NCBI GenBank assembly: GCA_041690135.1
Contig: JAWLHY010000005.1
Coordinates: forward strand, 307,261 to 371,260
DNA length: 64,000 nt
DNA from: Armatimonadota bacterium
GTDB lineage: Bacteria; Armatimonadota; SYMT01
Direction of reading: 5' to 3'
The notes beneath the pieces are model-generated. The model was not told the origin of the DNA. It ran no database searches and worked only from the letters and a program-made list of their open reading frames with translations. Positions 1 to 64,000 of the stretch are shown in pieces. The first letter of the stretch is position 1. Every line of letters starts with the position of its first letter. Position numbers and translations under genes: made by a program.

Positions 1-76
1 AAGGAAGATGCATCACCTGGATTAGGCACGGCCTGGGACATCACCTGGGGCTATCCTCCGACGACGGAATCATACG

Positions 77-130
77 AAGAATGGGAGAAGGGGAGATGAG
101 CTGAAAAGCATCTCCCCTTCTCCCATTCTT
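77..130. terminator. Perfect 22-bp inverted repeat downstream of the MFS gene (terminator or REP-like hairpin)
   Basis: aagaatgggagaaggggagatg (77-98) / catctccccttctcccattctt (109-130). Confidence 0.6.
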
Positions 131-166
131 GTAACGGTGCGCTCGAAAGAGCAGCCGGAGTGCCGG

Positions 167-1540
167 TTAATCCGGCAGCGGCTTGCCCTTGGTTTCCGGT
201 CCCATCGCGGTCCCGATGAAGCCCAGCACGTAGATGAACGTCACACAGGTTGCGGCCATGGGGAACCCGCCTGCCTTGGCGCCTTGCGAGGCGAAGTGTG
301 CCGCCAGGCCGCCGAGTGCGGAAGGAGCGATCGCCGCGAGGATGCGGGCCGCGTTGTAGCAGAAACCACATCCGGTGGTGCGGAGCCGGGTCGGGAACAG
401 TTCCGGGAAGTAGATGGTGAACCCGGAGAGCGGCCCCAGGGTGCAGAAGCCCATCAACGGCGCCAGCACGAGGGCGCGCTGCATCGCCGCCTCGCCCGAT
501 CCGCCGACCCCCCAGAAGAAAATCAACACGGAAGCCCAGGCCGCGGCGAACCAGATGAACAGGGCGGTGCGGCGGTTGGACCGTTCGGCGTGCATCGCGA
601 AGAGATACATGCCGAAGAACGCCCCCAGGTTCTGGAGCAAGAACATCGTGCTGACTTGCTTACCGATGACCTTGTTGTCGAGGCCGAGGGTCAGCAGTTC
701 GGCGCGCACGAGGTCCGTGCTGAAAAAGCCCACACCCCAGAGCGCACCAACACCGGCCGTCGCCATCAGCATCGCGGCGATCGTGTTCCGGCGCAGCGTG
801 GCGTGCGTGAACAGCTCCGTGATGTTCCCCAGTTCCTGGCCGACCGACTTGGCCTCGTGCCACTGCTCGGGCTCCCGGACGGAGCGGCGGATCCACAGCA
901 CGAGCAGCGCGGGTACCGCGCCGACGAAGTAAGCGATGCGCCAGTTGGCTTCGATGCCGCCTTCCTGCCCACTGATCACCAGCGTGATGACCGACGCCAT
1001 CATGTTTCCAACGGCGGAAAGCGCCTGGAGCAGGCCGAGCGCCATAGGCCTCGAGCGGTTAGGGAACACCTCCGCCACCAGCGCCGCGCCGGCCGCCCAT
1101 TCACCGCCCACGCCCACTGCGGTCATGAACCGCATCCCGGCGTACACCTCCCACGACTGTACGAACGGGGCGCCGGAGAGGCCGGTGAAGATCGCGTAGA
1201 TCAGGATGGTGAGGATCATCGTGCCGGTGCGGCCGATCTTGTCGCCCAGAACACCGAAGACGAACCCACCCACGGACCAACCGATGAGGAAGAGACTGGT
1301 GATCCAGCCGCCTTTCTCCTTGACGGCATCCGACAAGCTCGTGCCGGAGAGCTCCGGATACTGGTGCTGAAGCAGCTCCGCGAGGGAAGGAGCGCGGACC
1401 AGATTGTAGAGGTTCTGGTCCATGGTATCGAAGAGCCACCCGAGGGCGGCGATGATCAGTACCACCCAGCAGTAGCGATCGAGACCTTGATACCAGGCCA
1501 GCTTACGCTCATCGGGGGCAGTCGACGCAGCACTAGACAT
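167..1540 (-). CDS. MFS transporter
   Basis: About 12 TM segments; GVLGDKIGR motif A; GVGGEW; YFPELFPTRLR; C-terminal PETKG. Confidence 0.92.
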   Translation of the reverse strand: MSSAASTAPDERKLAWYQGLDRYCWVVLIIAALGWLFDTMDQNLYNLVRAPSLAELLQHQYPELSGTSLSDAVKEKGGWITSLFLIGWSVGGFVFGVLGDKIGRTGTMILTILIYAIFTGLSGAPFVQSWEVYAGMRFMTAVGVGGEWAAGAALVAEVFPNRSRPMALGLLQALSAVGNMMASVITLVISGQEGGIEANWRIAYFVGAVPALLVLWIRRSVREPEQWHEAKSVGQELGNITELFTHATLRRNTIAAMLMATAGVGALWGVGFFSTDLVRAELLTLGLDNKVIGKQVSTMFLLQNLGAFFGMYLFAMHAERSNRRTALFIWFAAAWASVLIFFWGVGGSGEAAMQRALVLAPLMGFCTLGPLSGFTIYFPELFPTRLRTTGCGFCYNAARILAAIAPSALGGLAAHFASQGAKAGGFPMAATCVTFIYVLGFIGTAMGPETKGKPLPD

Positions 1541-1621
1541 AATAGTTGGTCTTTAACTACTCGGTAAGGGTCACTAAAGAGGCGCGGAGGGGCGACCGAG
1601 GGTTGGGAGAGCAGACTGAGG

Positions 1622-1652
1622 CATCGGGCGACCCGATACGGGTCGCCCGATG
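1622..1652. repeat. REP-like perfect 14-bp hairpin
   Basis: catcgggcgacccg-ata-cgggtcgcccgatg between two co-directional genes. Confidence 0.6.
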
Positions 1653-1684
1653 TTCGTACTTGAGAGGATGGATCTAAGTGGTGG

Positions 1685-3004
1685 TTAAACCTTCCACATA
1701 TCCTCGGTGATCTTGACGCGCTTGCCTTCGGCCATCGCCTTGTTGGCGGCGATGACGCAGGCCACGTCCACCAGGCCGACGCGACCGTCGCAGAACGGCT
1801 TGCGGTTCGTGCGGATGCAGTCGATCCAGTCTTCCAGGGAGAGGTACCAGTTGTTCTTGCTCTGCGGCGCGCCGCCGGAAGCAAGGGACTGGCCCGCCGT
1901 CTTGGCGCGCTTGTCCTGGTTGGTGGTCGCGGTGGCGTCGAGCTTGATGGCGCTCTTGTTGCCGACCTTGGTCTTGTTCTCGGAGAACTTCTCGAACTCG
2001 AACTCTTCGGTGCCCCGCTCGCGGAACATCATGTTCATGCCCGGGGACTCGCTGACGACCAGGGTGCCCTTGCGGCCCATGAACTGCTCGGCGAAGCCGT
2101 CGAACTCGTTCATCTCGATCGACTGGTAGCAGAGCTTGGCGCCGTTCGGGTACTCGAAGATGACCTGGACGTTGTCGTAAACTTCGCGTCCGTCCTTCCA
2201 GTAGTCCACGCCGCCCATGCCGACGACGGCGGAGGGATACTGCCCGAGGAACCAATTGGTAACGTCGATCTGGTGGCTACCGAGCTCGGCCATCAGGCCG
2301 CGGGAGTACTCGTTGTAGAGCCGCCAATTGAGCAGGTGCTCGAGCTTGGGATCCGGCACCGGGCGGCGCCAGTTGTTGCGGCGGTTCCACTGCGCCCGCA
2401 CGTGGGTGATCTCGCCGAAGTAGCCCTTCTTCACCAGGTCCAGCGCGTGGTGGTAGTCCACGCTGTAGCGGCGCTGGTGGCCGACCTGGAGGATGCGGTT
2501 GCCCTTATCGGCCGCCTTGATCATCTTTTTGGCGTCTTCGACCGTGTACGCCATCATCTTCTCGACGTACACGTGCTTGCCGGCGTTCAGGGCGTCGATG
2601 GCCATCGGCGCGTGGAGATACAGGGGGGTGGCGATGCCCACACCCTGGATGTCCTTGCGCTCCAGCATCTTGCGGTAATCTTTGTATCCCTCGCATCCCG
2701 CGCCGGCGATCTCCAGGCCCTTCTTGTAATTCGGCTCGTAGATGTCGGCGATGGCCACGATCTGCACGTTGCCCATCTTCATGAGCTGGCGCATATCGTT
2801 CTGGCCCTGGGTGCCGGTGCCGATCCAGGCGATCTTCACGGGGTCGGCGTTCTTGGCGCGCTCGACGGCCTGGGCCGCGGCCAGCTTGGGGTCCTGGGCA
2901 GCTTCGATCGCGCGGGCCACGGACATCGGCATTGCCACCGTGGCGGCCGCTGCCAGGGAGCCCTTCAGCATATCCCGGCGGGAGACGTTCTGTTCGTCAG
3001 TCAT
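1685..3004 (-). CDS. Tat-signal Gfo/Idh/MocA family oxidoreductase
   Basis: SRRDMLK twin-arginine leader; IGTGTQG Rossmann motif; AGKHVYVEK; ELGSHQID. Confidence 0.9.
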   Translation of the reverse strand: MTDEQNVSRRDMLKGSLAAAATVAMPMSVARAIEAAQDPKLAAAQAVERAKNADPVKIAWIGTGTQGQNDMRQLMKMGNVQIVAIADIYEPNYKKGLEIAGAGCEGYKDYRKMLERKDIQGVGIATPLYLHAPMAIDALNAGKHVYVEKMMAYTVEDAKKMIKAADKGNRILQVGHQRRYSVDYHHALDLVKKGYFGEITHVRAQWNRRNNWRRPVPDPKLEHLLNWRLYNEYSRGLMAELGSHQIDVTNWFLGQYPSAVVGMGGVDYWKDGREVYDNVQVIFEYPNGAKLCYQSIEMNEFDGFAEQFMGRKGTLVVSESPGMNMMFRERGTEEFEFEKFSENKTKVGNKSAIKLDATATTNQDKRAKTAGQSLASGGAPQSKNNWYLSLEDWIDCIRTNRKPFCDGRVGLVDVACVIAANKAMAEGKRVKITEDMWKV

Positions 3005-4058
3005 ACTCTAGTTGCTCCTCATCAGTGGCGCCGTCCGCGATCCGGACGTCGACCTCGCCGAACACCCGGACTTCAGGCCCGGACTGCGTTTCGGCATCCT
3101 TTTCCAACCCCGGGTCGGGCACGAGGATCGCTCCCACACCCGGGTACCTATCAACCAAAGACCGTGTTCCCTCCACCCCCAGGACGAAGGCCGCGGTCGA
3201 GAGCGCGTCCGTATCTGTTGCACTTTCCGCCGTTATGGCGGCGCTCCAGATTCCCTGTGCCGGCCAGCCGGTGCGCGGGTCCAGGATGTGACTGTACCGG
3301 CGCCCTTCGGCCTCAAAAAACTGTTCATAGTCGCCGGAAGTCGAGAGCGCTCGATCGCGCAGCCGCACCACTCCCAGCCGGACTTCCTCATTCCGCGGGT
3401 CCCGAATCCCGACTTCCCAGGCGTCCGCACCCGGAGGAGCGCCCAGGCCGTAGATCGTGCTGCCCCCACCGTGCAGCAGCGCCGCGCGGATCCCATACTC
3501 CCGAAGGACGCTCACCATCGCGTCGATGGCAAACCCCTTTCCAATCGCGCCCAGGTGGAGCTCCACCCCTTCCCGCTGGTAACGGACCGTCCGTTCTTCG
3601 GGATCCAGTTCCAGTAGCGCGCTGCCCACCCGTTCTCGCGCTTCGGCGATTGCCTCGGCGTCGGGCATCCCACCTTGCCCTCGGAAGAACCCCCAACACT
3701 TCACCAGCGGACCGGCCGTGGGGTCGAACGCTCCTTCAGTTATATCGCTCAGACGGACGGCTCTCTGCAGGAGCGCGAACAGTCCCGGCTCCAGGATCAC
3801 CGGACGATACTGGGCCCAAAGGTTCAGATCGCAGATGTCACTGTCCGGCCGATAATGACTGAGCTGCTCTTCCAGCCGCTCGACTTCGTCCAGGGCGTGG
3901 TGAGCCACATCGGCCAGGTAGTCCGGGTCTTCTCCGCAGAGAAGCACCTCGAACCGCGTACCCATAGACACCCGGGAGAGCTTGATGATGCAGGAATCCG
4001 AGCTTTCCGGTTCTGCTGCTGAAGAAGACCCATCCATTCCTTCTTTTCTCTTCGGCAC
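2997..4058 (-). CDS. apbE: FAD:protein FMN transferase (ApbE family), no obvious lipoprotein signal
   Basis: MGT, GAFDPT, LGAIGKGFAID, STSGDYE, YSHILDPRTG and DALSTA motifs; start codon uncertain. Confidence 0.92.
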   Translation of the reverse strand: MPKRKEGMDGSSSAAEPESSDSCIIKLSRVSMGTRFEVLLCGEDPDYLADVAHHALDEVERLEEQLSHYRPDSDICDLNLWAQYRPVILEPGLFALLQRAVRLSDITEGAFDPTAGPLVKCWGFFRGQGGMPDAEAIAEARERVGSALLELDPEERTVRYQREGVELHLGAIGKGFAIDAMVSVLREYGIRAALLHGGGSTIYGLGAPPGADAWEVGIRDPRNEEVRLGVVRLRDRALSTSGDYEQFFEAEGRRYSHILDPRTGWPAQGIWSAAITAESATDTDALSTAAFVLGVEGTRSLVDRYPGVGAILVPDPGLEKDAETQSGPEVRVFGEVDVRIADGATDEEQLEYD

Positions 4059-4155
4059 GGAGACTCCGGGTTCCTTCCGCGGCGGCGCGGTCGCCGGCTA
4101 CTTTCTCAATCTATTTGCGCCGTAATAATCGCAACCTGGTCGGATATGTGCGGTG

Positions 4156-5088
4156 CTACTTCTGGAGGCTCTGCACGCATGGCTGATGCCAGCCCAGCGG
4201 ACTGAATACCGCCAGAAGTTCCTTTAGGCCCAGCGCCGACGGCGGGCGCCCGGCCAGGGCGGATGCCGCGGCTTCCACCGCATTCGTACCGAACGATCGT
4301 CCGTTCAGGCTGGGCGTCGTGGTGAGCAGGCAGGCCACGCCCCGCTCGCGGAGTGCCGCCACATCCTTGGGGGTGGTGGTGTTGGTGACGATCCACTTCC
4401 CCGCCAGCGCACCGGCCCCCGCCGGCATATGCTTGGAGATGAACTTGTAGTCCCCCGCGATCACGTCCGCCCAGGCGTACCACTTTAGATACTTCGGCAC
4501 GTCGCGGCTTTCACCCGTGGGATACAGCCACTCGAAAGGCACGCGCTTGCAGATCGTGGGGAGCAGGACCCGTGTTAGCTTTTGGGTGGTCGCCAGGGAA
4601 TGAAGCGGCACCGGGATCCCCAGGGCGAACATCAGATCGCCGACCACGACCTTGGCGCCCTGCGCAGCCAGTTCCGCCGCCATCCCCCATCGGTCGGCGG
4701 CACAGACCATCAACACTCGCTTCCCGCGCAGGTCCAGTTGGCCGGATTCCACGGCGGTCTGCACGATATACGGCTCCCAGTACTGTTTCAGGACCGATCC
4801 GTCGCAAACGGGCTTCCGGGAGACCACGGAGACCATCTCATCCGCCTTGCGAAGAGAGTACTTCTCCGTGCCGGAGAACAGATAGCGATTGATGCCGCCG
4901 AGCCCGATCGCCGCCACGGCGGGGTCCAGGTCGAGTGCCGCGAGAGTTTCGGTGTAGGTCCGGTAGTTCCGCCCCACCCCACGCCGCTCGATCGTGAGCG
5001 GCACGCCTGACGGCGAGAGATCGGCGGTCCAATCGCGCGAGGGGGACCCCAGGGAGACACTTACGACCTTGCTCGAGGGTTCGCTCAT
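4156..5088 (-). CDS. Conserved protein of the family usually annotated quinate 5-dehydrogenase; real function uncertain
   Basis: VVSVSLGSPSRD, GLGGI, DRWGMA, GDLMFALG, GRSFGTN; family assigned from recall. Confidence 0.65.
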   Translation of the reverse strand: MSEPSSKVVSVSLGSPSRDWTADLSPSGVPLTIERRGVGRNYRTYTETLAALDLDPAVAAIGLGGINRYLFSGTEKYSLRKADEMVSVVSRKPVCDGSVLKQYWEPYIVQTAVESGQLDLRGKRVLMVCAADRWGMAAELAAQGAKVVVGDLMFALGIPVPLHSLATTQKLTRVLLPTICKRVPFEWLYPTGESRDVPKYLKWYAWADVIAGDYKFISKHMPAGAGALAGKWIVTNTTTPKDVAALRERGVACLLTTTPSLNGRSFGTNAVEAAASALAGRPPSALGLKELLAVFSPLGWHQPCVQSLQK

Positions 5089-5092
5089 GGAG

Positions 5093-5752
5093 TCAGCGCA
5101 CCGTTACGCCGTTGTTTTTCTCGAGAAGCTCTCCGACCTGCCGTTTGACGTCCGCCGCCATTCCCGGGGCCTTCTGGCGGAGTTCCGCATAGTGCATCCC
5201 AAAGGCAGCCTCGTAGGTGGGGTCGCTGGTTTGGGACATAGCGAGGAGCTCTTCCAGCACCAGGCGCTGGAGCACGCGGGGAGCATCGGGCAGCTCCTTG
5301 CGTGCGTCCCGGAGAAGGCGCACGCGCTCAACGGGATCTTTGCTCCGGTCCGCCTCGGCAAGGAGACGGGCCGAACGCGCGCAACGGGAACTCCAGTCCA
5401 GCAGGTCCTGGTCTTCGGCCTGCTCGGAGCGGAGTGGGAGGCCCTTGAGCGTGTTATGGGCCGCGATGTCTTCTCCCAGGCGGAAGTAGAGGGCGGCCAC
5501 CTCGCGCCGGATGGGGGTGGGAAGCAGCGGCCGGCGCCCCACGGAGTCCGTGGTGTGGAGCGCGGCCTCCAGTTCTCCGGCGTCCAATTGATGTGCCGCG
5601 CGGGCGATCAGGGCGGCGTGCTCCGCCGAGGCCCGCGAGACCCACACCCCCAGAGACAGCATCCCCGCCGCCACGAATAGGAGAATGATCCACAGCAAGT
5701 TGCGGCGGAGACGCAGGGAGACCGGTGCCAGGGGCTCGCGAGAACGGGACAT
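5093..5752 (-). CDS. Hypothetical membrane-anchored helical (TPR-like) protein
   Basis: One N-terminal TM followed by an alpha-helical region; abuts the next gene; start uncertain (ORF open to 5827). Confidence 0.6.
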   Translation of the reverse strand: MSRSREPLAPVSLRLRRNLLWIILLFVAAGMLSLGVWVSRASAEHAALIARAAHQLDAGELEAALHTTDSVGRRPLLPTPIRREVAALYFRLGEDIAAHNTLKGLPLRSEQAEDQDLLDWSSRCARSARLLAEADRSKDPVERVRLLRDARKELPDAPRVLQRLVLEELLAMSQTSDPTYEAAFGMHYAELRQKAPGMAADVKRQVGELLEKNNGVTVR

Positions 5753-6063
5753 CGAGAAAGCGCGCATACGAGAATGGGTGACACTCCACTCAACGTCGCC
5801 ACCTTGAAGACGGGATGAAGGGTCCATCTGTGAATACGCGTGGGAACTGGAGTAGTTCCCGAAGGTAGAGCAACCTGCTGGCGCCCAGTGCTTGCGAGCT
5901 TGTGTGCGTTTCCTGTCACGCCCAAGGCGTTAGTCTCTTACCAAGGTACTTCTGCGCAAAACGCGCACAAATGGCGTAGCTTCGGAAAGCTAACGAGCGG
6001 ATTCTGCAAAGCGGGAGAACGGGGGCAAAGGCAGCGGCGCGGAAGGCAGGGGGATTGCCCTAG

Positions 6064-6127
6064 CCCTATGCTCCGCCGGGTGTACTTCGCCGGGTAAACT
6101 CGCAAGCCTGCCCGGCGAAGCATAGGG
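6064..6127. repeat. 17-bp inverted repeat, REP-like
   Basis: ccctatgctccgccggg / cccggcgaagcataggg (1 mismatch), with an internal third partial copy cttcgccggg. Confidence 0.6.
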
Positions 6128-6300
6128 TCGCTGAGGCTCCTTCGCAAACTGCAAGTCCGTATGGATGACACCGTTTCCCTCTTGGTTCCGGCTACGCCGG
6201 GTTAGGTTCAGGGTGCGATGGGAGTCCAGGCGCCAGCCCGGGTTTTGCGAGCGGAGGCCGGCTCCCCTGCGGTGTCAGGACGGAATAGTTCCGGCCCTGA

Positions 6301-6452
6301 GGGGAGTCCGGACGCTAGTCCGGTAGCTCGCGATCCTGGTTTCGGATCCCCATTCTACTAAATCCACTCCGTTGTGCGCCTGGGTGGCTCGCCTTCCGCA
6401 TCAGGATCCTGAGGCATTGGTCGCGAACCGCCGGACTGTGTCCGGACTCCCC
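6301..6452 (+). ncRNA. Candidate rod-shaped structured RNA or MITE
   Basis: ggggagtccggac/gtccggactcccc closing stem extended by further paired segments, central bubble, apical ccactc/gggtgg hairpin; several non-Watson-Crick pairs are G-U on the + strand. Confidence 0.4.
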
Positions 6453-6588
6453 GCAAGTTCCACGATTCTAGTCGGGGCGACCACTCCGACAACAATTCCT
6501 CAGATCGAAATGGTGCCGAACGAGGAACCCTGTGGTTACCTTCCGGCGTCCCTCTTTATCCTTATCCGCCCCTCTTTGTCTTTTTCCA

Positions 6589-7599
6589 TCACTCTTCCTC
6601 ATCGCGGTAGCGGCGCGAGAGGAGGCGCTGAACGGCTTCGGGGAGGGGAGCGCCCTCGAACAGTACCCGGCGAAGTTCCTCCAGGATAGGCACGTCGATA
6701 CCCAGCATGGTGGCCAGGCGGCAGGCCGCATCGGTTGTGGGAACGCCTTCGGCGACCTGGTGGAGTTCCTCGCGGGCGTGCTCCAGCGTGTCGCCGCGCC
6801 CCAGGGCCAGGCCGAGTCGATAGTTCCGGCTCAGCGGGCTGTGCGCGGTGGCCAACAGGTCGCCGAGACCGGAGAGGCCGCTGAAGGTGGCTGCCCGCGC
6901 TCCCGCCGCTACCCCCAGGCGGGTCATCTCCGCCAGGCCGCGGGTCAGCATGCTGGCGCGGGTGTTGGCGCCGAAGCCCAGTCCGTCGCACATGCCTGCG
7001 GCGATCGCCAGGGGGTTCTTCAGCGCTCCCCCCAGTTCCACACCCGCCAGGTCGCTGTTGGTGTACACCCGGAAGAAGGGCGTGCTGAACACCTGCTGAA
7101 GCTCGCGGGCCAGGTGCGGGTCGGAGGCGGCCACCACGCTGGCGGTGGGGATGCGCCGCACGATTTCCGCCGACAGGTTGGGGCCGGAAAGGACCGCGAT
7201 ACGGGAGGGGGCGGTCCCGGACAGTTCTTCTTCCACGACCTGGGTAAGGCGTTTACCGGTCTCCCGCTCCAGGCCCTTGGCGGCGATGATGCAGGGAGTC
7301 GCCGCGGCCACCTCGGCGGTAGCGCGGGTGGTGGCACGAATCGCCTGGGTCGGCACCGCCAGCACGATGAGTTGCGCCGCGCCGGCACACTCTTGCAGGT
7401 CGGAGGAGAGGCGGATCCGGGGAGCGAGAGGCAATCCGGGAAGATACCGCGCGTTTTCACGCGCGGTATCGATTTCCCGGGCTCGTTCTGGGTCCCGGCA
7501 CCAGAGCTGGACTTCCCGCCCGTTTTCCGCGAGAAGCCAGGCCAGGGCCGTTCCCCAGCTTCCCGCGCCGAGCACGGCGATCGGCTTTGTAGTCGTCAT
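6589..7599 (-). CDS. gpsA: NAD(P)H-dependent glycerol-3-phosphate dehydrogenase
   Basis: GAGSWGTALA; LSGPN; GVELGGALKN; GLGDL; SRNY; AEGV. Confidence 0.96.
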   Translation of the reverse strand: MTTTKPIAVLGAGSWGTALAWLLAENGREVQLWCRDPERAREIDTARENARYLPGLPLAPRIRLSSDLQECAGAAQLIVLAVPTQAIRATTRATAEVAAATPCIIAAKGLERETGKRLTQVVEEELSGTAPSRIAVLSGPNLSAEIVRRIPTASVVAASDPHLARELQQVFSTPFFRVYTNSDLAGVELGGALKNPLAIAAGMCDGLGFGANTRASMLTRGLAEMTRLGVAAGARAATFSGLSGLGDLLATAHSPLSRNYRLGLALGRGDTLEHAREELHQVAEGVPTTDAACRLATMLGIDVPILEELRRVLFEGAPLPEAVQRLLSRRYRDEEE

Positions 7600-7638
7600 G
7601 CCGGAGGCTCCGAGGCCGCGACCTCGCGTGGACAGCCG

Positions 7639-8688
7639 TCAAGATTCGCGGCCAAGCGCATAGAGCGTGATGTCGTGGATCGCCTGTGCGTACGGGTCGG
7701 CACCGTTGGCGCGCGCCAGGGCGTCGAGAGCATTGCGAGTGTGCGCCTCCACCTGGGTCCTCACCCAGTCGGAAGTTTCCAGGGCCGCCATAACTTCCAG
7801 CACGGCGTCCACGTCGCGGGACGCCAACGCCTTTCGGAGTTGCTGACCGCGGTCGGTTCCGGCTGGCGCGGCGCTGAGGGCGTGAACTACCGGCAGGCTG
7901 CGCTTGCCCTGGATCAGGTCGTTACCGACCGGTTTGCCGGTAAGCGAGGGTTCGCCCCAGATTCCGAGGTAGTCATCCCGGCACTGGAAGGCGAGCCCGA
8001 AGCTGCGGCCGAACTCGCCCAGGTCGTCGATCCGCTCCGCATCGTTCGTTCCCAACTGTGCCCCCAGGCGCAGGGCTCCTTCGATCAAGGCCGCCGTCTT
8101 GCCCCCCGTCATCCGGAAGTAAGCGTCCAGCGACATCTCGTCAGCGTCCTGGGCGGCCATGTCGAGATACTGCCCTTCGGTCATCAGGACGATCGCCCGG
8201 TTGACGGTCCGGAAGGCGGCGACCAGGCGATCCGCCGGGCAGTTGCCGGAAAGGCGCAGCAGGGCCGAATCGACCATCGCCTGCATGTTGGAGCCGACGT
8301 TGATAGCCTGCGGAATCCCCCACAACTTCCACACGGTGGGGCGATGACGCCGCTCTTCATCGTTGTCTTCCACATCGTCGTGCACGAGGGAGAAGTTGTG
8401 GATGAACTCGATGGCGGCGCCGCCCGCGGCGGCCACCGGGCCGGAGCCCCCGACGGCCTCGCAGGCGAGGACCGTCAGCACTCCTCGCAGGCGCTTGCCG
8501 CCGTGCTTCTTCCGGTCGGCGGCGGCCATCTTACGCAGCGCTTCGTCGTACCAGCCCAGGTGGTAGCGAGACCAGCGATAGAGGTCCAGGTCGTTCGAGG
8601 CGGAGGCGAGGGTCGCCTCCATTTCTGCATCCAGCCAGGGTACGCGCTCATCGATCAGCGCGGCGGTCACGGAAGGAATCAAGCTCAT
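7639..8688 (-). CDS. Polyprenyl synthetase (GGPP synthase-like)
   Basis: GGKRLR; HNFSLVHDDVED..RR; GQYLD; KTA; FQCRDDYLGIWG; KRS. Confidence 0.92.
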   Translation of the reverse strand: MSLIPSVTAALIDERVPWLDAEMEATLASASNDLDLYRWSRYHLGWYDEALRKMAAADRKKHGGKRLRGVLTVLACEAVGGSGPVAAAGGAAIEFIHNFSLVHDDVEDNDEERRHRPTVWKLWGIPQAINVGSNMQAMVDSALLRLSGNCPADRLVAAFRTVNRAIVLMTEGQYLDMAAQDADEMSLDAYFRMTGGKTAALIEGALRLGAQLGTNDAERIDDLGEFGRSFGLAFQCRDDYLGIWGEPSLTGKPVGNDLIQGKRSLPVVHALSAAPAGTDRGQQLRKALASRDVDAVLEVMAALETSDWVRTQVEAHTRNALDALARANGADPYAQAIHDITLYALGRES

Positions 8689-8900
8689 AGTGGGAAGGTA
8701 ACGGTAGCACGAGGAAACAACCGTCACGTTCGGCCGACCGCGGCCGGACTCCTTCCGCCTGCACGATTACGCGGGAAATGACCGCAACTTTTGTCATGGC
8801 CCGGGGTCGTAGGGAGTTGCGTGAAACATACATCGCTTCACTCCCTTCATGGAGAACCCCGCGGACATAGGTCCGCGGGGATTTTTCTTAGCCGATCCGC

Positions 8901-9440
8901 TTAAGCGGCGTTGCGCCCTGTGCCGGGCACGGCCACTATCTCTTCGTCCCCTTCTCCCGTGTCATAAGAGGTGACCTCGGGCTCACTCCAGCTTCCCATG
9001 GAGGGCCCGTCCGTGCTGCGGAGCCGGCCCGTCGCGGTCGCGCCGGTCATTGGCTGGGCGGTGCCCGTGGCGATCTCGGCCGCACTGCGCCCCGGACCGC
9101 CGTGCGGCGCCAGGTTCCGTTCCTGTTCTTCCCGCGTCTCCGGGAGGAGTTCCTGTTCCGTCCAACGGGTCTGGACGAAGTCCTGCCCGATGATCAGCTC
9201 TTCCCAGGGAACGAGGTATGACTTGACATTGAAGTTCATGAACTTCTGATAGTCCAGGAACGCGAAGCACGGTTCGAGGGTGTTCGGATCGACGTACACC
9301 TCTTTCACCGTCCCGACCTTGTGGCCGGTGGTATTCAAAATCTGGTAGCCGCGGATGTCCTGGAAATTGAACTCCCGCTTCCCTTCCAGGTCGCTCATCG
9401 GCATATAGGCCTGCAGGCGGTTGCCGGACGAAGTTTCCAT
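8901..9440 (-). CDS. PRC-barrel domain protein
   Basis: DIRGYQILNTTGHKVGTVKEVYVD..LVPW; RBS GGAGG before ATG at 9440. Confidence 0.8.
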   Translation of the reverse strand: METSSGNRLQAYMPMSDLEGKREFNFQDIRGYQILNTTGHKVGTVKEVYVDPNTLEPCFAFLDYQKFMNFNVKSYLVPWEELIIGQDFVQTRWTEQELLPETREEQERNLAPHGGPGRSAAEIATGTAQPMTGATATGRLRSTDGPSMGSWSEPEVTSYDTGEGDEEIVAVPGTGRNAA

Positions 9441-9567
9441 AAGGCTGCCTCCCCCTTTCGATCTTCTGCTCAGTGCGCCGGCTCTGTTTCTTTCCCGGCA
9501 TCTCGCTCTCGAGCGTGACGCTCGAACCCGATCCGAGCCCACACCGGCCCCGAGACTTCACACGGAT

Positions 9568-9594
9568 GTACCCGGCGGTTCGAGACCCTGAAAC
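9568..9594 (-). promoter_or_regulatory. SigB/SigF-like promoter for the PRC-barrel gene
   Basis: GTTT-N17-GGGTAC on the minus strand. Confidence 0.55.
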
Positions 9595-9606
9595 GCCAGG
9601 GAGAGT

Positions 9607-9631
9607 GTTTCGGGCTAACCGCCTCGGGTAA
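9607..9631 (+). promoter_or_regulatory. SigB/SigF-like promoter for the BON gene
   Basis: GTTT-N15-GGGTAA. Confidence 0.65.
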
Positions 9632-9747
9632 AGTCGCAGTGATATCCGGGAACGGTGGGTGCAGGGAGGATCGGCGCGGCAGATCCACCAGCGTGGACCC
9701 CACGGATTCCGGAATGTTTTGCGGCAGGGGCCGGCAGGAGGGAATAG

Positions 9748-10407
9748 ATGGCGATTGAGGACCAGAGACTGGTAGCCGAAGTGGAGCGGGCGATTGGGCT
9801 GCTTACCAACGTCAGCCATAACGAGCTGCGAGTGACCGCGGATAAGGGCCGGGTGCGCATCGATGGCGTGGTCCGCCACCTGGATGCCAAGCGGGAAGCG
9901 ATCGAAGCGGCCTGGAAGGTCCACGGGGTGGTGGCGGTGGACGAAGCCATCGCGGTGGAAACGCCCCGCCCGCCGCGGGATACGGTGCATTCGGAGGCTC
10001 TCGACGAGGCCCTGGAGGAGGACGAGGAAGTAGCTGCAATTCGCTTGGGCGCCAATTCCGCGCGAGGGCAGGCGGTAATGGTAGGATCCGCGGAGTCCGT
10101 TCGGGAACTGGGCCGGGCGATGGATACCGCTTCCGAAGTGCGGAATACGACGAACATCATCGACAGCGCTCGGATCGGCAATCCCTACGGTCCGGACCAG
10201 GTTCAATTAGCGAACGCAGTGGCGGACGTGATCCGCCGGCATCCGGTGCTGCACAACCGCCAGATCCGGCCGATCATCGAAGATACGGGGAAAGTCGTCC
10301 TCACCGGTCAGGTGCAGAATGAAAGCGAGAAGCGCGAAGCTCTCAACGCCGTCTCCGGAGTTCCCGGTCTGCACAGTGTCCGCGAGGATCTCGAGATCGT
10401 GCCGTAG
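9748..10407 (+). CDS. Triple BON-domain (OsmY-like) protein
   Basis: Three ~70-aa units (GRVRIDG..VHGVVAV; GKVVLTGQV..VPGLHSV); RBS AGGAGG. Confidence 0.85.
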   Translation: MAIEDQRLVAEVERAIGLLTNVSHNELRVTADKGRVRIDGVVRHLDAKREAIEAAWKVHGVVAVDEAIAVETPRPPRDTVHSEALDEALEEDEEVAAIRLGANSARGQAVMVGSAESVRELGRAMDTASEVRNTTNIIDSARIGNPYGPDQVQLANAVADVIRRHPVLHNRQIRPIIEDTGKVVLTGQVQNESEKREALNAVSGVPGLHSVREDLEIVP

Positions 10408-10422
10408 TGGCGTTCCTGATCC

Positions 10423-10467
10423 GCGAATTGCGCGAATGGAGCGAATGGAGCGAATGGAGCGAATGGA
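10423..10467 (+). repeat. Nonamer tandem repeat (GCGAATGGA)x4 plus one degenerate copy
   Basis: Read directly from the sequence. Confidence 0.9.
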
Positions 10468-10619
10468 GACGCGCGCGTCGAATCGAGGCGCGGGTGCGGA
10501 GGCTCCGGTGGGTAACCACCGGAGCCTGACTTTTTGCGTAGCATCCCCGTGACCCTTCGGGCGGCAGTTGCATCCAAGTAGGCGGGACTGAGAACCGTGC
10601 CTGCAGGAGCTTCGTCGCC

Positions 10620-11168
10620 ATGCGTGCTTCCAATATGATGCCGGAGTCGGCCGAACCCCGCGGCCACCGGCAATTGAGTCACCTCCCGCAATCCCAGGTG
10701 GCCAGTCTACTGGCCTCCCACCGGCCGGCTCTCCGTGCCTTTATCTGCCGGCGCGGGTTTACCCCCGACGATGCGGAGGACCTGGCCCAGGAGACGATCC
10801 TGCGCGCGTGGTGCCACCAGGCCAGCTTTCAGGGCCCCTGCCTGGCGGCGTGGCTTTACCGGATCGCCGCAAACCTCACGGTGGACACGGTGCGGCGCCG
10901 GCGCCTGCGGACGGTCCCCCTCGATCTGGCGGAGCAGGCGACGCTGTTGACCGACGAGGCCTGCACAGCATCAGCGACCTACGAGCTCATCCGGGACAGG
11001 ATGGCGGATCTCTCTCCCGAGCAGCGGGAGATCCTGCGGCTACGGTATGAGGCGGATCTATCGATCGTGGAGATTGCCGGGCGCCTCCGGTGCACGGACG
11101 GGGCCGCCAAACTCCGCGTTTTCCGTGCGGTCGAAGCCCTACGCCAGCGCTGCGGTGTGCATCGATAG
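10620..11168 (+). CDS. ECF sigma-70 factor
   Basis: DAEDLAQET; AWLYRIAAN; region-4 HTH; no anti-sigma gene adjacent. Confidence 0.85.
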   Translation: MRASNMMPESAEPRGHRQLSHLPQSQVASLLASHRPALRAFICRRGFTPDDAEDLAQETILRAWCHQASFQGPCLAAWLYRIAANLTVDTVRRRRLRTVPLDLAEQATLLTDEACTASATYELIRDRMADLSPEQREILRLRYEADLSIVEIAGRLRCTDGAAKLRVFRAVEALRQRCGVHR

Positions 11169-11313
11169 GCAACGCCGAGGGCCGGTGCCGACGTAGATAC
11201 CGGTGAGGGGTGGGACAACTTCCAGAGGGATGGGCACGTCAAGAGTTACAGTGCCTCCGGCATTCTCCCCCAGGGCCGGGGAGCCAACCTGATCTGGATG
11301 CTGCACTGAGCGA

Positions 11314-12732
11314 ATGACACTACTACGACACTGGACGATCCGGAGACGACGAGTCACTTTGACGCACAGTTCGGCACGGCAGAGGGGGGCACAGATCGGT
11401 TTCCGCCCGAGGGCTGTCGGGCTGGCCCTGGTGATGACGATTCTGGGCGCACTGCTCGCCGGATGCAATACCGGACGCTCCGTGCCCGGAACCACGCGCG
11501 TCTCCTTCATGGTGTTCGGCGATCCGGCGGAGCTGGCGGCCTACCGAAAACTGGTGGCCGCGTTCGAAGCGAAACAGTCCGAAGTTCGCATCCAACTGAT
11601 CCACATCCCCAGTCAAAAGGAGTACCGGCGACGGCTCGCCGCGGACTTCACCGGCGGCGCTCCGGCGGATGTCCTGCTGAGCAACTATCTGCGGTTTAGC
11701 GATCTGGCGTCGCGCGGCGGGGTCGAGATCCTGACTCCCTACTTCGTCCGCAGCACAGTTCTGCGGGAAGAGGAGTTCAATCCCCTCGTTCTAAAAGCGT
11801 TCACGTGGCGGAACCGGCTCTACGGCATCCCGCAAAACGTTTCGAGCCTGGTCGTCTACTATAACAAGGCCCTGTTCGACGCGGCCGGTCTACCGTACCC
11901 GGAGGACGACTGGAACTGGAATGATTTCGTGCGGACGGCCAGGGCGTTGACGCGCGATGTGGACAGCGACGGGCGGACCGATCAGTACGGCCTGGGGGTA
12001 GAGCCGACGCTGACCCGTCTTGCTCCTTTTATCTGGCAGAACGGCGGAGAGCTCGTGGATAACCGTCTGGAACCGACTCGGCTCCGGTTGTTGGAAGCTC
12101 CCGCCGTGGAGGCAGCGCAATGGTTTGTGGACCTCCAGGTGCGCCACGGGGTAGTCCCCAACCGGGTGGAAGAGCGAGCCGAAGAGAGTGAAGCGCGCTT
12201 CCTCAATGGGCGCACGGCCATGTTCCTGAACAGCCGCCGGGGAGTACCCACCTATCGGGAGATCCGGGGCTTCGATTGGGACGTGGCGCCGCTGCCCCGG
12301 GCTAAGGAGCGGGCCGGGATCCTGCATTCCGATGCCTATTTCATCGCCCGCTCCAGCCGCGTGAAGGACGCCGCGTGGCGGTTCATCGAGTACGCCTGTT
12401 CCCGGGAAGGGCAGGAGATCATCGCTGCCTCCGGGCGCACGGTGCCTTCCAATATGACCGTTGCTGCCTCCGCTGCTTTCCTCGATCCGGAGCGCAAGCC
12501 TCAGAACAGTCGTGTCTTCCTCGACACGGTACCGGTGATGCGCGCGGCGCCGCAGCACGCGGGCTGGGTGGACATCGAAGAGATCGCCAGCGACGAACTG
12601 GAGCGGGCGTTTTACGGTGAGGTGGAGCTCGCCGAGGCGCTGCGGCGGACCGTGGAGCGGACCCAGAACGTCTTCAATGAGTACGGGCCGGGGGCGGTTT
12701 CCGTGGCGGTTCCACCGGCGCCGGGGCATTGA
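11314..12732 (+). CDS. Carbohydrate ABC transporter substrate-binding lipoprotein
   Basis: LLAGC lipobox; [11 protein letters not shown]; FDWDVAPLP; true start probably downstream. Confidence 0.9.
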
Positions 12733-13628
12733 TCGCGGGCATGGGGAAGTCGCGTCGTAAACCCCGCACTGCCGGGAGAGAATGGCTCCTGGTGCCTTTT
12801 CTGGGGGGAGCGCTGCTCCTGGTCGGCGTACCGGCGCTGCTCTCCTTCGCGCTGGCGTTCACGCGATATGATGCGCTCGGACCGCCGCAGTGGGTGGGGT
12901 TGGCGAACTTCACGGAAGCGCTGCGCGATATCCGCCTGGGCGCCGCGATCCATAACTCCGTTTACTTCATCGCCCTGGCGGTCCCGCTCCGGCTGGTGGG
13001 GGCCCTACTGCTGGCGCTCCTGCTGAACCGTCCGTTCCGCGGAGTGGGCGCCTGCCGGGCGGCGGTGTACCTACCCACGGTGATTCCGGATGCGGCCTAC
13101 GCCCTTATCTGGCTCTGGATCTTCAATCCCGTCTTCGGACCACTGAACCTGGTGCTGGGGGCACTGCGGTTACCGACCCCCACCTGGTTGGCCGACCCGG
13201 CCACGGCGAAGCTCGTCTTCGTGGGGATGTCGCTGTTCCAGATTGGGGAAGGGTTCGTGATTCTGCTTGCCGGCTTGAAGAGCATTCCGCGGGAGTATTA
13301 TGAGGCGGCCCACGTGGCGGGTGGGAGCCGGTGGCAGGCATTTCTGTGCATAACGGCGCCGCTGCTGTGGCCCTGGCTGGCGCTGTTGACGTTTCGGGAC
13401 GTCATCCACAGCTTCCAGTACACCTTCACTCACGCCTTCCTGATGACGGGCGGGGACCCATACTACTCCACGCTCTTCATGCCGCTGTTGGTCTATGAAG
13501 AAGCCTTTGACCGGTTCCGGTTCGGTGTGGGATCGGCGGTGATGCTGCTGATGTTCCTGCTCACCGCCGTGATGATCGCGGCACTCTACCGGGTGTTTCG
13601 AGGACGGGGATACGCCGATGCCGCGTGA
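12729..13628 (+). CDS. Carbohydrate ABC transporter permease
   Basis: VGLANF; YYEAAHVAGG EAA motif. Confidence 0.92.
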   Translation: MIAGMGKSRRKPRTAGREWLLVPFLGGALLLVGVPALLSFALAFTRYDALGPPQWVGLANFTEALRDIRLGAAIHNSVYFIALAVPLRLVGALLLALLLNRPFRGVGACRAAVYLPTVIPDAAYALIWLWIFNPVFGPLNLVLGALRLPTPTWLADPATAKLVFVGMSLFQIGEGFVILLAGLKSIPREYYEAAHVAGGSRWQAFLCITAPLLWPWLALLTFRDVIHSFQYTFTHAFLMTGGDPYYSTLFMPLLVYEEAFDRFRFGVGSAVMLLMFLLTAVMIAALYRVFRGRGYADAA

Positions 13629-14436
13629 GTGGCCGCGTGCCGTCACGGCGCTGGCGGTGTCCCTCCTGTTTTTGGTCCCATTGGTGTGGGTTTTCTCCGC
13701 CTCGCTGCGGCTGCCCGGGCTCCCCCCGCCCCGCGTCATCGAGTGGCTTCCCGCCGCGCCGGCGTGGAGCAACTACTCTCGGTTGTTCGAGCTTTTGCCC
13801 TTCGGGCGGTACCTGGTGAACTCCTTAATCGTCGCAGGCCTGGCCGTGCCGCTCACGCTGCTCACCGCCTCGTGGGCCGGGTTTGCGATGGCCGGGCTCG
13901 ACGCCCGCCGCCAGGAAGGGCTGGTGGTCCTCTCGGTGGCGTTGCTGATGGTGCCGGTGACCGCCCTCTGGCTCATGCGGTATGTGCTCTTCAAGTGGTT
14001 GGGCCTTCTGGACTCCTTCGCGGCCCTGGTGGCGCCGGCCGTGATGGGCTCCAGCCCGCTGTTCGTACTGCTGTACTACTGGACGTTTCGCCGGATTCCC
14101 GGCGAGCTCTTCGCCTCGGCTGCGGTGGATGGGGCGGGAGTAATAGCCCAGTGGCGGCGGGTGGCGATGCCGCTGGCGGGTCCCACCACGATCGCCGTGA
14201 GTATCCTCACGTTTCTGATGTACTGGAGCGACTTCATCCACCCGCTGCTCTACCTCAAGTCCGAGGCGCTCTACACGCTCCCCGTGGGCCTGCAGCAACT
14301 CCAGCAGTTGGACCGCACTAACTGGCCTCTTCTCATGGCCGCGTGCGTGGTGTTTACCGCGCCGACGGTGCTGCTCTTCCTGATCGTCCAGCGCTACTTT
14401 CTCCAGGACAGCCCCCTCTCCGGTCTCAACGCCTGA
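13618..14436 (+). CDS. Carbohydrate ABC transporter permease
   Basis: WSNY, LVNS, EAA-like motif, WSDF..PL, TLPVGL. Confidence 0.92.
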   Translation: MPREWPRAVTALAVSLLFLVPLVWVFSASLRLPGLPPPRVIEWLPAAPAWSNYSRLFELLPFGRYLVNSLIVAGLAVPLTLLTASWAGFAMAGLDARRQEGLVVLSVALLMVPVTALWLMRYVLFKWLGLLDSFAALVAPAVMGSSPLFVLLYYWTFRRIPGELFASAAVDGAGVIAQWRRVAMPLAGPTTIAVSILTFLMYWSDFIHPLLYLKSEALYTLPVGLQQLQQLDRTNWPLLMAACVVFTAPTVLLFLIVQRYFLQDSPLSGLNA

Positions 14437-14573
14437 GATTCACGCATGGGGCGGCACGGAGCACGATGGAGCAGGCGACTTGATGCCCGGCTGCCGCTCC
14501 ATCTCGTATGTCGATTGCCATACGCCCCACGGATCCCGCTGTCGCTCCGGATGAATGCGGCCTAGCCCGTGTA

Positions 14574-15032
14574 TTACACGCCGCTGTGCCCGAACCCGCC
14601 GGCACCCCGTTCCGTGTCCGGCAAATCCTGCACTTCGACCCAGTGCGCCCGCATGACGGGCGCGATAACCAATTGGGCGATGCGGTCGCCGCGTTGGAGG
14701 GTGAACGGCTCGTGACCGTGATTGATCAGAATGACGCGGACGACGCCCCGGTAGTCGGGATCGATGGTGCCCGGACTGTTGACCATCCCGATTCCGTGGC
14801 GGATAGCGAGGCCGCTGCGAGGGCGAACCTGTCCCTCGTAGCCCTCCGGAATAGCGATGCGGATTCCGGTGGAGATCAGCCGGCGTTCTCCGGGTGCCAG
14901 GGTGACTGCCTCTTCGACGGCGGCGCGGAGGTCCATCCCCACGGCTCCGGGGGTGGCGTAGGCCGGAATGGGAAGGTCGTCGCAGCCTTCTTCCCGGCAG
15001 ATGAGAACTTTGACTTGATGGCTGGGTTTCAC
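14574..15032 (-). CDS. dut: dUTP diphosphatase
   Basis: GMDL; RPRSGLA; GTIDPDYRG; RIAQL; RGAGGFGHSG. Confidence 0.97.
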   Translation of the reverse strand: MKPSHQVKVLICREEGCDDLPIPAYATPGAVGMDLRAAVEEAVTLAPGERRLISTGIRIAIPEGYEGQVRPRSGLAIRHGIGMVNSPGTIDPDYRGVVRVILINHGHEPFTLQRGDRIAQLVIAPVMRAHWVEVQDLPDTERGAGGFGHSGV

Positions 15033-15105
15033 GACGGTAGGTTCTGGGGAAAGCAGGTGTCTGCCTGCTTGCGAGGGTTGCTACTTTTGGCGACACCGCC
15101 CTCCA

Positions 15106-15855
15106 CTATTCGGTGGATGCCGCCCGTTCCGAGAGGCGATCGAAGGCGAAGCGGGCCAACGGCGCCATGTTGATTACATCTTCGGCATTGTAGGAGAGTA
15201 GGAGCTGGAGTGCTTCCTCGCTGCCCCACCTTGCTTCTCGCCAGAGCCGAACGGCGTCCCAGCCACCCAGGCCGGTGGTCTCCGCGCTCCGTGCCAGGCC
15301 CAACTGCTGCTCGATGTTCTTCAAGCCACCCTTGAGACCCAGCCGCCGTAAGGTGGGACAGAGATCGAGGTGGAGCTGGTCGAACGGCATCCGGGGAAAC
15401 GCTCGCCGGAGAACGGGAATATCGAACCCGCTGCCGAAGAAGGTAACGATCAGCGCCGCTTCGTCCAACGCGTCTTCGAACTCCAGCAGGTTCCGGTCCC
15501 GCACGTATTGTTTCAACTCTCGCCCGTTGTAGAGCCCGATGACCGTCACGCTGTCGAAGTCAGTGCCTCCGTCCGTCTCGATGTCCAGATAGACTACGCG
15601 GCCGGGAAAGGCGTGTAAGGTGCGCCAGTGGTCGCGCGAAGGCAGGCGTTCCTGGAAGAAACGGAAATCGCCGCGTTCCAGGGCCTCCGGCGAGCGGCTG
15701 ACCACGTCCAGGACCGACGCCAGGGGGAGGCGCGGAAGGCGAAAAGAGGTGGGGTTGGACAGGAACGATTGCCAGCAGTCGGCGCCTTGCGCCCAGAGGC
15801 GCTTTTCCGTTTGGTAGCCGATTCCCTGGACGTGAATGAAGGTCTTTTCGAGCAT
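15106..15855 (-). CDS. RNase H-like (YprB/exonuclease family) protein with N-terminal HhH
   Basis: GIGYQTE; YLDIET; FDIP; GGLKNIE; YNAEDV; start at MLEKTF. Confidence 0.85.
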   Translation of the reverse strand: MLEKTFIHVQGIGYQTEKRLWAQGADCWQSFLSNPTSFRLPRLPLASVLDVVSRSPEALERGDFRFFQERLPSRDHWRTLHAFPGRVVYLDIETDGGTDFDSVTVIGLYNGRELKQYVRDRNLLEFEDALDEAALIVTFFGSGFDIPVLRRAFPRMPFDQLHLDLCPTLRRLGLKGGLKNIEQQLGLARSAETTGLGGWDAVRLWREARWGSEEALQLLLSYNAEDVINMAPLARFAFDRLSERAASTE

Positions 15856-16034
15856 AGAGGGGACGCAGGTACTGCGAGTTGAAACGAGTGCGACGTGCCA
15901 GGGTACCACAAGGAAGAAGTGGTGTCCACGGAGGGCACCCGCGGACGAGGGGCAACGGAAAGCTCCGCGGACGTTACAATGGATCGATGGAGGCGGCCCG
16001 TCTCCGACCTCAAGGAACTTCAGGATACATCCCG

Positions 16035-17468
16035 ATGCGTCGTCGCTTACTCGCGTTTCCACTCCTCGCCGCTGCACTCACCGCGTTCGGAATTCCGCGC
16101 CCCTCCTTTAGCGCGGATCCGTCTTACGATCTGGTGATCTCCGGCGGGCGCGTGATGGATCCGGCCACAGGGACGGACCGCGTGGCGGACGTGGGGATCC
16201 GGGGTGGCAAGGTGGTCACCACGAGCGGGAAGGACCTCCGAGGAAAGATCCGCCTCGACGCGCGCGGGAAAGTGGTGGCACCCGGATTCCTGGACATTCT
16301 CGCCAATACGCACCCCGAAGGTGACCGGTACAAGGTCATGGACGGCGTCACCACGGTCGTCGCCACGCACGGTGGGCCGATCGAGGTGGCGAAGTGGCAC
16401 GCGGACCAGGCCGCCCGGGGCCCCCTGGTCAGTTACGGAACGGTTGTGGGGCATTTCGCGCTTCGGGCCGCAGTGGGGGCTACGGACCGGAACCAACCGG
16501 CTACGCCGGAGCAGGTCCGGAAGATGGCCGACCTGGCGGAGAAGGCTCACCGGGAAGGAGCCGTGGGGGTGGGGTTCGGAGTTGAGTACATCCCCGGCAC
16601 GAGTGGCGAGGAAGTAGTGGGGTTGGCGGAGGTGGCCGCGCGCCACCGGACGTCGGTCCATTCCCACATCCGCCTCCCCCACCTGCTCGACCCGTTCCAG
16701 GGGATCAACGAGCTGATCGCGGCCTCGGCGGCTACAGGCGCCCGCGTGCAGGTGATCCACATCGGCAGCATGGCGATCCGCCGTCAGAAGGAGGCGTTGG
16801 CCCTCATCGACCGCGCTCGCCGGCGCGGCATCGACATCGCGGCCGATGTCTACCCGTACGATGCCTGGATGACCCGCCTGGAGAGCGCTATCTTCGATCC
16901 CGGATGGCAGGAGAAGTACCTGCTGGACTACAGCGACCTGGTATGGGTCCGCACGGGTGAGAGGATCACGGCGGAGACGTTCCCGAAGTTCCGGGCGATG
17001 GGCGGCCCCGTGGCCTGCCACCAGATTCCGGAAGAAGACATCGAAACGGCGCTCCGGCACCCGGCCGTCAGCGTGGCGAGCGACGGCTACATCGGCGAAA
17101 CGGCGGCGGACCACCCCCGGGGCGCCGGCACCTTTGCCCGCGTGCTGGGTCGCTATGTCCGCGAGCGGAAGGTGATCCCCCTGATGACCGCTTTGAAGAA
17201 GATGACCGTCCAGCCCGCGCAGCGCCTGGAGCCGGGCGCCCCGGCCCTGAAGAAGAAGGGCCGCCTTTCTCCCGGGATGGACGCGGACGTGACCGTGTTC
17301 GATCCTGCTACCGTCATCGACCGGGCCACCTTCCAGAACCCGCGCCAGTTCAGTGCCGGAGTCACCCACGTCGTAGTCAACGGCGTCGCCGTGGTTCGCG
17401 ATGGGAAGCTGGCCATCGAAACCCAGGGCCCCGGAAAACCGATTCGCGGAGGACGGCCACGCAAGTGA
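16035..17468 (+). CDS. Secreted amidohydrolase (D-aminoacylase-like)
   Basis: Signal peptide; GGRVMDP; APGFLD; ASDG; HPRGAGTF; KGRLSPGMDAD. Confidence 0.85.
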   Translation: MRRRLLAFPLLAAALTAFGIPRPSFSADPSYDLVISGGRVMDPATGTDRVADVGIRGGKVVTTSGKDLRGKIRLDARGKVVAPGFLDILANTHPEGDRYKVMDGVTTVVATHGGPIEVAKWHADQAARGPLVSYGTVVGHFALRAAVGATDRNQPATPEQVRKMADLAEKAHREGAVGVGFGVEYIPGTSGEEVVGLAEVAARHRTSVHSHIRLPHLLDPFQGINELIAASAATGARVQVIHIGSMAIRRQKEALALIDRARRRGIDIAADVYPYDAWMTRLESAIFDPGWQEKYLLDYSDLVWVRTGERITAETFPKFRAMGGPVACHQIPEEDIETALRHPAVSVASDGYIGETAADHPRGAGTFARVLGRYVRERKVIPLMTALKKMTVQPAQRLEPGAPALKKKGRLSPGMDADVTVFDPATVIDRATFQNPRQFSAGVTHVVVNGVAVVRDGKLAIETQGPGKPIRGGRPRK

Positions 17469-17565
17469 GCAGCCGGTGATCCAGACCAGTACATCCCCAC
17501 CCCCTGGATGCGGAATAACGCCTGGAAGTTTGCTCACGGAAAGATTCCGACGCTGCGCGGGCTAA

Positions 17566-17588
17566 CACGAAAGCACGAAAGCACGAAA
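17566..17588 (+). repeat. Octamer tandem repeat (CACGAAAG)x3
   Basis: Read directly; lies between convergent genes. Confidence 0.8.
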
Positions 17589-17751
17589 AGTGTAAAATCC
17601 CCCAGATCTGCAGTGTGCAGGAGGGACATAGCCGTTCGAAGGAGAACGAACGTCACCCATCGGCCGGTTGGTGACCGTGAATAACTCGGACACCAACCAG
17701 TTACTTCCCAATCCTTATCTTTATCCTCACCGGGTCCTTATCTTCCCCGGG

Positions 17752-19353
17752 TCAGTTCTTTCCGTCTTTCTCCCGGAGGAGTTGCGGCGGGAAATCGGCT
17801 GGGCGACTCCCGCCCCGGCGGCGGAGGTTCTGCTGACCGCCGCGGTCGGGCAGCAGTGGGATGTGCATGCCGTGGGTCTGGTCCAGGGTCTCGAAGAGCT
17901 GCCGGTTCAGGTTGCGGACCAGTTGCTGGTGCTGCGGTTCTCGAATCAGGTTTTTCCGCTCCTTGGGGTCCGCCTGCAGGTCGTACAGCTCGTCGGTATC
18001 CCAGATGCCGTGATAGCGGATGTATTTCCACCGGCTCCCCCGCAGGGCGTGCATCGTGGGCGTCTGGGGGAAGTTCCGCTCCCAGTAATACTCGTAGAGC
18101 AGGTAGTCACGGAGCGGCTCCGTGGCCTTTCCCTGGGAATGCGCCAGGAACGACCTGCCGTCCATTCCCTCGGGAGCACGCAGGCCCGCGGCCTCCAGCA
18201 GCGTGGGGGCCACGTCGATGTTGGCCACCGGCTCCTTGACCTGGGTGCCGCCCTTGAACAGGTCGGGGCAGTGGGCCAGCAGGGGAACCTTCATCGACTC
18301 CTCGTAGGCAGCGCGCTTGTCGATCAGGCCGTGCTCTCCGAACATGAAGCCGTTGTCGCCCATGAACATGATCAGGGTTGAGTCGAGCATTTTCCGCTTG
18401 CGGAGATACTCGATCACCCGCCCGACGCTGTCGTCCACGGCCAGCAGGGTTTCGCAGTACCGCTTGTAGTACTCGCCCACGTTCAGGTCGCTGTGGTACG
18501 GGAAGTCGACGCCGTGCCAGCTATTCCGCTGGTTCTTCACCCACATCGGCTTGCCGGCGTAGTTCTCCTCCGTGTTGGCCTGGGTGACCGGTGGAGTGAA
18601 GATCTTGTCCTTGTACCGTCCCTGGTGTCGCTCCGCCGGCACGAAATCCGCATGTACCGCCTTGTGCGAGAGATACAGGAAAAACGGCTGATCATCTTTC
18701 TGTTCGTCAAGCCACCCGAGGGCGTAATCGGTCAGCTCATCCGTGATGTAGCCCTTCTGCGGCACGCGCTTGCCGTTGACGTTCAGTCCGTTGCGGCTGG
18801 GCAGGTAGGTCCCCTGGCCGCGGAAGCTGACCCAGTAGTCGAAGCCCGGCTGTGGAGCGTCGGAGTCGCCGCCCATGTGCCACTTGCCCACAAATCCGGT
18901 CCGGTAGCCCGCCTTCTGCAGGTACTGAGGAAAGTACACCGTGCCTTCCGGCACCGGGTTGTTGTTATCGACTACCCCGTGGCGGTGCGCGTACAGGCCG
19001 GTGAGCACGGAAGCGCGGCTGGGCGAGCAGAGGGCGGTGGTGACGCACGCGTTCGTGTAGTGAATGCCGTTCTTGGCCAGGTAGTCCAGGTTCGGCGTTT
19101 CCAGGAACGGATGGTTCATGAAGCCCATCGCGTCGTAGCGGTGGTCGTCCACCAGGATGTAGACGATGTTCCGGGCCTTTCCGCCGGGGATCCTGTCCAG
19201 GGTGCGCAGTTGCGGCCGCACGGCTTCCTTGCGGTTTGCCGCCTGCGCCGCGCCCGCCGGTTTGCTCCCGGACAGCGTTACCAGGCCCGTGCCTACCGCC
19301 AGGCCGGCAAGGATCGACAGGGCACTCTTCAGCTTCAGTGCTTTAGATTTCAT
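17752..19353 (-). CDS. Sulfatase (GlcNAc-6-sulfatase-like)
   Basis: Signal peptide; DDHRYD; CSPSRASVLTG; GKWH; GDNG. Confidence 0.93.
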   Translation of the reverse strand: MKSKALKLKSALSILAGLAVGTGLVTLSGSKPAGAAQAANRKEAVRPQLRTLDRIPGGKARNIVYILVDDHRYDAMGFMNHPFLETPNLDYLAKNGIHYTNACVTTALCSPSRASVLTGLYAHRHGVVDNNNPVPEGTVYFPQYLQKAGYRTGFVGKWHMGGDSDAPQPGFDYWVSFRGQGTYLPSRNGLNVNGKRVPQKGYITDELTDYALGWLDEQKDDQPFFLYLSHKAVHADFVPAERHQGRYKDKIFTPPVTQANTEENYAGKPMWVKNQRNSWHGVDFPYHSDLNVGEYYKRYCETLLAVDDSVGRVIEYLRKRKMLDSTLIMFMGDNGFMFGEHGLIDKRAAYEESMKVPLLAHCPDLFKGGTQVKEPVANIDVAPTLLEAAGLRAPEGMDGRSFLAHSQGKATEPLRDYLLYEYYWERNFPQTPTMHALRGSRWKYIRYHGIWDTDELYDLQADPKERKNLIREPQHQQLVRNLNRQLFETLDQTHGMHIPLLPDRGGQQNLRRRGGSRPADFPPQLLREKDGKN

Positions 19354-19625
19354 ACCAGTTCTTTTGGGTCACTGTTTGGGGCTATGCGGCCCCCAATTGG
19401 TGGAAGTGAGTGCGGTTGGCCTCCGTGGGCCTCCCATCCGCGTTGCTCTTGTGCTGGGTCACACCAAGCGAGGGGCGGAGCAGAGTGCCAAGCCAGGGTC
19501 ACAACTACGCGCTTGCGTTCGCCCATCAAATCCGGGAGCGGGCGAGCACAGCGGCCCCCTACATTTCGGCTTACCAGAACCAGATCCCATGCCACTCCGG
19601 CCAACAGGCTTTGACTACCGCGCCA

Positions 19626-21002
19626 TTAGGGCGACTGCGGGGGTGCTGACCATTCGAAGGCCCAGCGTTCATGCAAGCTCCGGAGGCGGGCGACGACCTC
19701 CGGATGCCGGGTGGCGCGGTTCATTCTTTCCGTCGCGTCCTCGGAGAAGTCGCTGAGGAAGAGTTGATCCGGTCCTTGGAGGCGCTTACCGACTTCGGTG
19801 TCGGCCGCGTTGAATACCAGCTTCCAGCTTCCCTCCCGCACGGCCCACTGGTTCCCCAACTGCCAGTGGAACACCGGGTGCGGGCTGGCGGCCTGCGAAG
19901 AGCGCAGGACGGGGAGCAGGCTCCGACCGTCAATGGTCCGCTCCGGCAGTGGCGCCTTACAAAGCTCCGCGATCGTTGGGTACCAGTCGATGCTCACGGC
20001 GAACTGGTCGCGTACCTCCCCAGCGGGGATGGTTCCCGGCAGGCGGGCAATGCATGGGACGCGAATGCCGGCTTCCAGCATGCTGAACTTGGAGCCGCGG
20101 TACGGCCCCGCGTTGCCCCCGCCGAAATTGGCCCGTTCCTCGGTCGAGTGCCCGTGATCGCTCAGAAAGACCACCAGGGTATTCTCCCGCAGTTTTAATT
20201 GGTCCAGCCGATCGAGGACCTCCCCCACCGCCCCATCAACGGAAGATACCATGGCTGCGTAAGAGCGGCGGGGCTCCGGGAGTTTCGCGTACAACTTCCG
20301 GTACTTCTCCTGAGCCTGCAGCGGATAGTGGGGCGAGTTGAGGGGCAGATACATGAAGAACGGACGATCGCGGTTCTCACCAATGAACCGTTTGGCCTCT
20401 CGGACCACCAGATCGCTGAAGTGCTTCCCCTCGGAGTAGATTTCGGTGCGGTCTCGCCAGAGATCGTGGAGAGGGGGTCCCTGCCAGTAGAAGGTGTGCG
20501 AGAGGTTATCGATGCAGCCGGACCGGTGCCCGAAAAAGCGGTCGAAGCCCTGGCCCAGGGGATCACACTCGGGGATGGTGCCCAGGTGCCACTTGCCGAA
20601 GAGCGCCGTGCGGTAGCCGGCTCCCTTCAACATCTCCGCCAGCGTTACCCGGTCGGTGGGCATCCCCGCCGCTCCCGGCCGTGATGAGACGTTCCCCACC
20701 ACTCCCGCCCGCTGCGGATAGCTGCCGGTCAGCAGCGCCGCACGCGAGGGAGAGCAGACCGGGCTGGCCGTGTAGAACTGCGTAAACCGCACCCCTTCCC
20801 GCGCCAAACGGTCCAGGTTCGGGGTGTGCAGGTCCTTCGATCCGTAGCAGTTGAGGTCCAGGGTGCCCTGGTCGTCCGAAAAGATCAGGACCACGTTCGG
20901 CGGCCGGGAAGTCCCCTTCGCCTCCGCCTTGCTGAACACTCCTCCCGCGGCCAGGAAGCCTGCCAGCACGAGGAGTGCAGCCTTGTTAGAGATGAGTTGC
21001 AT
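19626..21002 (-). CDS. Arylsulfatase-like sulfatase
   Basis: PPNVVLIFSDD; CSPSRAALLTG; GKWHLG; SDHG. Confidence 0.93.
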   Translation of the reverse strand: MQLISNKAALLVLAGFLAAGGVFSKAEAKGTSRPPNVVLIFSDDQGTLDLNCYGSKDLHTPNLDRLAREGVRFTQFYTASPVCSPSRAALLTGSYPQRAGVVGNVSSRPGAAGMPTDRVTLAEMLKGAGYRTALFGKWHLGTIPECDPLGQGFDRFFGHRSGCIDNLSHTFYWQGPPLHDLWRDRTEIYSEGKHFSDLVVREAKRFIGENRDRPFFMYLPLNSPHYPLQAQEKYRKLYAKLPEPRRSYAAMVSSVDGAVGEVLDRLDQLKLRENTLVVFLSDHGHSTEERANFGGGNAGPYRGSKFSMLEAGIRVPCIARLPGTIPAGEVRDQFAVSIDWYPTIAELCKAPLPERTIDGRSLLPVLRSSQAASPHPVFHWQLGNQWAVREGSWKLVFNAADTEVGKRLQGPDQLFLSDFSEDATERMNRATRHPEVVARLRSLHERWAFEWSAPPQSP

Positions 21003-21191
21003 CAGGTGGAAGAGGCACACAGCCTGGGATCCGTTGCGGTCCAGTGTTGTCGAACCCAGCCATTTCCGGTGTCGTGTCACAACTCCACGTTAACCTGGAG
21101 ACCCGGAGATCATGCAGCGCGCATGATCTCCGATTTGCGATTTCGACGAAAAGGGCCGGCAGACTGTCCGTCGGGAAGTATGGCCTCGCCT

Positions 21192-21222
21192 CTCTCCGTG
21201 TCGGTCTCCGTATCTCCGTGGC
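21192..21222 (-). repeat. CACGGAGA-type periodic repeat, related to 47281-47318
   Basis: Minus strand reads ccacggagatacggagaccgacacggagag. Confidence 0.6.
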
Positions 21223-21240
21223 TAAGCCTTCCGGGTGGGT

Positions 21241-22302
21241 CTACTTCGCACGCGCAATCCGGTGCGGCGTGCTCTGGTAGTGCATAGCAAGCAGATCCAT
21301 GCCGAAGTCACCTTTGAAGTCGCGCCACACGCAGTGGACGTGGTTCGCGTCGTTCTGGGTGTTGTCGTACTCAATCAGGAAAGTGGAGCCCTGGATGCGG
21401 TAATAGTGGGGCTGGTTCTTCTCCAGGCCGCCCATCCAGGCGAACTTGACGTTGTCGATGCCGGCCTTACGGATCTTCTCCAAGCGCTCCCGGGCCAGCT
21501 TCTGCGGCTGGGCATTCGCATACTCCCGGATGATCCCCAGCAGCATGCCCTGCTGCTCTTTGGAAAGGTCTTTGTAGGCGATACCCTTGTCTTCCTGGAT
21601 CGCCGCCTGGCGCTGAGCGCTGGTCAGGATGTCGGAGGGCGCCTTATCGGACACGACAGCCTGCTTTTGCTGCTCGGTGTTGAGCGATTTGATAAGGGCG
21701 CGCCCCAGGTCTTCCTCGGCGCCCAGCACGCGTGTCCCTCGCGCGGGAGCTCCGGGTACGTCCGCGCGGACTTCGCCCGGGTTCGTGCCGAAGAACTGCG
21801 GCGTGGAGGCGATCGCCTTGCCGTTGATCACCGTCCAGTTCAGGGAGCAGTGGTGGCCTTCATAGCGGAAGCCCCAGGTTCCCTTCTCCGAGGGCTCGCC
21901 GAATACGGTGAAGTAGTACAGCTCGCGGTCGCGGGTAGCGTTGTTGTTCTCCACGACCCGCAGGATGCCTTCCAGCTCGCGGATCGAACCCGCCTTCTGG
22001 TAACCCTTCTCACTGAGCCCGGCTCGCAACAGCGCGAGGGCCGCCTTCTGCTGATCGGGGGTCATCTCCTTGAGGGGCAGCCCCTTGCGCTGGTTGAACT
22101 TGGGGACGAAGTGCCAGTTCAGGCGCTCCTGGACGTCATTAAACGGGATGACCGCCTTGGTCTTGCGGGGTGCGTCCAGCGATGCCAGGAACTTGTTGGC
22201 CGCACCGGCCATCGCAGCCTCGGGGCGGTTGTTCTGCGCCGAAACTGTTAGCGCGGTGGCGCAGGACAGCACACCCAGCGCGCACATCGTGGGTCGGAAC
22301 AT
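21241..22302 (-). CDS. DUF3500 family secreted protein
   Basis: WHFVP; WGFRYEGHHCSLN; YYRIQG; EYDNTQ; NHVHCVWRD. Confidence 0.85.
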   Translation of the reverse strand: MFRPTMCALGVLSCATALTVSAQNNRPEAAMAGAANKFLASLDAPRKTKAVIPFNDVQERLNWHFVPKFNQRKGLPLKEMTPDQQKAALALLRAGLSEKGYQKAGSIRELEGILRVVENNNATRDRELYYFTVFGEPSEKGTWGFRYEGHHCSLNWTVINGKAIASTPQFFGTNPGEVRADVPGAPARGTRVLGAEEDLGRALIKSLNTEQQKQAVVSDKAPSDILTSAQRQAAIQEDKGIAYKDLSKEQQGMLLGIIREYANAQPQKLARERLEKIRKAGIDNVKFAWMGGLEKNQPHYYRIQGSTFLIEYDNTQNDANHVHCVWRDFKGDFGMDLLAMHYQSTPHRIARAK

Positions 22303-22666
22303 GATCGAAACTCCTTGAAAAACGAGGAGCACAAGGCCATCGGCTCGCGCCGGGGAACCGGTGCACACTACCTACTTCGTTCCGCAAGTCTTCCGGACTT
22401 CCCTGTATGGGTTCTTTGTTGCGAGTAAGAATGCCGTTCCCTCGCGCTCTTGCCTCCCCGGCCCAGAGTTGTCCCTTGCGTGTCACAGCTCCGATCGGAA
22501 ACCTTGCGAGATGACGGTGGTTGGACGATTTTGGGACCTTACGACTTGGGGTGATGGTCGTGCCGGAATGACGGCGCTCATCAAATCTCCCAGGGGAAAT
22601 GCCGGCGGAGCCGGTTTGACGGTAACCTGCTTGAATGCCTTACCCGCGCGCGGTGACTTTGCCACG

Positions 22667-24766
22667 ATGAACTCCTCTGAATCTGCATTTCACCTGTCGG
22701 AATCCGCCATCGGACCGGAGCTTATAGTTCTGGCCGGTCATACGGCGCCGGTCGAATCCGCCGTCTTCTCTCCAGACGGCACGCAGTTGGCCACCAGTGG
22801 CCGAGACGGGCAGGTCATTTTGTGGGAGTGCGAGTCCGGCATGGTACGGCGCGTCTGGCAGCACGAACATGGAGCGTCGTGGCTCGCGTTCTCGCCCAAC
22901 GGGCAGACCCTGGCAACGACGGGCCACGGTATCGACCTCTGGAACGTGGATTCCGGGCGATGGGAAGGCCGGTTCCCAGTGCCCGCAGCGGCGGTCCAAT
23001 TCTCGCCCGACGGCGCGGCTCTCACGGCGGTCGAGTGGGATCAAATCGTCTGCCTCGATAGCAGCAGCGGCCACCGGCTCCGTGAGATCCCGCTCGTGGA
23101 GCCTCTGGGCACATCTCCCCCGCGCGTCGCCTTCTCGGCCGACGGCTCCACGGTGGCGGCGGCCGCATGGGATAATCGAGGGCACCATGTGCGCATCTGG
23201 GACCTACCCTCCGGCACCCTGCGACGGCTACGGCGCATGCCACGCACGTTCTGGTGGAAGGAGCGTGACTCCGCCACCGGTAAACTTCGCAAGACCCACG
23301 GAGCCCAGGCCGACGTACAGTGTCTCGCGCTCTCTCCCGACGGTCGCCGGCTGGCCGTGGGCGGCCACTTTACTCTGTGGATCTGCGATACACACACGGG
23401 GCGGCGCACCCACTTCCTGGCTTGTGGGTGTTCGGGCTATTGGTCGCTCGCTTTCTCGGGCGATGGCGAGCTGCTGGCCGCCGGAGGAAACGATGGTGTG
23501 GTGACGCTCTGGCGGGTTCGCTCCGGCGAGGCGACCGCCAGCGCCGCGACGGGATCGAGCCACAACTGGATCTCGGCGGTCGCCTTTAACCGAAGGGGAG
23601 ACCGGCTCGCCACGGGCACCCACAAAAAGCAGGTAGATCTCTGGCGACCGGACACCGGTGAGCGGAATGCGCGTTTTGCGGCGCTGGACTTCGAGGCATC
23701 CGCACTGGCTTACTCCCCTGATGGCGGGCAGATCGCCGTCAGCTACACGGATGGAACCCTACGGCTCTGGTCCGCCCGTACGGGTCACCTGGTGTGGGTG
23801 GTAAGGACCGCTCCGCCTTTCCCCACGCACCTGGAGTTCTCAGCCGACGGGCGAACCCTCCGCTCCGGTCGCGTTCCCGACCCGCTCGCTGCTGTCTGGA
23901 ATGCGGCGACCGGCGAACTGATTCAGACGGCAGGCCAGGCGTCCGACGCGGAGTTGGGCAATCAAGCCCCGCGCTGCGAGGGGATCGCGCCGGACGGGCA
24001 ACTGAAGGCCGTCTCCCAGGGATGGGAGGGACGCATCGAATTGCGGTCCACAGACCCGGACCAGGTGCTGAAAGTGCTTCCGGAGATCGATGAGCCGGAT
24101 CTGGTCGTGTCGCTGACGTTCTCGCCTGACAGCCGGATCCTGGCGGCAGGTTACCACGGTTTTCGTGTGCGCCTCTGGAATGTTGAAACCGGCCGCCTGC
24201 TCCAACTGCTCCTCTCCCACGGCGATGCCAACGCCTACCTCGCCTTCTCACTGGACGGAACACAGCTGGCGGTGGGAGGCAATTACGACTCCGAAGTCGT
24301 GCTCTGCAATCTGGTGGCGCAATCCGTGCCGGTCCGGCTCGTCCTGACTCGTGGGGAGAAGGGAGAAGCATCGGAAAAGCTGGCGGATTTCTGGGACGTT
24401 CCGGTAGAGCAGGTTCCGACCCACGACATAAACCTGGTCGGCCACACCGGCAACATCCGCGGGGTCGCCTATTCCCCCGACGGCCGCGCGGTAGCCACCG
24501 TGGCCGCCGATGCCGCGCTTAAGCTCTGGGACCCAATTAATGGGCGGCTGCGCGCGACCTTGCTTCCGCTCCCATCCCCGGTGTCGGATGTGTCTGCGGA
24601 ATGGATCGCCTACACGCCGGAAGGCAACTACGTGGCTTCCGCCGGTGGGCACGGCTACGTCGGCTGGCGCCTGGGAACAGAGCTCCTGCCAGGTTCGGTC
24701 TACGCCAACTCGCGCTGCGACTCGGGCCAGATCGCCCGGTCCCTGGACTCCAACCCTGCGGATTGA
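22667..24766 (+). CDS. WD40 repeat protein
   Basis: Many GH..AFSPDG..LAT..LW repeats; WIAYTPEG tail. Confidence 0.9.
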   Translation: MNSSESAFHLSESAIGPELIVLAGHTAPVESAVFSPDGTQLATSGRDGQVILWECESGMVRRVWQHEHGASWLAFSPNGQTLATTGHGIDLWNVDSGRWEGRFPVPAAAVQFSPDGAALTAVEWDQIVCLDSSSGHRLREIPLVEPLGTSPPRVAFSADGSTVAAAAWDNRGHHVRIWDLPSGTLRRLRRMPRTFWWKERDSATGKLRKTHGAQADVQCLALSPDGRRLAVGGHFTLWICDTHTGRRTHFLACGCSGYWSLAFSGDGELLAAGGNDGVVTLWRVRSGEATASAATGSSHNWISAVAFNRRGDRLATGTHKKQVDLWRPDTGERNARFAALDFEASALAYSPDGGQIAVSYTDGTLRLWSARTGHLVWVVRTAPPFPTHLEFSADGRTLRSGRVPDPLAAVWNAATGELIQTAGQASDAELGNQAPRCEGIAPDGQLKAVSQGWEGRIELRSTDPDQVLKVLPEIDEPDLVVSLTFSPDSRILAAGYHGFRVRLWNVETGRLLQLLLSHGDANAYLAFSLDGTQLAVGGNYDSEVVLCNLVAQSVPVRLVLTRGEKGEASEKLADFWDVPVEQVPTHDINLVGHTGNIRGVAYSPDGRAVATVAADAALKLWDPINGRLRATLLPLPSPVSDVSAEWIAYTPEGNYVASAGGHGYVGWRLGTELLPGSVYANSRCDSGQIARSLDSNPAD

Positions 24767-24972
24767 CCCCTCCTACGGTCGAACGAGTGGAGCGGCGCGG
24801 GAAGCCCCTGCCCAAAGCGAACGCGGCTGCTCGGTGGCGTGCTGAAGGGATGTCCTCAATGGTGTTCTCCCCTACCCCTTTCGTGCCGCCCGTGTTATCC
24901 CACCCTGTCAGGTTGGCGGCTCGTTCGCTTCGGACTGCGTACGGTCGTTTGCGGTGGGTGTCACGGAGCGTT

Positions 24973-24998
24973 GTTTGATTGCTGGTGGGATGGGGTAG
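24973..24998 (+). promoter_or_regulatory. SigB/SigF-like promoter for ctc/L25
   Basis: GTTT-N16-GGGTAG about 70 nt before the ATG. Confidence 0.6.
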
Positions 24999-25067
24999 AG
25001 GTACTCGCTTAAACCCGCAACCGCGAGTGCAAGCCTGTATCATCAAGTCGAACAGACGGAGGAACCG

Positions 25068-25754
25068 ATGCCAGACCAGAGTCGACCACAGCTCACGGCA
25101 GAGCCCAGGGTCCGGGTGAGGAAGAAGTCCGAGATCCGGTATCTGCGACGGATGGGACAGATCCCCGCCCTTGTCTACGGGCACGGAGATCCGGAAACGA
25201 TCAAAGTCAGCGCCCGCTCCGTGGCGGAGTACCTGCGCCACCACACTTCCGGAGGGATCCTGGATCTCAACCTTACCGAGCGCACCACGCCGGTGCTGAT
25301 CCGGGAGATCGACCGGGATCCGGTTTCCGGACAGATTATCCACCTGGGCTTCCAGCGAGTGGACATGCGAGAACGGCTCAAGACGACCGTGCCGCTGGAG
25401 TTCATCGGCGAAGAGAGCCTCATCCAGGACCAACTGGTGCTGCAACGCCAGATGGCGGAGTTGGAGGTCCACGCTCGCGCGGACCAGCTTCCGGAAGTGA
25501 TCGTCGTGGATGTCAGTGGTGTGGAGGCCGGACAGAGCATCCGTATTGAAGACCTCCAGTTGCCGGAAGGGATTGAACCGACGAAAGACCCGTCGCAGTT
25601 GGTGGCTTCGGTGACGCATCCGTCGGTGCCGGCCGATGTCGAAGCCGCGCTGGAAGCCGAAGAGGCGGCACGGGTCGCCACGGTGGAAGCGCATGCCGGC
25701 GAGGCTGCCGAAGAGGAAGAAGAGGAAGAGGTCACGGAAGCGGCCGCTACCTGA
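25068..25754 (+). CDS. rplY: 50S ribosomal protein L25 / general stress protein Ctc (long form)
   Basis: LRRMGQIPALVYG; DPVSGQIIHLGF; LPEVIVVDVS; acidic tail. Confidence 0.92.
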   Translation: MPDQSRPQLTAEPRVRVRKKSEIRYLRRMGQIPALVYGHGDPETIKVSARSVAEYLRHHTSGGILDLNLTERTTPVLIREIDRDPVSGQIIHLGFQRVDMRERLKTTVPLEFIGEESLIQDQLVLQRQMAELEVHARADQLPEVIVVDVSGVEAGQSIRIEDLQLPEGIEPTKDPSQLVASVTHPSVPADVEAALEAEEAARVATVEAHAGEAAEEEEEEEVTEAAAT

Positions 25755-25824
25755 TCTTCGAGAGTTGTGGGTTAGTGCCCACGCGCCTTCTCAGGGACCG
25801 GATGCCGGCGGGCATCCGGTCCCT

Positions 25825-26274
25825 TTATCCTGCTCCCCCTTGCCCTCCGGCTCTCGACTTCCGGGCTCCACCTTTCCGCCGGCGGCGGGCAACGGTACTT
25901 AGCCGCTCTCGGAGATAGGCCTCACGATCCGCGGCGTAGTTGCCCGCCGGATCACGTGCCGGTACGCGCGACGGCCAAAAGGTGAGAAACACCAGGGCGG
26001 CCACCACAAGGGTACCCAGGAGAGCCTGCAGAGCCGGCAGATTGCTCCACAGATAAAGGGCAGTCGCTGTCGTCCATGCAACTCCAAGGAGGGTCCACTC
26101 CTCAACCAGTAAGCCGGCAACCAGGAACTGGGAGTGGTAATTCCGCCAGTTCCGGTCCCGTACGATCTCACGAACGGTTTCCCAGAGAAGTGCGAGGAGT
26201 ACGAACCCGCAGAAAATCTCCAGTCGCGGGTCCAGTTCAAAACCGAGCAGGTGCCGGACGCAGAGTAGGAGCAT
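25825..26274 (-). CDS. Hypothetical membrane protein
   Basis: About 3 hydrophobic segments; no clear RBS. Confidence 0.4.
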   Translation of the reverse strand: MLLLCVRHLLGFELDPRLEIFCGFVLLALLWETVREIVRDRNWRNYHSQFLVAGLLVEEWTLLGVAWTTATALYLWSNLPALQALLGTLVVAALVFLTFWPSRVPARDPAGNYAADREAYLRERLSTVARRRRKGGARKSRAGGQGGAG

Positions 26275-26402
26275 GGGAGGTGCCGGGTTTAGGATGAGGT
26301 GTCATCAACCGTATGTTGGTTCACCCTTGCCCTCGGTGTTACCTGCGGTCGAGATGTGAGTGAGACCAACCTGAACCCCAGCCATTTTGACCTACCGGGG
26401 CA

Positions 26403-26480
26403 CCCGAAAGCCTGAAGGCGAAGAGAGCCTCAAAGCCCGAAGGCCCGAGAGCCCGAAAGCCTGTAGGGCAGAGAGCCTGA
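26403..26480 (+). repeat. Degenerate octamer tandem repeat (cccgaaag/cctgaagg)
   Basis: About 9 units read directly. Confidence 0.75.
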
Positions 26481-26809
26481 CCACCCTCCGCCAGTGTCCA
26501 TCAAAAGGAGGGGACTTGGCTCCTCGATATCCAACTTCCGGCCACTGCGGGAGAGGCGTTCCGCAACCGATACCTGAGACAAATCCGGTAGATTGGCCCA
26601 CGAGCCACCCCCCGAGGGGCAACCAACACGGCAACCGGAATCATGCCAGCGCATAGGGAGCCCGGTCCGTCCGGTTCCACCGTCAATCTCAAAGTTTTTG
26701 GGTCAGTGTGGAAGAATTCACTCCGGACGGGTGAAATCGGCCCTCCAACCTTTGGAGGATCCGCCGATACTGGATAACTGGACTACATTAGATCAGGTTG
26801 TGCGCAGCC

Positions 26810-27907
26810 ATGCCGATGCCGGGCGTTTTCACCAAACTGGCCCAGAGGATTGCTACCCCGCCCTCTCCGCGTCGCGAAGAGCATCCGGACGAAGCGGAAC
26901 GGACGGAGGCGGCCCTGGCGCTCGCCCGCGAACTTCTCCATAGTATCGAGCAGTTCATCATTTCCACGCCCGACCTGGATACCAGCCGCTTCTTGCAGCG
27001 GATGCGGGGCACGGCTGCCGGCCTGACGGGTAAGGTCGATCCCCCGACGATTCGCCTCTACCAGGACTGGACCCGCAAAGCCGTCGGCATGTTCGCCGGC
27101 CTGCAGCGGCGTTACGTGGCGGAGCGCGAAGAGGAGATGTGGCGGCTCCTGGACCTCTACTCCCAGCATGCCGTCCAAGGCCAGAGTCGCTCCACGGAGT
27201 TGATCGACGCCATCCGCATCTCGCACCAGAAGATGCGGAAGTACGCGTCGCTGGAGGATATCCGCGAGGCTCGGGAGGCATTGGAGGCAGAGGTCAAGGA
27301 GACGCAGCGTCTGGTTGCCCTGAAGATCCGGGAAGATAAAGAGCGCATCAACTCGCTGGCCCGGCAGGTGGCGCAACTGGAAGCAACGCTGGCGGCGGTG
27401 CGGGGTCAGGCCAATTACGACGTATTGACCGGCATTTACCACCGGGGCGTCTTCGAGATCAAGCTGCGGGAGTTGATGTCCGCCGGCCATCCCTGCGGCC
27501 TGGCGATCGTAGATATCGATAACTTCAAGACGATCAACGATACCCTGGGTCACCCTATCGGCGACCGCATGCTGCAGCAGGTGGCGCAGGTCTTGAACCG
27601 GGTGGCCCGCACCACCGACCTGGTGGCCCGCTTCGGCGGCGACGAGTTCTGTTTCCTCTCGGTCGGCGCCACGCCGGAACAACTCGCGCAGCGCCTCGCC
27701 GGTGCGGTGGCTCGCCGGCACGTGCGACTGGAGATCGAAGAGCAGCGTGTGGTCTCCGTGCTACTCTCCCTCAGCGTGGGCGTGGCCACCTCCAAGACGG
27801 GTGAGTACCCGGAGCAACTCCTGGACCGCGCCGACCAGGCCCTACTGCTGGCCAAGCGTGGCGGCAAAGGCGGAATTCGCATGGCCGCCGGAGTTGTTGA
27901 CTTCTAA
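26810..27907 (+). CDS. Diguanylate cyclase (coiled coil + GGDEF)
   Basis: DVLTG; DIDNFKTINDTLGH; RTTD I-site; ARFGGDEF. Confidence 0.93.
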   Translation: MPMPGVFTKLAQRIATPPSPRREEHPDEAERTEAALALARELLHSIEQFIISTPDLDTSRFLQRMRGTAAGLTGKVDPPTIRLYQDWTRKAVGMFAGLQRRYVAEREEEMWRLLDLYSQHAVQGQSRSTELIDAIRISHQKMRKYASLEDIREAREALEAEVKETQRLVALKIREDKERINSLARQVAQLEATLAAVRGQANYDVLTGIYHRGVFEIKLRELMSAGHPCGLAIVDIDNFKTINDTLGHPIGDRMLQQVAQVLNRVARTTDLVARFGGDEFCFLSVGATPEQLAQRLAGAVARRHVRLEIEEQRVVSVLLSLSVGVATSKTGEYPEQLLDRADQALLLAKRGGKGGIRMAAGVVDF

Positions 27908-28446
27908 CGCTTGAAGAGAACGGTGAATTTGCCGGGCTCCCGGTCGAACGTCGCTTTGCTTTCACCGTTCTCGAAAAGGTAGACCTGTCGCTCGTGGGTG
28001 CTCCGCGGGTTCTCCTCACCGGGCTTGAACCAGTTGCCGGTTACCGGGTCCTGAGCTTCCTTCAAGTAGAGCCAGGGCTTCTCGCGCATCCAGCCCACAC
28101 ACGGCTCGCAGCAGAGATAGTAGAGGCCGTTGTTCACCTCCGCCCGCCGGGTGCGCTGCACGAACCCTTTGAAGTTCGGCTGTACTGTGCAGTAGACGGT
28201 CTCCTTGACGTACTTTTCAGGAAACGAAGCGAACTTGTCGCGGCAGCCGACAGCACAGAAGAAGCGGGGCTGACCGTTGACCCACACCCGCAGGGTCCGG
28301 GCATCCACCGCCAGCACCTTGCTGTCGGTGGTGCAGAGCGCGCGCTTCGGTAACTTCAATGTGGAAGACTGCGCCCAACCTCCGGTCGCTGCCGCTACCT
28401 CCAGACCGATCGCCAGTCCGACTGCCAGCCAGTTGGGTTTGCGCAT
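27904..28446 (-). CDS. Secreted YHS/TRASH-like repeat protein
   Basis: Signal peptide; FFCAVGCRDKF; YYLCCEPC; DPVTG..YLFEN. Confidence 0.65.
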   Translation of the reverse strand: MRKPNWLAVGLAIGLEVAAATGGWAQSSTLKLPKRALCTTDSKVLAVDARTLRVWVNGQPRFFCAVGCRDKFASFPEKYVKETVYCTVQPNFKGFVQRTRRAEVNNGLYYLCCEPCVGWMREKPWLYLKEAQDPVTGNWFKPGEENPRSTHERQVYLFENGESKATFDREPGKFTVLFKR

Positions 28447-28470
28447 AGTCGCCTTCCTTCGCAATTCTTG

Positions 28471-28737
28471 GGGCATGGACCAGGATCGAATTCTGATTAC
28501 CCAGGGCAACGTCTTGACCCCTGCCCGGAGGCCCCGAGAGTTATCTCGGCATGAGCTACCTTAGGGATCCCATACCGGTACCTGTCTGGGGCGCGGCGGA
28601 AGTCAACGGCCTTCTGCAGGACCCCGATAGCTCGGGGACTCCGGGCATGCACCAGAACTTTATCCTGTTACACAGGACAACATCCTGACCTCTGCCTGGA
28701 GTCCGAGAGCTATCTCGGCAGGAGCATCCTTTGGGCT
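28471..28737. repeat. Two degenerate ~95-bp direct repeats containing ccgaga-N4-tctcgg hairpins (REPIN-like)
   Basis: Copy 1 ~28471-28566 and copy 2 ~28643-28737; an inverted arm ccccgatagctcgggg at ~28622-28638. Confidence 0.6.
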
Positions 28738-28803
28738 TTCTTGCCGGTTGACCTTAGTCTGGAGATTGGATCAGAGCGCTATCTTGGATATGGAATCCGG
28801 GTC

Positions 28804-29748
28804 CTAATCAGCCGAAGGCTTCGGTGCCGGATACCTTGCGAACATGTCATCGAGAACCTGGCGCAATTGAGCCCGATGTTCTTCCGGGAGGTCGACGAGT
28901 GGCGGGCGAACCGGGCCGGCTCCTTCGGGTCCCAGGCGGCCGAGCAGGTTCACCGCAGCTTTCACGTAAGCAACGGCGTACCCTTTCCGCAGATCGCGCA
29001 CCCGGCAGATCCGTTCGATCACGTTGAGCAGGATGTCTCGCTGGGTTTCCGCGTCGCCGTCCGCTACCGCCTGGTGGAATTTGAGCGTGACGTGCGGTGC
29101 GAAGTTGGAAAGGGCGGAGGAGTAGCCCCGGCACCCGAGCGCATAGAACGAGGGGTAGGTCATTTCGGCGGTCGGCATGCCGTTCATGTAGGCGAGGCGA
29201 TCCCCCAGTTCCAGGTAGATCCGCCCGAACTGCTCCAGGTTGCCGTGCCCATCTTTAAAGCCGACCACGTTGGGCAGTTCCGCCAGGCGGGACACCGTGC
29301 CGACGCTGTAGAGCGCATTATCCCGGTGGTAAAGGATGATGGCCTGGGAGGTGCTCTCCGCAATCTCCCGCACGTGGCGGTACAGTCCTTCCTGTTCCGG
29401 CTGGATCAGGTAAGGCGGGAGCAGCAGCAGGCCGTCCGCACCCGCTCCCTCGGCCGCCGCCGCGAAGCGTTTCGCGATCGCCGTACTGTAGCCGCAGCCG
29501 GCAAAGACCGGCACGGCCCCGGCCACTTCCTCCACGGCGGCGGCCACCGCGTCCCGGAACTCCTCCAGTGCAAGGTTGAAGAACTCGCCCGTTCCGGCAC
29601 AGACGAAGATGGCGTGAACGCCGGTGCCTTTCATCCAGCCGACGTGGCGGCGGAAGGCATCCAGATTGAGGGAACCGTCCGGGTGGAAAGGGGTGACCGG
29701 GAATCCGAACACTCCCCGGAGTTGCGCGCGCGTGGTCTCGTAGTTCAT
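28804..29748 (-). CDS. kdgD: 5-dehydro-4-deoxyglucarate dehydratase (DapA family)
   Basis: FPVTPF; GTGEFF; LLLPPYL; YHRDNA; GFKDG; GMPTAE; YSSA. Confidence 0.9.
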   Translation of the reverse strand: MNYETTRAQLRGVFGFPVTPFHPDGSLNLDAFRRHVGWMKGTGVHAIFVCAGTGEFFNLALEEFRDAVAAAVEEVAGAVPVFAGCGYSTAIAKRFAAAAEGAGADGLLLLPPYLIQPEQEGLYRHVREIAESTSQAIILYHRDNALYSVGTVSRLAELPNVVGFKDGHGNLEQFGRIYLELGDRLAYMNGMPTAEMTYPSFYALGCRGYSSALSNFAPHVTLKFHQAVADGDAETQRDILLNVIERICRVRDLRKGYAVAYVKAAVNLLGRLGPEGAGPVRPPLVDLPEEHRAQLRQVLDDMFARYPAPKPSAD

Positions 29749-29843
29749 GGGGGAATCCGTCCTGTCCAAACAAGTCCCCGAATTATAGCGCGACCCCGCT
29801 TACCCGGGCGCAGCGAAGGATAGAATACGTCCGGAGGTGAGGG

Positions 29844-30161
29844 ATGGCTCTCAAACAAGTAACCCAGGCAGACTTCGAAACGGAAGTGCTCCAGCACGAC
29901 GGATGGGTGATCGTCGACTTCTATGCCACGTGGTGTCCGCCGTGTCGCGCCCTGGCGCCGCTCCTCGAGCGTTTTGCGGAACAGAACGCGGAGCGGGTCA
30001 AAGTGGTGAAGCTGGATACGGATCAGGATGAGGATCTGGCGACGCGTTACGGAGTACGCACGATTCCGACCTTGATCTCCTTCAAAGCAGGTGAAGAGAA
30101 AGGACGGGCCATTAACCCACAGTCCCGCTCGCGGATTGAGGAACTGGTGCCGAACGACTGA
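29844..30161 (+). CDS. trxA: Thioredoxin
   Basis: DFYATWCPPC; VRTIPT; RBS GGAGG. Confidence 0.92.
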   Translation: MALKQVTQADFETEVLQHDGWVIVDFYATWCPPCRALAPLLERFAEQNAERVKVVKLDTDQDEDLATRYGVRTIPTLISFKAGEEKGRAINPQSRSRIEELVPND

Positions 30162-30349
30162 ACCTGCGGGCTGTCCGCATAGTGGATGGGGGCGGGCGGT
30201 GGCAACTGTACCCTACGGTCCGCCCCGCCCGCGCTCGTGTTCATGTTCGGAACTCGGAATTCTGTGGCCTTGTCACTGCGCAGAGCGGGCGTCGTCAATG
30301 AATTTGCGCGACCAGTGACCCGCAAGCCTCCAGCCCCTCGGAGCTCCCA

Positions 30350-30928
30350 TTAATCTTCCCGGCTCTTGCCCGCTTTATCCTTATCGCTTCGGTCATTATC
30401 GCCCCGGTCCTTATCTTGATCTTTAGCGGACTCCGCCACTTTCGCCTGGATGCGGGTTCCCTGCTTGATAGTGACGTGGCTGCCTTTGATGAAGGCGCCT
30501 CCCACCAGGCCCGCCGGGCCGAGGACCAGCAGCCCGGCTCCAGAAGCACCCGGGCCGACCGCGCGGAAACGCCCGCCGCTGGAGTAGGATTCGAGTGGGA
30601 CCAGGTCCCCATTCACGTCTTTCACGTCTTCCAATCGGACCAGCAGGCGAGCCCGCTTGCCGAACGGTCCGGGCTTCTTGATCTCCTTGACCACGCCGCG
30701 AGCCGGTGCATCCTGCCGGATCAGGGTCCTGCCGTTGAGGACCACGTCCGTGTAGACGCGCAGCTTGATCTCATCACCCTGCCGGGCTTTGCGCGTGCTC
30801 ACGTCCTCCAGGAATTCCAGCATGACGACCGTGCCCGAGGGAACGCGGTGCTCAGCCGCCGCAACGCCGGAAAACAGCAGCGCGCCGACGCATGCCAGGG
30901 CCTCCCAACTCAACTTGCCGGTGTTCAT
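30350..30928 (-). CDS. Secreted hypothetical protein (TrbI/VirB10-like beta domain)
   Basis: Signal peptide; VPSGT..VSTRKARQGD..VVLNGRTLI; KD-rich tail. Confidence 0.65.
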   Translation of the reverse strand: MNTGKLSWEALACVGALLFSGVAAAEHRVPSGTVVMLEFLEDVSTRKARQGDEIKLRVYTDVVLNGRTLIRQDAPARGVVKEIKKPGPFGKRARLLVRLEDVKDVNGDLVPLESYSSGGRFRAVGPGASGAGLLVLGPAGLVGGAFIKGSHVTIKQGTRIQAKVAESAKDQDKDRGDNDRSDKDKAGKSRED

Positions 30929-31118
30929 CGTACCTACTCCCTCTCCCTCTCCGTCGACTCTTACTCCATGTTATCGGCATACGCTCTCTCGTTTGCAGTC
31001 ACGCCGTGCGGACGCTCACGTACCCGGATCGAACTGGTAATCCCACCTTCGAGAAACCTGTCACTCCCAATCGGTCGGCGTGTCTCATAGGCCGGCAGAC
31101 CACGGATGGGAGACGCTG

Positions 31119-32468
31119 ATGATCGACGTCTACGGGCCCCCTTCTCATCTTTGCGACGGAGTTAGACGGCGGCAATTCCTCAAGATCGGTTCGCTCGGTT
31201 GCCTGGGGCTCACGCTCCCCGGCTTGATGCGGGCCGAGGCGGCGGCGCCGGCTTCCGAACGGCGACAGACTTCCTGCATCCTGCTCTGGCTTCAGGGCGG
31301 GCCGAGCCAGATCGATACGTTCGACCCCAAGCCGGACGCGCCCTCGGAAATTCGAGGGCCATTTCGTCCGCTGGAGACGAACGTCTCGGGCATCCGGGTT
31401 GCCGATGTGTTTCCCCGGCTTGCGCGACAGGCCGACAAGTACGCCCTGTTGCGCTCGGTTCATCATCCTTCCCCCGCGCATATCGTCGGCCACCAGTATA
31501 TGCTGTGCGGCATGGGCAACGGCCAGATCGCCTACCCCAGCATGGGGGCGGTGGTGGCAAAGCTGCGCGGCGGGAAGTCGCTGCTGCCGTCGTGGATGAT
31601 GCTCCCGAACATCGCCTACGAAACGAATGCCACCCCCGAGAGGCTGTGCCAGACGGCAGGCTACCTGGGGTCGGAGTACAACGCGGTGTTGCCCCAGGGG
31701 GACCTGGTGAAGGGCACACTCACCTTAAGGGAGTTGGATCCGCCGGCGGGGGTTTCTCCGGACCGGCTGGCGCGCCGACGACAATTGCTAGACACGGCAT
31801 TGGGCCGGGAACTGGCGCAGGTGGAGCCGACCCGCTCCGCTGATGCGATCTATCAGCGGGCGTTTGCCCTGATGGACTCTTCCGGGGTGCGGCAGGCGCT
31901 CGACCTGCGCCACGAGCCGGATCCATTGCGGGACCGATACGGGCGCAATCACGTTGGTCAGGGCGCCCTGCTGGCCCGACGCCTGGTGGAGACGGGGGTG
32001 CGCTTCGTGACGGTGAACTGGCCGAACCGGTTGGCGTGGGATTCCCACTCCGACCTGGAAGGGCAGATGCGCACGCACCTGTGTCCGACTCTCGACCGGG
32101 CCCTCTCCACGCTCCTGGAAGATCTAGCGCAGCGCGGAATGCTGGAGTCCACCCTGGTGATCGCCATGGGCGAGATGGGGCGAACGCCGCGCATCGGCGC
32201 CAACGACCCACGTTACGCTGATGGGCGCGATCACTGGAGCGGCGCGATGTCCGTTCTCATGGCCGGCGGCGGGGTGCGCGGGGGCCAGGTGATCGGCAGC
32301 AGCGATGCCCACGGTGCCTATGCCCACGACCGTCCTATCCCCTCGCACGATGTGGTGGCGAGCGTCTATCACGCCTTCGGCATTACTCCAGACGATACGG
32401 TGGAAGCGGTGGGGGGCCAGCCGAAGAAGGTTCTGGAGCGCGGCGAGCCCGTGCGGGAGCTATTCTGA
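31119..32468 (+). CDS. DUF1501 protein
   Basis: RRQFL; GGPSQIDTFDPKP; ARRLVETGVRFV; WDSH; GEMGRTP; GRDHW. Confidence 0.92.
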   Translation: MIDVYGPPSHLCDGVRRRQFLKIGSLGCLGLTLPGLMRAEAAAPASERRQTSCILLWLQGGPSQIDTFDPKPDAPSEIRGPFRPLETNVSGIRVADVFPRLARQADKYALLRSVHHPSPAHIVGHQYMLCGMGNGQIAYPSMGAVVAKLRGGKSLLPSWMMLPNIAYETNATPERLCQTAGYLGSEYNAVLPQGDLVKGTLTLRELDPPAGVSPDRLARRRQLLDTALGRELAQVEPTRSADAIYQRAFALMDSSGVRQALDLRHEPDPLRDRYGRNHVGQGALLARRLVETGVRFVTVNWPNRLAWDSHSDLEGQMRTHLCPTLDRALSTLLEDLAQRGMLESTLVIAMGEMGRTPRIGANDPRYADGRDHWSGAMSVLMAGGGVRGGQVIGSSDAHGAYAHDRPIPSHDVVASVYHAFGITPDDTVEAVGGQPKKVLERGEPVRELF

Positions 32469-32472
32469 CGTG

Positions 32473-33165
32473 ATGGAAGTACGCCCGGAGTTGGAGTGGG
32501 TGGAGGTCCCGGCGGGTGAGTTCGCGATGGGGCGGGCCGGTACCGAGGATGCGAGCCCGGTTCATCGGGTGCGGCTCAAGGGATTCCAGATCGGCAAGTA
32601 CGAAGTCACCGTGGCCCAGTATGCTCTGTTCCTCAAAGCCTCCGGCCGCCCGGAGCCGAACCACTGGACCAACAAGCGCTTCAACCGACCGGACCAGCCG
32701 GTCGTGGGCGTCACCTATGAGGATGCCGTAGCGTTCTGCCGGTGGATCGGCGGTCGCCTGCCGACCGAGGCCGAATGGGAATACGCGGCCCGGGGCGCCG
32801 ATGGTCGTGTTTATCCCTGGGGCAACGAGGACCCGGATCCCACGCGTGCGGTTTTCCACCTCGACGTGGGATTTGGCGCCACGAAGCCTGTGGGTTCCGC
32901 ACCTGCTGGCAAAGGACCGTTCGGTACTGTGGACCAGGCCGGCGGCGTGTTCGAGTGGTGTTCCGACTGGTACGCTTCCGGTTACTACGCCAGTAGCCCG
33001 CGAGAGAATCCTACCGGGCCGGAATCCGGAGAGATGCGAGTGATTCGGGGCGGAGGCTGGCTGAGTCTCCCCGATGCCCTGGCCGCCTGGGCTCGCGAGA
33101 AGTACCCTCCCGAAAGCCGCAGTACTCTCATCGGCTTTCGGGTCGCGCGCGATATTCCATCTTGA
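32473..33165 (+). CDS. SUMF1/EgtB/PvdO (FGE-fold) protein
   Basis: YEVTVAQY; RLPTEAEWEYAARG; EWCSD; RGGGW; GFRV; lacks the FGE catalytic Cys pair. Confidence 0.9.
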   Translation: MEVRPELEWVEVPAGEFAMGRAGTEDASPVHRVRLKGFQIGKYEVTVAQYALFLKASGRPEPNHWTNKRFNRPDQPVVGVTYEDAVAFCRWIGGRLPTEAEWEYAARGADGRVYPWGNEDPDPTRAVFHLDVGFGATKPVGSAPAGKGPFGTVDQAGGVFEWCSDWYASGYYASSPRENPTGPESGEMRVIRGGGWLSLPDALAAWAREKYPPESRSTLIGFRVARDIPS

Positions 33166-33237
33166 GTTCCTCCTGCCCCCGGTCGAAGGATCCTCCAGGT
33201 AGGCCCTTCGGTGCCGCTGGGCAGGGTAGGAACACAG

Positions 33238-35232
33238 ATGTCGATCAGTCGAGGCGAAACACCCCATTGGTTCGGGCCGGCGCTCTTCCGCGCGGTTCCG
33301 GAGATCCCTCCCCCACCGGCAGCCGCGGTCACCCCGCAAGCGCCGGTGGCTCCCGGTGAGAACGGGGCTCGCAAACCCGGACGGGTGCCCGGGCGGCCGA
33401 ATGTCGGCCACCTTCTGCTCAAGAACGGCATCATCAGCCAGGCACAACTCGATGAGGCGATCGCCACGCAGGCGGAGCGCGGCTGCCGCCTGGGCGAGGC
33501 GTTGGTGGGGCTCGACTTCTGCTCCGACGCGCAGATCGCGCAGGTCCTGGCGGAGCAGTTGGAAATTCCATACATCGATCTCCATCAGCACCCGCCTTCC
33601 CCCGAATGCGTGGCCCTGATCTCCCGGGAGACGGCGCTGGAACACGGCGTGTTGCCGGTCCGTCTCGACGGCGACCGGTTGCTCGTCGCGGTGCGCGATC
33701 CCTACGACATCCGGGTAGACGAGGTCCTCCGGCGCGCCACGGACCACCAGATCGTACTGGGCGCCGCGCCGGAGAGCCAGATTCGCGACCTGCTGTACCA
33801 GTTCTACAGCGTCAATACGTTTGAGGAAGCCCGTACGACCATCGCCGACGCGGACCTGGACCTCGAGGACCCGTCGCAGAGCACCGTGGATCGCCTCCTG
33901 GTCGCTGGGGAGGACATGTCCGCCACTCGCGTCGTGAGCACCCTGATTGCCGATGCCGTGCGACGCAATGCGAGCGATCTGCACATCGAACCAGACGAAA
34001 CCCACGTCCGCGTCCGGTACCGGATCGACGGCAAGATGTGCTCTGTACTGACGCTGCCGACCTCCCTTCTGTCCAGCGTGGCGGCGCGCATCAAGATTGT
34101 GTGCTCGATGGATATCTCCGAGTCGCGCAAGCCCCAGGACGGAGGCTGTCGCGTGCGGGTACACGGGCAGAACATTGAGATCCGCGCGTCGACGCTCCCC
34201 GGAGTTTATGGCGAGATCGTGGTCCTTCGGCTTCAGACGCAGCAGGCACACCTCTTCAGCCTGGATGCGCTGGGGATGGATGAGCGGACCCTGCGCGACT
34301 TCCGCCGCCTGCTCAGCGTGCGACAGGGAATGATCCTGATCACCGGCCCGACCGGGTCCGGCAAGACCACCACCCTTTACGGGGCGCTCTCCCACCTCAA
34401 CCGGGACGATGTCAACATTCTCACGGTCGAAGATCCGGTGGAGCGGAAGCTCCCGGGCCTGAACCAGGTGCAGGTGAACGATCGTGCGGGTCGATCCTTT
34501 GCGGCAACGCTCCGCTCGATGCTCCGCCAGGACCCGGACATCATCATGCTGGGAGAGATTCGCGATCTGGAAACTGCCGACATCGCGTGTCGGGCCGCCC
34601 TTACCGGTCACCTCGTGCTCTCGACCTTGCACACGACCCACGCCGTGGGAACCCTGGCCCGGTTGCACGATATGGGGGTTCCCTCCTACATGCTCGCGGC
34701 GGCGCTCAACGGGGTCGTCGCGCAGCGTCTCGCGCGCCGCGTGTGCGAGAAATGCGCCGTGGAGTTTCGTCCTCCCTCCCGTATGCGTCGCGCGCTGGAG
34801 GCGCAGTTCGGTTCCCTGGAAGGAGCGCAATTCCGTAAAGGTCGAGGCTGCCCTTCGTGCCACCACCGTGGAACCCGCGGGCGAGTGGGAATTTACGAGT
34901 ACGTGCTGGTGGATGAAGATTTGCGGACCTTGCTGGCGGAAGGGGTGGCGCCCAGCGAGTTGAGGAAGCGGCTCCGCGACCGGGGTTTCCGTTCCATGGA
35001 GGAGGATGCGTTCGAAAAGGCATGTCGCGGTATAATACCCCCCGAAGATGTGGTGAACCTGGGTCTGGCGTTGGTGCCGGCAGCGGATGAACCGGTGTCG
35101 CCCGGCGCTGTTGCGACGACGGATCTTCGCCAGCGGTCGTACCGGGTCTCCGGGGATCCCGGCCTCGCGGTTTCCGGAATGGAGCCGAGTTCACTGGTGG
35201 ATGGCGGCCGGTTTGCCCCGATGGAAGCATGA
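33238..35232 (+). CDS. GspE/PilB-family ATPase with N-terminal MshEN domain
   Basis: RLGEALV MshEN motif; ASDLHIEP; GPTGSGKTT; RQDPD..GEIRD; CxxC..CxxC. Confidence 0.92.
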   Translation: MSISRGETPHWFGPALFRAVPEIPPPPAAAVTPQAPVAPGENGARKPGRVPGRPNVGHLLLKNGIISQAQLDEAIATQAERGCRLGEALVGLDFCSDAQIAQVLAEQLEIPYIDLHQHPPSPECVALISRETALEHGVLPVRLDGDRLLVAVRDPYDIRVDEVLRRATDHQIVLGAAPESQIRDLLYQFYSVNTFEEARTTIADADLDLEDPSQSTVDRLLVAGEDMSATRVVSTLIADAVRRNASDLHIEPDETHVRVRYRIDGKMCSVLTLPTSLLSSVAARIKIVCSMDISESRKPQDGGCRVRVHGQNIEIRASTLPGVYGEIVVLRLQTQQAHLFSLDALGMDERTLRDFRRLLSVRQGMILITGPTGSGKTTTLYGALSHLNRDDVNILTVEDPVERKLPGLNQVQVNDRAGRSFAATLRSMLRQDPDIIMLGEIRDLETADIACRAALTGHLVLSTLHTTHAVGTLARLHDMGVPSYMLAAALNGVVAQRLARRVCEKCAVEFRPPSRMRRALEAQFGSLEGAQFRKGRGCPSCHHRGTRGRVGIYEYVLVDEDLRTLLAEGVAPSELRKRLRDRGFRSMEEDAFEKACRGIIPPEDVVNLGLALVPAADEPVSPGAVATTDLRQRSYRVSGDPGLAVSGMEPSSLVDGGRFAPMEA

Positions 35233-35241
35233 GGACGGTAG

Positions 35242-35649
35242 ATGATTCGCATCCTGTGCGTGGATGACGATCCGCTGATGCGGACCTATCTCGCTACCCG
35301 CCTGGCGATTGAGCCGGACATGAAGGTGGTGGGAGTGGTCGGCAGTGCCGCGGAGGCCATGGCTCACCTGGCTCGCGGCGAAGTGGACGTGGTCGTCCTC
35401 GATTACCAGATGGAAGGGATGACGGGTCTGGAGCTTCTCAAGGCGATCGCCCCGCGCACCGAGAGTGAGCGGGACCTTCGCAATGCCATCCTGTTCTGCA
35501 CGGGCTGGGCGGATGAAGTCTTCATGCAGGAAGCGCGAGCGCTCGGTGCGGCCGGCGTGGTGGCGAAAGAGCAGATGAGCACGGACCTCATCCCCGCCGT
35601 GCGCGCGGTTGCGGCCCACGGTACCTGGTTCAAAGAACTCGACGACTAG
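35242..35649 (+). CDS. Single-domain response regulator
   Basis: VDDD; VLDYQM; T and K conserved. Confidence 0.88.
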   Translation: MIRILCVDDDPLMRTYLATRLAIEPDMKVVGVVGSAAEAMAHLARGEVDVVVLDYQMEGMTGLELLKAIAPRTESERDLRNAILFCTGWADEVFMQEARALGAAGVVAKEQMSTDLIPAVRAVAAHGTWFKELDD

Positions 35650-35691
35650 ATTCCTTCTTCCCTTGGATCGGCTGCAGTTGCACTGCGCTCC

Positions 35692-38600
35692 TTAGATTTC
35701 TGCCTCTCGCAACGCCATTTCGAGCGCTACCACCGGGTGCACGGCCTTTCGTCCCGTTGCATCGAGGATCTGGTGCCGGCAGCTCGTCCCCGGAGCCACG
35801 AGTAGCGTTTCCTCGCCTGTCTCACGCACCGCCGGGAAGAGGCTCATCTCTCCGATTTGCAGCGAGAGTTCATAGTGCTCCTTCTCGTAACCGAAGGAGC
35901 CGGCCATCCCGCAGCAACTGGAGGCGATCGGCGTGACGGTGTAGCCTGGGACCATCCGCAGTGCCTCGAGTGATCGCTGCGTCCCCAGGACGGCTTTCTG
36001 GTGGCAATGGCCATGGTACAGCACTCGCCGATCCTGCACGCGAAACGGCCACCCTTCCTCGCTGACTCCCTTCCTCCCCGCGGTTCGCTCTCCGGCTCCC
36101 GACTCGCCTTCTGCCTTCTGCCCACTGCCTTCTGCCTTCTGCGTTTCGCCTTCTGACTTCTGGCCCACAGCCCCGGCGCCCAGCCCCCGGCCATGCCGTT
36201 CGAAGAGGAAGTCCTCCAGCATCCAGGCGTTGGCCGCCACGTCATCCGCGGATGCCCCCAGCCGGAACTCGCGGTACTCATCTCGATAGGTTACAAGGCA
36301 ACTGGGCTCCAACCCGACCAGGGGGATGCCTCTCCTGGCGGCATCCGCCAGCGTGGCCACGTTGTGGACCGCGTTCTCACGCGCCTGGGCAAGCATTCCC
36401 TTGGAGATCATCGGCCGGCCGCAGCACCGCAGGGCCGGAACCTCGACCCGGTAGCCGAAAGCCTCGAGCACCCGGACCGCTGCCTGGCCCACCTCCGGCT
36501 CGTAGTAGTTGGTGTACGTATCCGCCAGCAGCATGACGGATCCGTTCGCGCCGGCCCGCGAGGACGGCTGATGCAAGCGCCACCAGGCCATGAAAGTCTT
36601 CTCCGCAAACGGCGGGAGTGGGCGCCGGCGATCGATGCCGATCCAGCGGTCCATCAGGGAGCGCACCAGCGGCAGCTCCAGCAACCGATTGGCCAGTGGC
36701 GCGAGCGCCGACCCAAGCCGACCGGCCTGCGCGGCCTGGGCGAACACCTGCGCGCGGAGCGGCGTGCCGTGGCGCGCGTGGTAGTGGGCCAGGAACTCGT
36801 ATTTGAGCTTCGCCATGTCCACGTTGGAAGGGCACTCGCTCTTGCAAGCCTTGCATTCGAGACAGAGGTCGAGCGCCTGGTGGATGCGCGGGTCGGCCAG
36901 GTCCGGTTCGCCGGCCTGTCCGGAGAGGACCATCCGGAGCACGTTGGCCCGGCCCCGGGTGGAGTGCTCTTCTTCCAGGGTGGCGCGGTAGGAGGGACAC
37001 ATTGCCCCATCCAGCTTCTTGCGGCAAGCTCCCACCCCGCTGCACATCTCCACCGCACCCGCAAAACCATGGTCGCGGCTGAAATCGAGGGTGGTTTCCA
37101 CATGCGCCATGCGGTAACTCGCCTCGCCGCCGCCCAGTACCCGTAGGTGCGTGTGCATGGGAGGTGCGTCCACGATCTTGCCGGGGTTCAGCAGGCCCTG
37201 GGGATCGAAGGCTCGCTTGACTTCGCGGAACGCCTCGTAGACCTCCGGCCCGAACATCTTTTGCTGCCACTCGGACCGGGCGAGGCCATCGCCGTGCTCG
37301 GCGCTGATGGTCCCTCCATACCGCAGCACCAGGTCGGCGACTCCTTCCGAAATCGCGCGCATGCGGTCCCGGTCCGCGGGCTCCTTGAGGTTGAGAATCG
37401 GTCGCACGTGGAGACAGCCCACGCTGGCATGGGCGTAGTAGCAGGCGGTCAAACCGTGCCCGGCGAGCAGGTCGCGGAAGTCACGGATATAAGCGGCCAG
37501 CCCCTCCACCGGCACCGCCGTGTCCTCCACGAACCCGGCCGGCTTGGCGTCGCCCTTCATCCCCATGAGCAGGCCCAGGCCCCCTTTGCGGATGTCCCAC
37601 ACGTCTTTCTGCCGGGCGGGGTCGGAGAACAGGTGGTGCGCGTGACCCACGCCGGACGTTTCCAGCTCGCGCTGCAGTTCCCGGAGGCCGTCCACGGCTT
37701 CCTCGGGGGTTTCGCCGAACCCTTCGATTACGAGCAGCGCCTCCGGATCGCCCTGGAGGAAGGTACGCGCCTTGACCAGTTCCCGGTTGTCGCGGGTGAG
37801 ATCCAGGATGATCCGGTCGATCAACTCCACGGAAGCCGGGGCGAACTCCACGATCCGCGGAACGGCTTCGAGGGCCGCGAGCAGGTCGCGGAACTGGACC
37901 ACCAGCAGCGCCGTGGCGCGCGGCCGCGGGACCAGGTTCAGCTTGGCCTCGGTAACGATACCGAGCGTGCCCTCCGACCCGACCATGAGATGCGCCAGGT
38001 TGTAACGGCCGTGGCGCACGATCTCGTCGAGGTTGTAACCCCCGACGCGCCGCATGATGCGGGGGAAGTGGCGTTCGATGGCTTCCCGGTGATTGCGGCA
38101 AATGTTCCAGATCTCCCGGTAGATCCGCCCTTCCAGCGTGTCCGCCTCTCCGCGCCGCTGCCATTCCTCCGGTGGCACCGCGTGGAAGTGCGCCCGGGAG
38201 GCATCCGAAAGAACCACCTGCTGTTCCAGCACGTGGTCGATCGTCTTGCCGTAGCGGATGGACCGGGCACCGCAGGAGTTGTTGCCCATCATGCCGCCGA
38301 TACTGGCGCGGTTGCTGGTCGCTACGTCGGGCGCGAACATCAGGCCATGAGGCCGCAGGAGGGCGTTCAGCTCATCCAGGATGACGCCGGGTTGTACCCG
38401 CACCCAGCGCTCCTCGGCGTTCACCTCCAGCACCGCGTGCATGTACTTGGTGAAATCCAGCACCAGCGCTGTGCCCACGGTCTGTCCCGCCAGGCTGGTC
38501 CCGCTTCCCCGTGGGAGCAAGGGGACGCCGTGGGTGGCCGCAATCCGCATCGATTCCACCACGTCCTGGGCGTCCCGGGGGCAGATGACCCCTACCGGCA

Positions 38601-38772
38601 TCATCTGGTAGATGCTTGCATCGGTGGCATACATGAGCCGCGAGACGTCGTCGAACCGCACCTCGCCGCGGATCCGGCTCTGGAGATCTGCCTCCAGTGG
38701 CTGTCTTTGGTTCGGCCGGCTCACCGTCCCCACTCCCCCCTGTACGCCCATCGGCTGTAAGGCCTCTCCCAT
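35692..38772 (-). CDS. FAD-binding / Fe-S oxidoreductase (GlcD-GlcF fusion type)
   Basis: RGSGTSLAGQ; GSEGTLG; EHGDG; CLECKACKSECP; CCG domains; probable GTG start at 38724. Confidence 0.92.
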   Translation of the reverse strand: MGEALQPMGVQGGVGTVSRPNQRQPLEADLQSRIRGEVRFDDVSRLMYATDASIYQMMPVGVICPRDAQDVVESMRIAATHGVPLLPRGSGTSLAGQTVGTALVLDFTKYMHAVLEVNAEERWVRVQPGVILDELNALLRPHGLMFAPDVATSNRASIGGMMGNNSCGARSIRYGKTIDHVLEQQVVLSDASRAHFHAVPPEEWQRRGEADTLEGRIYREIWNICRNHREAIERHFPRIMRRVGGYNLDEIVRHGRYNLAHLMVGSEGTLGIVTEAKLNLVPRPRATALLVVQFRDLLAALEAVPRIVEFAPASVELIDRIILDLTRDNRELVKARTFLQGDPEALLVIEGFGETPEEAVDGLRELQRELETSGVGHAHHLFSDPARQKDVWDIRKGGLGLLMGMKGDAKPAGFVEDTAVPVEGLAAYIRDFRDLLAGHGLTACYYAHASVGCLHVRPILNLKEPADRDRMRAISEGVADLVLRYGGTISAEHGDGLARSEWQQKMFGPEVYEAFREVKRAFDPQGLLNPGKIVDAPPMHTHLRVLGGGEASYRMAHVETTLDFSRDHGFAGAVEMCSGVGACRKKLDGAMCPSYRATLEEEHSTRGRANVLRMVLSGQAGEPDLADPRIHQALDLCLECKACKSECPSNVDMAKLKYEFLAHYHARHGTPLRAQVFAQAAQAGRLGSALAPLANRLLELPLVRSLMDRWIGIDRRRPLPPFAEKTFMAWWRLHQPSSRAGANGSVMLLADTYTNYYEPEVGQAAVRVLEAFGYRVEVPALRCCGRPMISKGMLAQARENAVHNVATLADAARRGIPLVGLEPSCLVTYRDEYREFRLGASADDVAANAWMLEDFLFERHGRGLGAGAVGQKSEGETQKAEGSGQKAEGESGAGERTAGRKGVSEEGWPFRVQDRRVLYHGHCHQKAVLGTQRSLEALRMVPGYTVTPIASSCCGMAGSFGYEKEHYELSLQIGEMSLFPAVRETGEETLLVAPGTSCRHQILDATGRKAVHPVVALEMALREAEI
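36106..36189 (-). repeat. Heptamer tandem repeat (GCCTTCT on +) in frame inside a CDS
   Basis: gccttct gccttct gcccact gccttct gccttct gcgtttc gccttct gacttct, then a degenerate tail. Confidence 0.85.
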
Positions 38773-38883
38773 ACCTCAAGCTCTCCTACCGGTTCCGGCC
38801 GGCTCCAACCTGCCACTCCCTACCAGTCCAGCAAACCGGGTCCCCCACCGGGTCCCGGCCGCATGCCCGTTCGCCCGGTTGGG

Positions 38884-38908
38884 GTTTCCTGTGCCGTGTA
38901 CCGGGTAA
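38884..38908 (+). promoter_or_regulatory. SigB/SigF-like promoter
   Basis: GTTT-N15-GGGTAA about 60 nt before ATG 38970. Confidence 0.65.
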
Positions 38909-38969
38909 AGGCATAGCAAACGCACTTTCCAGGCCTTCCGGTCCTGTCACGATACGGAGGAAGTCTGCT

Positions 38970-39899
38970 ATGCTGTACCGCGCGCACTCCGCCCGCGCCG
39001 TCCTGGCCATCGCCCTGTTTCTGCTCGGTTCCTTCGCGTTGTTCGCCTCGCCGCGCGTGGAAGCGCAGATCGATCCGGTCCCCCGCCAGGCGCCCGACTT
39101 CGTTCCCCCCGAACTGTTCGAAGGCTTCGAGCCGCTCTTCCCCGGTCCTTCCGGCCTATCCCCTCTCGGACGGTTTCTGGTGGTTCAGGACGTCCGCGGG
39201 TTGCGGATCGTACGGGTGGCGAACGGCGAGACCGTGTTTCGCGAGGCCGCTCCGGAGCGCGCAGAGATCGGCTTCGACTTCTTCGACCGGCGTGCGTACC
39301 TTATCGAGAACCAACGCCAGACTTATCGCTTCCGCTTCATCGACCCGAGCACGGGCTTTGTACTCCTCGACCTGCGCCTGACCGAACGACCGGAAATTCG
39401 TCTGAACGTCGACGGTAGTCTCAACGTGCTGCTCCGTCGTTACCGAAACCGCACTCAAGCCCTGGTATTCAACGGCGCCGGCCTGGTTACCTACCGAAGG
39501 TTCAGCACCGGCAGTTTCCAGATCGGCATCAATTTGTTCGCTCCCGTGGTTGCGTTGGTGGATCGGCGGGCCGGTTCCCGCGCGGAGATCGTTGTGGTCA
39601 ACGCGGACCTGGGTCGTATTACCTACCGCACATCCACCAGCGACCAGTTCGAGGCAGGTTTCGAACCGTTCGGGCCCGCTTTCGTGTTTGCGCGTGCCAC
39701 CAGCCCATCCAGTTTCCGCGTGCGGATGGTCAACGGCCTGAATGGGCGGTTCCTGACAAACCGAACGTTTTTCGGCCCTCTGAACGCGGGCTTCACTCCC
39801 GATTCTACGTTCCTGGGGGTGAAGAGCCGTTCCGGATTCTCCGACCGGGTCTACCTTTTCCAGACCGCGACGGGGCGCATCGTGTTTCTCGGCCGCTGA
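38970..39899 (+). CDS. Secreted hypothetical protein, probable 6-bladed beta-propeller
   Basis: RBS GGAGG; signal peptide; six ~40-aa beta-rich units. Confidence 0.7.
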   Translation: MLYRAHSARAVLAIALFLLGSFALFASPRVEAQIDPVPRQAPDFVPPELFEGFEPLFPGPSGLSPLGRFLVVQDVRGLRIVRVANGETVFREAAPERAEIGFDFFDRRAYLIENQRQTYRFRFIDPSTGFVLLDLRLTERPEIRLNVDGSLNVLLRRYRNRTQALVFNGAGLVTYRRFSTGSFQIGINLFAPVVALVDRRAGSRAEIVVVNADLGRITYRTSTSDQFEAGFEPFGPAFVFARATSPSSFRVRMVNGLNGRFLTNRTFFGPLNAGFTPDSTFLGVKSRSGFSDRVYLFQTATGRIVFLGR

Positions 39900-40209
39900 A
39901 CACGAAAATCACTCTAAGGATCGCGTGCCGCACAACCACAATTGTCGTAATTAATTAACGGAGAGAAAACGGGTCCCCCACCCGTCGGGGTGGAGTGACT
40001 TGAAAGAAACCGGCACGCCACTGGCCCTGACAATCAGGAAACACGTCGCAGTTTGACGTCGACAGGCTTTCGCCGTGGCGCCAACGCTCCCCCGAACGTG
40101 GGTGATTCCGGCGGGATGCTGGTTTCAGCAACTCACCGGAGGGGCAAGCCACAGCGAAGGGCCAGCTCGGATCTCGCTCTTGGGCGGATCCGGAGGGGAA
40201 CACTGTAAG

Positions 40210-40509
40210 ATGCAAATCTCAACCGAGCAAATAGATGCGATCAAGAGGACCGTCTCCCAGCCTCGCACGGAGGCCGCAAAAGCCCCGGCAGGCAATGTCG
40301 CGGAACTTGCGGCGGCCTACGGCGTGAAGATGGACGAAGTCCGCCGGTTTACGGAAATGACGCTGGCGGCGGAAGACGATCCGTTTCGCGCGCGCCGTCT
40401 CCGGGAAATCGCCCGCAAGGTTCAGGACGGCTCCTACCAGGTGGACGCGGACGCCATCGTCGACATGGCAGAGCGCCGCGCGATCGCGGACCGTGCCGCG
40501 GATCTCTGA
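40210..40509 (+). CDS. flgM: Anti-sigma-28 factor FlgM-like protein
   Basis: RARRLREIARKVQDGSYQVDADAI C-terminal motif; RBS GGAGGGG. Confidence 0.7.
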   Translation: MQISTEQIDAIKRTVSQPRTEAAKAPAGNVAELAAAYGVKMDEVRRFTEMTLAAEDDPFRARRLREIARKVQDGSYQVDADAIVDMAERRAIADRAADL

Positions 40510-40620
40510 TCCCGTTGGTCACCTCGCCTCCGTGATGATGCGGGAGCGGTGAGGCCGATATTGGGGTATTTGACCTCGCATACCACCCGCCGGACTCCGG
40601 TCCGGCGGTGAACATACCGG

Positions 40621-40648
40621 CGGGAAGGCCAAATGGCCTTCCCGTTTT
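40621..40648 (+). terminator. Intrinsic terminator
   Basis: cgggaaggcc-aaat-ggccttcccg-tttt. Confidence 0.7.
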
Positions 40649-40754
40649 GCATGGCTGAGACGGCCGGCGGATGATTTGCCGAGGCAGCCGACTCCTATCC
40701 GGGTCGCATTCCCGCCGACAAGGTGAGTGACACTCGAACTGGCAGTGAGGTCGG

Positions 40755-41798
40755 ATGGAAGGCACAAAACCACAGAGCGGACCTGACAGCAGGTATAGAA
40801 GATTCTTCAACGGAGCCCTCATTGCGGTGGTGTGGCTCACCGCGGGGGGATGGCTGCTCAAGGATCGTCTCCAGCCGCGGTTCGTGCTCGTCGATTCCCG
40901 CCTCGACCTGGGCCGGGTGAATGCCGGAGCCTCCGCAGAAGCCCGGTTCCGGGTGGAGAACCGCGGCCTGGCGCCTCTCCGCATCCACCAGGTCGTGGGG
41001 AGCTGCGGCTGCCTCACGCCCGAATATCCCGAGTCCATTCCTCCCTTCGGGAACGCGGAGATCCGCACCCGCTTCGAGCCGCTTCCCCAGTGGAACGGGC
41101 CGATGGACAAGGTGCTTACGATCCGCACCAGCGACCCTGCCCACCGGGAAGTGCAGGCGCATCTGCTCGCGAATGTGCAGGGCCTGGTCCGCCGCGAGCC
41201 CCCTGACTTGCCCCCGGTTGCCTATCGCTATGGTGAGACGCGACGTGAGCAGATTCGGCTCACTCCGCGGCCCGGGAGCGGAGTTCGGCTCACCGGCGCC
41301 ACTTCCGATGCCGCCTTCATCCGGCCCCGCCTGATTCCCCCGGTCGCTGGCAAACCGGACGGCGCATCCACCCTGGAGGTGACCGTCGGCCCCTGCAACA
41401 TGGTGGGTGACTTCAGCCTCCCGGTCCGCGTGACCACTACCGATCCGCAGATCCCGCACATGGACGTGATGGTGATGGGCATGGCGGCTTCCGGCCCGGT
41501 CCTTAACCCCATCCGGATCTTCATGTCCACCGTCCGCCCCGGCAACCCCGGCGACGAGATCGTCCAGGCTCGCGTCTTCACCCGCGAGGGTAAGTTGCGG
41601 GTACTGGACGCACGCACCACCCTCCCTACCCTCAAGGTGCGAATTGTTGAAGACGAGCCCGGCCGCACCTTCCTGCTGAACCTCTTCCAGACCGAAACAC
41701 TCAAGTCGGGTCCCCACGAAGGCCGCCTTATCGTCGAAACCGACGCCCCCGGCCCCGGCAAGACGCTCTCCGTCCCTATTCACCTCACCGTGAAATAG
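40755..41798 (+). CDS. DUF1573 / Ig-like domain membrane-anchored protein
   Basis: N-terminal TM; DLGRV..FRVENRG..SCGC..SDP. Confidence 0.8.
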   Translation: MEGTKPQSGPDSRYRRFFNGALIAVVWLTAGGWLLKDRLQPRFVLVDSRLDLGRVNAGASAEARFRVENRGLAPLRIHQVVGSCGCLTPEYPESIPPFGNAEIRTRFEPLPQWNGPMDKVLTIRTSDPAHREVQAHLLANVQGLVRREPPDLPPVAYRYGETRREQIRLTPRPGSGVRLTGATSDAAFIRPRLIPPVAGKPDGASTLEVTVGPCNMVGDFSLPVRVTTTDPQIPHMDVMVMGMAASGPVLNPIRIFMSTVRPGNPGDEIVQARVFTREGKLRVLDARTTLPTLKVRIVEDEPGRTFLLNLFQTETLKSGPHEGRLIVETDAPGPGKTLSVPIHLTVK

Positions 41799-41885
41799 GT
41801 GGTGGCGTGGTGAGGGGTGAAGTGTGAGGAGAGAGGTGCGAGGTGATGAAAGGGGTGAAGGGCGGAGGTGCGAGGTTCGAAGGCG
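41799..41885 (+). repeat. Degenerate heptamer tandem repeat (ggggtga/ggtgcga)
   Basis: Read directly; begins right after the stop codon. Confidence 0.65.
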
Positions 41886-41968
41886 GTGCAACGATCTAAC
41901 CGGTCTCGCAATGACGATCTAAAGCGTCGGGAAGCATAGACGTCGCTCTTGTAAGCACTTGATCCGTG

Positions 41969-42580
41969 CTATTCGCTTCGGGGCCGGCGCAGTTCCCACA
42001 ACTGGACCTCTCCCAGATCCCGCATCTGGACCCGCCAGCCGGAGCGTTCGGCGAGGACGAAGAAGTCGAGGCTCATGGGGCGGCCAGGGTCGGCGATCAG
42101 GGCCGCGCCTTCCGGGGCCACGGCCTGGTTCAGCACTTCCAGCAGGGGGGCATGCGAGGCGCGTTCGTAGGCCAGGTCGCTCCCCAGGACCAGGGGCCAG
42201 GGTTCCCGGAAAGGCCACTGGTGCCAGTCGGCGGCGACATGCCGCACGTCGGTGAGACCGTTCCGGCGGGAGTTCGCGCGGGCCGCCGCCACCGCTTCGG
42301 GAAAGAGATCCGTTTGCGTGACCTTCGCCCCCATCGCCGCCGCCGCCAGTCCGGCCAGACCGACTCCACAGCCCAGTTCCAATACGCGGGTACCCCTCCA
42401 GTCGTCCCGTTCGACGATCCACCGGGCCAGGGCCGGCGCTGCGTCCCACACCACCGCCCAGAAGGGGATGCGGTCCGGATCGGTCCTGTCCGTCACCAGG
42501 CGGTCCAGGCTTGGAGCGGCCGCGATTTCGAGGTTCACCTCGCGATGATTGAAGTCATAAGGCTCGGTTGAAAACTCCAT
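41969..42580 (-). CDS. Class I SAM methyltransferase (Methyltransf_16, protein-lysine type)
   Basis: PFWAVVW; VLELGCGVG; GSDLAY; ADPGR. Confidence 0.88.
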   Translation of the reverse strand: MEFSTEPYDFNHREVNLEIAAAPSLDRLVTDRTDPDRIPFWAVVWDAAPALARWIVERDDWRGTRVLELGCGVGLAGLAAAAMGAKVTQTDLFPEAVAAARANSRRNGLTDVRHVAADWHQWPFREPWPLVLGSDLAYERASHAPLLEVLNQAVAPEGAALIADPGRPMSLDFFVLAERSGWRVQMRDLGEVQLWELRRPRSE

Positions 42581-42690
42581 AGCGGCTATTACCTTGCGGC
42601 CAATTCTCTCCGGGTGGAATGGATTAGGACTAGATTACGATGAGGATGAGGATCCCCGCTTCTCGCCATGACTAACGTGTCTGTTGTTAT

Positions 42691-42746
42691 ACGGCCTGAA
42701 AGCCTGACGGCCTGAACACCCGATCACCTGCACACCCGAACACCGC
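42691..42746 (+). repeat. Octamer tandem repeat (acggcctg/aacacccg) x7
   Basis: Read directly. Confidence 0.75.
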
Positions 42747-42806
42747 CAATCTTTTACCGTCACCTTTTCCTTCCGACCCCGTTATGTAGCGCATAGCCGG
42801 CTGTGT

Positions 42807-42956
42807 GGAAGGGCGGGGGAACGGAGTTGGCCCCGAGTCCGGAGGCTGGCCGCCTGAGGGCGGCCTGGGGCGAGAAGCCATGGGTCATCCCTGGGCAGGC
42901 TCGCACCTCCGGTCGAATCCGGGGATTTCGGGATAAGTCGAGCCCCCTGCCCTTCC
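42807..42956 (+). ncRNA. Candidate structured RNA (6S-like geometry possible)
   Basis: 13-bp closing stem, large bubble, nested ccccg/cgggg and ccggagg/cctccgg stems, two apical hairpins. Confidence 0.35.
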
Positions 42957-43035
42957 CGCCGTTCCGACGAAGGGAGGATCGATGGCGCGCTCTTCAACCC
43001 TTTCTCCGCCGCAAGGGGCTGGTGAGGGAGCTTCA

Positions 43036-43065
43036 TTGCAAAGCGAAGTTGCATGGCACTATAAT
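43036..43065 (+). promoter_or_regulatory. Sigma-70-type promoter
   Basis: TTGCAA-N18-TATAAT. Confidence 0.6.
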
Positions 43066-43179
43066 AGGTGGCTGGGGCGGTGGCGTGCGCAGGATAATTC
43101 CCCCGCCGCGCGTGAATTCCCGGATGCGGACGGTACCGTGCTCCAAGCCGTAACCTCCGCGGCGGCTGCAAGGGACGTC

Positions 43180-43812
43180 ATGGCCTTCGACGAGAGCGAC
43201 CGAACCCTGGTAGAACGCGTGAAGGCCGGCGACGTCCGCGCCTTCGAGATGCTGCACCGGCGTTACTACGCCCGCATCTACCGCTTCGCCTTGATGCGTA
43301 TGGGGAACGCCGAGGATGCCGCCGACGTGGCGTCCACCACTTTCATCAAGGCGCTGAACCGCCTCGATTCCTTCCAGTTCCGCCGCACCGCATCCATTTA
43401 CCCCTGGCTCCACCAGATTGCCAGCAATTGCGTCATTGACGCTATTAGAACCCGGCCCGCCGGGGGTATGCTGTCTTTGGACGCGCAGGCCGCGGAGGAC
43501 GTCGACTCCTTCCTCGAGTATCTACCGGCGGATGGGCCTTCCGCCCAGGAACTGGTGGAACGGGACGAAGTACGTGGGATCGTGCTGCAGGCGATCGATC
43601 AGTTGCCGGCAGACCAGGCGCGGGCCGTGGCCCTGAGGTTCCTGGACGATCAGTCCATCCGTGAGATCGCACAGGCGCTGGAGCGTTCGGAAGGGGCCGT
43701 AAAGAGCCTGCTTCATCGCGCTCTGCAGGGCCTGCGACAACATCTGAAGTCTACGGTGGCCAACGCGAAAGCCGCAGCCGTCAGCACGCCGCAGAAGACG
43801 CGGCGCGGGTAA
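43180..43812 (+). CDS. ECF sigma-70 factor
   Basis: GDVRAFEML; DAADV; WLHQIASN; SEGAVKSLLHRA; start chosen downstream of the promoter. Confidence 0.9.
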   Translation: MAFDESDRTLVERVKAGDVRAFEMLHRRYYARIYRFALMRMGNAEDAADVASTTFIKALNRLDSFQFRRTASIYPWLHQIASNCVIDAIRTRPAGGMLSLDAQAAEDVDSFLEYLPADGPSAQELVERDEVRGIVLQAIDQLPADQARAVALRFLDDQSIREIAQALERSEGAVKSLLHRALQGLRQHLKSTVANAKAAAVSTPQKTRRG

Positions 43813-43819
43813 CTCGAAA

Positions 43820-44131
43820 ATGTCCCAGAAGTCATCCACCTTTATCCAGGCGACTCGTGAGCGCGAGACGTGGCTGCCCTCGACCCTGGAAAGGGAACAG
43901 GGGAATGCGAACGACGCCGAACCACTGATCGCCACCGCGGCCCTGCTGCGGGGCGTGATGGAGTCGATCCCCGTGCCTGAAGAGGCCGAGGAGCAGTCGC
44001 GGGCGGCGGCCGTGGCGCACATGCAGCGGATGTTGATCGAGCGCGGGCGAAGCACCCAGGCCCAGGCTCCGTGGTATCTCCGCCTCGGACACTTCATGCG
44101 CTACGTTTTCACCCTCGGGCGCAGGCGGTGA
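43820..44131 (+). CDS. Hypothetical protein (possible anti-sigma factor)
   Basis: Tight spacing after the ECF gene; amphipathic C-terminus. Confidence 0.6.
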   Translation: MSQKSSTFIQATRERETWLPSTLEREQGNANDAEPLIATAALLRGVMESIPVPEEAEEQSRAAAVAHMQRMLIERGRSTQAQAPWYLRLGHFMRYVFTLGRRR

Positions 44132-44138
44132 TAGACGC

Positions 44139-45035
44139 GTGCCGGTAGTAGTTGGCGTCAGTTTCAGACCGGCGGGCCGAATCTACTCATTCGACCCAGG
44201 AGATCTCCAACTCTCCCGCGGCGATCGGGTGATCACGGAGACGGCGCGTGGCGTCGAATTCGCGGAAGTCAAGCACGCCCCACGGGAAGTCCGGGATGAT
44301 CAGGTCATCTTGCCACTGAAGCGGATCGTGCGCCTCGCCACCCCGGAGGATCTGGCGCAGGTGGAAGCGAACCGGTTGGAAGCGGAAGCGGCCCTGGAAG
44401 CGGCGCGAGAACGCGTCGCCATCCACGCGCTGCCGATGAAGTTGCTGCGCTCCGAGTACACCTTCGATCGGTCGCAGATCACCATCTACTTCGCCGCGGA
44501 GGGCCGCATCGACTTCCGGGAACTGGTCAAAGACCTGGCCGCCGCGCTCCGCACCCGGATTCAGTTGCACCAACTGGGGGCCCGGGACGTGGCCAAGCTC
44601 GTGGGCGGCATTGGCCCCTGTGGCCGGGCTCTCTGCTGCAGCACCTGGTTGACTTCCTTCGAGCCCGTCTCCATGAAGATGGCGAAGGAGCAGAGCCTGT
44701 TCCTCAATCCCTCCAAGTTCAGCGGCGTCTGCGGCAAGCTGATGTGTTGCCTGCGGTACGAGTACGACCACTACCGCGAGACCAAGGCCCAGATGCCGTC
44801 GGTCGGCGCCGACGTGAATACCCCGGACGGCCGAGGGAAGGTCGTCGGCCACAACATCATGAAGGAGGCGGTCATCGTCGGCTTTGGCGATGGGCGCGAG
44901 GCGGAATATCCCGCCGGTGAGGTGGAGCGGCCGATCGTCCGCGGCTGTAACGTGCTGGCCGGTGGATCATGTGTTGGCGGCTGCGGTACCCGGAAACGGA
45001 GCCCGGAGCCGGAGCCCGACGAAACGGAAGATTAG
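44139..45035 (+). CDS. ricT: PSP1 / RicT (YaaT) family protein
   Basis: RIDFRELVKDLA; GGIGPCGRALCC; KMAKEQ; SGVCGKLMCCLRYE. Confidence 0.93.
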   Translation: MPVVVGVSFRPAGRIYSFDPGDLQLSRGDRVITETARGVEFAEVKHAPREVRDDQVILPLKRIVRLATPEDLAQVEANRLEAEAALEAARERVAIHALPMKLLRSEYTFDRSQITIYFAAEGRIDFRELVKDLAAALRTRIQLHQLGARDVAKLVGGIGPCGRALCCSTWLTSFEPVSMKMAKEQSLFLNPSKFSGVCGKLMCCLRYEYDHYRETKAQMPSVGADVNTPDGRGKVVGHNIMKEAVIVGFGDGREAEYPAGEVERPIVRGCNVLAGGSCVGGCGTRKRSPEPEPDETED

Positions 45036-45046
45036 GTCGGGGCCGA

Positions 45047-45110
45047 GGCGGGCGAGACGCCCGCCCCACTCCACCCCTCACCTCACTGGCGGGCGAGACG
45101 CCCGCGCTCC
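45047..45110. repeat. Two REP-like palindromes GCGGGCGAGACGCCCGC
   Basis: Copies at 45047-45065 and 45089-45110. Confidence 0.75.
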
Positions 45111-45172
45111 TTCCCGCATTGCGGTTCGCGGCGGTAACTGGTAAAGTTCCCTGCGTAGGGGTCCATTCCGCG

Positions 45173-45196
45173 GGCGCCGGGCAACCGGCGCCTTTT
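45173..45196 (+). terminator. Terminator-like hairpin 65 nt upstream of metG
   Basis: ggcgccgg-gcaa-ccggcgcc-tttt. Confidence 0.5.
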
Positions 45197-45261
45197 GCAC
45201 GCCCCGCCCGAATTCAGGCCAAAACCATCCGGTCGGCCCCAGTCCATAGGAGGCAACGGAT

Positions 45262-47265
45262 ATGTCGCGTTTCTACATCACCACCCCGATCTACTACGTC
45301 AACGATATCCCGCACATCGGAACCACCTACACGACGGTAGCGGCGGACATCCTGGCGCGGTTCCATCGGATGCGTGGTGAGGAAGTGCTATTCGCCACGG
45401 GGACGGATGAGAACGCCACCAAGGTTGTTCAGGCCGCCGAGCAGCGAGGTAAGGACCCGCGTACGTTCGTGGACGAGATGGCGGAGAACTTCAAAAAGGC
45501 GTGGGCCGACCTGAACATCAACTACGATGTCTTCATCCGGACCACCGAAGACCGCCACACCCGCGCCGTGCAGGCCTTCTTTGAGACGGTGCAGCAGCGA
45601 GGGGACATTTACAAGGGCCCCTACGAGGGTTGGTACTGCGTCTCCTGCGAAACGTTCTTCACCGCCGAGGAGGCGCCGGAGGTCAATGGCGAGCGCCGCT
45701 GTCCCGACGTGCCCCAGCACGCGCCGCTCAAGCTGGTACAGGAAGAGAACTACTTCTTTGCGCTTTCCCGCTACGGGGATCGCCTGCTCGAGTGGATCGA
45801 GGCGCACCCGGAGTTCCTCCAGCCGGAGTTCCGGAAGAACGAAGTCATCGCGTTCATCAAGCAGGGGCTCCGGGACGTCTGCATCACCCGCTCCGCCACG
45901 AATTGGGGGATCCCGGTTCCCGGCGACCCGTCGCAGGTGGTTTACGTCTGGTTCGACGCGCTCATCAACTACATCACGGTCGCCGGGTATCCGGACCGTA
46001 CCGGGGACCTCGCAAAGTGGTGGCCCGCCGACCTGCACCTGGTGGGCAAGGACATCTACGTGCGGTTCCACTGCACCCTCTGGCCGGCGATGTTGATGGC
46101 GGCGGGGTTGGAGCCTCCCCGGCAGGTGTTCGGGCACGGCTTCTGGATGAGCGAGGGGATCAAGATCTCCAAGACTCTCGGCAACATGATCGAGCCGCTA
46201 AAGCTGGTGAATGCGCTGGCGGAGATCGTCGGTGCCCGGCGGGAGATCGCGGTCGATGCCATCCGCTACTACCTGTTTCGGGAGATGCCTTTCGGCGAGG
46301 ATGGGAATTTCCAGCGCGCCAACCTGCTCCAGCGGTTCAACAGCGACCTGGCGAACGACCTGGGGAACGCCCTGAACCGCTCCCTGTCGATGACCCGGCA
46401 GAACTTCGAGCTCCGGGTGCCGTCGCCCCAGGAAAGCGAAACACGACTGGAAGAACTGGCCCGGGCTACTCATCCGCGGGTGACCGCCGCACTCGAGGCG
46501 CTCGATTTTCAGGGGGCTCTAGTGGCCGCGACGGAGTACGTCAGTGCCATCAACGGCTACCTGGCGGAGCGCGCGCCGTGGATCCTGGCGCGTGAAGGAA
46601 AGAGCGAGGAGCTCGGAGGCGTTCTTTATCACGCCCTGGAGGCCCTCCGGGTGGCTTCCACCTGGTTGGCGCCCTTTATGCCGGAGGCGATGGCGGAGGT
46701 GCGCCGCCAGTTGGGCCTGGGTGTGCTGGCTCCGGAGTGGAATTCGGCGGGGGAATGGGGCCTCCTTCAGCCGGGAGAAGTACTGGAAGAGCCGGCGCCC
46801 ATCTTCCCGAGGATAGACAAGAAGGTTATGGAAGAAGCACTCAAACAACTGGATCAGAAATCCGGCGCGGCGCCGGCCGAGCCGGCGCCTGCGGCGAAGG
46901 AGAAGGCAGCCCCCGCACCAGCCGCGGAGCCGGAAGCGCCGGCTACGATCAGCATCGACGACTTCATCAAGGTGGAACTCCGTGTCGCGGAGGTCTTGAG
47001 CGCCGAGCGGGTACCCAAGTCGGACAAGCTCCTGCACCTGAAGGTTAGCCTGGGCGATGAGGAGCGTTCCGTGCTTGCCGGGATGGCCGAGTACTACGAG
47101 CCGGAGGCGCTGGTCGGCCGGAAAGTGATCATGGTCGCCAACCTGGCCCCGCGGAAAATGCGCGGCCTGATGTCCGAAGGCATGCTGCTGGCGGCGGAAG
47201 CGGACGGGAAGGTGAGCCTGCTCCAGCCGGACCAGGATCTCCCCGCCGGGGCCCGGATCCGCTAA
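45262..47265 (+). CDS. metG: Methionine--tRNA ligase with C-terminal tRNA-binding domain
   Basis: ITTPIYY..PHIG; YVWFDAL; KISKT; ANLAPRKM..SEGM. Confidence 0.97.
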   Translation: MSRFYITTPIYYVNDIPHIGTTYTTVAADILARFHRMRGEEVLFATGTDENATKVVQAAEQRGKDPRTFVDEMAENFKKAWADLNINYDVFIRTTEDRHTRAVQAFFETVQQRGDIYKGPYEGWYCVSCETFFTAEEAPEVNGERRCPDVPQHAPLKLVQEENYFFALSRYGDRLLEWIEAHPEFLQPEFRKNEVIAFIKQGLRDVCITRSATNWGIPVPGDPSQVVYVWFDALINYITVAGYPDRTGDLAKWWPADLHLVGKDIYVRFHCTLWPAMLMAAGLEPPRQVFGHGFWMSEGIKISKTLGNMIEPLKLVNALAEIVGARREIAVDAIRYYLFREMPFGEDGNFQRANLLQRFNSDLANDLGNALNRSLSMTRQNFELRVPSPQESETRLEELARATHPRVTAALEALDFQGALVAATEYVSAINGYLAERAPWILAREGKSEELGGVLYHALEALRVASTWLAPFMPEAMAEVRRQLGLGVLAPEWNSAGEWGLLQPGEVLEEPAPIFPRIDKKVMEEALKQLDQKSGAAPAEPAPAAKEKAAPAPAAEPEAPATISIDDFIKVELRVAEVLSAERVPKSDKLLHLKVSLGDEERSVLAGMAEYYEPEALVGRKVIMVANLAPRKMRGLMSEGMLLAAEADGKVSLLQPDQDLPAGARIR

Positions 47266-47280
47266 GGGACCGGATACTCA

Positions 47281-47318
47281 CCACGGAGACACGGAGAAGG
47301 ACACGGAGCGCCACGGAG
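47281..47318 (+). repeat. CACGGAG periodic repeat x4
   Basis: ccacggagacacggagaaggacacggagcgccacggag. Confidence 0.75.
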
Positions 47319-47360
47319 TTTGGGGTCGCGAGTTAGAGGCGTCTGGTAATCGAGGACAAG

Positions 47361-47397
47361 TGAGGATCCTCGGCGGTTCCTTTGCCGAGGATCCTCA
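47361..47397. terminator. Perfect 14-bp inverted repeat between convergent genes
   Basis: tgaggatcctcggc / gccgaggatcctca. Confidence 0.6.
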
Positions 47398-47569
47398 GGA
47401 ATTATTCGCGGACGGCGCCGGTTCCACGCGGATTCCGCTTGCTTTGCTCGCGGCCTCCCCAGGGCACGGATGCCGCGTCTCTCGTCGCAGCTGCGGACAG
47501 CGCTAAAACGCCTGGCCACAAGCCAGCGCAAATCTGGTTCCAACCTGCGGAGCGACTTTCCCCAACCGC

Positions 47570-48775
47570 TCAGTACGCGGCTCGAAGAATCTGTTCGATG
47601 TCGTCAACCGTCGCCTGCCGTGGGTTGACCCGTAGGAGGCGCTGGAAGGCACTGGAGGCCTCCGCAAACCCGCGGAGTTGCTCCTCCCGCACGCCGATAT
47701 CGCGGAGCCGTTCCGGAATACCGACCTCGCGCCGGAGGTTCCGGACGGCTTCAATCGCGGCATCGGCCGCCGCTTCGGGGGTTTTGCCGCGAGTGTCCGC
47801 GCCCAGGATCTCGGCGATGCGCCCCATCGTCTCGATCCGCTCGGGCTTGTTGAACTCCATCACATAGGGGAGCAGCAGGCCATTGCCCCGGCCGTGCGGG
47901 CAGTGCGCCGCGGTGCCGATGGGGAACTCCAGGGCGTGGACCAGCGCCACCCCGATGTTACCGAAGGCGAGCCCCGCCAGCAGGGAGGCCAGGTGCATCC
48001 CCTCCCTCGCGGCGAGGTTGCTTCCCTCTTTCACCGCCGTGGGCAGGTGCTGCCCCACCAGGTGGATGGCCTTCTCCGCCAGGTACTCGCCCAGCGGATG
48101 GCGGCCCTGGTAGATCGTCACCTCTCCGGGCGGCAGCGGGAACGTCTCATTGTCCACCGCGGTGTAGGCTTCGATGGCGTGGGTCAAGGCGTCGATGCCG
48201 CTGTCGGCGGTCACGCTCGGCGGGCAGGATAGGGTCAACAATGGGTCGACGATGGCCACCAGGGGGCGAAGGTAGTTGCTCAGGACCCCGAACTTCACGT
48301 TCCGATCGGTGTCTTTGAGCACCGTGGCCGCGGAGACCTCGGAGCCGGTGCCCGCCGTGGTGCTGATGGCGATCAGCGGCGCGATCGGTCCGGGGATCTT
48401 GCTATCCCCCATGTAATCGCCGGGGTGCCCGCCATGGGCCATCAGGACCGCCACGATCTTCGCGAGGTCCATGTTGCTGCCGCCGCCAAGCCCGATCACC
48501 ACGTCCGGTTGGGTCTCCGCGGCCAGCGCCCGGCATTCCAGCGCGGCACGGATGGTCGGTTCCGGTTCTCCACCGTCGTAGAGCGTTACGGCCACTCCGG
48601 CAGTCTCCAGCGAGTCCCGGATCGGATCGGCCAGGCCTGCGCCGAGGAGCACCGGGTCGGTGATCAACAGGGCTCGTGTCGCTCCCTGTGAGCGCGCGAT
48701 CTCGCCGGTCTGGCCGGCCGCGTGCGCCCCAAACACAATCCGCCCGGCACTCTGAAAACTCCAGATGGTTCGCAC
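47570..48775 (-). CDS. Iron-containing alcohol dehydrogenase
   Basis: GGGSNMD; TTAGTGSE; DALTHAIE; VHAL; PHG. Confidence 0.93.
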   Translation of the reverse strand: MRTIWSFQSAGRIVFGAHAAGQTGEIARSQGATRALLITDPVLLGAGLADPIRDSLETAGVAVTLYDGGEPEPTIRAALECRALAAETQPDVVIGLGGGSNMDLAKIVAVLMAHGGHPGDYMGDSKIPGPIAPLIAISTTAGTGSEVSAATVLKDTDRNVKFGVLSNYLRPLVAIVDPLLTLSCPPSVTADSGIDALTHAIEAYTAVDNETFPLPPGEVTIYQGRHPLGEYLAEKAIHLVGQHLPTAVKEGSNLAAREGMHLASLLAGLAFGNIGVALVHALEFPIGTAAHCPHGRGNGLLLPYVMEFNKPERIETMGRIAEILGADTRGKTPEAAADAAIEAVRNLRREVGIPERLRDIGVREEQLRGFAEASSAFQRLLRVNPRQATVDDIEQILRAAY

Positions 48776-48790
48776 CCCTTAAGCCCTCCC

Positions 48791-48823
48791 CTTATCCTTA
48801 TCTTTATCCTTATCCCCTTATCC
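48791..48823 (+). repeat. Hexamer tandem repeat (CTTATC); similar tracts near 6553, 17711 and 30373
   Basis: cttatccttatctttatccttatccccttatcc. Confidence 0.75.
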
Positions 48824-49384
48824 GCCGGGGCTCGGCACCCATGGGCTCTCCGCGTGACCGGCCTGGTGGTTGGCGTAGCGGGCGAGGGTGAAGAGGAGAT
48901 CGGAAAGGCGGTTGAGATAAACGATGGCGTCCGGGTTGATGCTCTCTTTCCCCGCCGCGGCGACCACGGCACGCTCGGCCCGACGACAGACGCACCGCGC
49001 CAGGTGGAGATACGCCGCCAGCGGAGTGCCGCCGGGCAGCACGAAGTAGGAGAGCTCCGGAACGCCCTCTTCGTGGCGGTCGATCAGGGCCTCCAGTTCC
49101 GCGCACATACCTTCCGAAACGCGTTGGACCGGCTTCTTTCCCACCGTATCTCCCTCTTCGAGCGGAGTGGCGAGGTCGGAGCCGACGACGAACAGTTCGG
49201 ATTGGAGGCTCTCCAGCAGGGTGCGGAGATGCTCCTCCGCGCAGTGCGCCACGCAGATCCCGAGGATCGCGTTTAATTCGTCCACATCTCCGTAGGCTTC
49301 GACGCGAGGGTGGCTCTTCGCCACCCTCTGTCCGCCGAAAAGGCCGGTCTCACCCTGGTCACCGGTCCGCGTGTAGATTCGCAT
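48818..49384 (-). CDS. ATP:cob(I)alamin adenosyltransferase (PduO type)
   Basis: IYTRTGDQGET; AYGDVDELN; FVLPGG; RRAER; YLNRLSD. Confidence 0.94.
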   Translation of the reverse strand: MRIYTRTGDQGETGLFGGQRVAKSHPRVEAYGDVDELNAILGICVAHCAEEHLRTLLESLQSELFVVGSDLATPLEEGDTVGKKPVQRVSEGMCAELEALIDRHEEGVPELSYFVLPGGTPLAAYLHLARCVCRRAERAVVAAAGKESINPDAIVYLNRLSDLLFTLARYANHQAGHAESPWVPSPGG

Positions 49385-49465
49385 CCGAATACTCCGTCTT
49401 GCGCCTGTTCCAGGCGGAATCCTCTCGGAGGTCCACACCCGGCCTGGTAAGTAGGGTAGGCAGGA

Positions 49466-49906
49466 TCAGTCCTGGACCTCGACGATCATCTCGATCTCGA
49501 CCGCCGCATTCCCGGGCAGTTGGTACACACCGATCGCGCTGCGTGCGTGCCAGCCGATCTCCATCCCAAACGCTTCATGCAGGAAGAGCGTCGCCCCGTT
49601 GATGACGGGCGGGGTATTGGAGAAGCCTTCGGCGCAGTTCACCATACCCAGAAGCTTCACCACGCGCGTCACCTTATTCAAGTCGCCGATGAGCCACTGC
49701 ACGGAAGCCAGGCACTTGATGATGGCGTCACGCGCGCCCTCGGCTGCCTGCTCGACGGTGACATCGTCCCCCACTTTGCCCTCGACCGCCGAGGTTGCGC
49801 CGCTGGTGTACACCAGGTTGCCCGTGCGGACTGCCGGCGCGAGGATTCCCGGCTTCACCTCCGGGATCTCGACGCCCATCTCCTTCAACTTCTCAACAAC
49901 TGCCAT
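49466..49906 (-). CDS. RidA/YjgF family protein
   Basis: GNLVYTSG; HARSAIGV..LP..VEIE. Confidence 0.9.
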   Translation of the reverse strand: MAVVEKLKEMGVEIPEVKPGILAPAVRTGNLVYTSGATSAVEGKVGDDVTVEQAAEGARDAIIKCLASVQWLIGDLNKVTRVVKLLGMVNCAEGFSNTPPVINGATLFLHEAFGMEIGWHARSAIGVYQLPGNAAVEIEMIVEVQD

Positions 49907-50093
49907 CCGTTACTCCTCTCAAAACGATTGCGAAGGATCCCCGGCGGCGCGTTCGGAATGAGGCCGACCGGCCACCCGGGTGACCCGCCTCTCATATTAC
50001 GCGCGGGGCGCTCCGGCTTCCTACGCAATCTGGGCCAAAAGTCCCGAACCCGGCTCCTACCGCCATTCGTCTCTCCAGATCGGGGTTGTGTAG

Positions 50094-51056
50094 ATGCACG
50101 ATTTGAACCAACCGGAAATCACGAGTGGACGCGCCAACGCCTCTTTGCTTGCGCAGGCATGGGTTTATTGGGGCGGACGCCGCCTCTGGCTGTGGCTGCT
50201 TCTGGCCACGGGATGCGAGGCCTGGCTGGTGTTTGCTCCGGAAGTTGGGCTCTCCAGTCCGGCATTTCAGACGGCTTGCGCGGTTTCATGCTGGATTCCG
50301 GCCTGGGTGTGCGCGGATCTGCTATCGGTGCGGAAACCGGATAATCCGGCCCCGCACCGGGAGTGGCGGCCCCGAGCATTTCTCCTGATCGCGGTCGGAC
50401 GGCTTGTTCCACTGCTGGCAGTTCTCACCGTTTGGTGCGGAACATACGTGGCCCGCTCGCTGCTGGACGAGTTGCACTCCTCTCCCGCCCCCTTCTTCCA
50501 GGCGATTCAGGAATGGAGAGACTTTCCCGCAGTGTGGCTGGCGTGGACCCTTGTGTTTGTTGTGAGCGCACTGACCTATGCGGCCGCTTCGGCTCTGTGC
50601 AGTTCCCTCTTCCGCCGGCCACGGAGGTGGCTGGTCACCTCGGCCATCGTGGTGCCGGCGAGCGTGATCGTTGCGGGTGTCGCGGAACTGATGTTCCTGC
50701 CCTATTTGGATCGGGGCGGCTGGGCTGGGTCCAGCCTGGCGAATCCTCCCTTTGCCGCTACCCTGGCCCTGCTGACGCCCAACTACCTGGTGGGTTCCAC
50801 CCTGGCGGCCGGCACTCTCGGTTGGCTGGAGAAACACGGAGTGGAGTTGGACTGGTTCGCGCGTATCGTCCCGCCAGGAATTGCGATCTTTTGCTGGATC
50901 GCCACGCTGTTCTTCCTCTGTGGCACGCTGGCGCTGGTGTTGGCGACCGGCTGGGTGGCACGCCAACGTTACCTGCGCCACCCCTACACGGCGACGACAC
51001 CGGCGGACTCCGACGAACCGGTGCCGGATACCGCTCCAAGACCTGTTGAGGGGTAG
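50094..51056 (+). CDS. Hypothetical multi-pass membrane protein
   Basis: About 7 hydrophobic segments. Confidence 0.6.
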   Translation: MHDLNQPEITSGRANASLLAQAWVYWGGRRLWLWLLLATGCEAWLVFAPEVGLSSPAFQTACAVSCWIPAWVCADLLSVRKPDNPAPHREWRPRAFLLIAVGRLVPLLAVLTVWCGTYVARSLLDELHSSPAPFFQAIQEWRDFPAVWLAWTLVFVVSALTYAAASALCSSLFRRPRRWLVTSAIVVPASVIVAGVAELMFLPYLDRGGWAGSSLANPPFAATLALLTPNYLVGSTLAAGTLGWLEKHGVELDWFARIVPPGIAIFCWIATLFFLCGTLALVLATGWVARQRYLRHPYTATTPADSDEPVPDTAPRPVEG

Positions 51057-51339
51057 TGTCCGAAGTGCGGAATACGCTCGCTGTTCGTTTGCGAGCACGC
51101 CGCTATTTAGGGACGGCCACTAACGACCGTAAAGGATGGCGCCTTTGGCCGGGTGCTTGTCGACGACGGCTTTGCTCGCCGCATTCTCGAAGAAGTAGTG
51201 GGCCATTCAGGCCTATCCCGGGTGGGCAGCATGGAGCTCATGGCCAATCTCATATAATGGTGCCTTACTGCTTGCCTGCTTGTAAAACCAATGAAATCAA
51301 CAAATCGGGGCGCCGCCCACGATCCACACAGGAGTACCT

Positions 51340-52083
51340 ATGCGCCAGCCGACTCGCGGCTTTACGCTGATCGAACTACTCGTCGTCATTGCCATTATCG
51401 CTATCCTCGCCGCCCTCCTCTTTCCGGTGTTCGCCCGCGCCCGCGAAGCCGCGCGTGCTACCGCCTGCCGCTCCAACCTGAAGCAAATCGGAGCTGCCAT
51501 CCAGATGTACACGCAGGACTACGACGAAAACTGGTTCGCCGCGGGCGGCTGCGGTACCACCGGCGTCAATGCTATCCAGGGGCAGTCCTTCGGTGCCTGG
51601 CCCGATAGTTCACCCATGTGGGGTTATTGGAATGCCTCTGTCCAACCGTACGTCAAGAATGCCCAGGTATTCCGTTGCCCGAGCGAGACGGCCCCTCACA
51701 AGTGGACGGCATGTGATGGCCGTTCGCAGGCGTACTGGGGGGACTACGCAATGAACGCCTTCGCATTTGGGCAGAGCCTCGCGGGATTCGAATCGCCGGC
51801 GAGTACCGCGGCGGTCGTCGAGGCGCGGAATAACTTCTACCGGGTCTGTTGCAACACCGACCTGTACCAGTGCTGTGGTGGCTCGCCGAGTGGCAACCCG
51901 AATGGCCAGCACCCCCTCCCGCGTCACAGCGAAGGGTCGAATGTGCTGTTCGCGGACGGGCACGTCAAGTTCTTCCAACGGATGAAGAGTTCCATGGGCA
52001 CCGCCGACTACCACTTCCATCTCCAGTACCACCAGCCGGGTCTCAATCAGCCGTGTCGCAGTGCGACGCAGACGGACGCTTGA
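51340..52083 (+). CDS. DUF1559 prepilin-type protein with H-X9-DG motif
   Basis: [30 protein letters not shown]; CRSNLKQ; FRCPS; [15 protein letters not shown]. Confidence 0.93.
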
Positions 52084-52216
52084 GCTTTCAGGCTCACCAG
52101 CATCGCCAACCGGACGCTCCACAATCGTGAGATCTTCGCTTCGCGGGGGCCGCGATTGTGGTTGCGTTGTCCTCCCGTATGAATTCTTCAGCTCATCGCC
52201 ATCCTGTGAGGCGGCT

Positions 52217-52241
52217 GTTTAACCCGGCCCTCGCCGGGTAA
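52217..52241 (+). promoter_or_regulatory. SigB/SigF-like promoter for GH1
   Basis: GTTT-N15-GGGTAA. Confidence 0.65.
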
Positions 52242-52313
52242 ACAGGGCGCGGTGGTTCCCTTTGGTATCAAGGATGGGCCACCCAGCGTTTCGAGAGCAG
52301 CGAAGGAACACGG

Positions 52314-53645
52314 ATGGCGACGACACAGGAATCCCAGCCCCACAGGGGTAAGGACGGCAGGCGCCGGTCCTACGGCCGGTTCTATCCGCAGGTTTGTCCG
52401 CACAACCCTACAACCCAGCGGTTCATGTTCGCCACGGGCATCGAATGCAGCTATCCCACCATCGAGACGAAGGAGGGGCGACGCAAGCGCATCGATGAGT
52501 TGGAGAAGACGCGGCACTACGACTACTGGAAAGAGGACCTACAACTTACCCGCGAACTCGGGATCCGTTACTTGCGTTACGGGCCCCCTTACTACCGCAT
52601 GCACGTGGGGCCGGACCGCTATGACTGGTTCTGGACCGACATGGTTTTTCCGGAGATGCGCCGATTGGGGATCGTGCCCATCATCGATCTCTGTCACTTC
52701 GGCGTGCCGGACTGGCTTGGAGATTTCCAGAACCCGGATTTCCCCGGACATTTCGCGCAGTTTGCCCGCGCATTTGCCGAGCGCTACCCGTGGGTCCGCT
52801 TTTACACCCCGGTGAACGAGATGTACGTGGCGGCCGAGCACAGCGCTCTGCTTGGCTGGTGGAACGAGCGTATGACCTCGGACCGGGGCTTTGTGACGGC
52901 CCTCAAACACCTCGCGCGGGCCAATGTCGAGGCAATGCTCGCGATTGTGGAAGTTAGGGATGACGCGCTATTTATCCAGAGCGAGTCCTCGGAGTACACG
53001 CATGCGCGCCACCCGGACCTCCTGGATGAGGCGGAGATGCACAATGAGCGGCGCTTTCTGTCCCTCGACCTTAACTACGGACGACGGGTGAGTTCCGGAA
53101 TGTACGAGTACTTGCTCGACAACGGCATGTCGGCCGAGGAGTATGATTTCTTTTTGCAGCATAACCTCCGCGAGCACTGCCTGATGGGCAACGACTACTA
53201 CGTAACCAATGAGCACTTGCTGGTGGAAGAGGACCGCTACGTCTGCGCCGGTGAGATCTTTGGCTACTATGTGGTGACCAAGGATTACTACGACCGTTAC
53301 AACCTGCCGGTGATGCACACCGAAACCAACCAGGACGAGCCGGACGCCGAACGGTGGCTTTGGAAGACCTGGACCAACATTCAGCGCCTGCGCCACGACG
53401 GGGTCCCGGTGGTCGGCATGACCTGGTACAGCTTGCAGGACCAGGTGGACTGGGATACGGCGCTGCGGGAAGACAACGGCACGGTGAACCCGCGCGGTCT
53501 TTGCGATCTGGATCGCAACCTTCGCGCGGTGGGAAGGGCCTACCAGGAATTGATCGAGGCCTGGGACTTCATTCCGCTGCTGCCGAATGGTCCGCTCACC
53601 CTCGTCGGCAACTGGAGCGAGTCTGGGCACCTTGCGCAAGAGTAG
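52314..53645 (+). CDS. Glycoside hydrolase family 1-like protein
   Basis: FATGIECS; HFGVPDW; TPVNEM acid/base; NDYY; HTETN nucleophile. Confidence 0.88.
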   Translation: MATTQESQPHRGKDGRRRSYGRFYPQVCPHNPTTQRFMFATGIECSYPTIETKEGRRKRIDELEKTRHYDYWKEDLQLTRELGIRYLRYGPPYYRMHVGPDRYDWFWTDMVFPEMRRLGIVPIIDLCHFGVPDWLGDFQNPDFPGHFAQFARAFAERYPWVRFYTPVNEMYVAAEHSALLGWWNERMTSDRGFVTALKHLARANVEAMLAIVEVRDDALFIQSESSEYTHARHPDLLDEAEMHNERRFLSLDLNYGRRVSSGMYEYLLDNGMSAEEYDFFLQHNLREHCLMGNDYYVTNEHLLVEEDRYVCAGEIFGYYVVTKDYYDRYNLPVMHTETNQDEPDAERWLWKTWTNIQRLRHDGVPVVGMTWYSLQDQVDWDTALREDNGTVNPRGLCDLDRNLRAVGRAYQELIEAWDFIPLLPNGPLTLVGNWSESGHLAQE

Positions 53646-53660
53646 GAGTTTCCTCGTTCC

Positions 53661-53686
53661 GTTTCTTTCCGGGCGCATCTGGCTAT
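53661..53686 (+). promoter_or_regulatory. Possible SigB/SigF-like promoter (1 mismatch)
   Basis: GTTT-N16-GGCTAT. Confidence 0.35.
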
Positions 53687-53803
53687 GTCCTGAGAAATAG
53701 CCGGACGAATCTTTCCGAACACCGGACCACGGATCCCGCTGGAAAGGCCACCTGCGCGGAGCCTGCGGTGAGCTGGGTGCGGTACAGATAAAGGAGGCCA
53801 GGA

Positions 53804-54493
53804 ATGGCGAGAAGACGCCGAAATCGCAGTGAGAACCCGCCACCGGTGGAACTCTCCGAGAGCAGGGACAGGGTGGTGATCGAACCCGCGGAAGCCGGTG
53901 AGCCCACCGAGGCCGGTCGGAAAGGCGGCGCAGTGATTGCGACCCATCCAGCGGCCGGCATCCACATCGCTCGCGCCGAGAGAGAACGCGTGGGCGAGCG
54001 TACGGGTCTGGTCAACTGGGGCGCCGCGCTGCTGGCGGGGCTGGCGGCTGGGATCCTGCTGTTGCTTCTGGAAGTGCTCCTCGTTCCGATTGCGTTCCGG
54101 GAGAGCCCCTGGGCGCCGATCCGGATGATGGCGTCCGTGATCTTTGGAGAGTCGCTGATCACCTCCGCAGCGCCGCTCGGCCTGGGAGCCATTGTGGTGG
54201 GCCTGCTGGTCCACTTCGCGGTCTCCCTCTTGTTTGCGGTGGTGCTGGGCATGCTGGTTCGCTGGTTCGACTGGGGCCCCGCGGCGCTCTTCGGCGCGGG
54301 CTTCGGACTGGTGATGTACATGATCCTGTTCCACGCGACCTGGACCTGGCTCGGCTGGTTCGCGGCGGGGAGAACAGCGGTTAACATCCTGCTCCATGTG
54401 CTCTTCGGCATCACCGCGGCCCTGGTCTACCGCGCCGTGGCGGGCCCTCCGGAACCCGTGGCGGACTACGCCCAGCCGGATCTGGGTAACTAA
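53804..54493 (+). CDS. 4-TM membrane protein with His in two helices
   Basis: RBS AAGGAGG; SPWAPIRMMAS; GLLVHF; LLHVLFG. Confidence 0.8.
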   Translation: MARRRRNRSENPPPVELSESRDRVVIEPAEAGEPTEAGRKGGAVIATHPAAGIHIARAERERVGERTGLVNWGAALLAGLAAGILLLLLEVLLVPIAFRESPWAPIRMMASVIFGESLITSAAPLGLGAIVVGLLVHFAVSLLFAVVLGMLVRWFDWGPAALFGAGFGLVMYMILFHATWTWLGWFAAGRTAVNILLHVLFGITAALVYRAVAGPPEPVADYAQPDLGN

Positions 54494-54538
54494 GGCCTGC
54501 CGGGGCGCCGGAGACTCGCGCCCGGCAGGAGGTAAGAA

Positions 54539-54790
54539 ATGCCGAGACAGGTGAGCGTCTTTACGCAGCCCGGGTGACCCCCGTGCAGCCAGGTGAAGGA
54601 GTTTCTTTCACGCAATAACGTACCGTTCGCGGAACGGGACGTCCGCACGGATCCACAAGCCATCGACGAACTGCGCCGGTTGGGCGCCATGATGACGCCG
54701 GTCACCGTGATCGACGGTCAGCAGGTGCTCGGTTTCGATGAGCCGCAGTTGCGCAATCTGCTGGGGCTGAACCAGCAAAAAGCCGCCTGA
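54539..54790 (+). CDS. Glutaredoxin/NrdH-like selenoprotein (UPPC; TGA at 54575-54577 read as Sec)
   Basis: AGGAGG at 54527-54532; ATG 54539; MPRQVSVFTQPG-TGA-PPCSQVKEFLSRNNVPF..TPVTVIDGQQVLGFD; 83 aa. Confidence 0.85.
54593..54611 (+). promoter_or_regulatory. Putative bacterial SECIS hairpin
   Basis: gtgaagga-gtt-tctttcac; 8 bp with one G-U; loop G about 24 nt after the UGA. Confidence 0.6.
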
Positions 54791-54816
54791 GAAGCCAGAT
54801 CCGCTGGAGCTTGGAG

Positions 54817-54851
54817 GGAGAGGTGTGGGAGCGAGCCTCGCACACCTCTCC
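54817..54851 (+). terminator. Hairpin after the glutaredoxin gene
   Basis: ggagaggtgtg / cacacctctcc; no clear U-tract. Confidence 0.45.
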
Positions 54852-54867
54852 TACTCGTTCCGGGTAA

Positions 54868-57876
<3,009 letters not shown>

Positions 57877-57910
57877 TGCCGGCATTACGGCAGCGGGCGA
57901 ACAAAGTCCA

Positions 57911-57936
57911 GTTTGCTTGCTACGTTCCGCGGGTAA
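57911..57936 (+). promoter_or_regulatory. SigB/SigF-like promoter for the DUF892 gene
   Basis: GTTT-N16-GGGTAA. Confidence 0.65.
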
Positions 57937-57978
57937 GGGGGACGTGTCGTCTCACCGATGAGATTGGAGACCGCAACC

Positions 57979-58485
57979 ATGAACTCACTCACCGATGCCT
58001 ATGTGGAAACACTGCAGGACCTGTATGACGCGGAACGCCAGATCACCCAGGCGCTTCCGCAGTTGGCCCAGGCGGCGGCCCACTCCGATTTGAAGCAGGC
58101 GCTGCAGGAGCACCTCCAGCAGACGCAGGGCCAGATCGCGCGACTGGACCAGATCTTCCAGCGTCTGGGCCGGCAGCCGGGCGGGAAGACCTGTCGCGGC
58201 GTGCAGGCACTGATTCAGGAGACCCAGGAGAAAATCCAGGGCGGCGGCGACCCTGATACCCTGGATGCCGTGCTGATCGCCGCGCAGCAAAAGATCGAAC
58301 ACTATGAGCTGGCGGGTTACGGGACCGCCCGCACCTGGGCGGTCCATCTCAACCAGATGGATGCCGCCGAACTGCTGCAGCAGACGGCGGACGAGGAGGG
58401 TGAGACCGACAAACGGCTGACGCGGCTGGCCGAGGCGCACATCAACCGCGAAGCCATGCAGAACCCGCAGGCCGCCGCAGCCTGA
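57979..58485 (+). CDS. Ferritin-like DUF892 (YciE/YciF) stress protein
   Basis: LQDLYDAERQ; HLQQT..QIARL; AQQKIEHYELAGYGT; EEGETDKRL. Confidence 0.92.
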   Translation: MNSLTDAYVETLQDLYDAERQITQALPQLAQAAAHSDLKQALQEHLQQTQGQIARLDQIFQRLGRQPGGKTCRGVQALIQETQEKIQGGGDPDTLDAVLIAAQQKIEHYELAGYGTARTWAVHLNQMDAAELLQQTADEEGETDKRLTRLAEAHINREAMQNPQAAAA

Positions 58486-58572
58486 TCGGGACAGATGCCG
58501 TGGGAGGGCGGGTCATATACATGGAGGCCACCCGCCCTCCCACGGCGCCAAACCCAGAGGGCACGGAGGGCG

Positions 58573-60060
58573 TCAGGCGAGCAGGTCCCGAACGATGTGC
58601 CCGTGCACGTCCGTCAGACGGAAATCGCGGCCGGCGTACCGGTAAGTCAGCCGCTCGTGATCCAGCCCCAGCAGGTGCAGAATCGTCGCCTGCAGGTCGT
58701 GCACGTGGACCGGCTTTTCGACCACGTTAAAGCCGAGCTCGTCCGTGGCGCCGTAGGTGATGCCGGGCTTGATCCCCCCGCCCGCCAGCCACATGGTGTA
58801 GGCCTGGGGATGATGGTCTCGACCGAGGCTGCGGCCCAGGGCGGCATTCGTTTCCACCATGGGGGTGCGTCCGAACTCCCCACCCCAGATCACCAGCGTA
58901 GAATCGAGGAGACCGCGCTGCTTCAGGTCCTGGATCAGCGCCGCGGAGGCCTGGTCGGTGGCGCCGCAGTTCCGCTTCAGATTGCCCGCCACATCGGAGT
59001 GCGCGTCCCATCCTTCGTGGTAGATGTTGATGAAGCGCACCCCGCGCTCCACCATCCGGCGGGCCAGCAGGCAGGCGCGGGCGAAACTAGGTTTGGCGGG
59101 GTCGACGCCGTACAGGTCCAGCGTCTCCTTGGACTCGCCCTTCAGATCCATCAGGTCGGGAGCGGAGGACTGCAGGCGATAGGCCAACTCGTAGCTGGCG
59201 ATGCGGGTGGCGATCTCCGGGTCCCCCTCCCGCTCCAGGCGTCTCCGGTTCAGGGACCCGATGAGGTCGAGTGAGTCCCGTTGGAGCTGAGAGTCGATGC
59301 CGTCCGGGCTCGTGACGTTGAGGATGGGATCCCCCTGGTTGCGGAACCGCACGCCGGAGTAGACCGTGGGGAGGAAGCCGCTCGACCAATTGGCGGCACC
59401 ACCGCTGATCCCGGCCCCCGTGGACATGACGATAAAGGCCGGCAGGTCCCGTGTTACCGCACCCAGACCATAGGTGACCCACGATCCCATGCTGGGGCGG
59501 CCCGGCTGTGAGAAGCCGGTGTTGAAGAAAATCTGCGCCGGCGCGTGGTTGAACTGGTCCGTCTTGACGGACTTGATGAGGCAGATGTCATCCACCACTT
59601 TCGCGAGATGGGGCAGCATCTCCGAGAGCTCGGCGCCGGACTGGCCGTGTTTGGCGAATTTGAAGCGGGGTCCCAGCGCCGCCGCATCCGAACGGATGAA
59701 GGCGTAGCGCTGCCCGCCGATCACTTCCGGAGGGATCGGCTTACCCTCGTATTTGGTCAGCACCGGCTTGTAGTCGAAGAGGTCGAGCTGGCTCGGCGCT
59801 CCGGACATGAAGAGATGGATGACCGCCTTCGCCTTGGGGGTGAAGTGGGGCTCGCGCGGCGCCAGGGTGTTGAGGGTTGGCGCCGGCGCTCCGGCCGGGG
59901 GCGCGGCGGAGGCACCTCGTGGGGCGAAAGCATCCGCGACGAGCGAGGCCAGCGCGATCTTGCCGACCCCCACCCCACACTCCTGGAAGAAATGCCGGCG
60001 CGTCAACGCCAGGGCTTCTTCCGGTGAGCCGGGTTTGCGTCTGTTACAGGAATGAGCCAT
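58573..60060 (-). CDS. DUF1501 protein (Tat-like leader)
   Basis: TRRHFF; [13 protein letters not shown]; [11 protein letters not shown]; GEFGRTP; GRDHHP. Confidence 0.93.
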
Positions 60061-60083
60061 GGGTCGTTTCCTCTTTTCCCACA

Positions 60084-63000
60084 CTACTGCTTGACGATCG
60101 CCTCGTCCAGATTCAACAGGCTCCGCGCTACCAGAGTCCAGGCGGCCCGTTCCGCCACATCGCCCTCTCCCGAACCGGCGATCTTCGCCCCGTCCAGCTC
60201 TTTCTTGCGCAGGCGCGCCAACTGCGCCTGGTAGTAACGGAGGATGGCAACCTGCTCCTGGGCGTCCGGCGGACGGGTCAGGCAGCGCTGGAAGAGATAG
60301 GTGAGCCGCTCTTCCGGCGTTCCGGCCTTGGCCGCCAGCATCCGGCCGAGCGCCTGTGCCGCCTCCAGGAAGACCGTGTCATTGAGCAATGTCAGCGCCT
60401 GGAGTGGTGTGTTGGAGACCTCCCGGCGGGCTACGCAGGCCTCCCCACTGGGGCCATCGAAGGTGGTGAACATCGCATAGGGCGCGGTCCGCTTGGCGAA
60501 GGTGTACATCCCGCGGCGATAGCGGTCTTCACCGGTGCTGACGTTCCACGCCAGCGGGCCGTACGTGCCCTCCGAGGTCACCCCCGGCGGCTGCGGCGGG
60601 AAGACGCTGGGCCCACCGATCTTCGTCGACAGGAGCTCGCTCGCCTTCAGTGCATAATCGCGGATCAGCTCCGCCTCCAGTCGCACCCGGGGAGCCCGCG
60701 CCAGCCACCGGTTCTGCGGGTCCTTCGCCAGCAGTTCCGGGGTCACCCGCGAGGACTGCTGGTACGTGGCGCTGGTAACGATGAGCTTATGCAGGCGCTT
60801 TAAACTCCAGCCTAGACCTTGCTCGTGAGTGCGCGGTTTTGGGGAATTGACAATTGGCAATTGTCCCTGGCTCCCCTGCTGCCCACTGCCTGCTGCCTGC
60901 TGCCTACTCTCCCGGCCCCTGACCCCTGGCCCCTGACCCCTGGCATCGGTCGTGAACAGGACGGCGAGGTAGTCGAGCAACTCGGGGTGGCTGGGCGGTT
61001 CGCCCTGGAAGCCGAAGTCTTCCGTGGTGCGGACGATCCCCTGGCCGAATAGCGCAGCCCAATGGCGGTTGACGACCACGCGGCCGACGAGGGGGTTTTG
61101 GGGATCGACCAGCCAGCGCGCGAAGGTGAGACGGTTGCGGGGTGCTTCCCTGGGGAGTGGCGGCAAGAAAGAAAGGACGCCGGGCTCCACGCGCTCGCGC
61201 GGTTGCAGGAACTCACCCCGGTTGTGGATGAAGGTCGGGCGCGGGTTGTTATCCGGCTGCTCCGTGAACACCAGCGTGGTGGGGAAGGACGGCAACTGCG
61301 CCCGCAGCTTGCGGATCTCCTCCCGCTCGCCCGCCAACTCCAGGGCCACGGAAAGGAAATGCCGGAGGAGTTGCTCCCGCTGGGCCGCAGTCCGCTTCCC
61401 TCCGGGCACGAGCAGCAGTTCCTCGATCTCGACCGGGAGACCCGCGCGGGCGGGACGCGGGTCTGTGGTAACCGAGACCCGGAAGCGCCCCATCCCGCAG
61501 GCGTAGTACCGCTCAAACAGCAGGCCCAGGTCTAGCTTTCCGGCGGGGTCGAGTGGTTGTTTCAGGTTGAAGACGGCAGTGTGGGGCCTCCCCTGCCCGC
61601 CGTTGATCGACCACCCCGTCTGTGGGTCGCCGTCGATCGCTGCTTGCGCCGTGCTGCCGCCGTTGGCGAAGCTGTGGCTTGCAGAAGCGATCGGGACTTT
61701 GGTGCCGCCGGCGGCAACCGTCACCTCGCTGAGGAAGAAGTCCCCAATCGGCCCCTCGTAGTAGACCCGCCCCGGACCGAACCGCGGCAGGCGCTCGTCC
61801 GGCACGGTCTCGATGCGGACCGCGGTGATGCCGCGCAGGTCCGTAGGGAACGAAAGATCGTAGACGTCCCGCTTGCTCTGGTCGCCGCTCGAGAGAACGG
61901 AGCCGTCCTCCAGGATCGTCAGCAGCGGCAGGTTGCTCTTCGCGCTGGCCGGGCGGAGGCGCGTCCACCTCACGGCCCGAGCGCTCTCGGCAGAGAGCCA
62001 GGCCTGGAACTTCCTGTCCCGGTGCTCCCGGCGGCGCACCTCCAGGGGACGGCCGTCACTCGCGCGCTGCCCCAGGCTGATCCGGAACCGTCCCAGGGTG
62101 TGCTGGGACCCGTGCTGCTGCTCCAGCTTGATCGTCCAGCGTGTCCCTCCGGCGATGCTCACCGGCTTCGGGAGGGCCAGGGTGAGGGACCGGTTGACGT
62201 TCCAGGGCTCCTTGCCGTGGATCGCCCAACCGGTTTTCGGATTGCCGTCAATCACCCCACCGGCCGCGAACCCGTCCTGCGAGAAGTCGGCCGTAGCCGA
62301 GGTGAACTTGACGGCCTGTGCCTCTCCAGGTGCGTTGCGAGGGGTAACGGTGGCGGTGAGCTCACTCAGGACGAAGTTGCCGTGCGGCGTGCGGCCCGGC
62401 CCGTTTCCGCCGAGCGAGGAGTCCGTCAGGGCCTCCAGGCGGAGGGCTTCCACATCGGGATGCTCCGTCTCCAGGATCAGGGTGTAGGTGTTCCGTTCCG
62501 GGTTCGGCCCGGAGATGCGGACGGAAGCGTCGGGAAGCGTATGGGGCTGGGCGCCTCCCTCCGCCGTCACCTTTACAGGAGCGACCGAATGCCAGCGGAT
62601 CTCGCCTTCCGGCGGGAAACGTTCGGCCAGGTCGGCTTCCCGGGCCGCGATCTGTTTCTCCAGTTCAGCGCGTCGGGCCTGGATGTCGGGGAGCGGAACT
62701 TCGATCTCCGGCTCATCGGCGTTGTTCAGGAACGCCATGAACTGATAGTACTCGCGATGCGGGATCGGGTCGTACTTGTGGGTGTGGCACTGCGCGCAGC
62801 CGATGGTCAGGCCGAGCCAGGTGGTCCCAGTGGTGCTGACACGATCGGTCATCGCGTGGAAGCGGAACTCGAGGGGGTCGATGCCGCCCTCTTCGTTCAG
62901 CATCGTGTTGCGGTGGAAGCCGGTGGCGATCCGCTGCTGGAGCGTGGGGCCTCCTCCGGGACCTCCCAGCATGTCGCCCGCGAGTTGCTCCACCGTGAAC

Positions 63001-63824
63001 TGGTTGAACGGCATGTCCGCGTTGAGGGCGTTGATGACCCAGTCGCGGTAAGGCCAGACGGAGCGGGGCCGGTCCTTTTCGTAGCCGTTGGTGTCCGCGT
63101 AGCGGGCCAGGTCCAGCCATTTGCGCGCCCACCGCTCGCCGTAGTGGGGAGAGGCGAGGAGGCGGTCTACCACCTTCTCATAGGCGTTCGGGCTCGGGTC
63201 CTTGATGAAAGCGACGGTTTCTTCCGGCGTGGGCGGGATGCCGATCAGGTCGAGGTAGACACGGCGGATCAGCGTGTATCGATCCGCGGGCGGCGATGGC
63301 TGGAGACCCTGCTTTTCCATCCGCGCCAGCACGAAGTGGTCGATGCCGCTGCGCGGCCAGTCTTTCCGCTTCACCGGAGGCAGCGCGGGAAGTTTTGGCG
63401 CCACGAACGCCCAGTGGGGCCGGTACTCCGCGCCTTCCGCTATCCATCGGCGTAGAACCTCCTTGTCTCGCTCCGAGAGGGGGTTCTTGGTGGCCGGCGG
63501 AGGCATAACAAGGGCCTCGTCCTTCGACAGGATCCGCTCTACCAGGCTGCTCTGGTGCGGCTTTCCCGGGACGATGGCCTTGAGCGCGAGGGCGGAGGTG
63601 CGGTCATCCAGCCGAAGGCCGGCCTCGCGGGTCTTGTCGTCGGGGCCATGGCATTTGAAGCAGTGGCGGGAGAGGACGGGCCGCACGTCCCGGTTGAAGT
63701 CGACGCCGGGTGTGGCCGGCTTCTTGGGCGCCCCCTGCGGCACTCCTTTCGGCGCCCCCAGGGTCGGAACCGTTGCCACTGCCGCCAAACCGACCAACGC
63801 ACCGGCAATCCACGCTCGCATCAT
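60084..63824 (-). CDS. Planctomycete cytochrome c / DUF1549 / DUF1553 protein
   Basis: CFKCHG; [17 protein letters not shown]; CAQCHTHK; two F5/8-like inserts; SHPELLD; NTPLQAL. Confidence 0.93.
60845..60944 (-). repeat. Mosaic heptamer repeats in frame inside the DUF1553 domain
   Basis: aattgac/aattggc/aattgtc; cctgctg-type units; cctgacc/cctggcc units. Confidence 0.85.
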
Positions 63825-64000
63825 CAGGCCTTTCCGCTCATCGCCTTCGTCGCCGACCTTTTATACTCCACCCCTTATGGCGGTCCTCCCTCCGTCGTGC
63901 CGGGGAGGCTGAGAAACTTTCGGACCCGGGCAAGGATGTCGCCGCGGGCTTCCGAGAGGCGCGCCGCACGGGCGTCGGCGTCCAGGGTCTGCAGGACGGT

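Follow-up and report, generated by a model that had tools for sequence, protein, structure and literature searches.

The closest solved relative of the protein described here is cGrx1 of Clostridium (Alkaliphilus) oremlandii OhILAs (PDB 7c10, 7c12, 7c13). Excerpts of PMC7642778 identify the 7c10 entry as this organism's dithiol Grx1 and state that the protein is natively a selenoprotein, its motif being U(or C)PXC, and that Cys took the place of selenocysteine (Sec) for the structure; they describe it as reduced by glutathione and as acting in turn as the reductant of MsrA. The available portion of a 2026 review has a table that lists Grx (PF00462, UxxC), with Kim et al. 2011 as its reference, just before the subheading 'Predicted with high confidence', at a place where the families are cited to experimental papers; the same portion speaks of Sec-Grx in a limited number of species, and the accessible part of a Sargasso Sea study reports ten UxxC glutaredoxin selenoprotein sequences. 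Thus, given the characterised cGrx1 together with the review and the Sargasso Sea report, the UxxC selenoprotein glutaredoxin is a known and experimentally grounded kind of protein. A second relevant system is BC3987 from Bacillus cereus (PDB 3zij, 3zit), a C-P-P-C thioredoxin of 8.7 kDa whose homologues have been described only from the B. cereus group; excerpts of PMC3720550 give its motif as T-x3-C-P-P-C, the Thr being tied to catalytic efficiency. Small thioredoxin folds of about 75-85 amino acids are also found in the YruB/Cp9 (TIGR02196) and NrdH (TIGR02194) families. The UXX-star families (NF041212, NF041211, NF041114, NF047338), whose name we take to mean U-x-x-stop, are likewise glutaredoxin-like selenoproteins. 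For one of them, NF041114, the review table, as far as available, lists a UxxT motif and two Sec residues.

Within a 64,000-nucleotide stretch of DNA from an Armatimonadota bacterium (the window), positions 54539-54790 of the plus strand very probably encode, judging from the sequence, an 83-residue selenoprotein of the glutaredoxin/small-thioredoxin (YruB, NrdH, BC3987-like) type in which UGA is read as Sec. A Shine-Dalgarno-like AGGAGG (54527-54532), read directly from the sequence, is followed after a 6-nt spacer by ATG (54539-54541), and the frame, translated with TGA as U, contains a single internal TGA and stays open until the TGA stop at 54788-54790. By sequence and homologue comparison, the internal TGA (54575-54577) is a Sec codon, codon 13 (U13), i.e., the first residue of a U-P-P-C redox motif: the next codons are CCC CCG TGC, giving T9-Q-P-G-U13-P-P-C16, with the putative resolving Cys16 encoded by TGC at 54584-54586. 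Further along the same strand are T53-P54-V55 (54695-54703), the cis-Pro loop of the thioredoxin fold, which aligns with V-P-V and T-P-T of 7c10 and 3zij, and a G65-F66-D67 motif (54731-54739). All these elements, from the AGGAGG and the TGA at the first Cys of the CxxC motif to the TPV and GFD motifs, a hairpin at 54593-54611 and a short open reading frame starting at 54593, had been pointed out in an earlier note on this DNA, and we find them where it placed them. The mechanical list of open reading frames has the gene only as that last piece, a GTG-start frame of 65 amino acids (54593-54790, plus strand) that lacks strand beta-1 and the active site.

The family assignment runs across the TGA. 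The Pfam Glutaredoxin profile PF00462 covers residues 5-62 with its positions 1-59 (of 60) at 57.4 bits (cut-off 22.9; E 1.7e-15), the U13-P-P-C16 motif lies near the N-terminus with the cis-Pro T-P54-V behind it, and the protein aligns residue by residue with both 7c10 and 3zij. The best PDB match is 7c10_A (residues 1-79, E 2.5e-18, 37/79 identical by hand count), and the likeness to cGrx1 extends to length (84 amino acids there, 83 here), to Sec at the same alignment position and to a resolving Cys three residues later, a U-P-x-C arrangement in the excerpted description; this likeness counts among the support for the selenoprotein reading of the earlier note. The two differ in the motif itself, U-P-H-C in cGrx1 and U-P-P-C here. 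BC3987 is matched over residues 3-77 (E 1.4e-15, 34 identical by hand count) and shares the T-Q-P-x-C-P-P-C context, in which the Thr precedes the first residue of the active site by four positions. The window protein fits the T-x3-C-P-P-C pattern with U replacing the first Cys, whereas the nucleophile of BC3987 itself is Cys and not Sec. None of the curated NCBIfam cut-offs is reached by the window protein: its best match there, YruB/Cp9, scores 71 bits over profile positions 1-73 of 74 but misses the cut-off of 88.55, and NrdH scores 50.8 against 85.75, the NrdH motif C-V-Q-C (from excerpts of PMC3720550) being absent and no nrdHIEF-type genes being among the neighbours. The UXX-star profiles match weakly (51, 39.9, 20.5 and 29.6 bits for NF041212, NF041211, NF041114 and NF047338, against cut-offs of 66, 100, 72 and 97), and the window protein, in contrast to these, has one Sec, within UxxC, and no short U-x-x-stop tail.

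The product would adopt a thioredoxin fold with the active site T-x3-U-P-P-C and would presumably work by dithiol exchange of the usual sort, here with a selenol/thiol pair in which U13 is the nucleophile and C16 resolves. The U13 selenolate would attack a disulfide, or a sulfenic or selenenic acid, of a client protein, C16 would resolve the mixed selenenylsulfide, and the oxidised U-C bridge would be re-reduced afterwards; both the selenium incorporation and the clients of the window protein are what we infer from such comparisons. As to the reductant, the likeness to cGrx1 invites the reading that the selenoprotein is a classical glutathione-dependent glutaredoxin, e.g., one that recycles MsrA. 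Its closest solved relative is described, in the excerpts cited above, as glutathione-reduced and as a reductant of MsrA, and an MsrA gene is present in the genome. However, gshB (TIGR01380), gshA (PF04262) and GCS2 (PF04107) find no match in this 97% complete genome, which argues, if only indirectly, against glutathione dependence; the MsrA found here has no in-frame stop and is of the Cys type, unlike the selenoprotein MsrA of the anaerobic Firmicute that hosts cGrx1 and thus not the selenoprotein partner of the Clostridium pair; and the U-P-P-C site with its T-x3 context is of the BC3987 small-thioredoxin type in a genome that has thioredoxin reductase. We therefore consider the glutathione-dependent reading rather unlikely. 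A tandem selenoprotein pair with MsrA, as in Clostridium, is ruled out by the same MsrA gene. NADPH-thioredoxin reductase is somewhat the likelier reductant than glutathione, given that no glutathione-synthesis gene is matched, that thioredoxin reductase (TrxR, TIGR01292) is found with 396.6 bits at G000:C18:132613-133527 and that the site is of the C-P-P-C type.

Homologues were searched for in 401 genomes of the same phylum (E<=1e-8), and each row with a TGA was read at the level of its locus. The search gave 70 matches in 64 of the 401 genomes, 23 of them with a TGA; a separate look for related loci with the single protein as query gave no relative. In 18 genes from 15 of the 401 genomes, spread over several families of the phylum, the TGA falls on exactly the U13 codon, counts that come from related, non-independent genomes and hence overstate the support; the five TGA rows that remain belong to Cys forms, the TGA coming at the C-terminus or beyond, and 52 of the 70 matches have Cys or no TGA at the U13 codon. 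The alternation of Cys and TGA, for which the earlier note had suggested looking, is thus seen at precisely this codon. Sec-form copies can be multiple, three in one genome and two in another. The former, a 3.7 Mb genome (G007; L024, L037, L040, L041), holds three Sec paralogues (U-F-F-C twice and U-S-P-C once) beside one Cys form (C-E-E-C). Most Sec forms read Q-P-G-U-x-x-C, and two read (L/T)-P-T-U-P-Y-C, beside Cys forms with T-P-T-C-P-Y-C. One Cys form of the latter sort (L026, genome G011) has a frame that carries on through a pair of neighbouring TGA codons and then a third, four codons ahead of a TAA/TAG stop; either the frame may simply stay open after an ordinary stop, or the protein may end in a Sec-containing tail like that of the UXX-star families.

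In an alignment of 15 distinct Sec forms (A2) the columns C/U13, C16, L23, P54 and G65 are invariant and F66 is conserved in at least 90%, and the N-terminal segment Q-V-x-V-Y-T-Q-P-G-U-x-x-C is kept in frame among the relatives. For the tree, rows with an alignment score below 120 and duplicates were dropped and L156-L160 were left out, leaving 35 rows. All 15 Sec rows fall together with four Cys rows in one 19-row group (support 91/66). Four Sec/Cys label changes are needed on this tree, two of them forced by well-supported branches. It follows that swaps between Sec and Cys, whichever way they ran, happened more than once inside one subfamily.

Public databases hold the gene only in its shortened form. 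A word-seeded search of a 5.8-billion-protein collection (E<=1e-10) returned eight proteins: the window's own 65-residue fragment (P0002, identical to the GTG-start frame), five short forms (P0003-P0007, relatives of 63-67 amino acids that start just after the UxxC) and two full-length Cys forms. The expectation of the earlier note that standard gene callers would truncate such a gene is thereby confirmed, for this gene, public only as P0002, and for the five relatives, which are cut likewise. It could be argued that these entries are right, i.e., that the real product is the 65-residue protein from GTG 54593 and that the 12 codons upstream are untranslated or a separate mini-ORF, since this is the form in the collection for P0002 and its five relatives and a GTG start does exist at 54593. 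Such a product, however, would miss strand beta-1 and the whole redox motif, whereas the Pfam hit (residues 5-62) and the PDB alignments (residues 1-79) both extend to either side of the TGA and the N-terminal segment is conserved in frame among relatives; moreover, the AGGAGG precedes ATG 54539 and not the GTG, and the GTG itself sits within the stem of the SECIS element described below. We regard the shorter product as very improbable and keep to the 83-residue selenoprotein.

Downstream of the internal TGA lies a bacterial SECIS hairpin (54593-54611, plus strand), a call that rests on folding, covariation and restriction to Sec forms. Its arms, GUGAAGGA at 54593-54600 and UCUUUCAC at 54604-54611, form 8 bp around the loop GUU (54601-54603), and the distance from the UGA to the loop is 23 nt. 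Excerpts of PMC13188914 (legend of Fig. 2) limit a bSECIS to a loop of 3-9 nt with G among its first two positions, a stem of 4-16 bp, an MFE of -7.5 kcal/mol or lower and a spacing of 16-37 nt, and the window hairpin, with its GUU loop, 8 bp, 23 nt and -8.4 kcal/mol, lies inside all the constraints in that legend. Without its relatives the hairpin exceeds chance only slightly: 27 nt fold locally at -8.4 kcal/mol (z -2.26, matched by six of 200 shuffles), and a 66-nt fold around it has a z of -0.50. Comparison among the homologues lifts it well beyond chance. When an unbroken stem of 6 bp or more, in register, and a loop of 3-5 nt opening with GU (or NGU) were required, 15 of 17 distinct Sec forms qualified and none of 32 distinct Cys forms did; the two Sec-form exceptions have a bulged helix of 5+2 bp (G005) and a helix of 4 bp only (G245).

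Folds were compared for the Sec-form segments of the first 16 loci, which amount to 15 distinct ones because two are identical over 60 nt. All 15 give the hairpin in the same register, and the mean local folding energy is -10.0 kcal/mol for them against -5.6 for 29 Cys forms. In their ungapped alignment (A3) pairing is seen in 88.3% of the cells, with compensatory changes in three of the eight pairs (including AU/CG/UA at columns 20/36 and AU/CG/GC at columns 26/30), G27 and U28 are invariant in the 15 Sec forms, and the covariation score is reached by none of 500 shuffles and is lower in every slid register. The hairpin lies within a conserved coding stretch, V-K-E-F-L-S, and protein constraint thus explains part of its sequence conservation. 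However, Cys forms with nearly the same peptide (V-K-E-Y-L-K, A-K-E-F-L-E) form no helix here, so that the pairing is no by-product of the protein sequence. An Rfam scan of 54400-54900 (4227 families, E<=10) gave no match to a SECIS family; it returned only sub-threshold miRNA and sRNA names, which are owed to a downstream hairpin at 54816-54852.

The genome to which the window belongs (9.1 Mb, 25 contigs, 97% complete) has the machinery for Sec. The earlier note had proposed a search for selA, selB, selC and selD, and all four were found, each over its curated cut-off: selA with 566.6 bits, selB with 383.6 bits (on contig 8, away from the other sel genes), selD with 369.6 bits and tRNA-Sec with 67.2 bits, the last also called by ARAGORN as SeC with anticodon tca. 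selA, selD and tRNA-Sec are clustered at G000:C1:1149453-1152359 (L001, L012, L014), followed closely by a tRNA-Ala. The Rfam model for tRNA-Sec also matches at G000:C2:905114-905197 (47.8 bits against a gathering score of 47), probably a tRNA with a long variable arm. The selD gene itself has one in-frame TGA (G-G-U), and about 28 nt past this UGA comes a hairpin of 7-8 bp with the loop GUG; decoding of UGA as Sec by a GU-loop element of this type is thus something the organism already relies on. In the redoxin mRNA, SelB with Sec-tRNA(Sec) would bind the hairpin at 54593-54611 by its GU-first apical loop and bring Sec to the ribosome, UGA 54575-54577 would be decoded as selenocysteine during translation, and TGA 54788 would terminate, as no such hairpin lies in register with it.

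Across the phylum sample, selA turned up in more than half of the genomes (215 of 401, of which 212 score over the curated cut-off), which makes Sec use itself unsurprising there. It is present in 14 of the 15 genomes that carry a Sec form, the sole carrier in which it was not detected (G219) being 74% complete, a count that we take as consistency and not as a statistical test because the carrier genomes are related. All six other genomes of the window's own family have selA, and in only one of the six (G005) was a Sec redoxin found at E<=1e-8. That the gene is a pseudogene whose former Cys codon became TGA by nonsense mutation, or by an error in sequencing, is hardly credible: the TGA is one base away from TGC or TGT and the hairpin alone is statistically not striking, but the same codon is TGA in 18 genes from 15 genomes that span several families of the phylum, the encoded protein stays conserved in frame before and after it, a covarying hairpin specific to the Sec forms follows it, and the genome has the Sec machinery.

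The neighbourhood of the gene is heterogeneous. A Cys-free membrane protein of 229 amino acids lies upstream, with a GH1-like hydrolase further upstream, and an aconitase lies on the other side; the search for a thioredoxin-reductase or peroxiredoxin gene beside the redoxin in the window found none. The 229-residue product (53804-54493, directly upstream on the same strand) is a predicted membrane protein with an Arg/Glu-rich N-terminus and gave no Pfam match at E<=1e-5. A Pfam scan of 39 flanking ORFs (37 from 13 Sec-form loci and two from the window) gave no gene partner conserved across lineages. In one genus (G109, G199, G136, G078, G163) four of the five Sec-form loci were among those scanned (L046, L047, L049 and L050, the fifth being L052), and in these four the Sec form (T-A-[KR]-G-U-x-A-C) is followed immediately, on its own strand, by a DsbD-like gene (DsbD_N + DsbD_TM); in this genus the Sec form may act as a cytoplasmic electron donor.

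Two strong hairpins flank the gene. The upstream one, at 54496-54529, sits in the gap that separates the preceding gene's stop codon from the ATG (fold of 54490-54545: -27.7 kcal/mol, z -2.22), its 3' arm overlapping the first bases of the AGGAGG. It could end the transcript of that preceding gene or hide the ribosome-binding site. The downstream one (54816-54852, plus strand), 26 nt past the stop codon, has a 12-bp perfect helix with outer pairing at 54798-54868 and no U tract (fold of 54788-54870: -40.7 kcal/mol, z -3.23); it is likely a transcript end, though it does not fit the terminator consensus, a scan of 54300-55000 for promoter and terminator consensus having given no match.

The genome has two genes for heme-copper oxidase subunit I (COX1), which makes aerobic respiration plausible. 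The earlier note had placed Sec use in an aerobic stress context, and of this the use of Sec stands on the machinery, the alternation and the SECIS element, while the stress part does not: the neighbours are silent on stress and are not conserved, and nothing ties the redoxin gene to stress. One may go further and see in the Sec forms a distinct, unannotated Sec subfamily, a TrxR-coupled 'selenoredoxin' that was ancestrally Sec, reverted several times to Cys and feeds electrons to membrane or peroxide-detoxifying thiol systems. The predominance of Q-P-G-U-x-x-C among the Sec forms, their presence in public protein collections as truncated fragments only, the respiratory oxidases, the lack of detectable glutathione synthesis and, in one genus, the DsbD-like gene directly downstream all enter into this picture, but we hold this extended picture to be speculative and, on balance, doubtful.

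By its sequence the gene is a genuine selenoprotein gene, mis-called in public data, and it joins the known UxxC selenoprotein glutaredoxins, to which it adds a U-P-P-C variant. The finding opens no new mechanism, and its main value is one of annotation correction: the public entry is a 65-residue fragment that lacks the active site, and the same truncation affects five relatives or more. Excerpts of a recent review state that selenoproteins are rarely retained by aerobic bacteria. For the organism itself, with its large genome and heme-copper oxidases, the redoxin adds one selenoprotein, besides SelD, to the selenoproteome.
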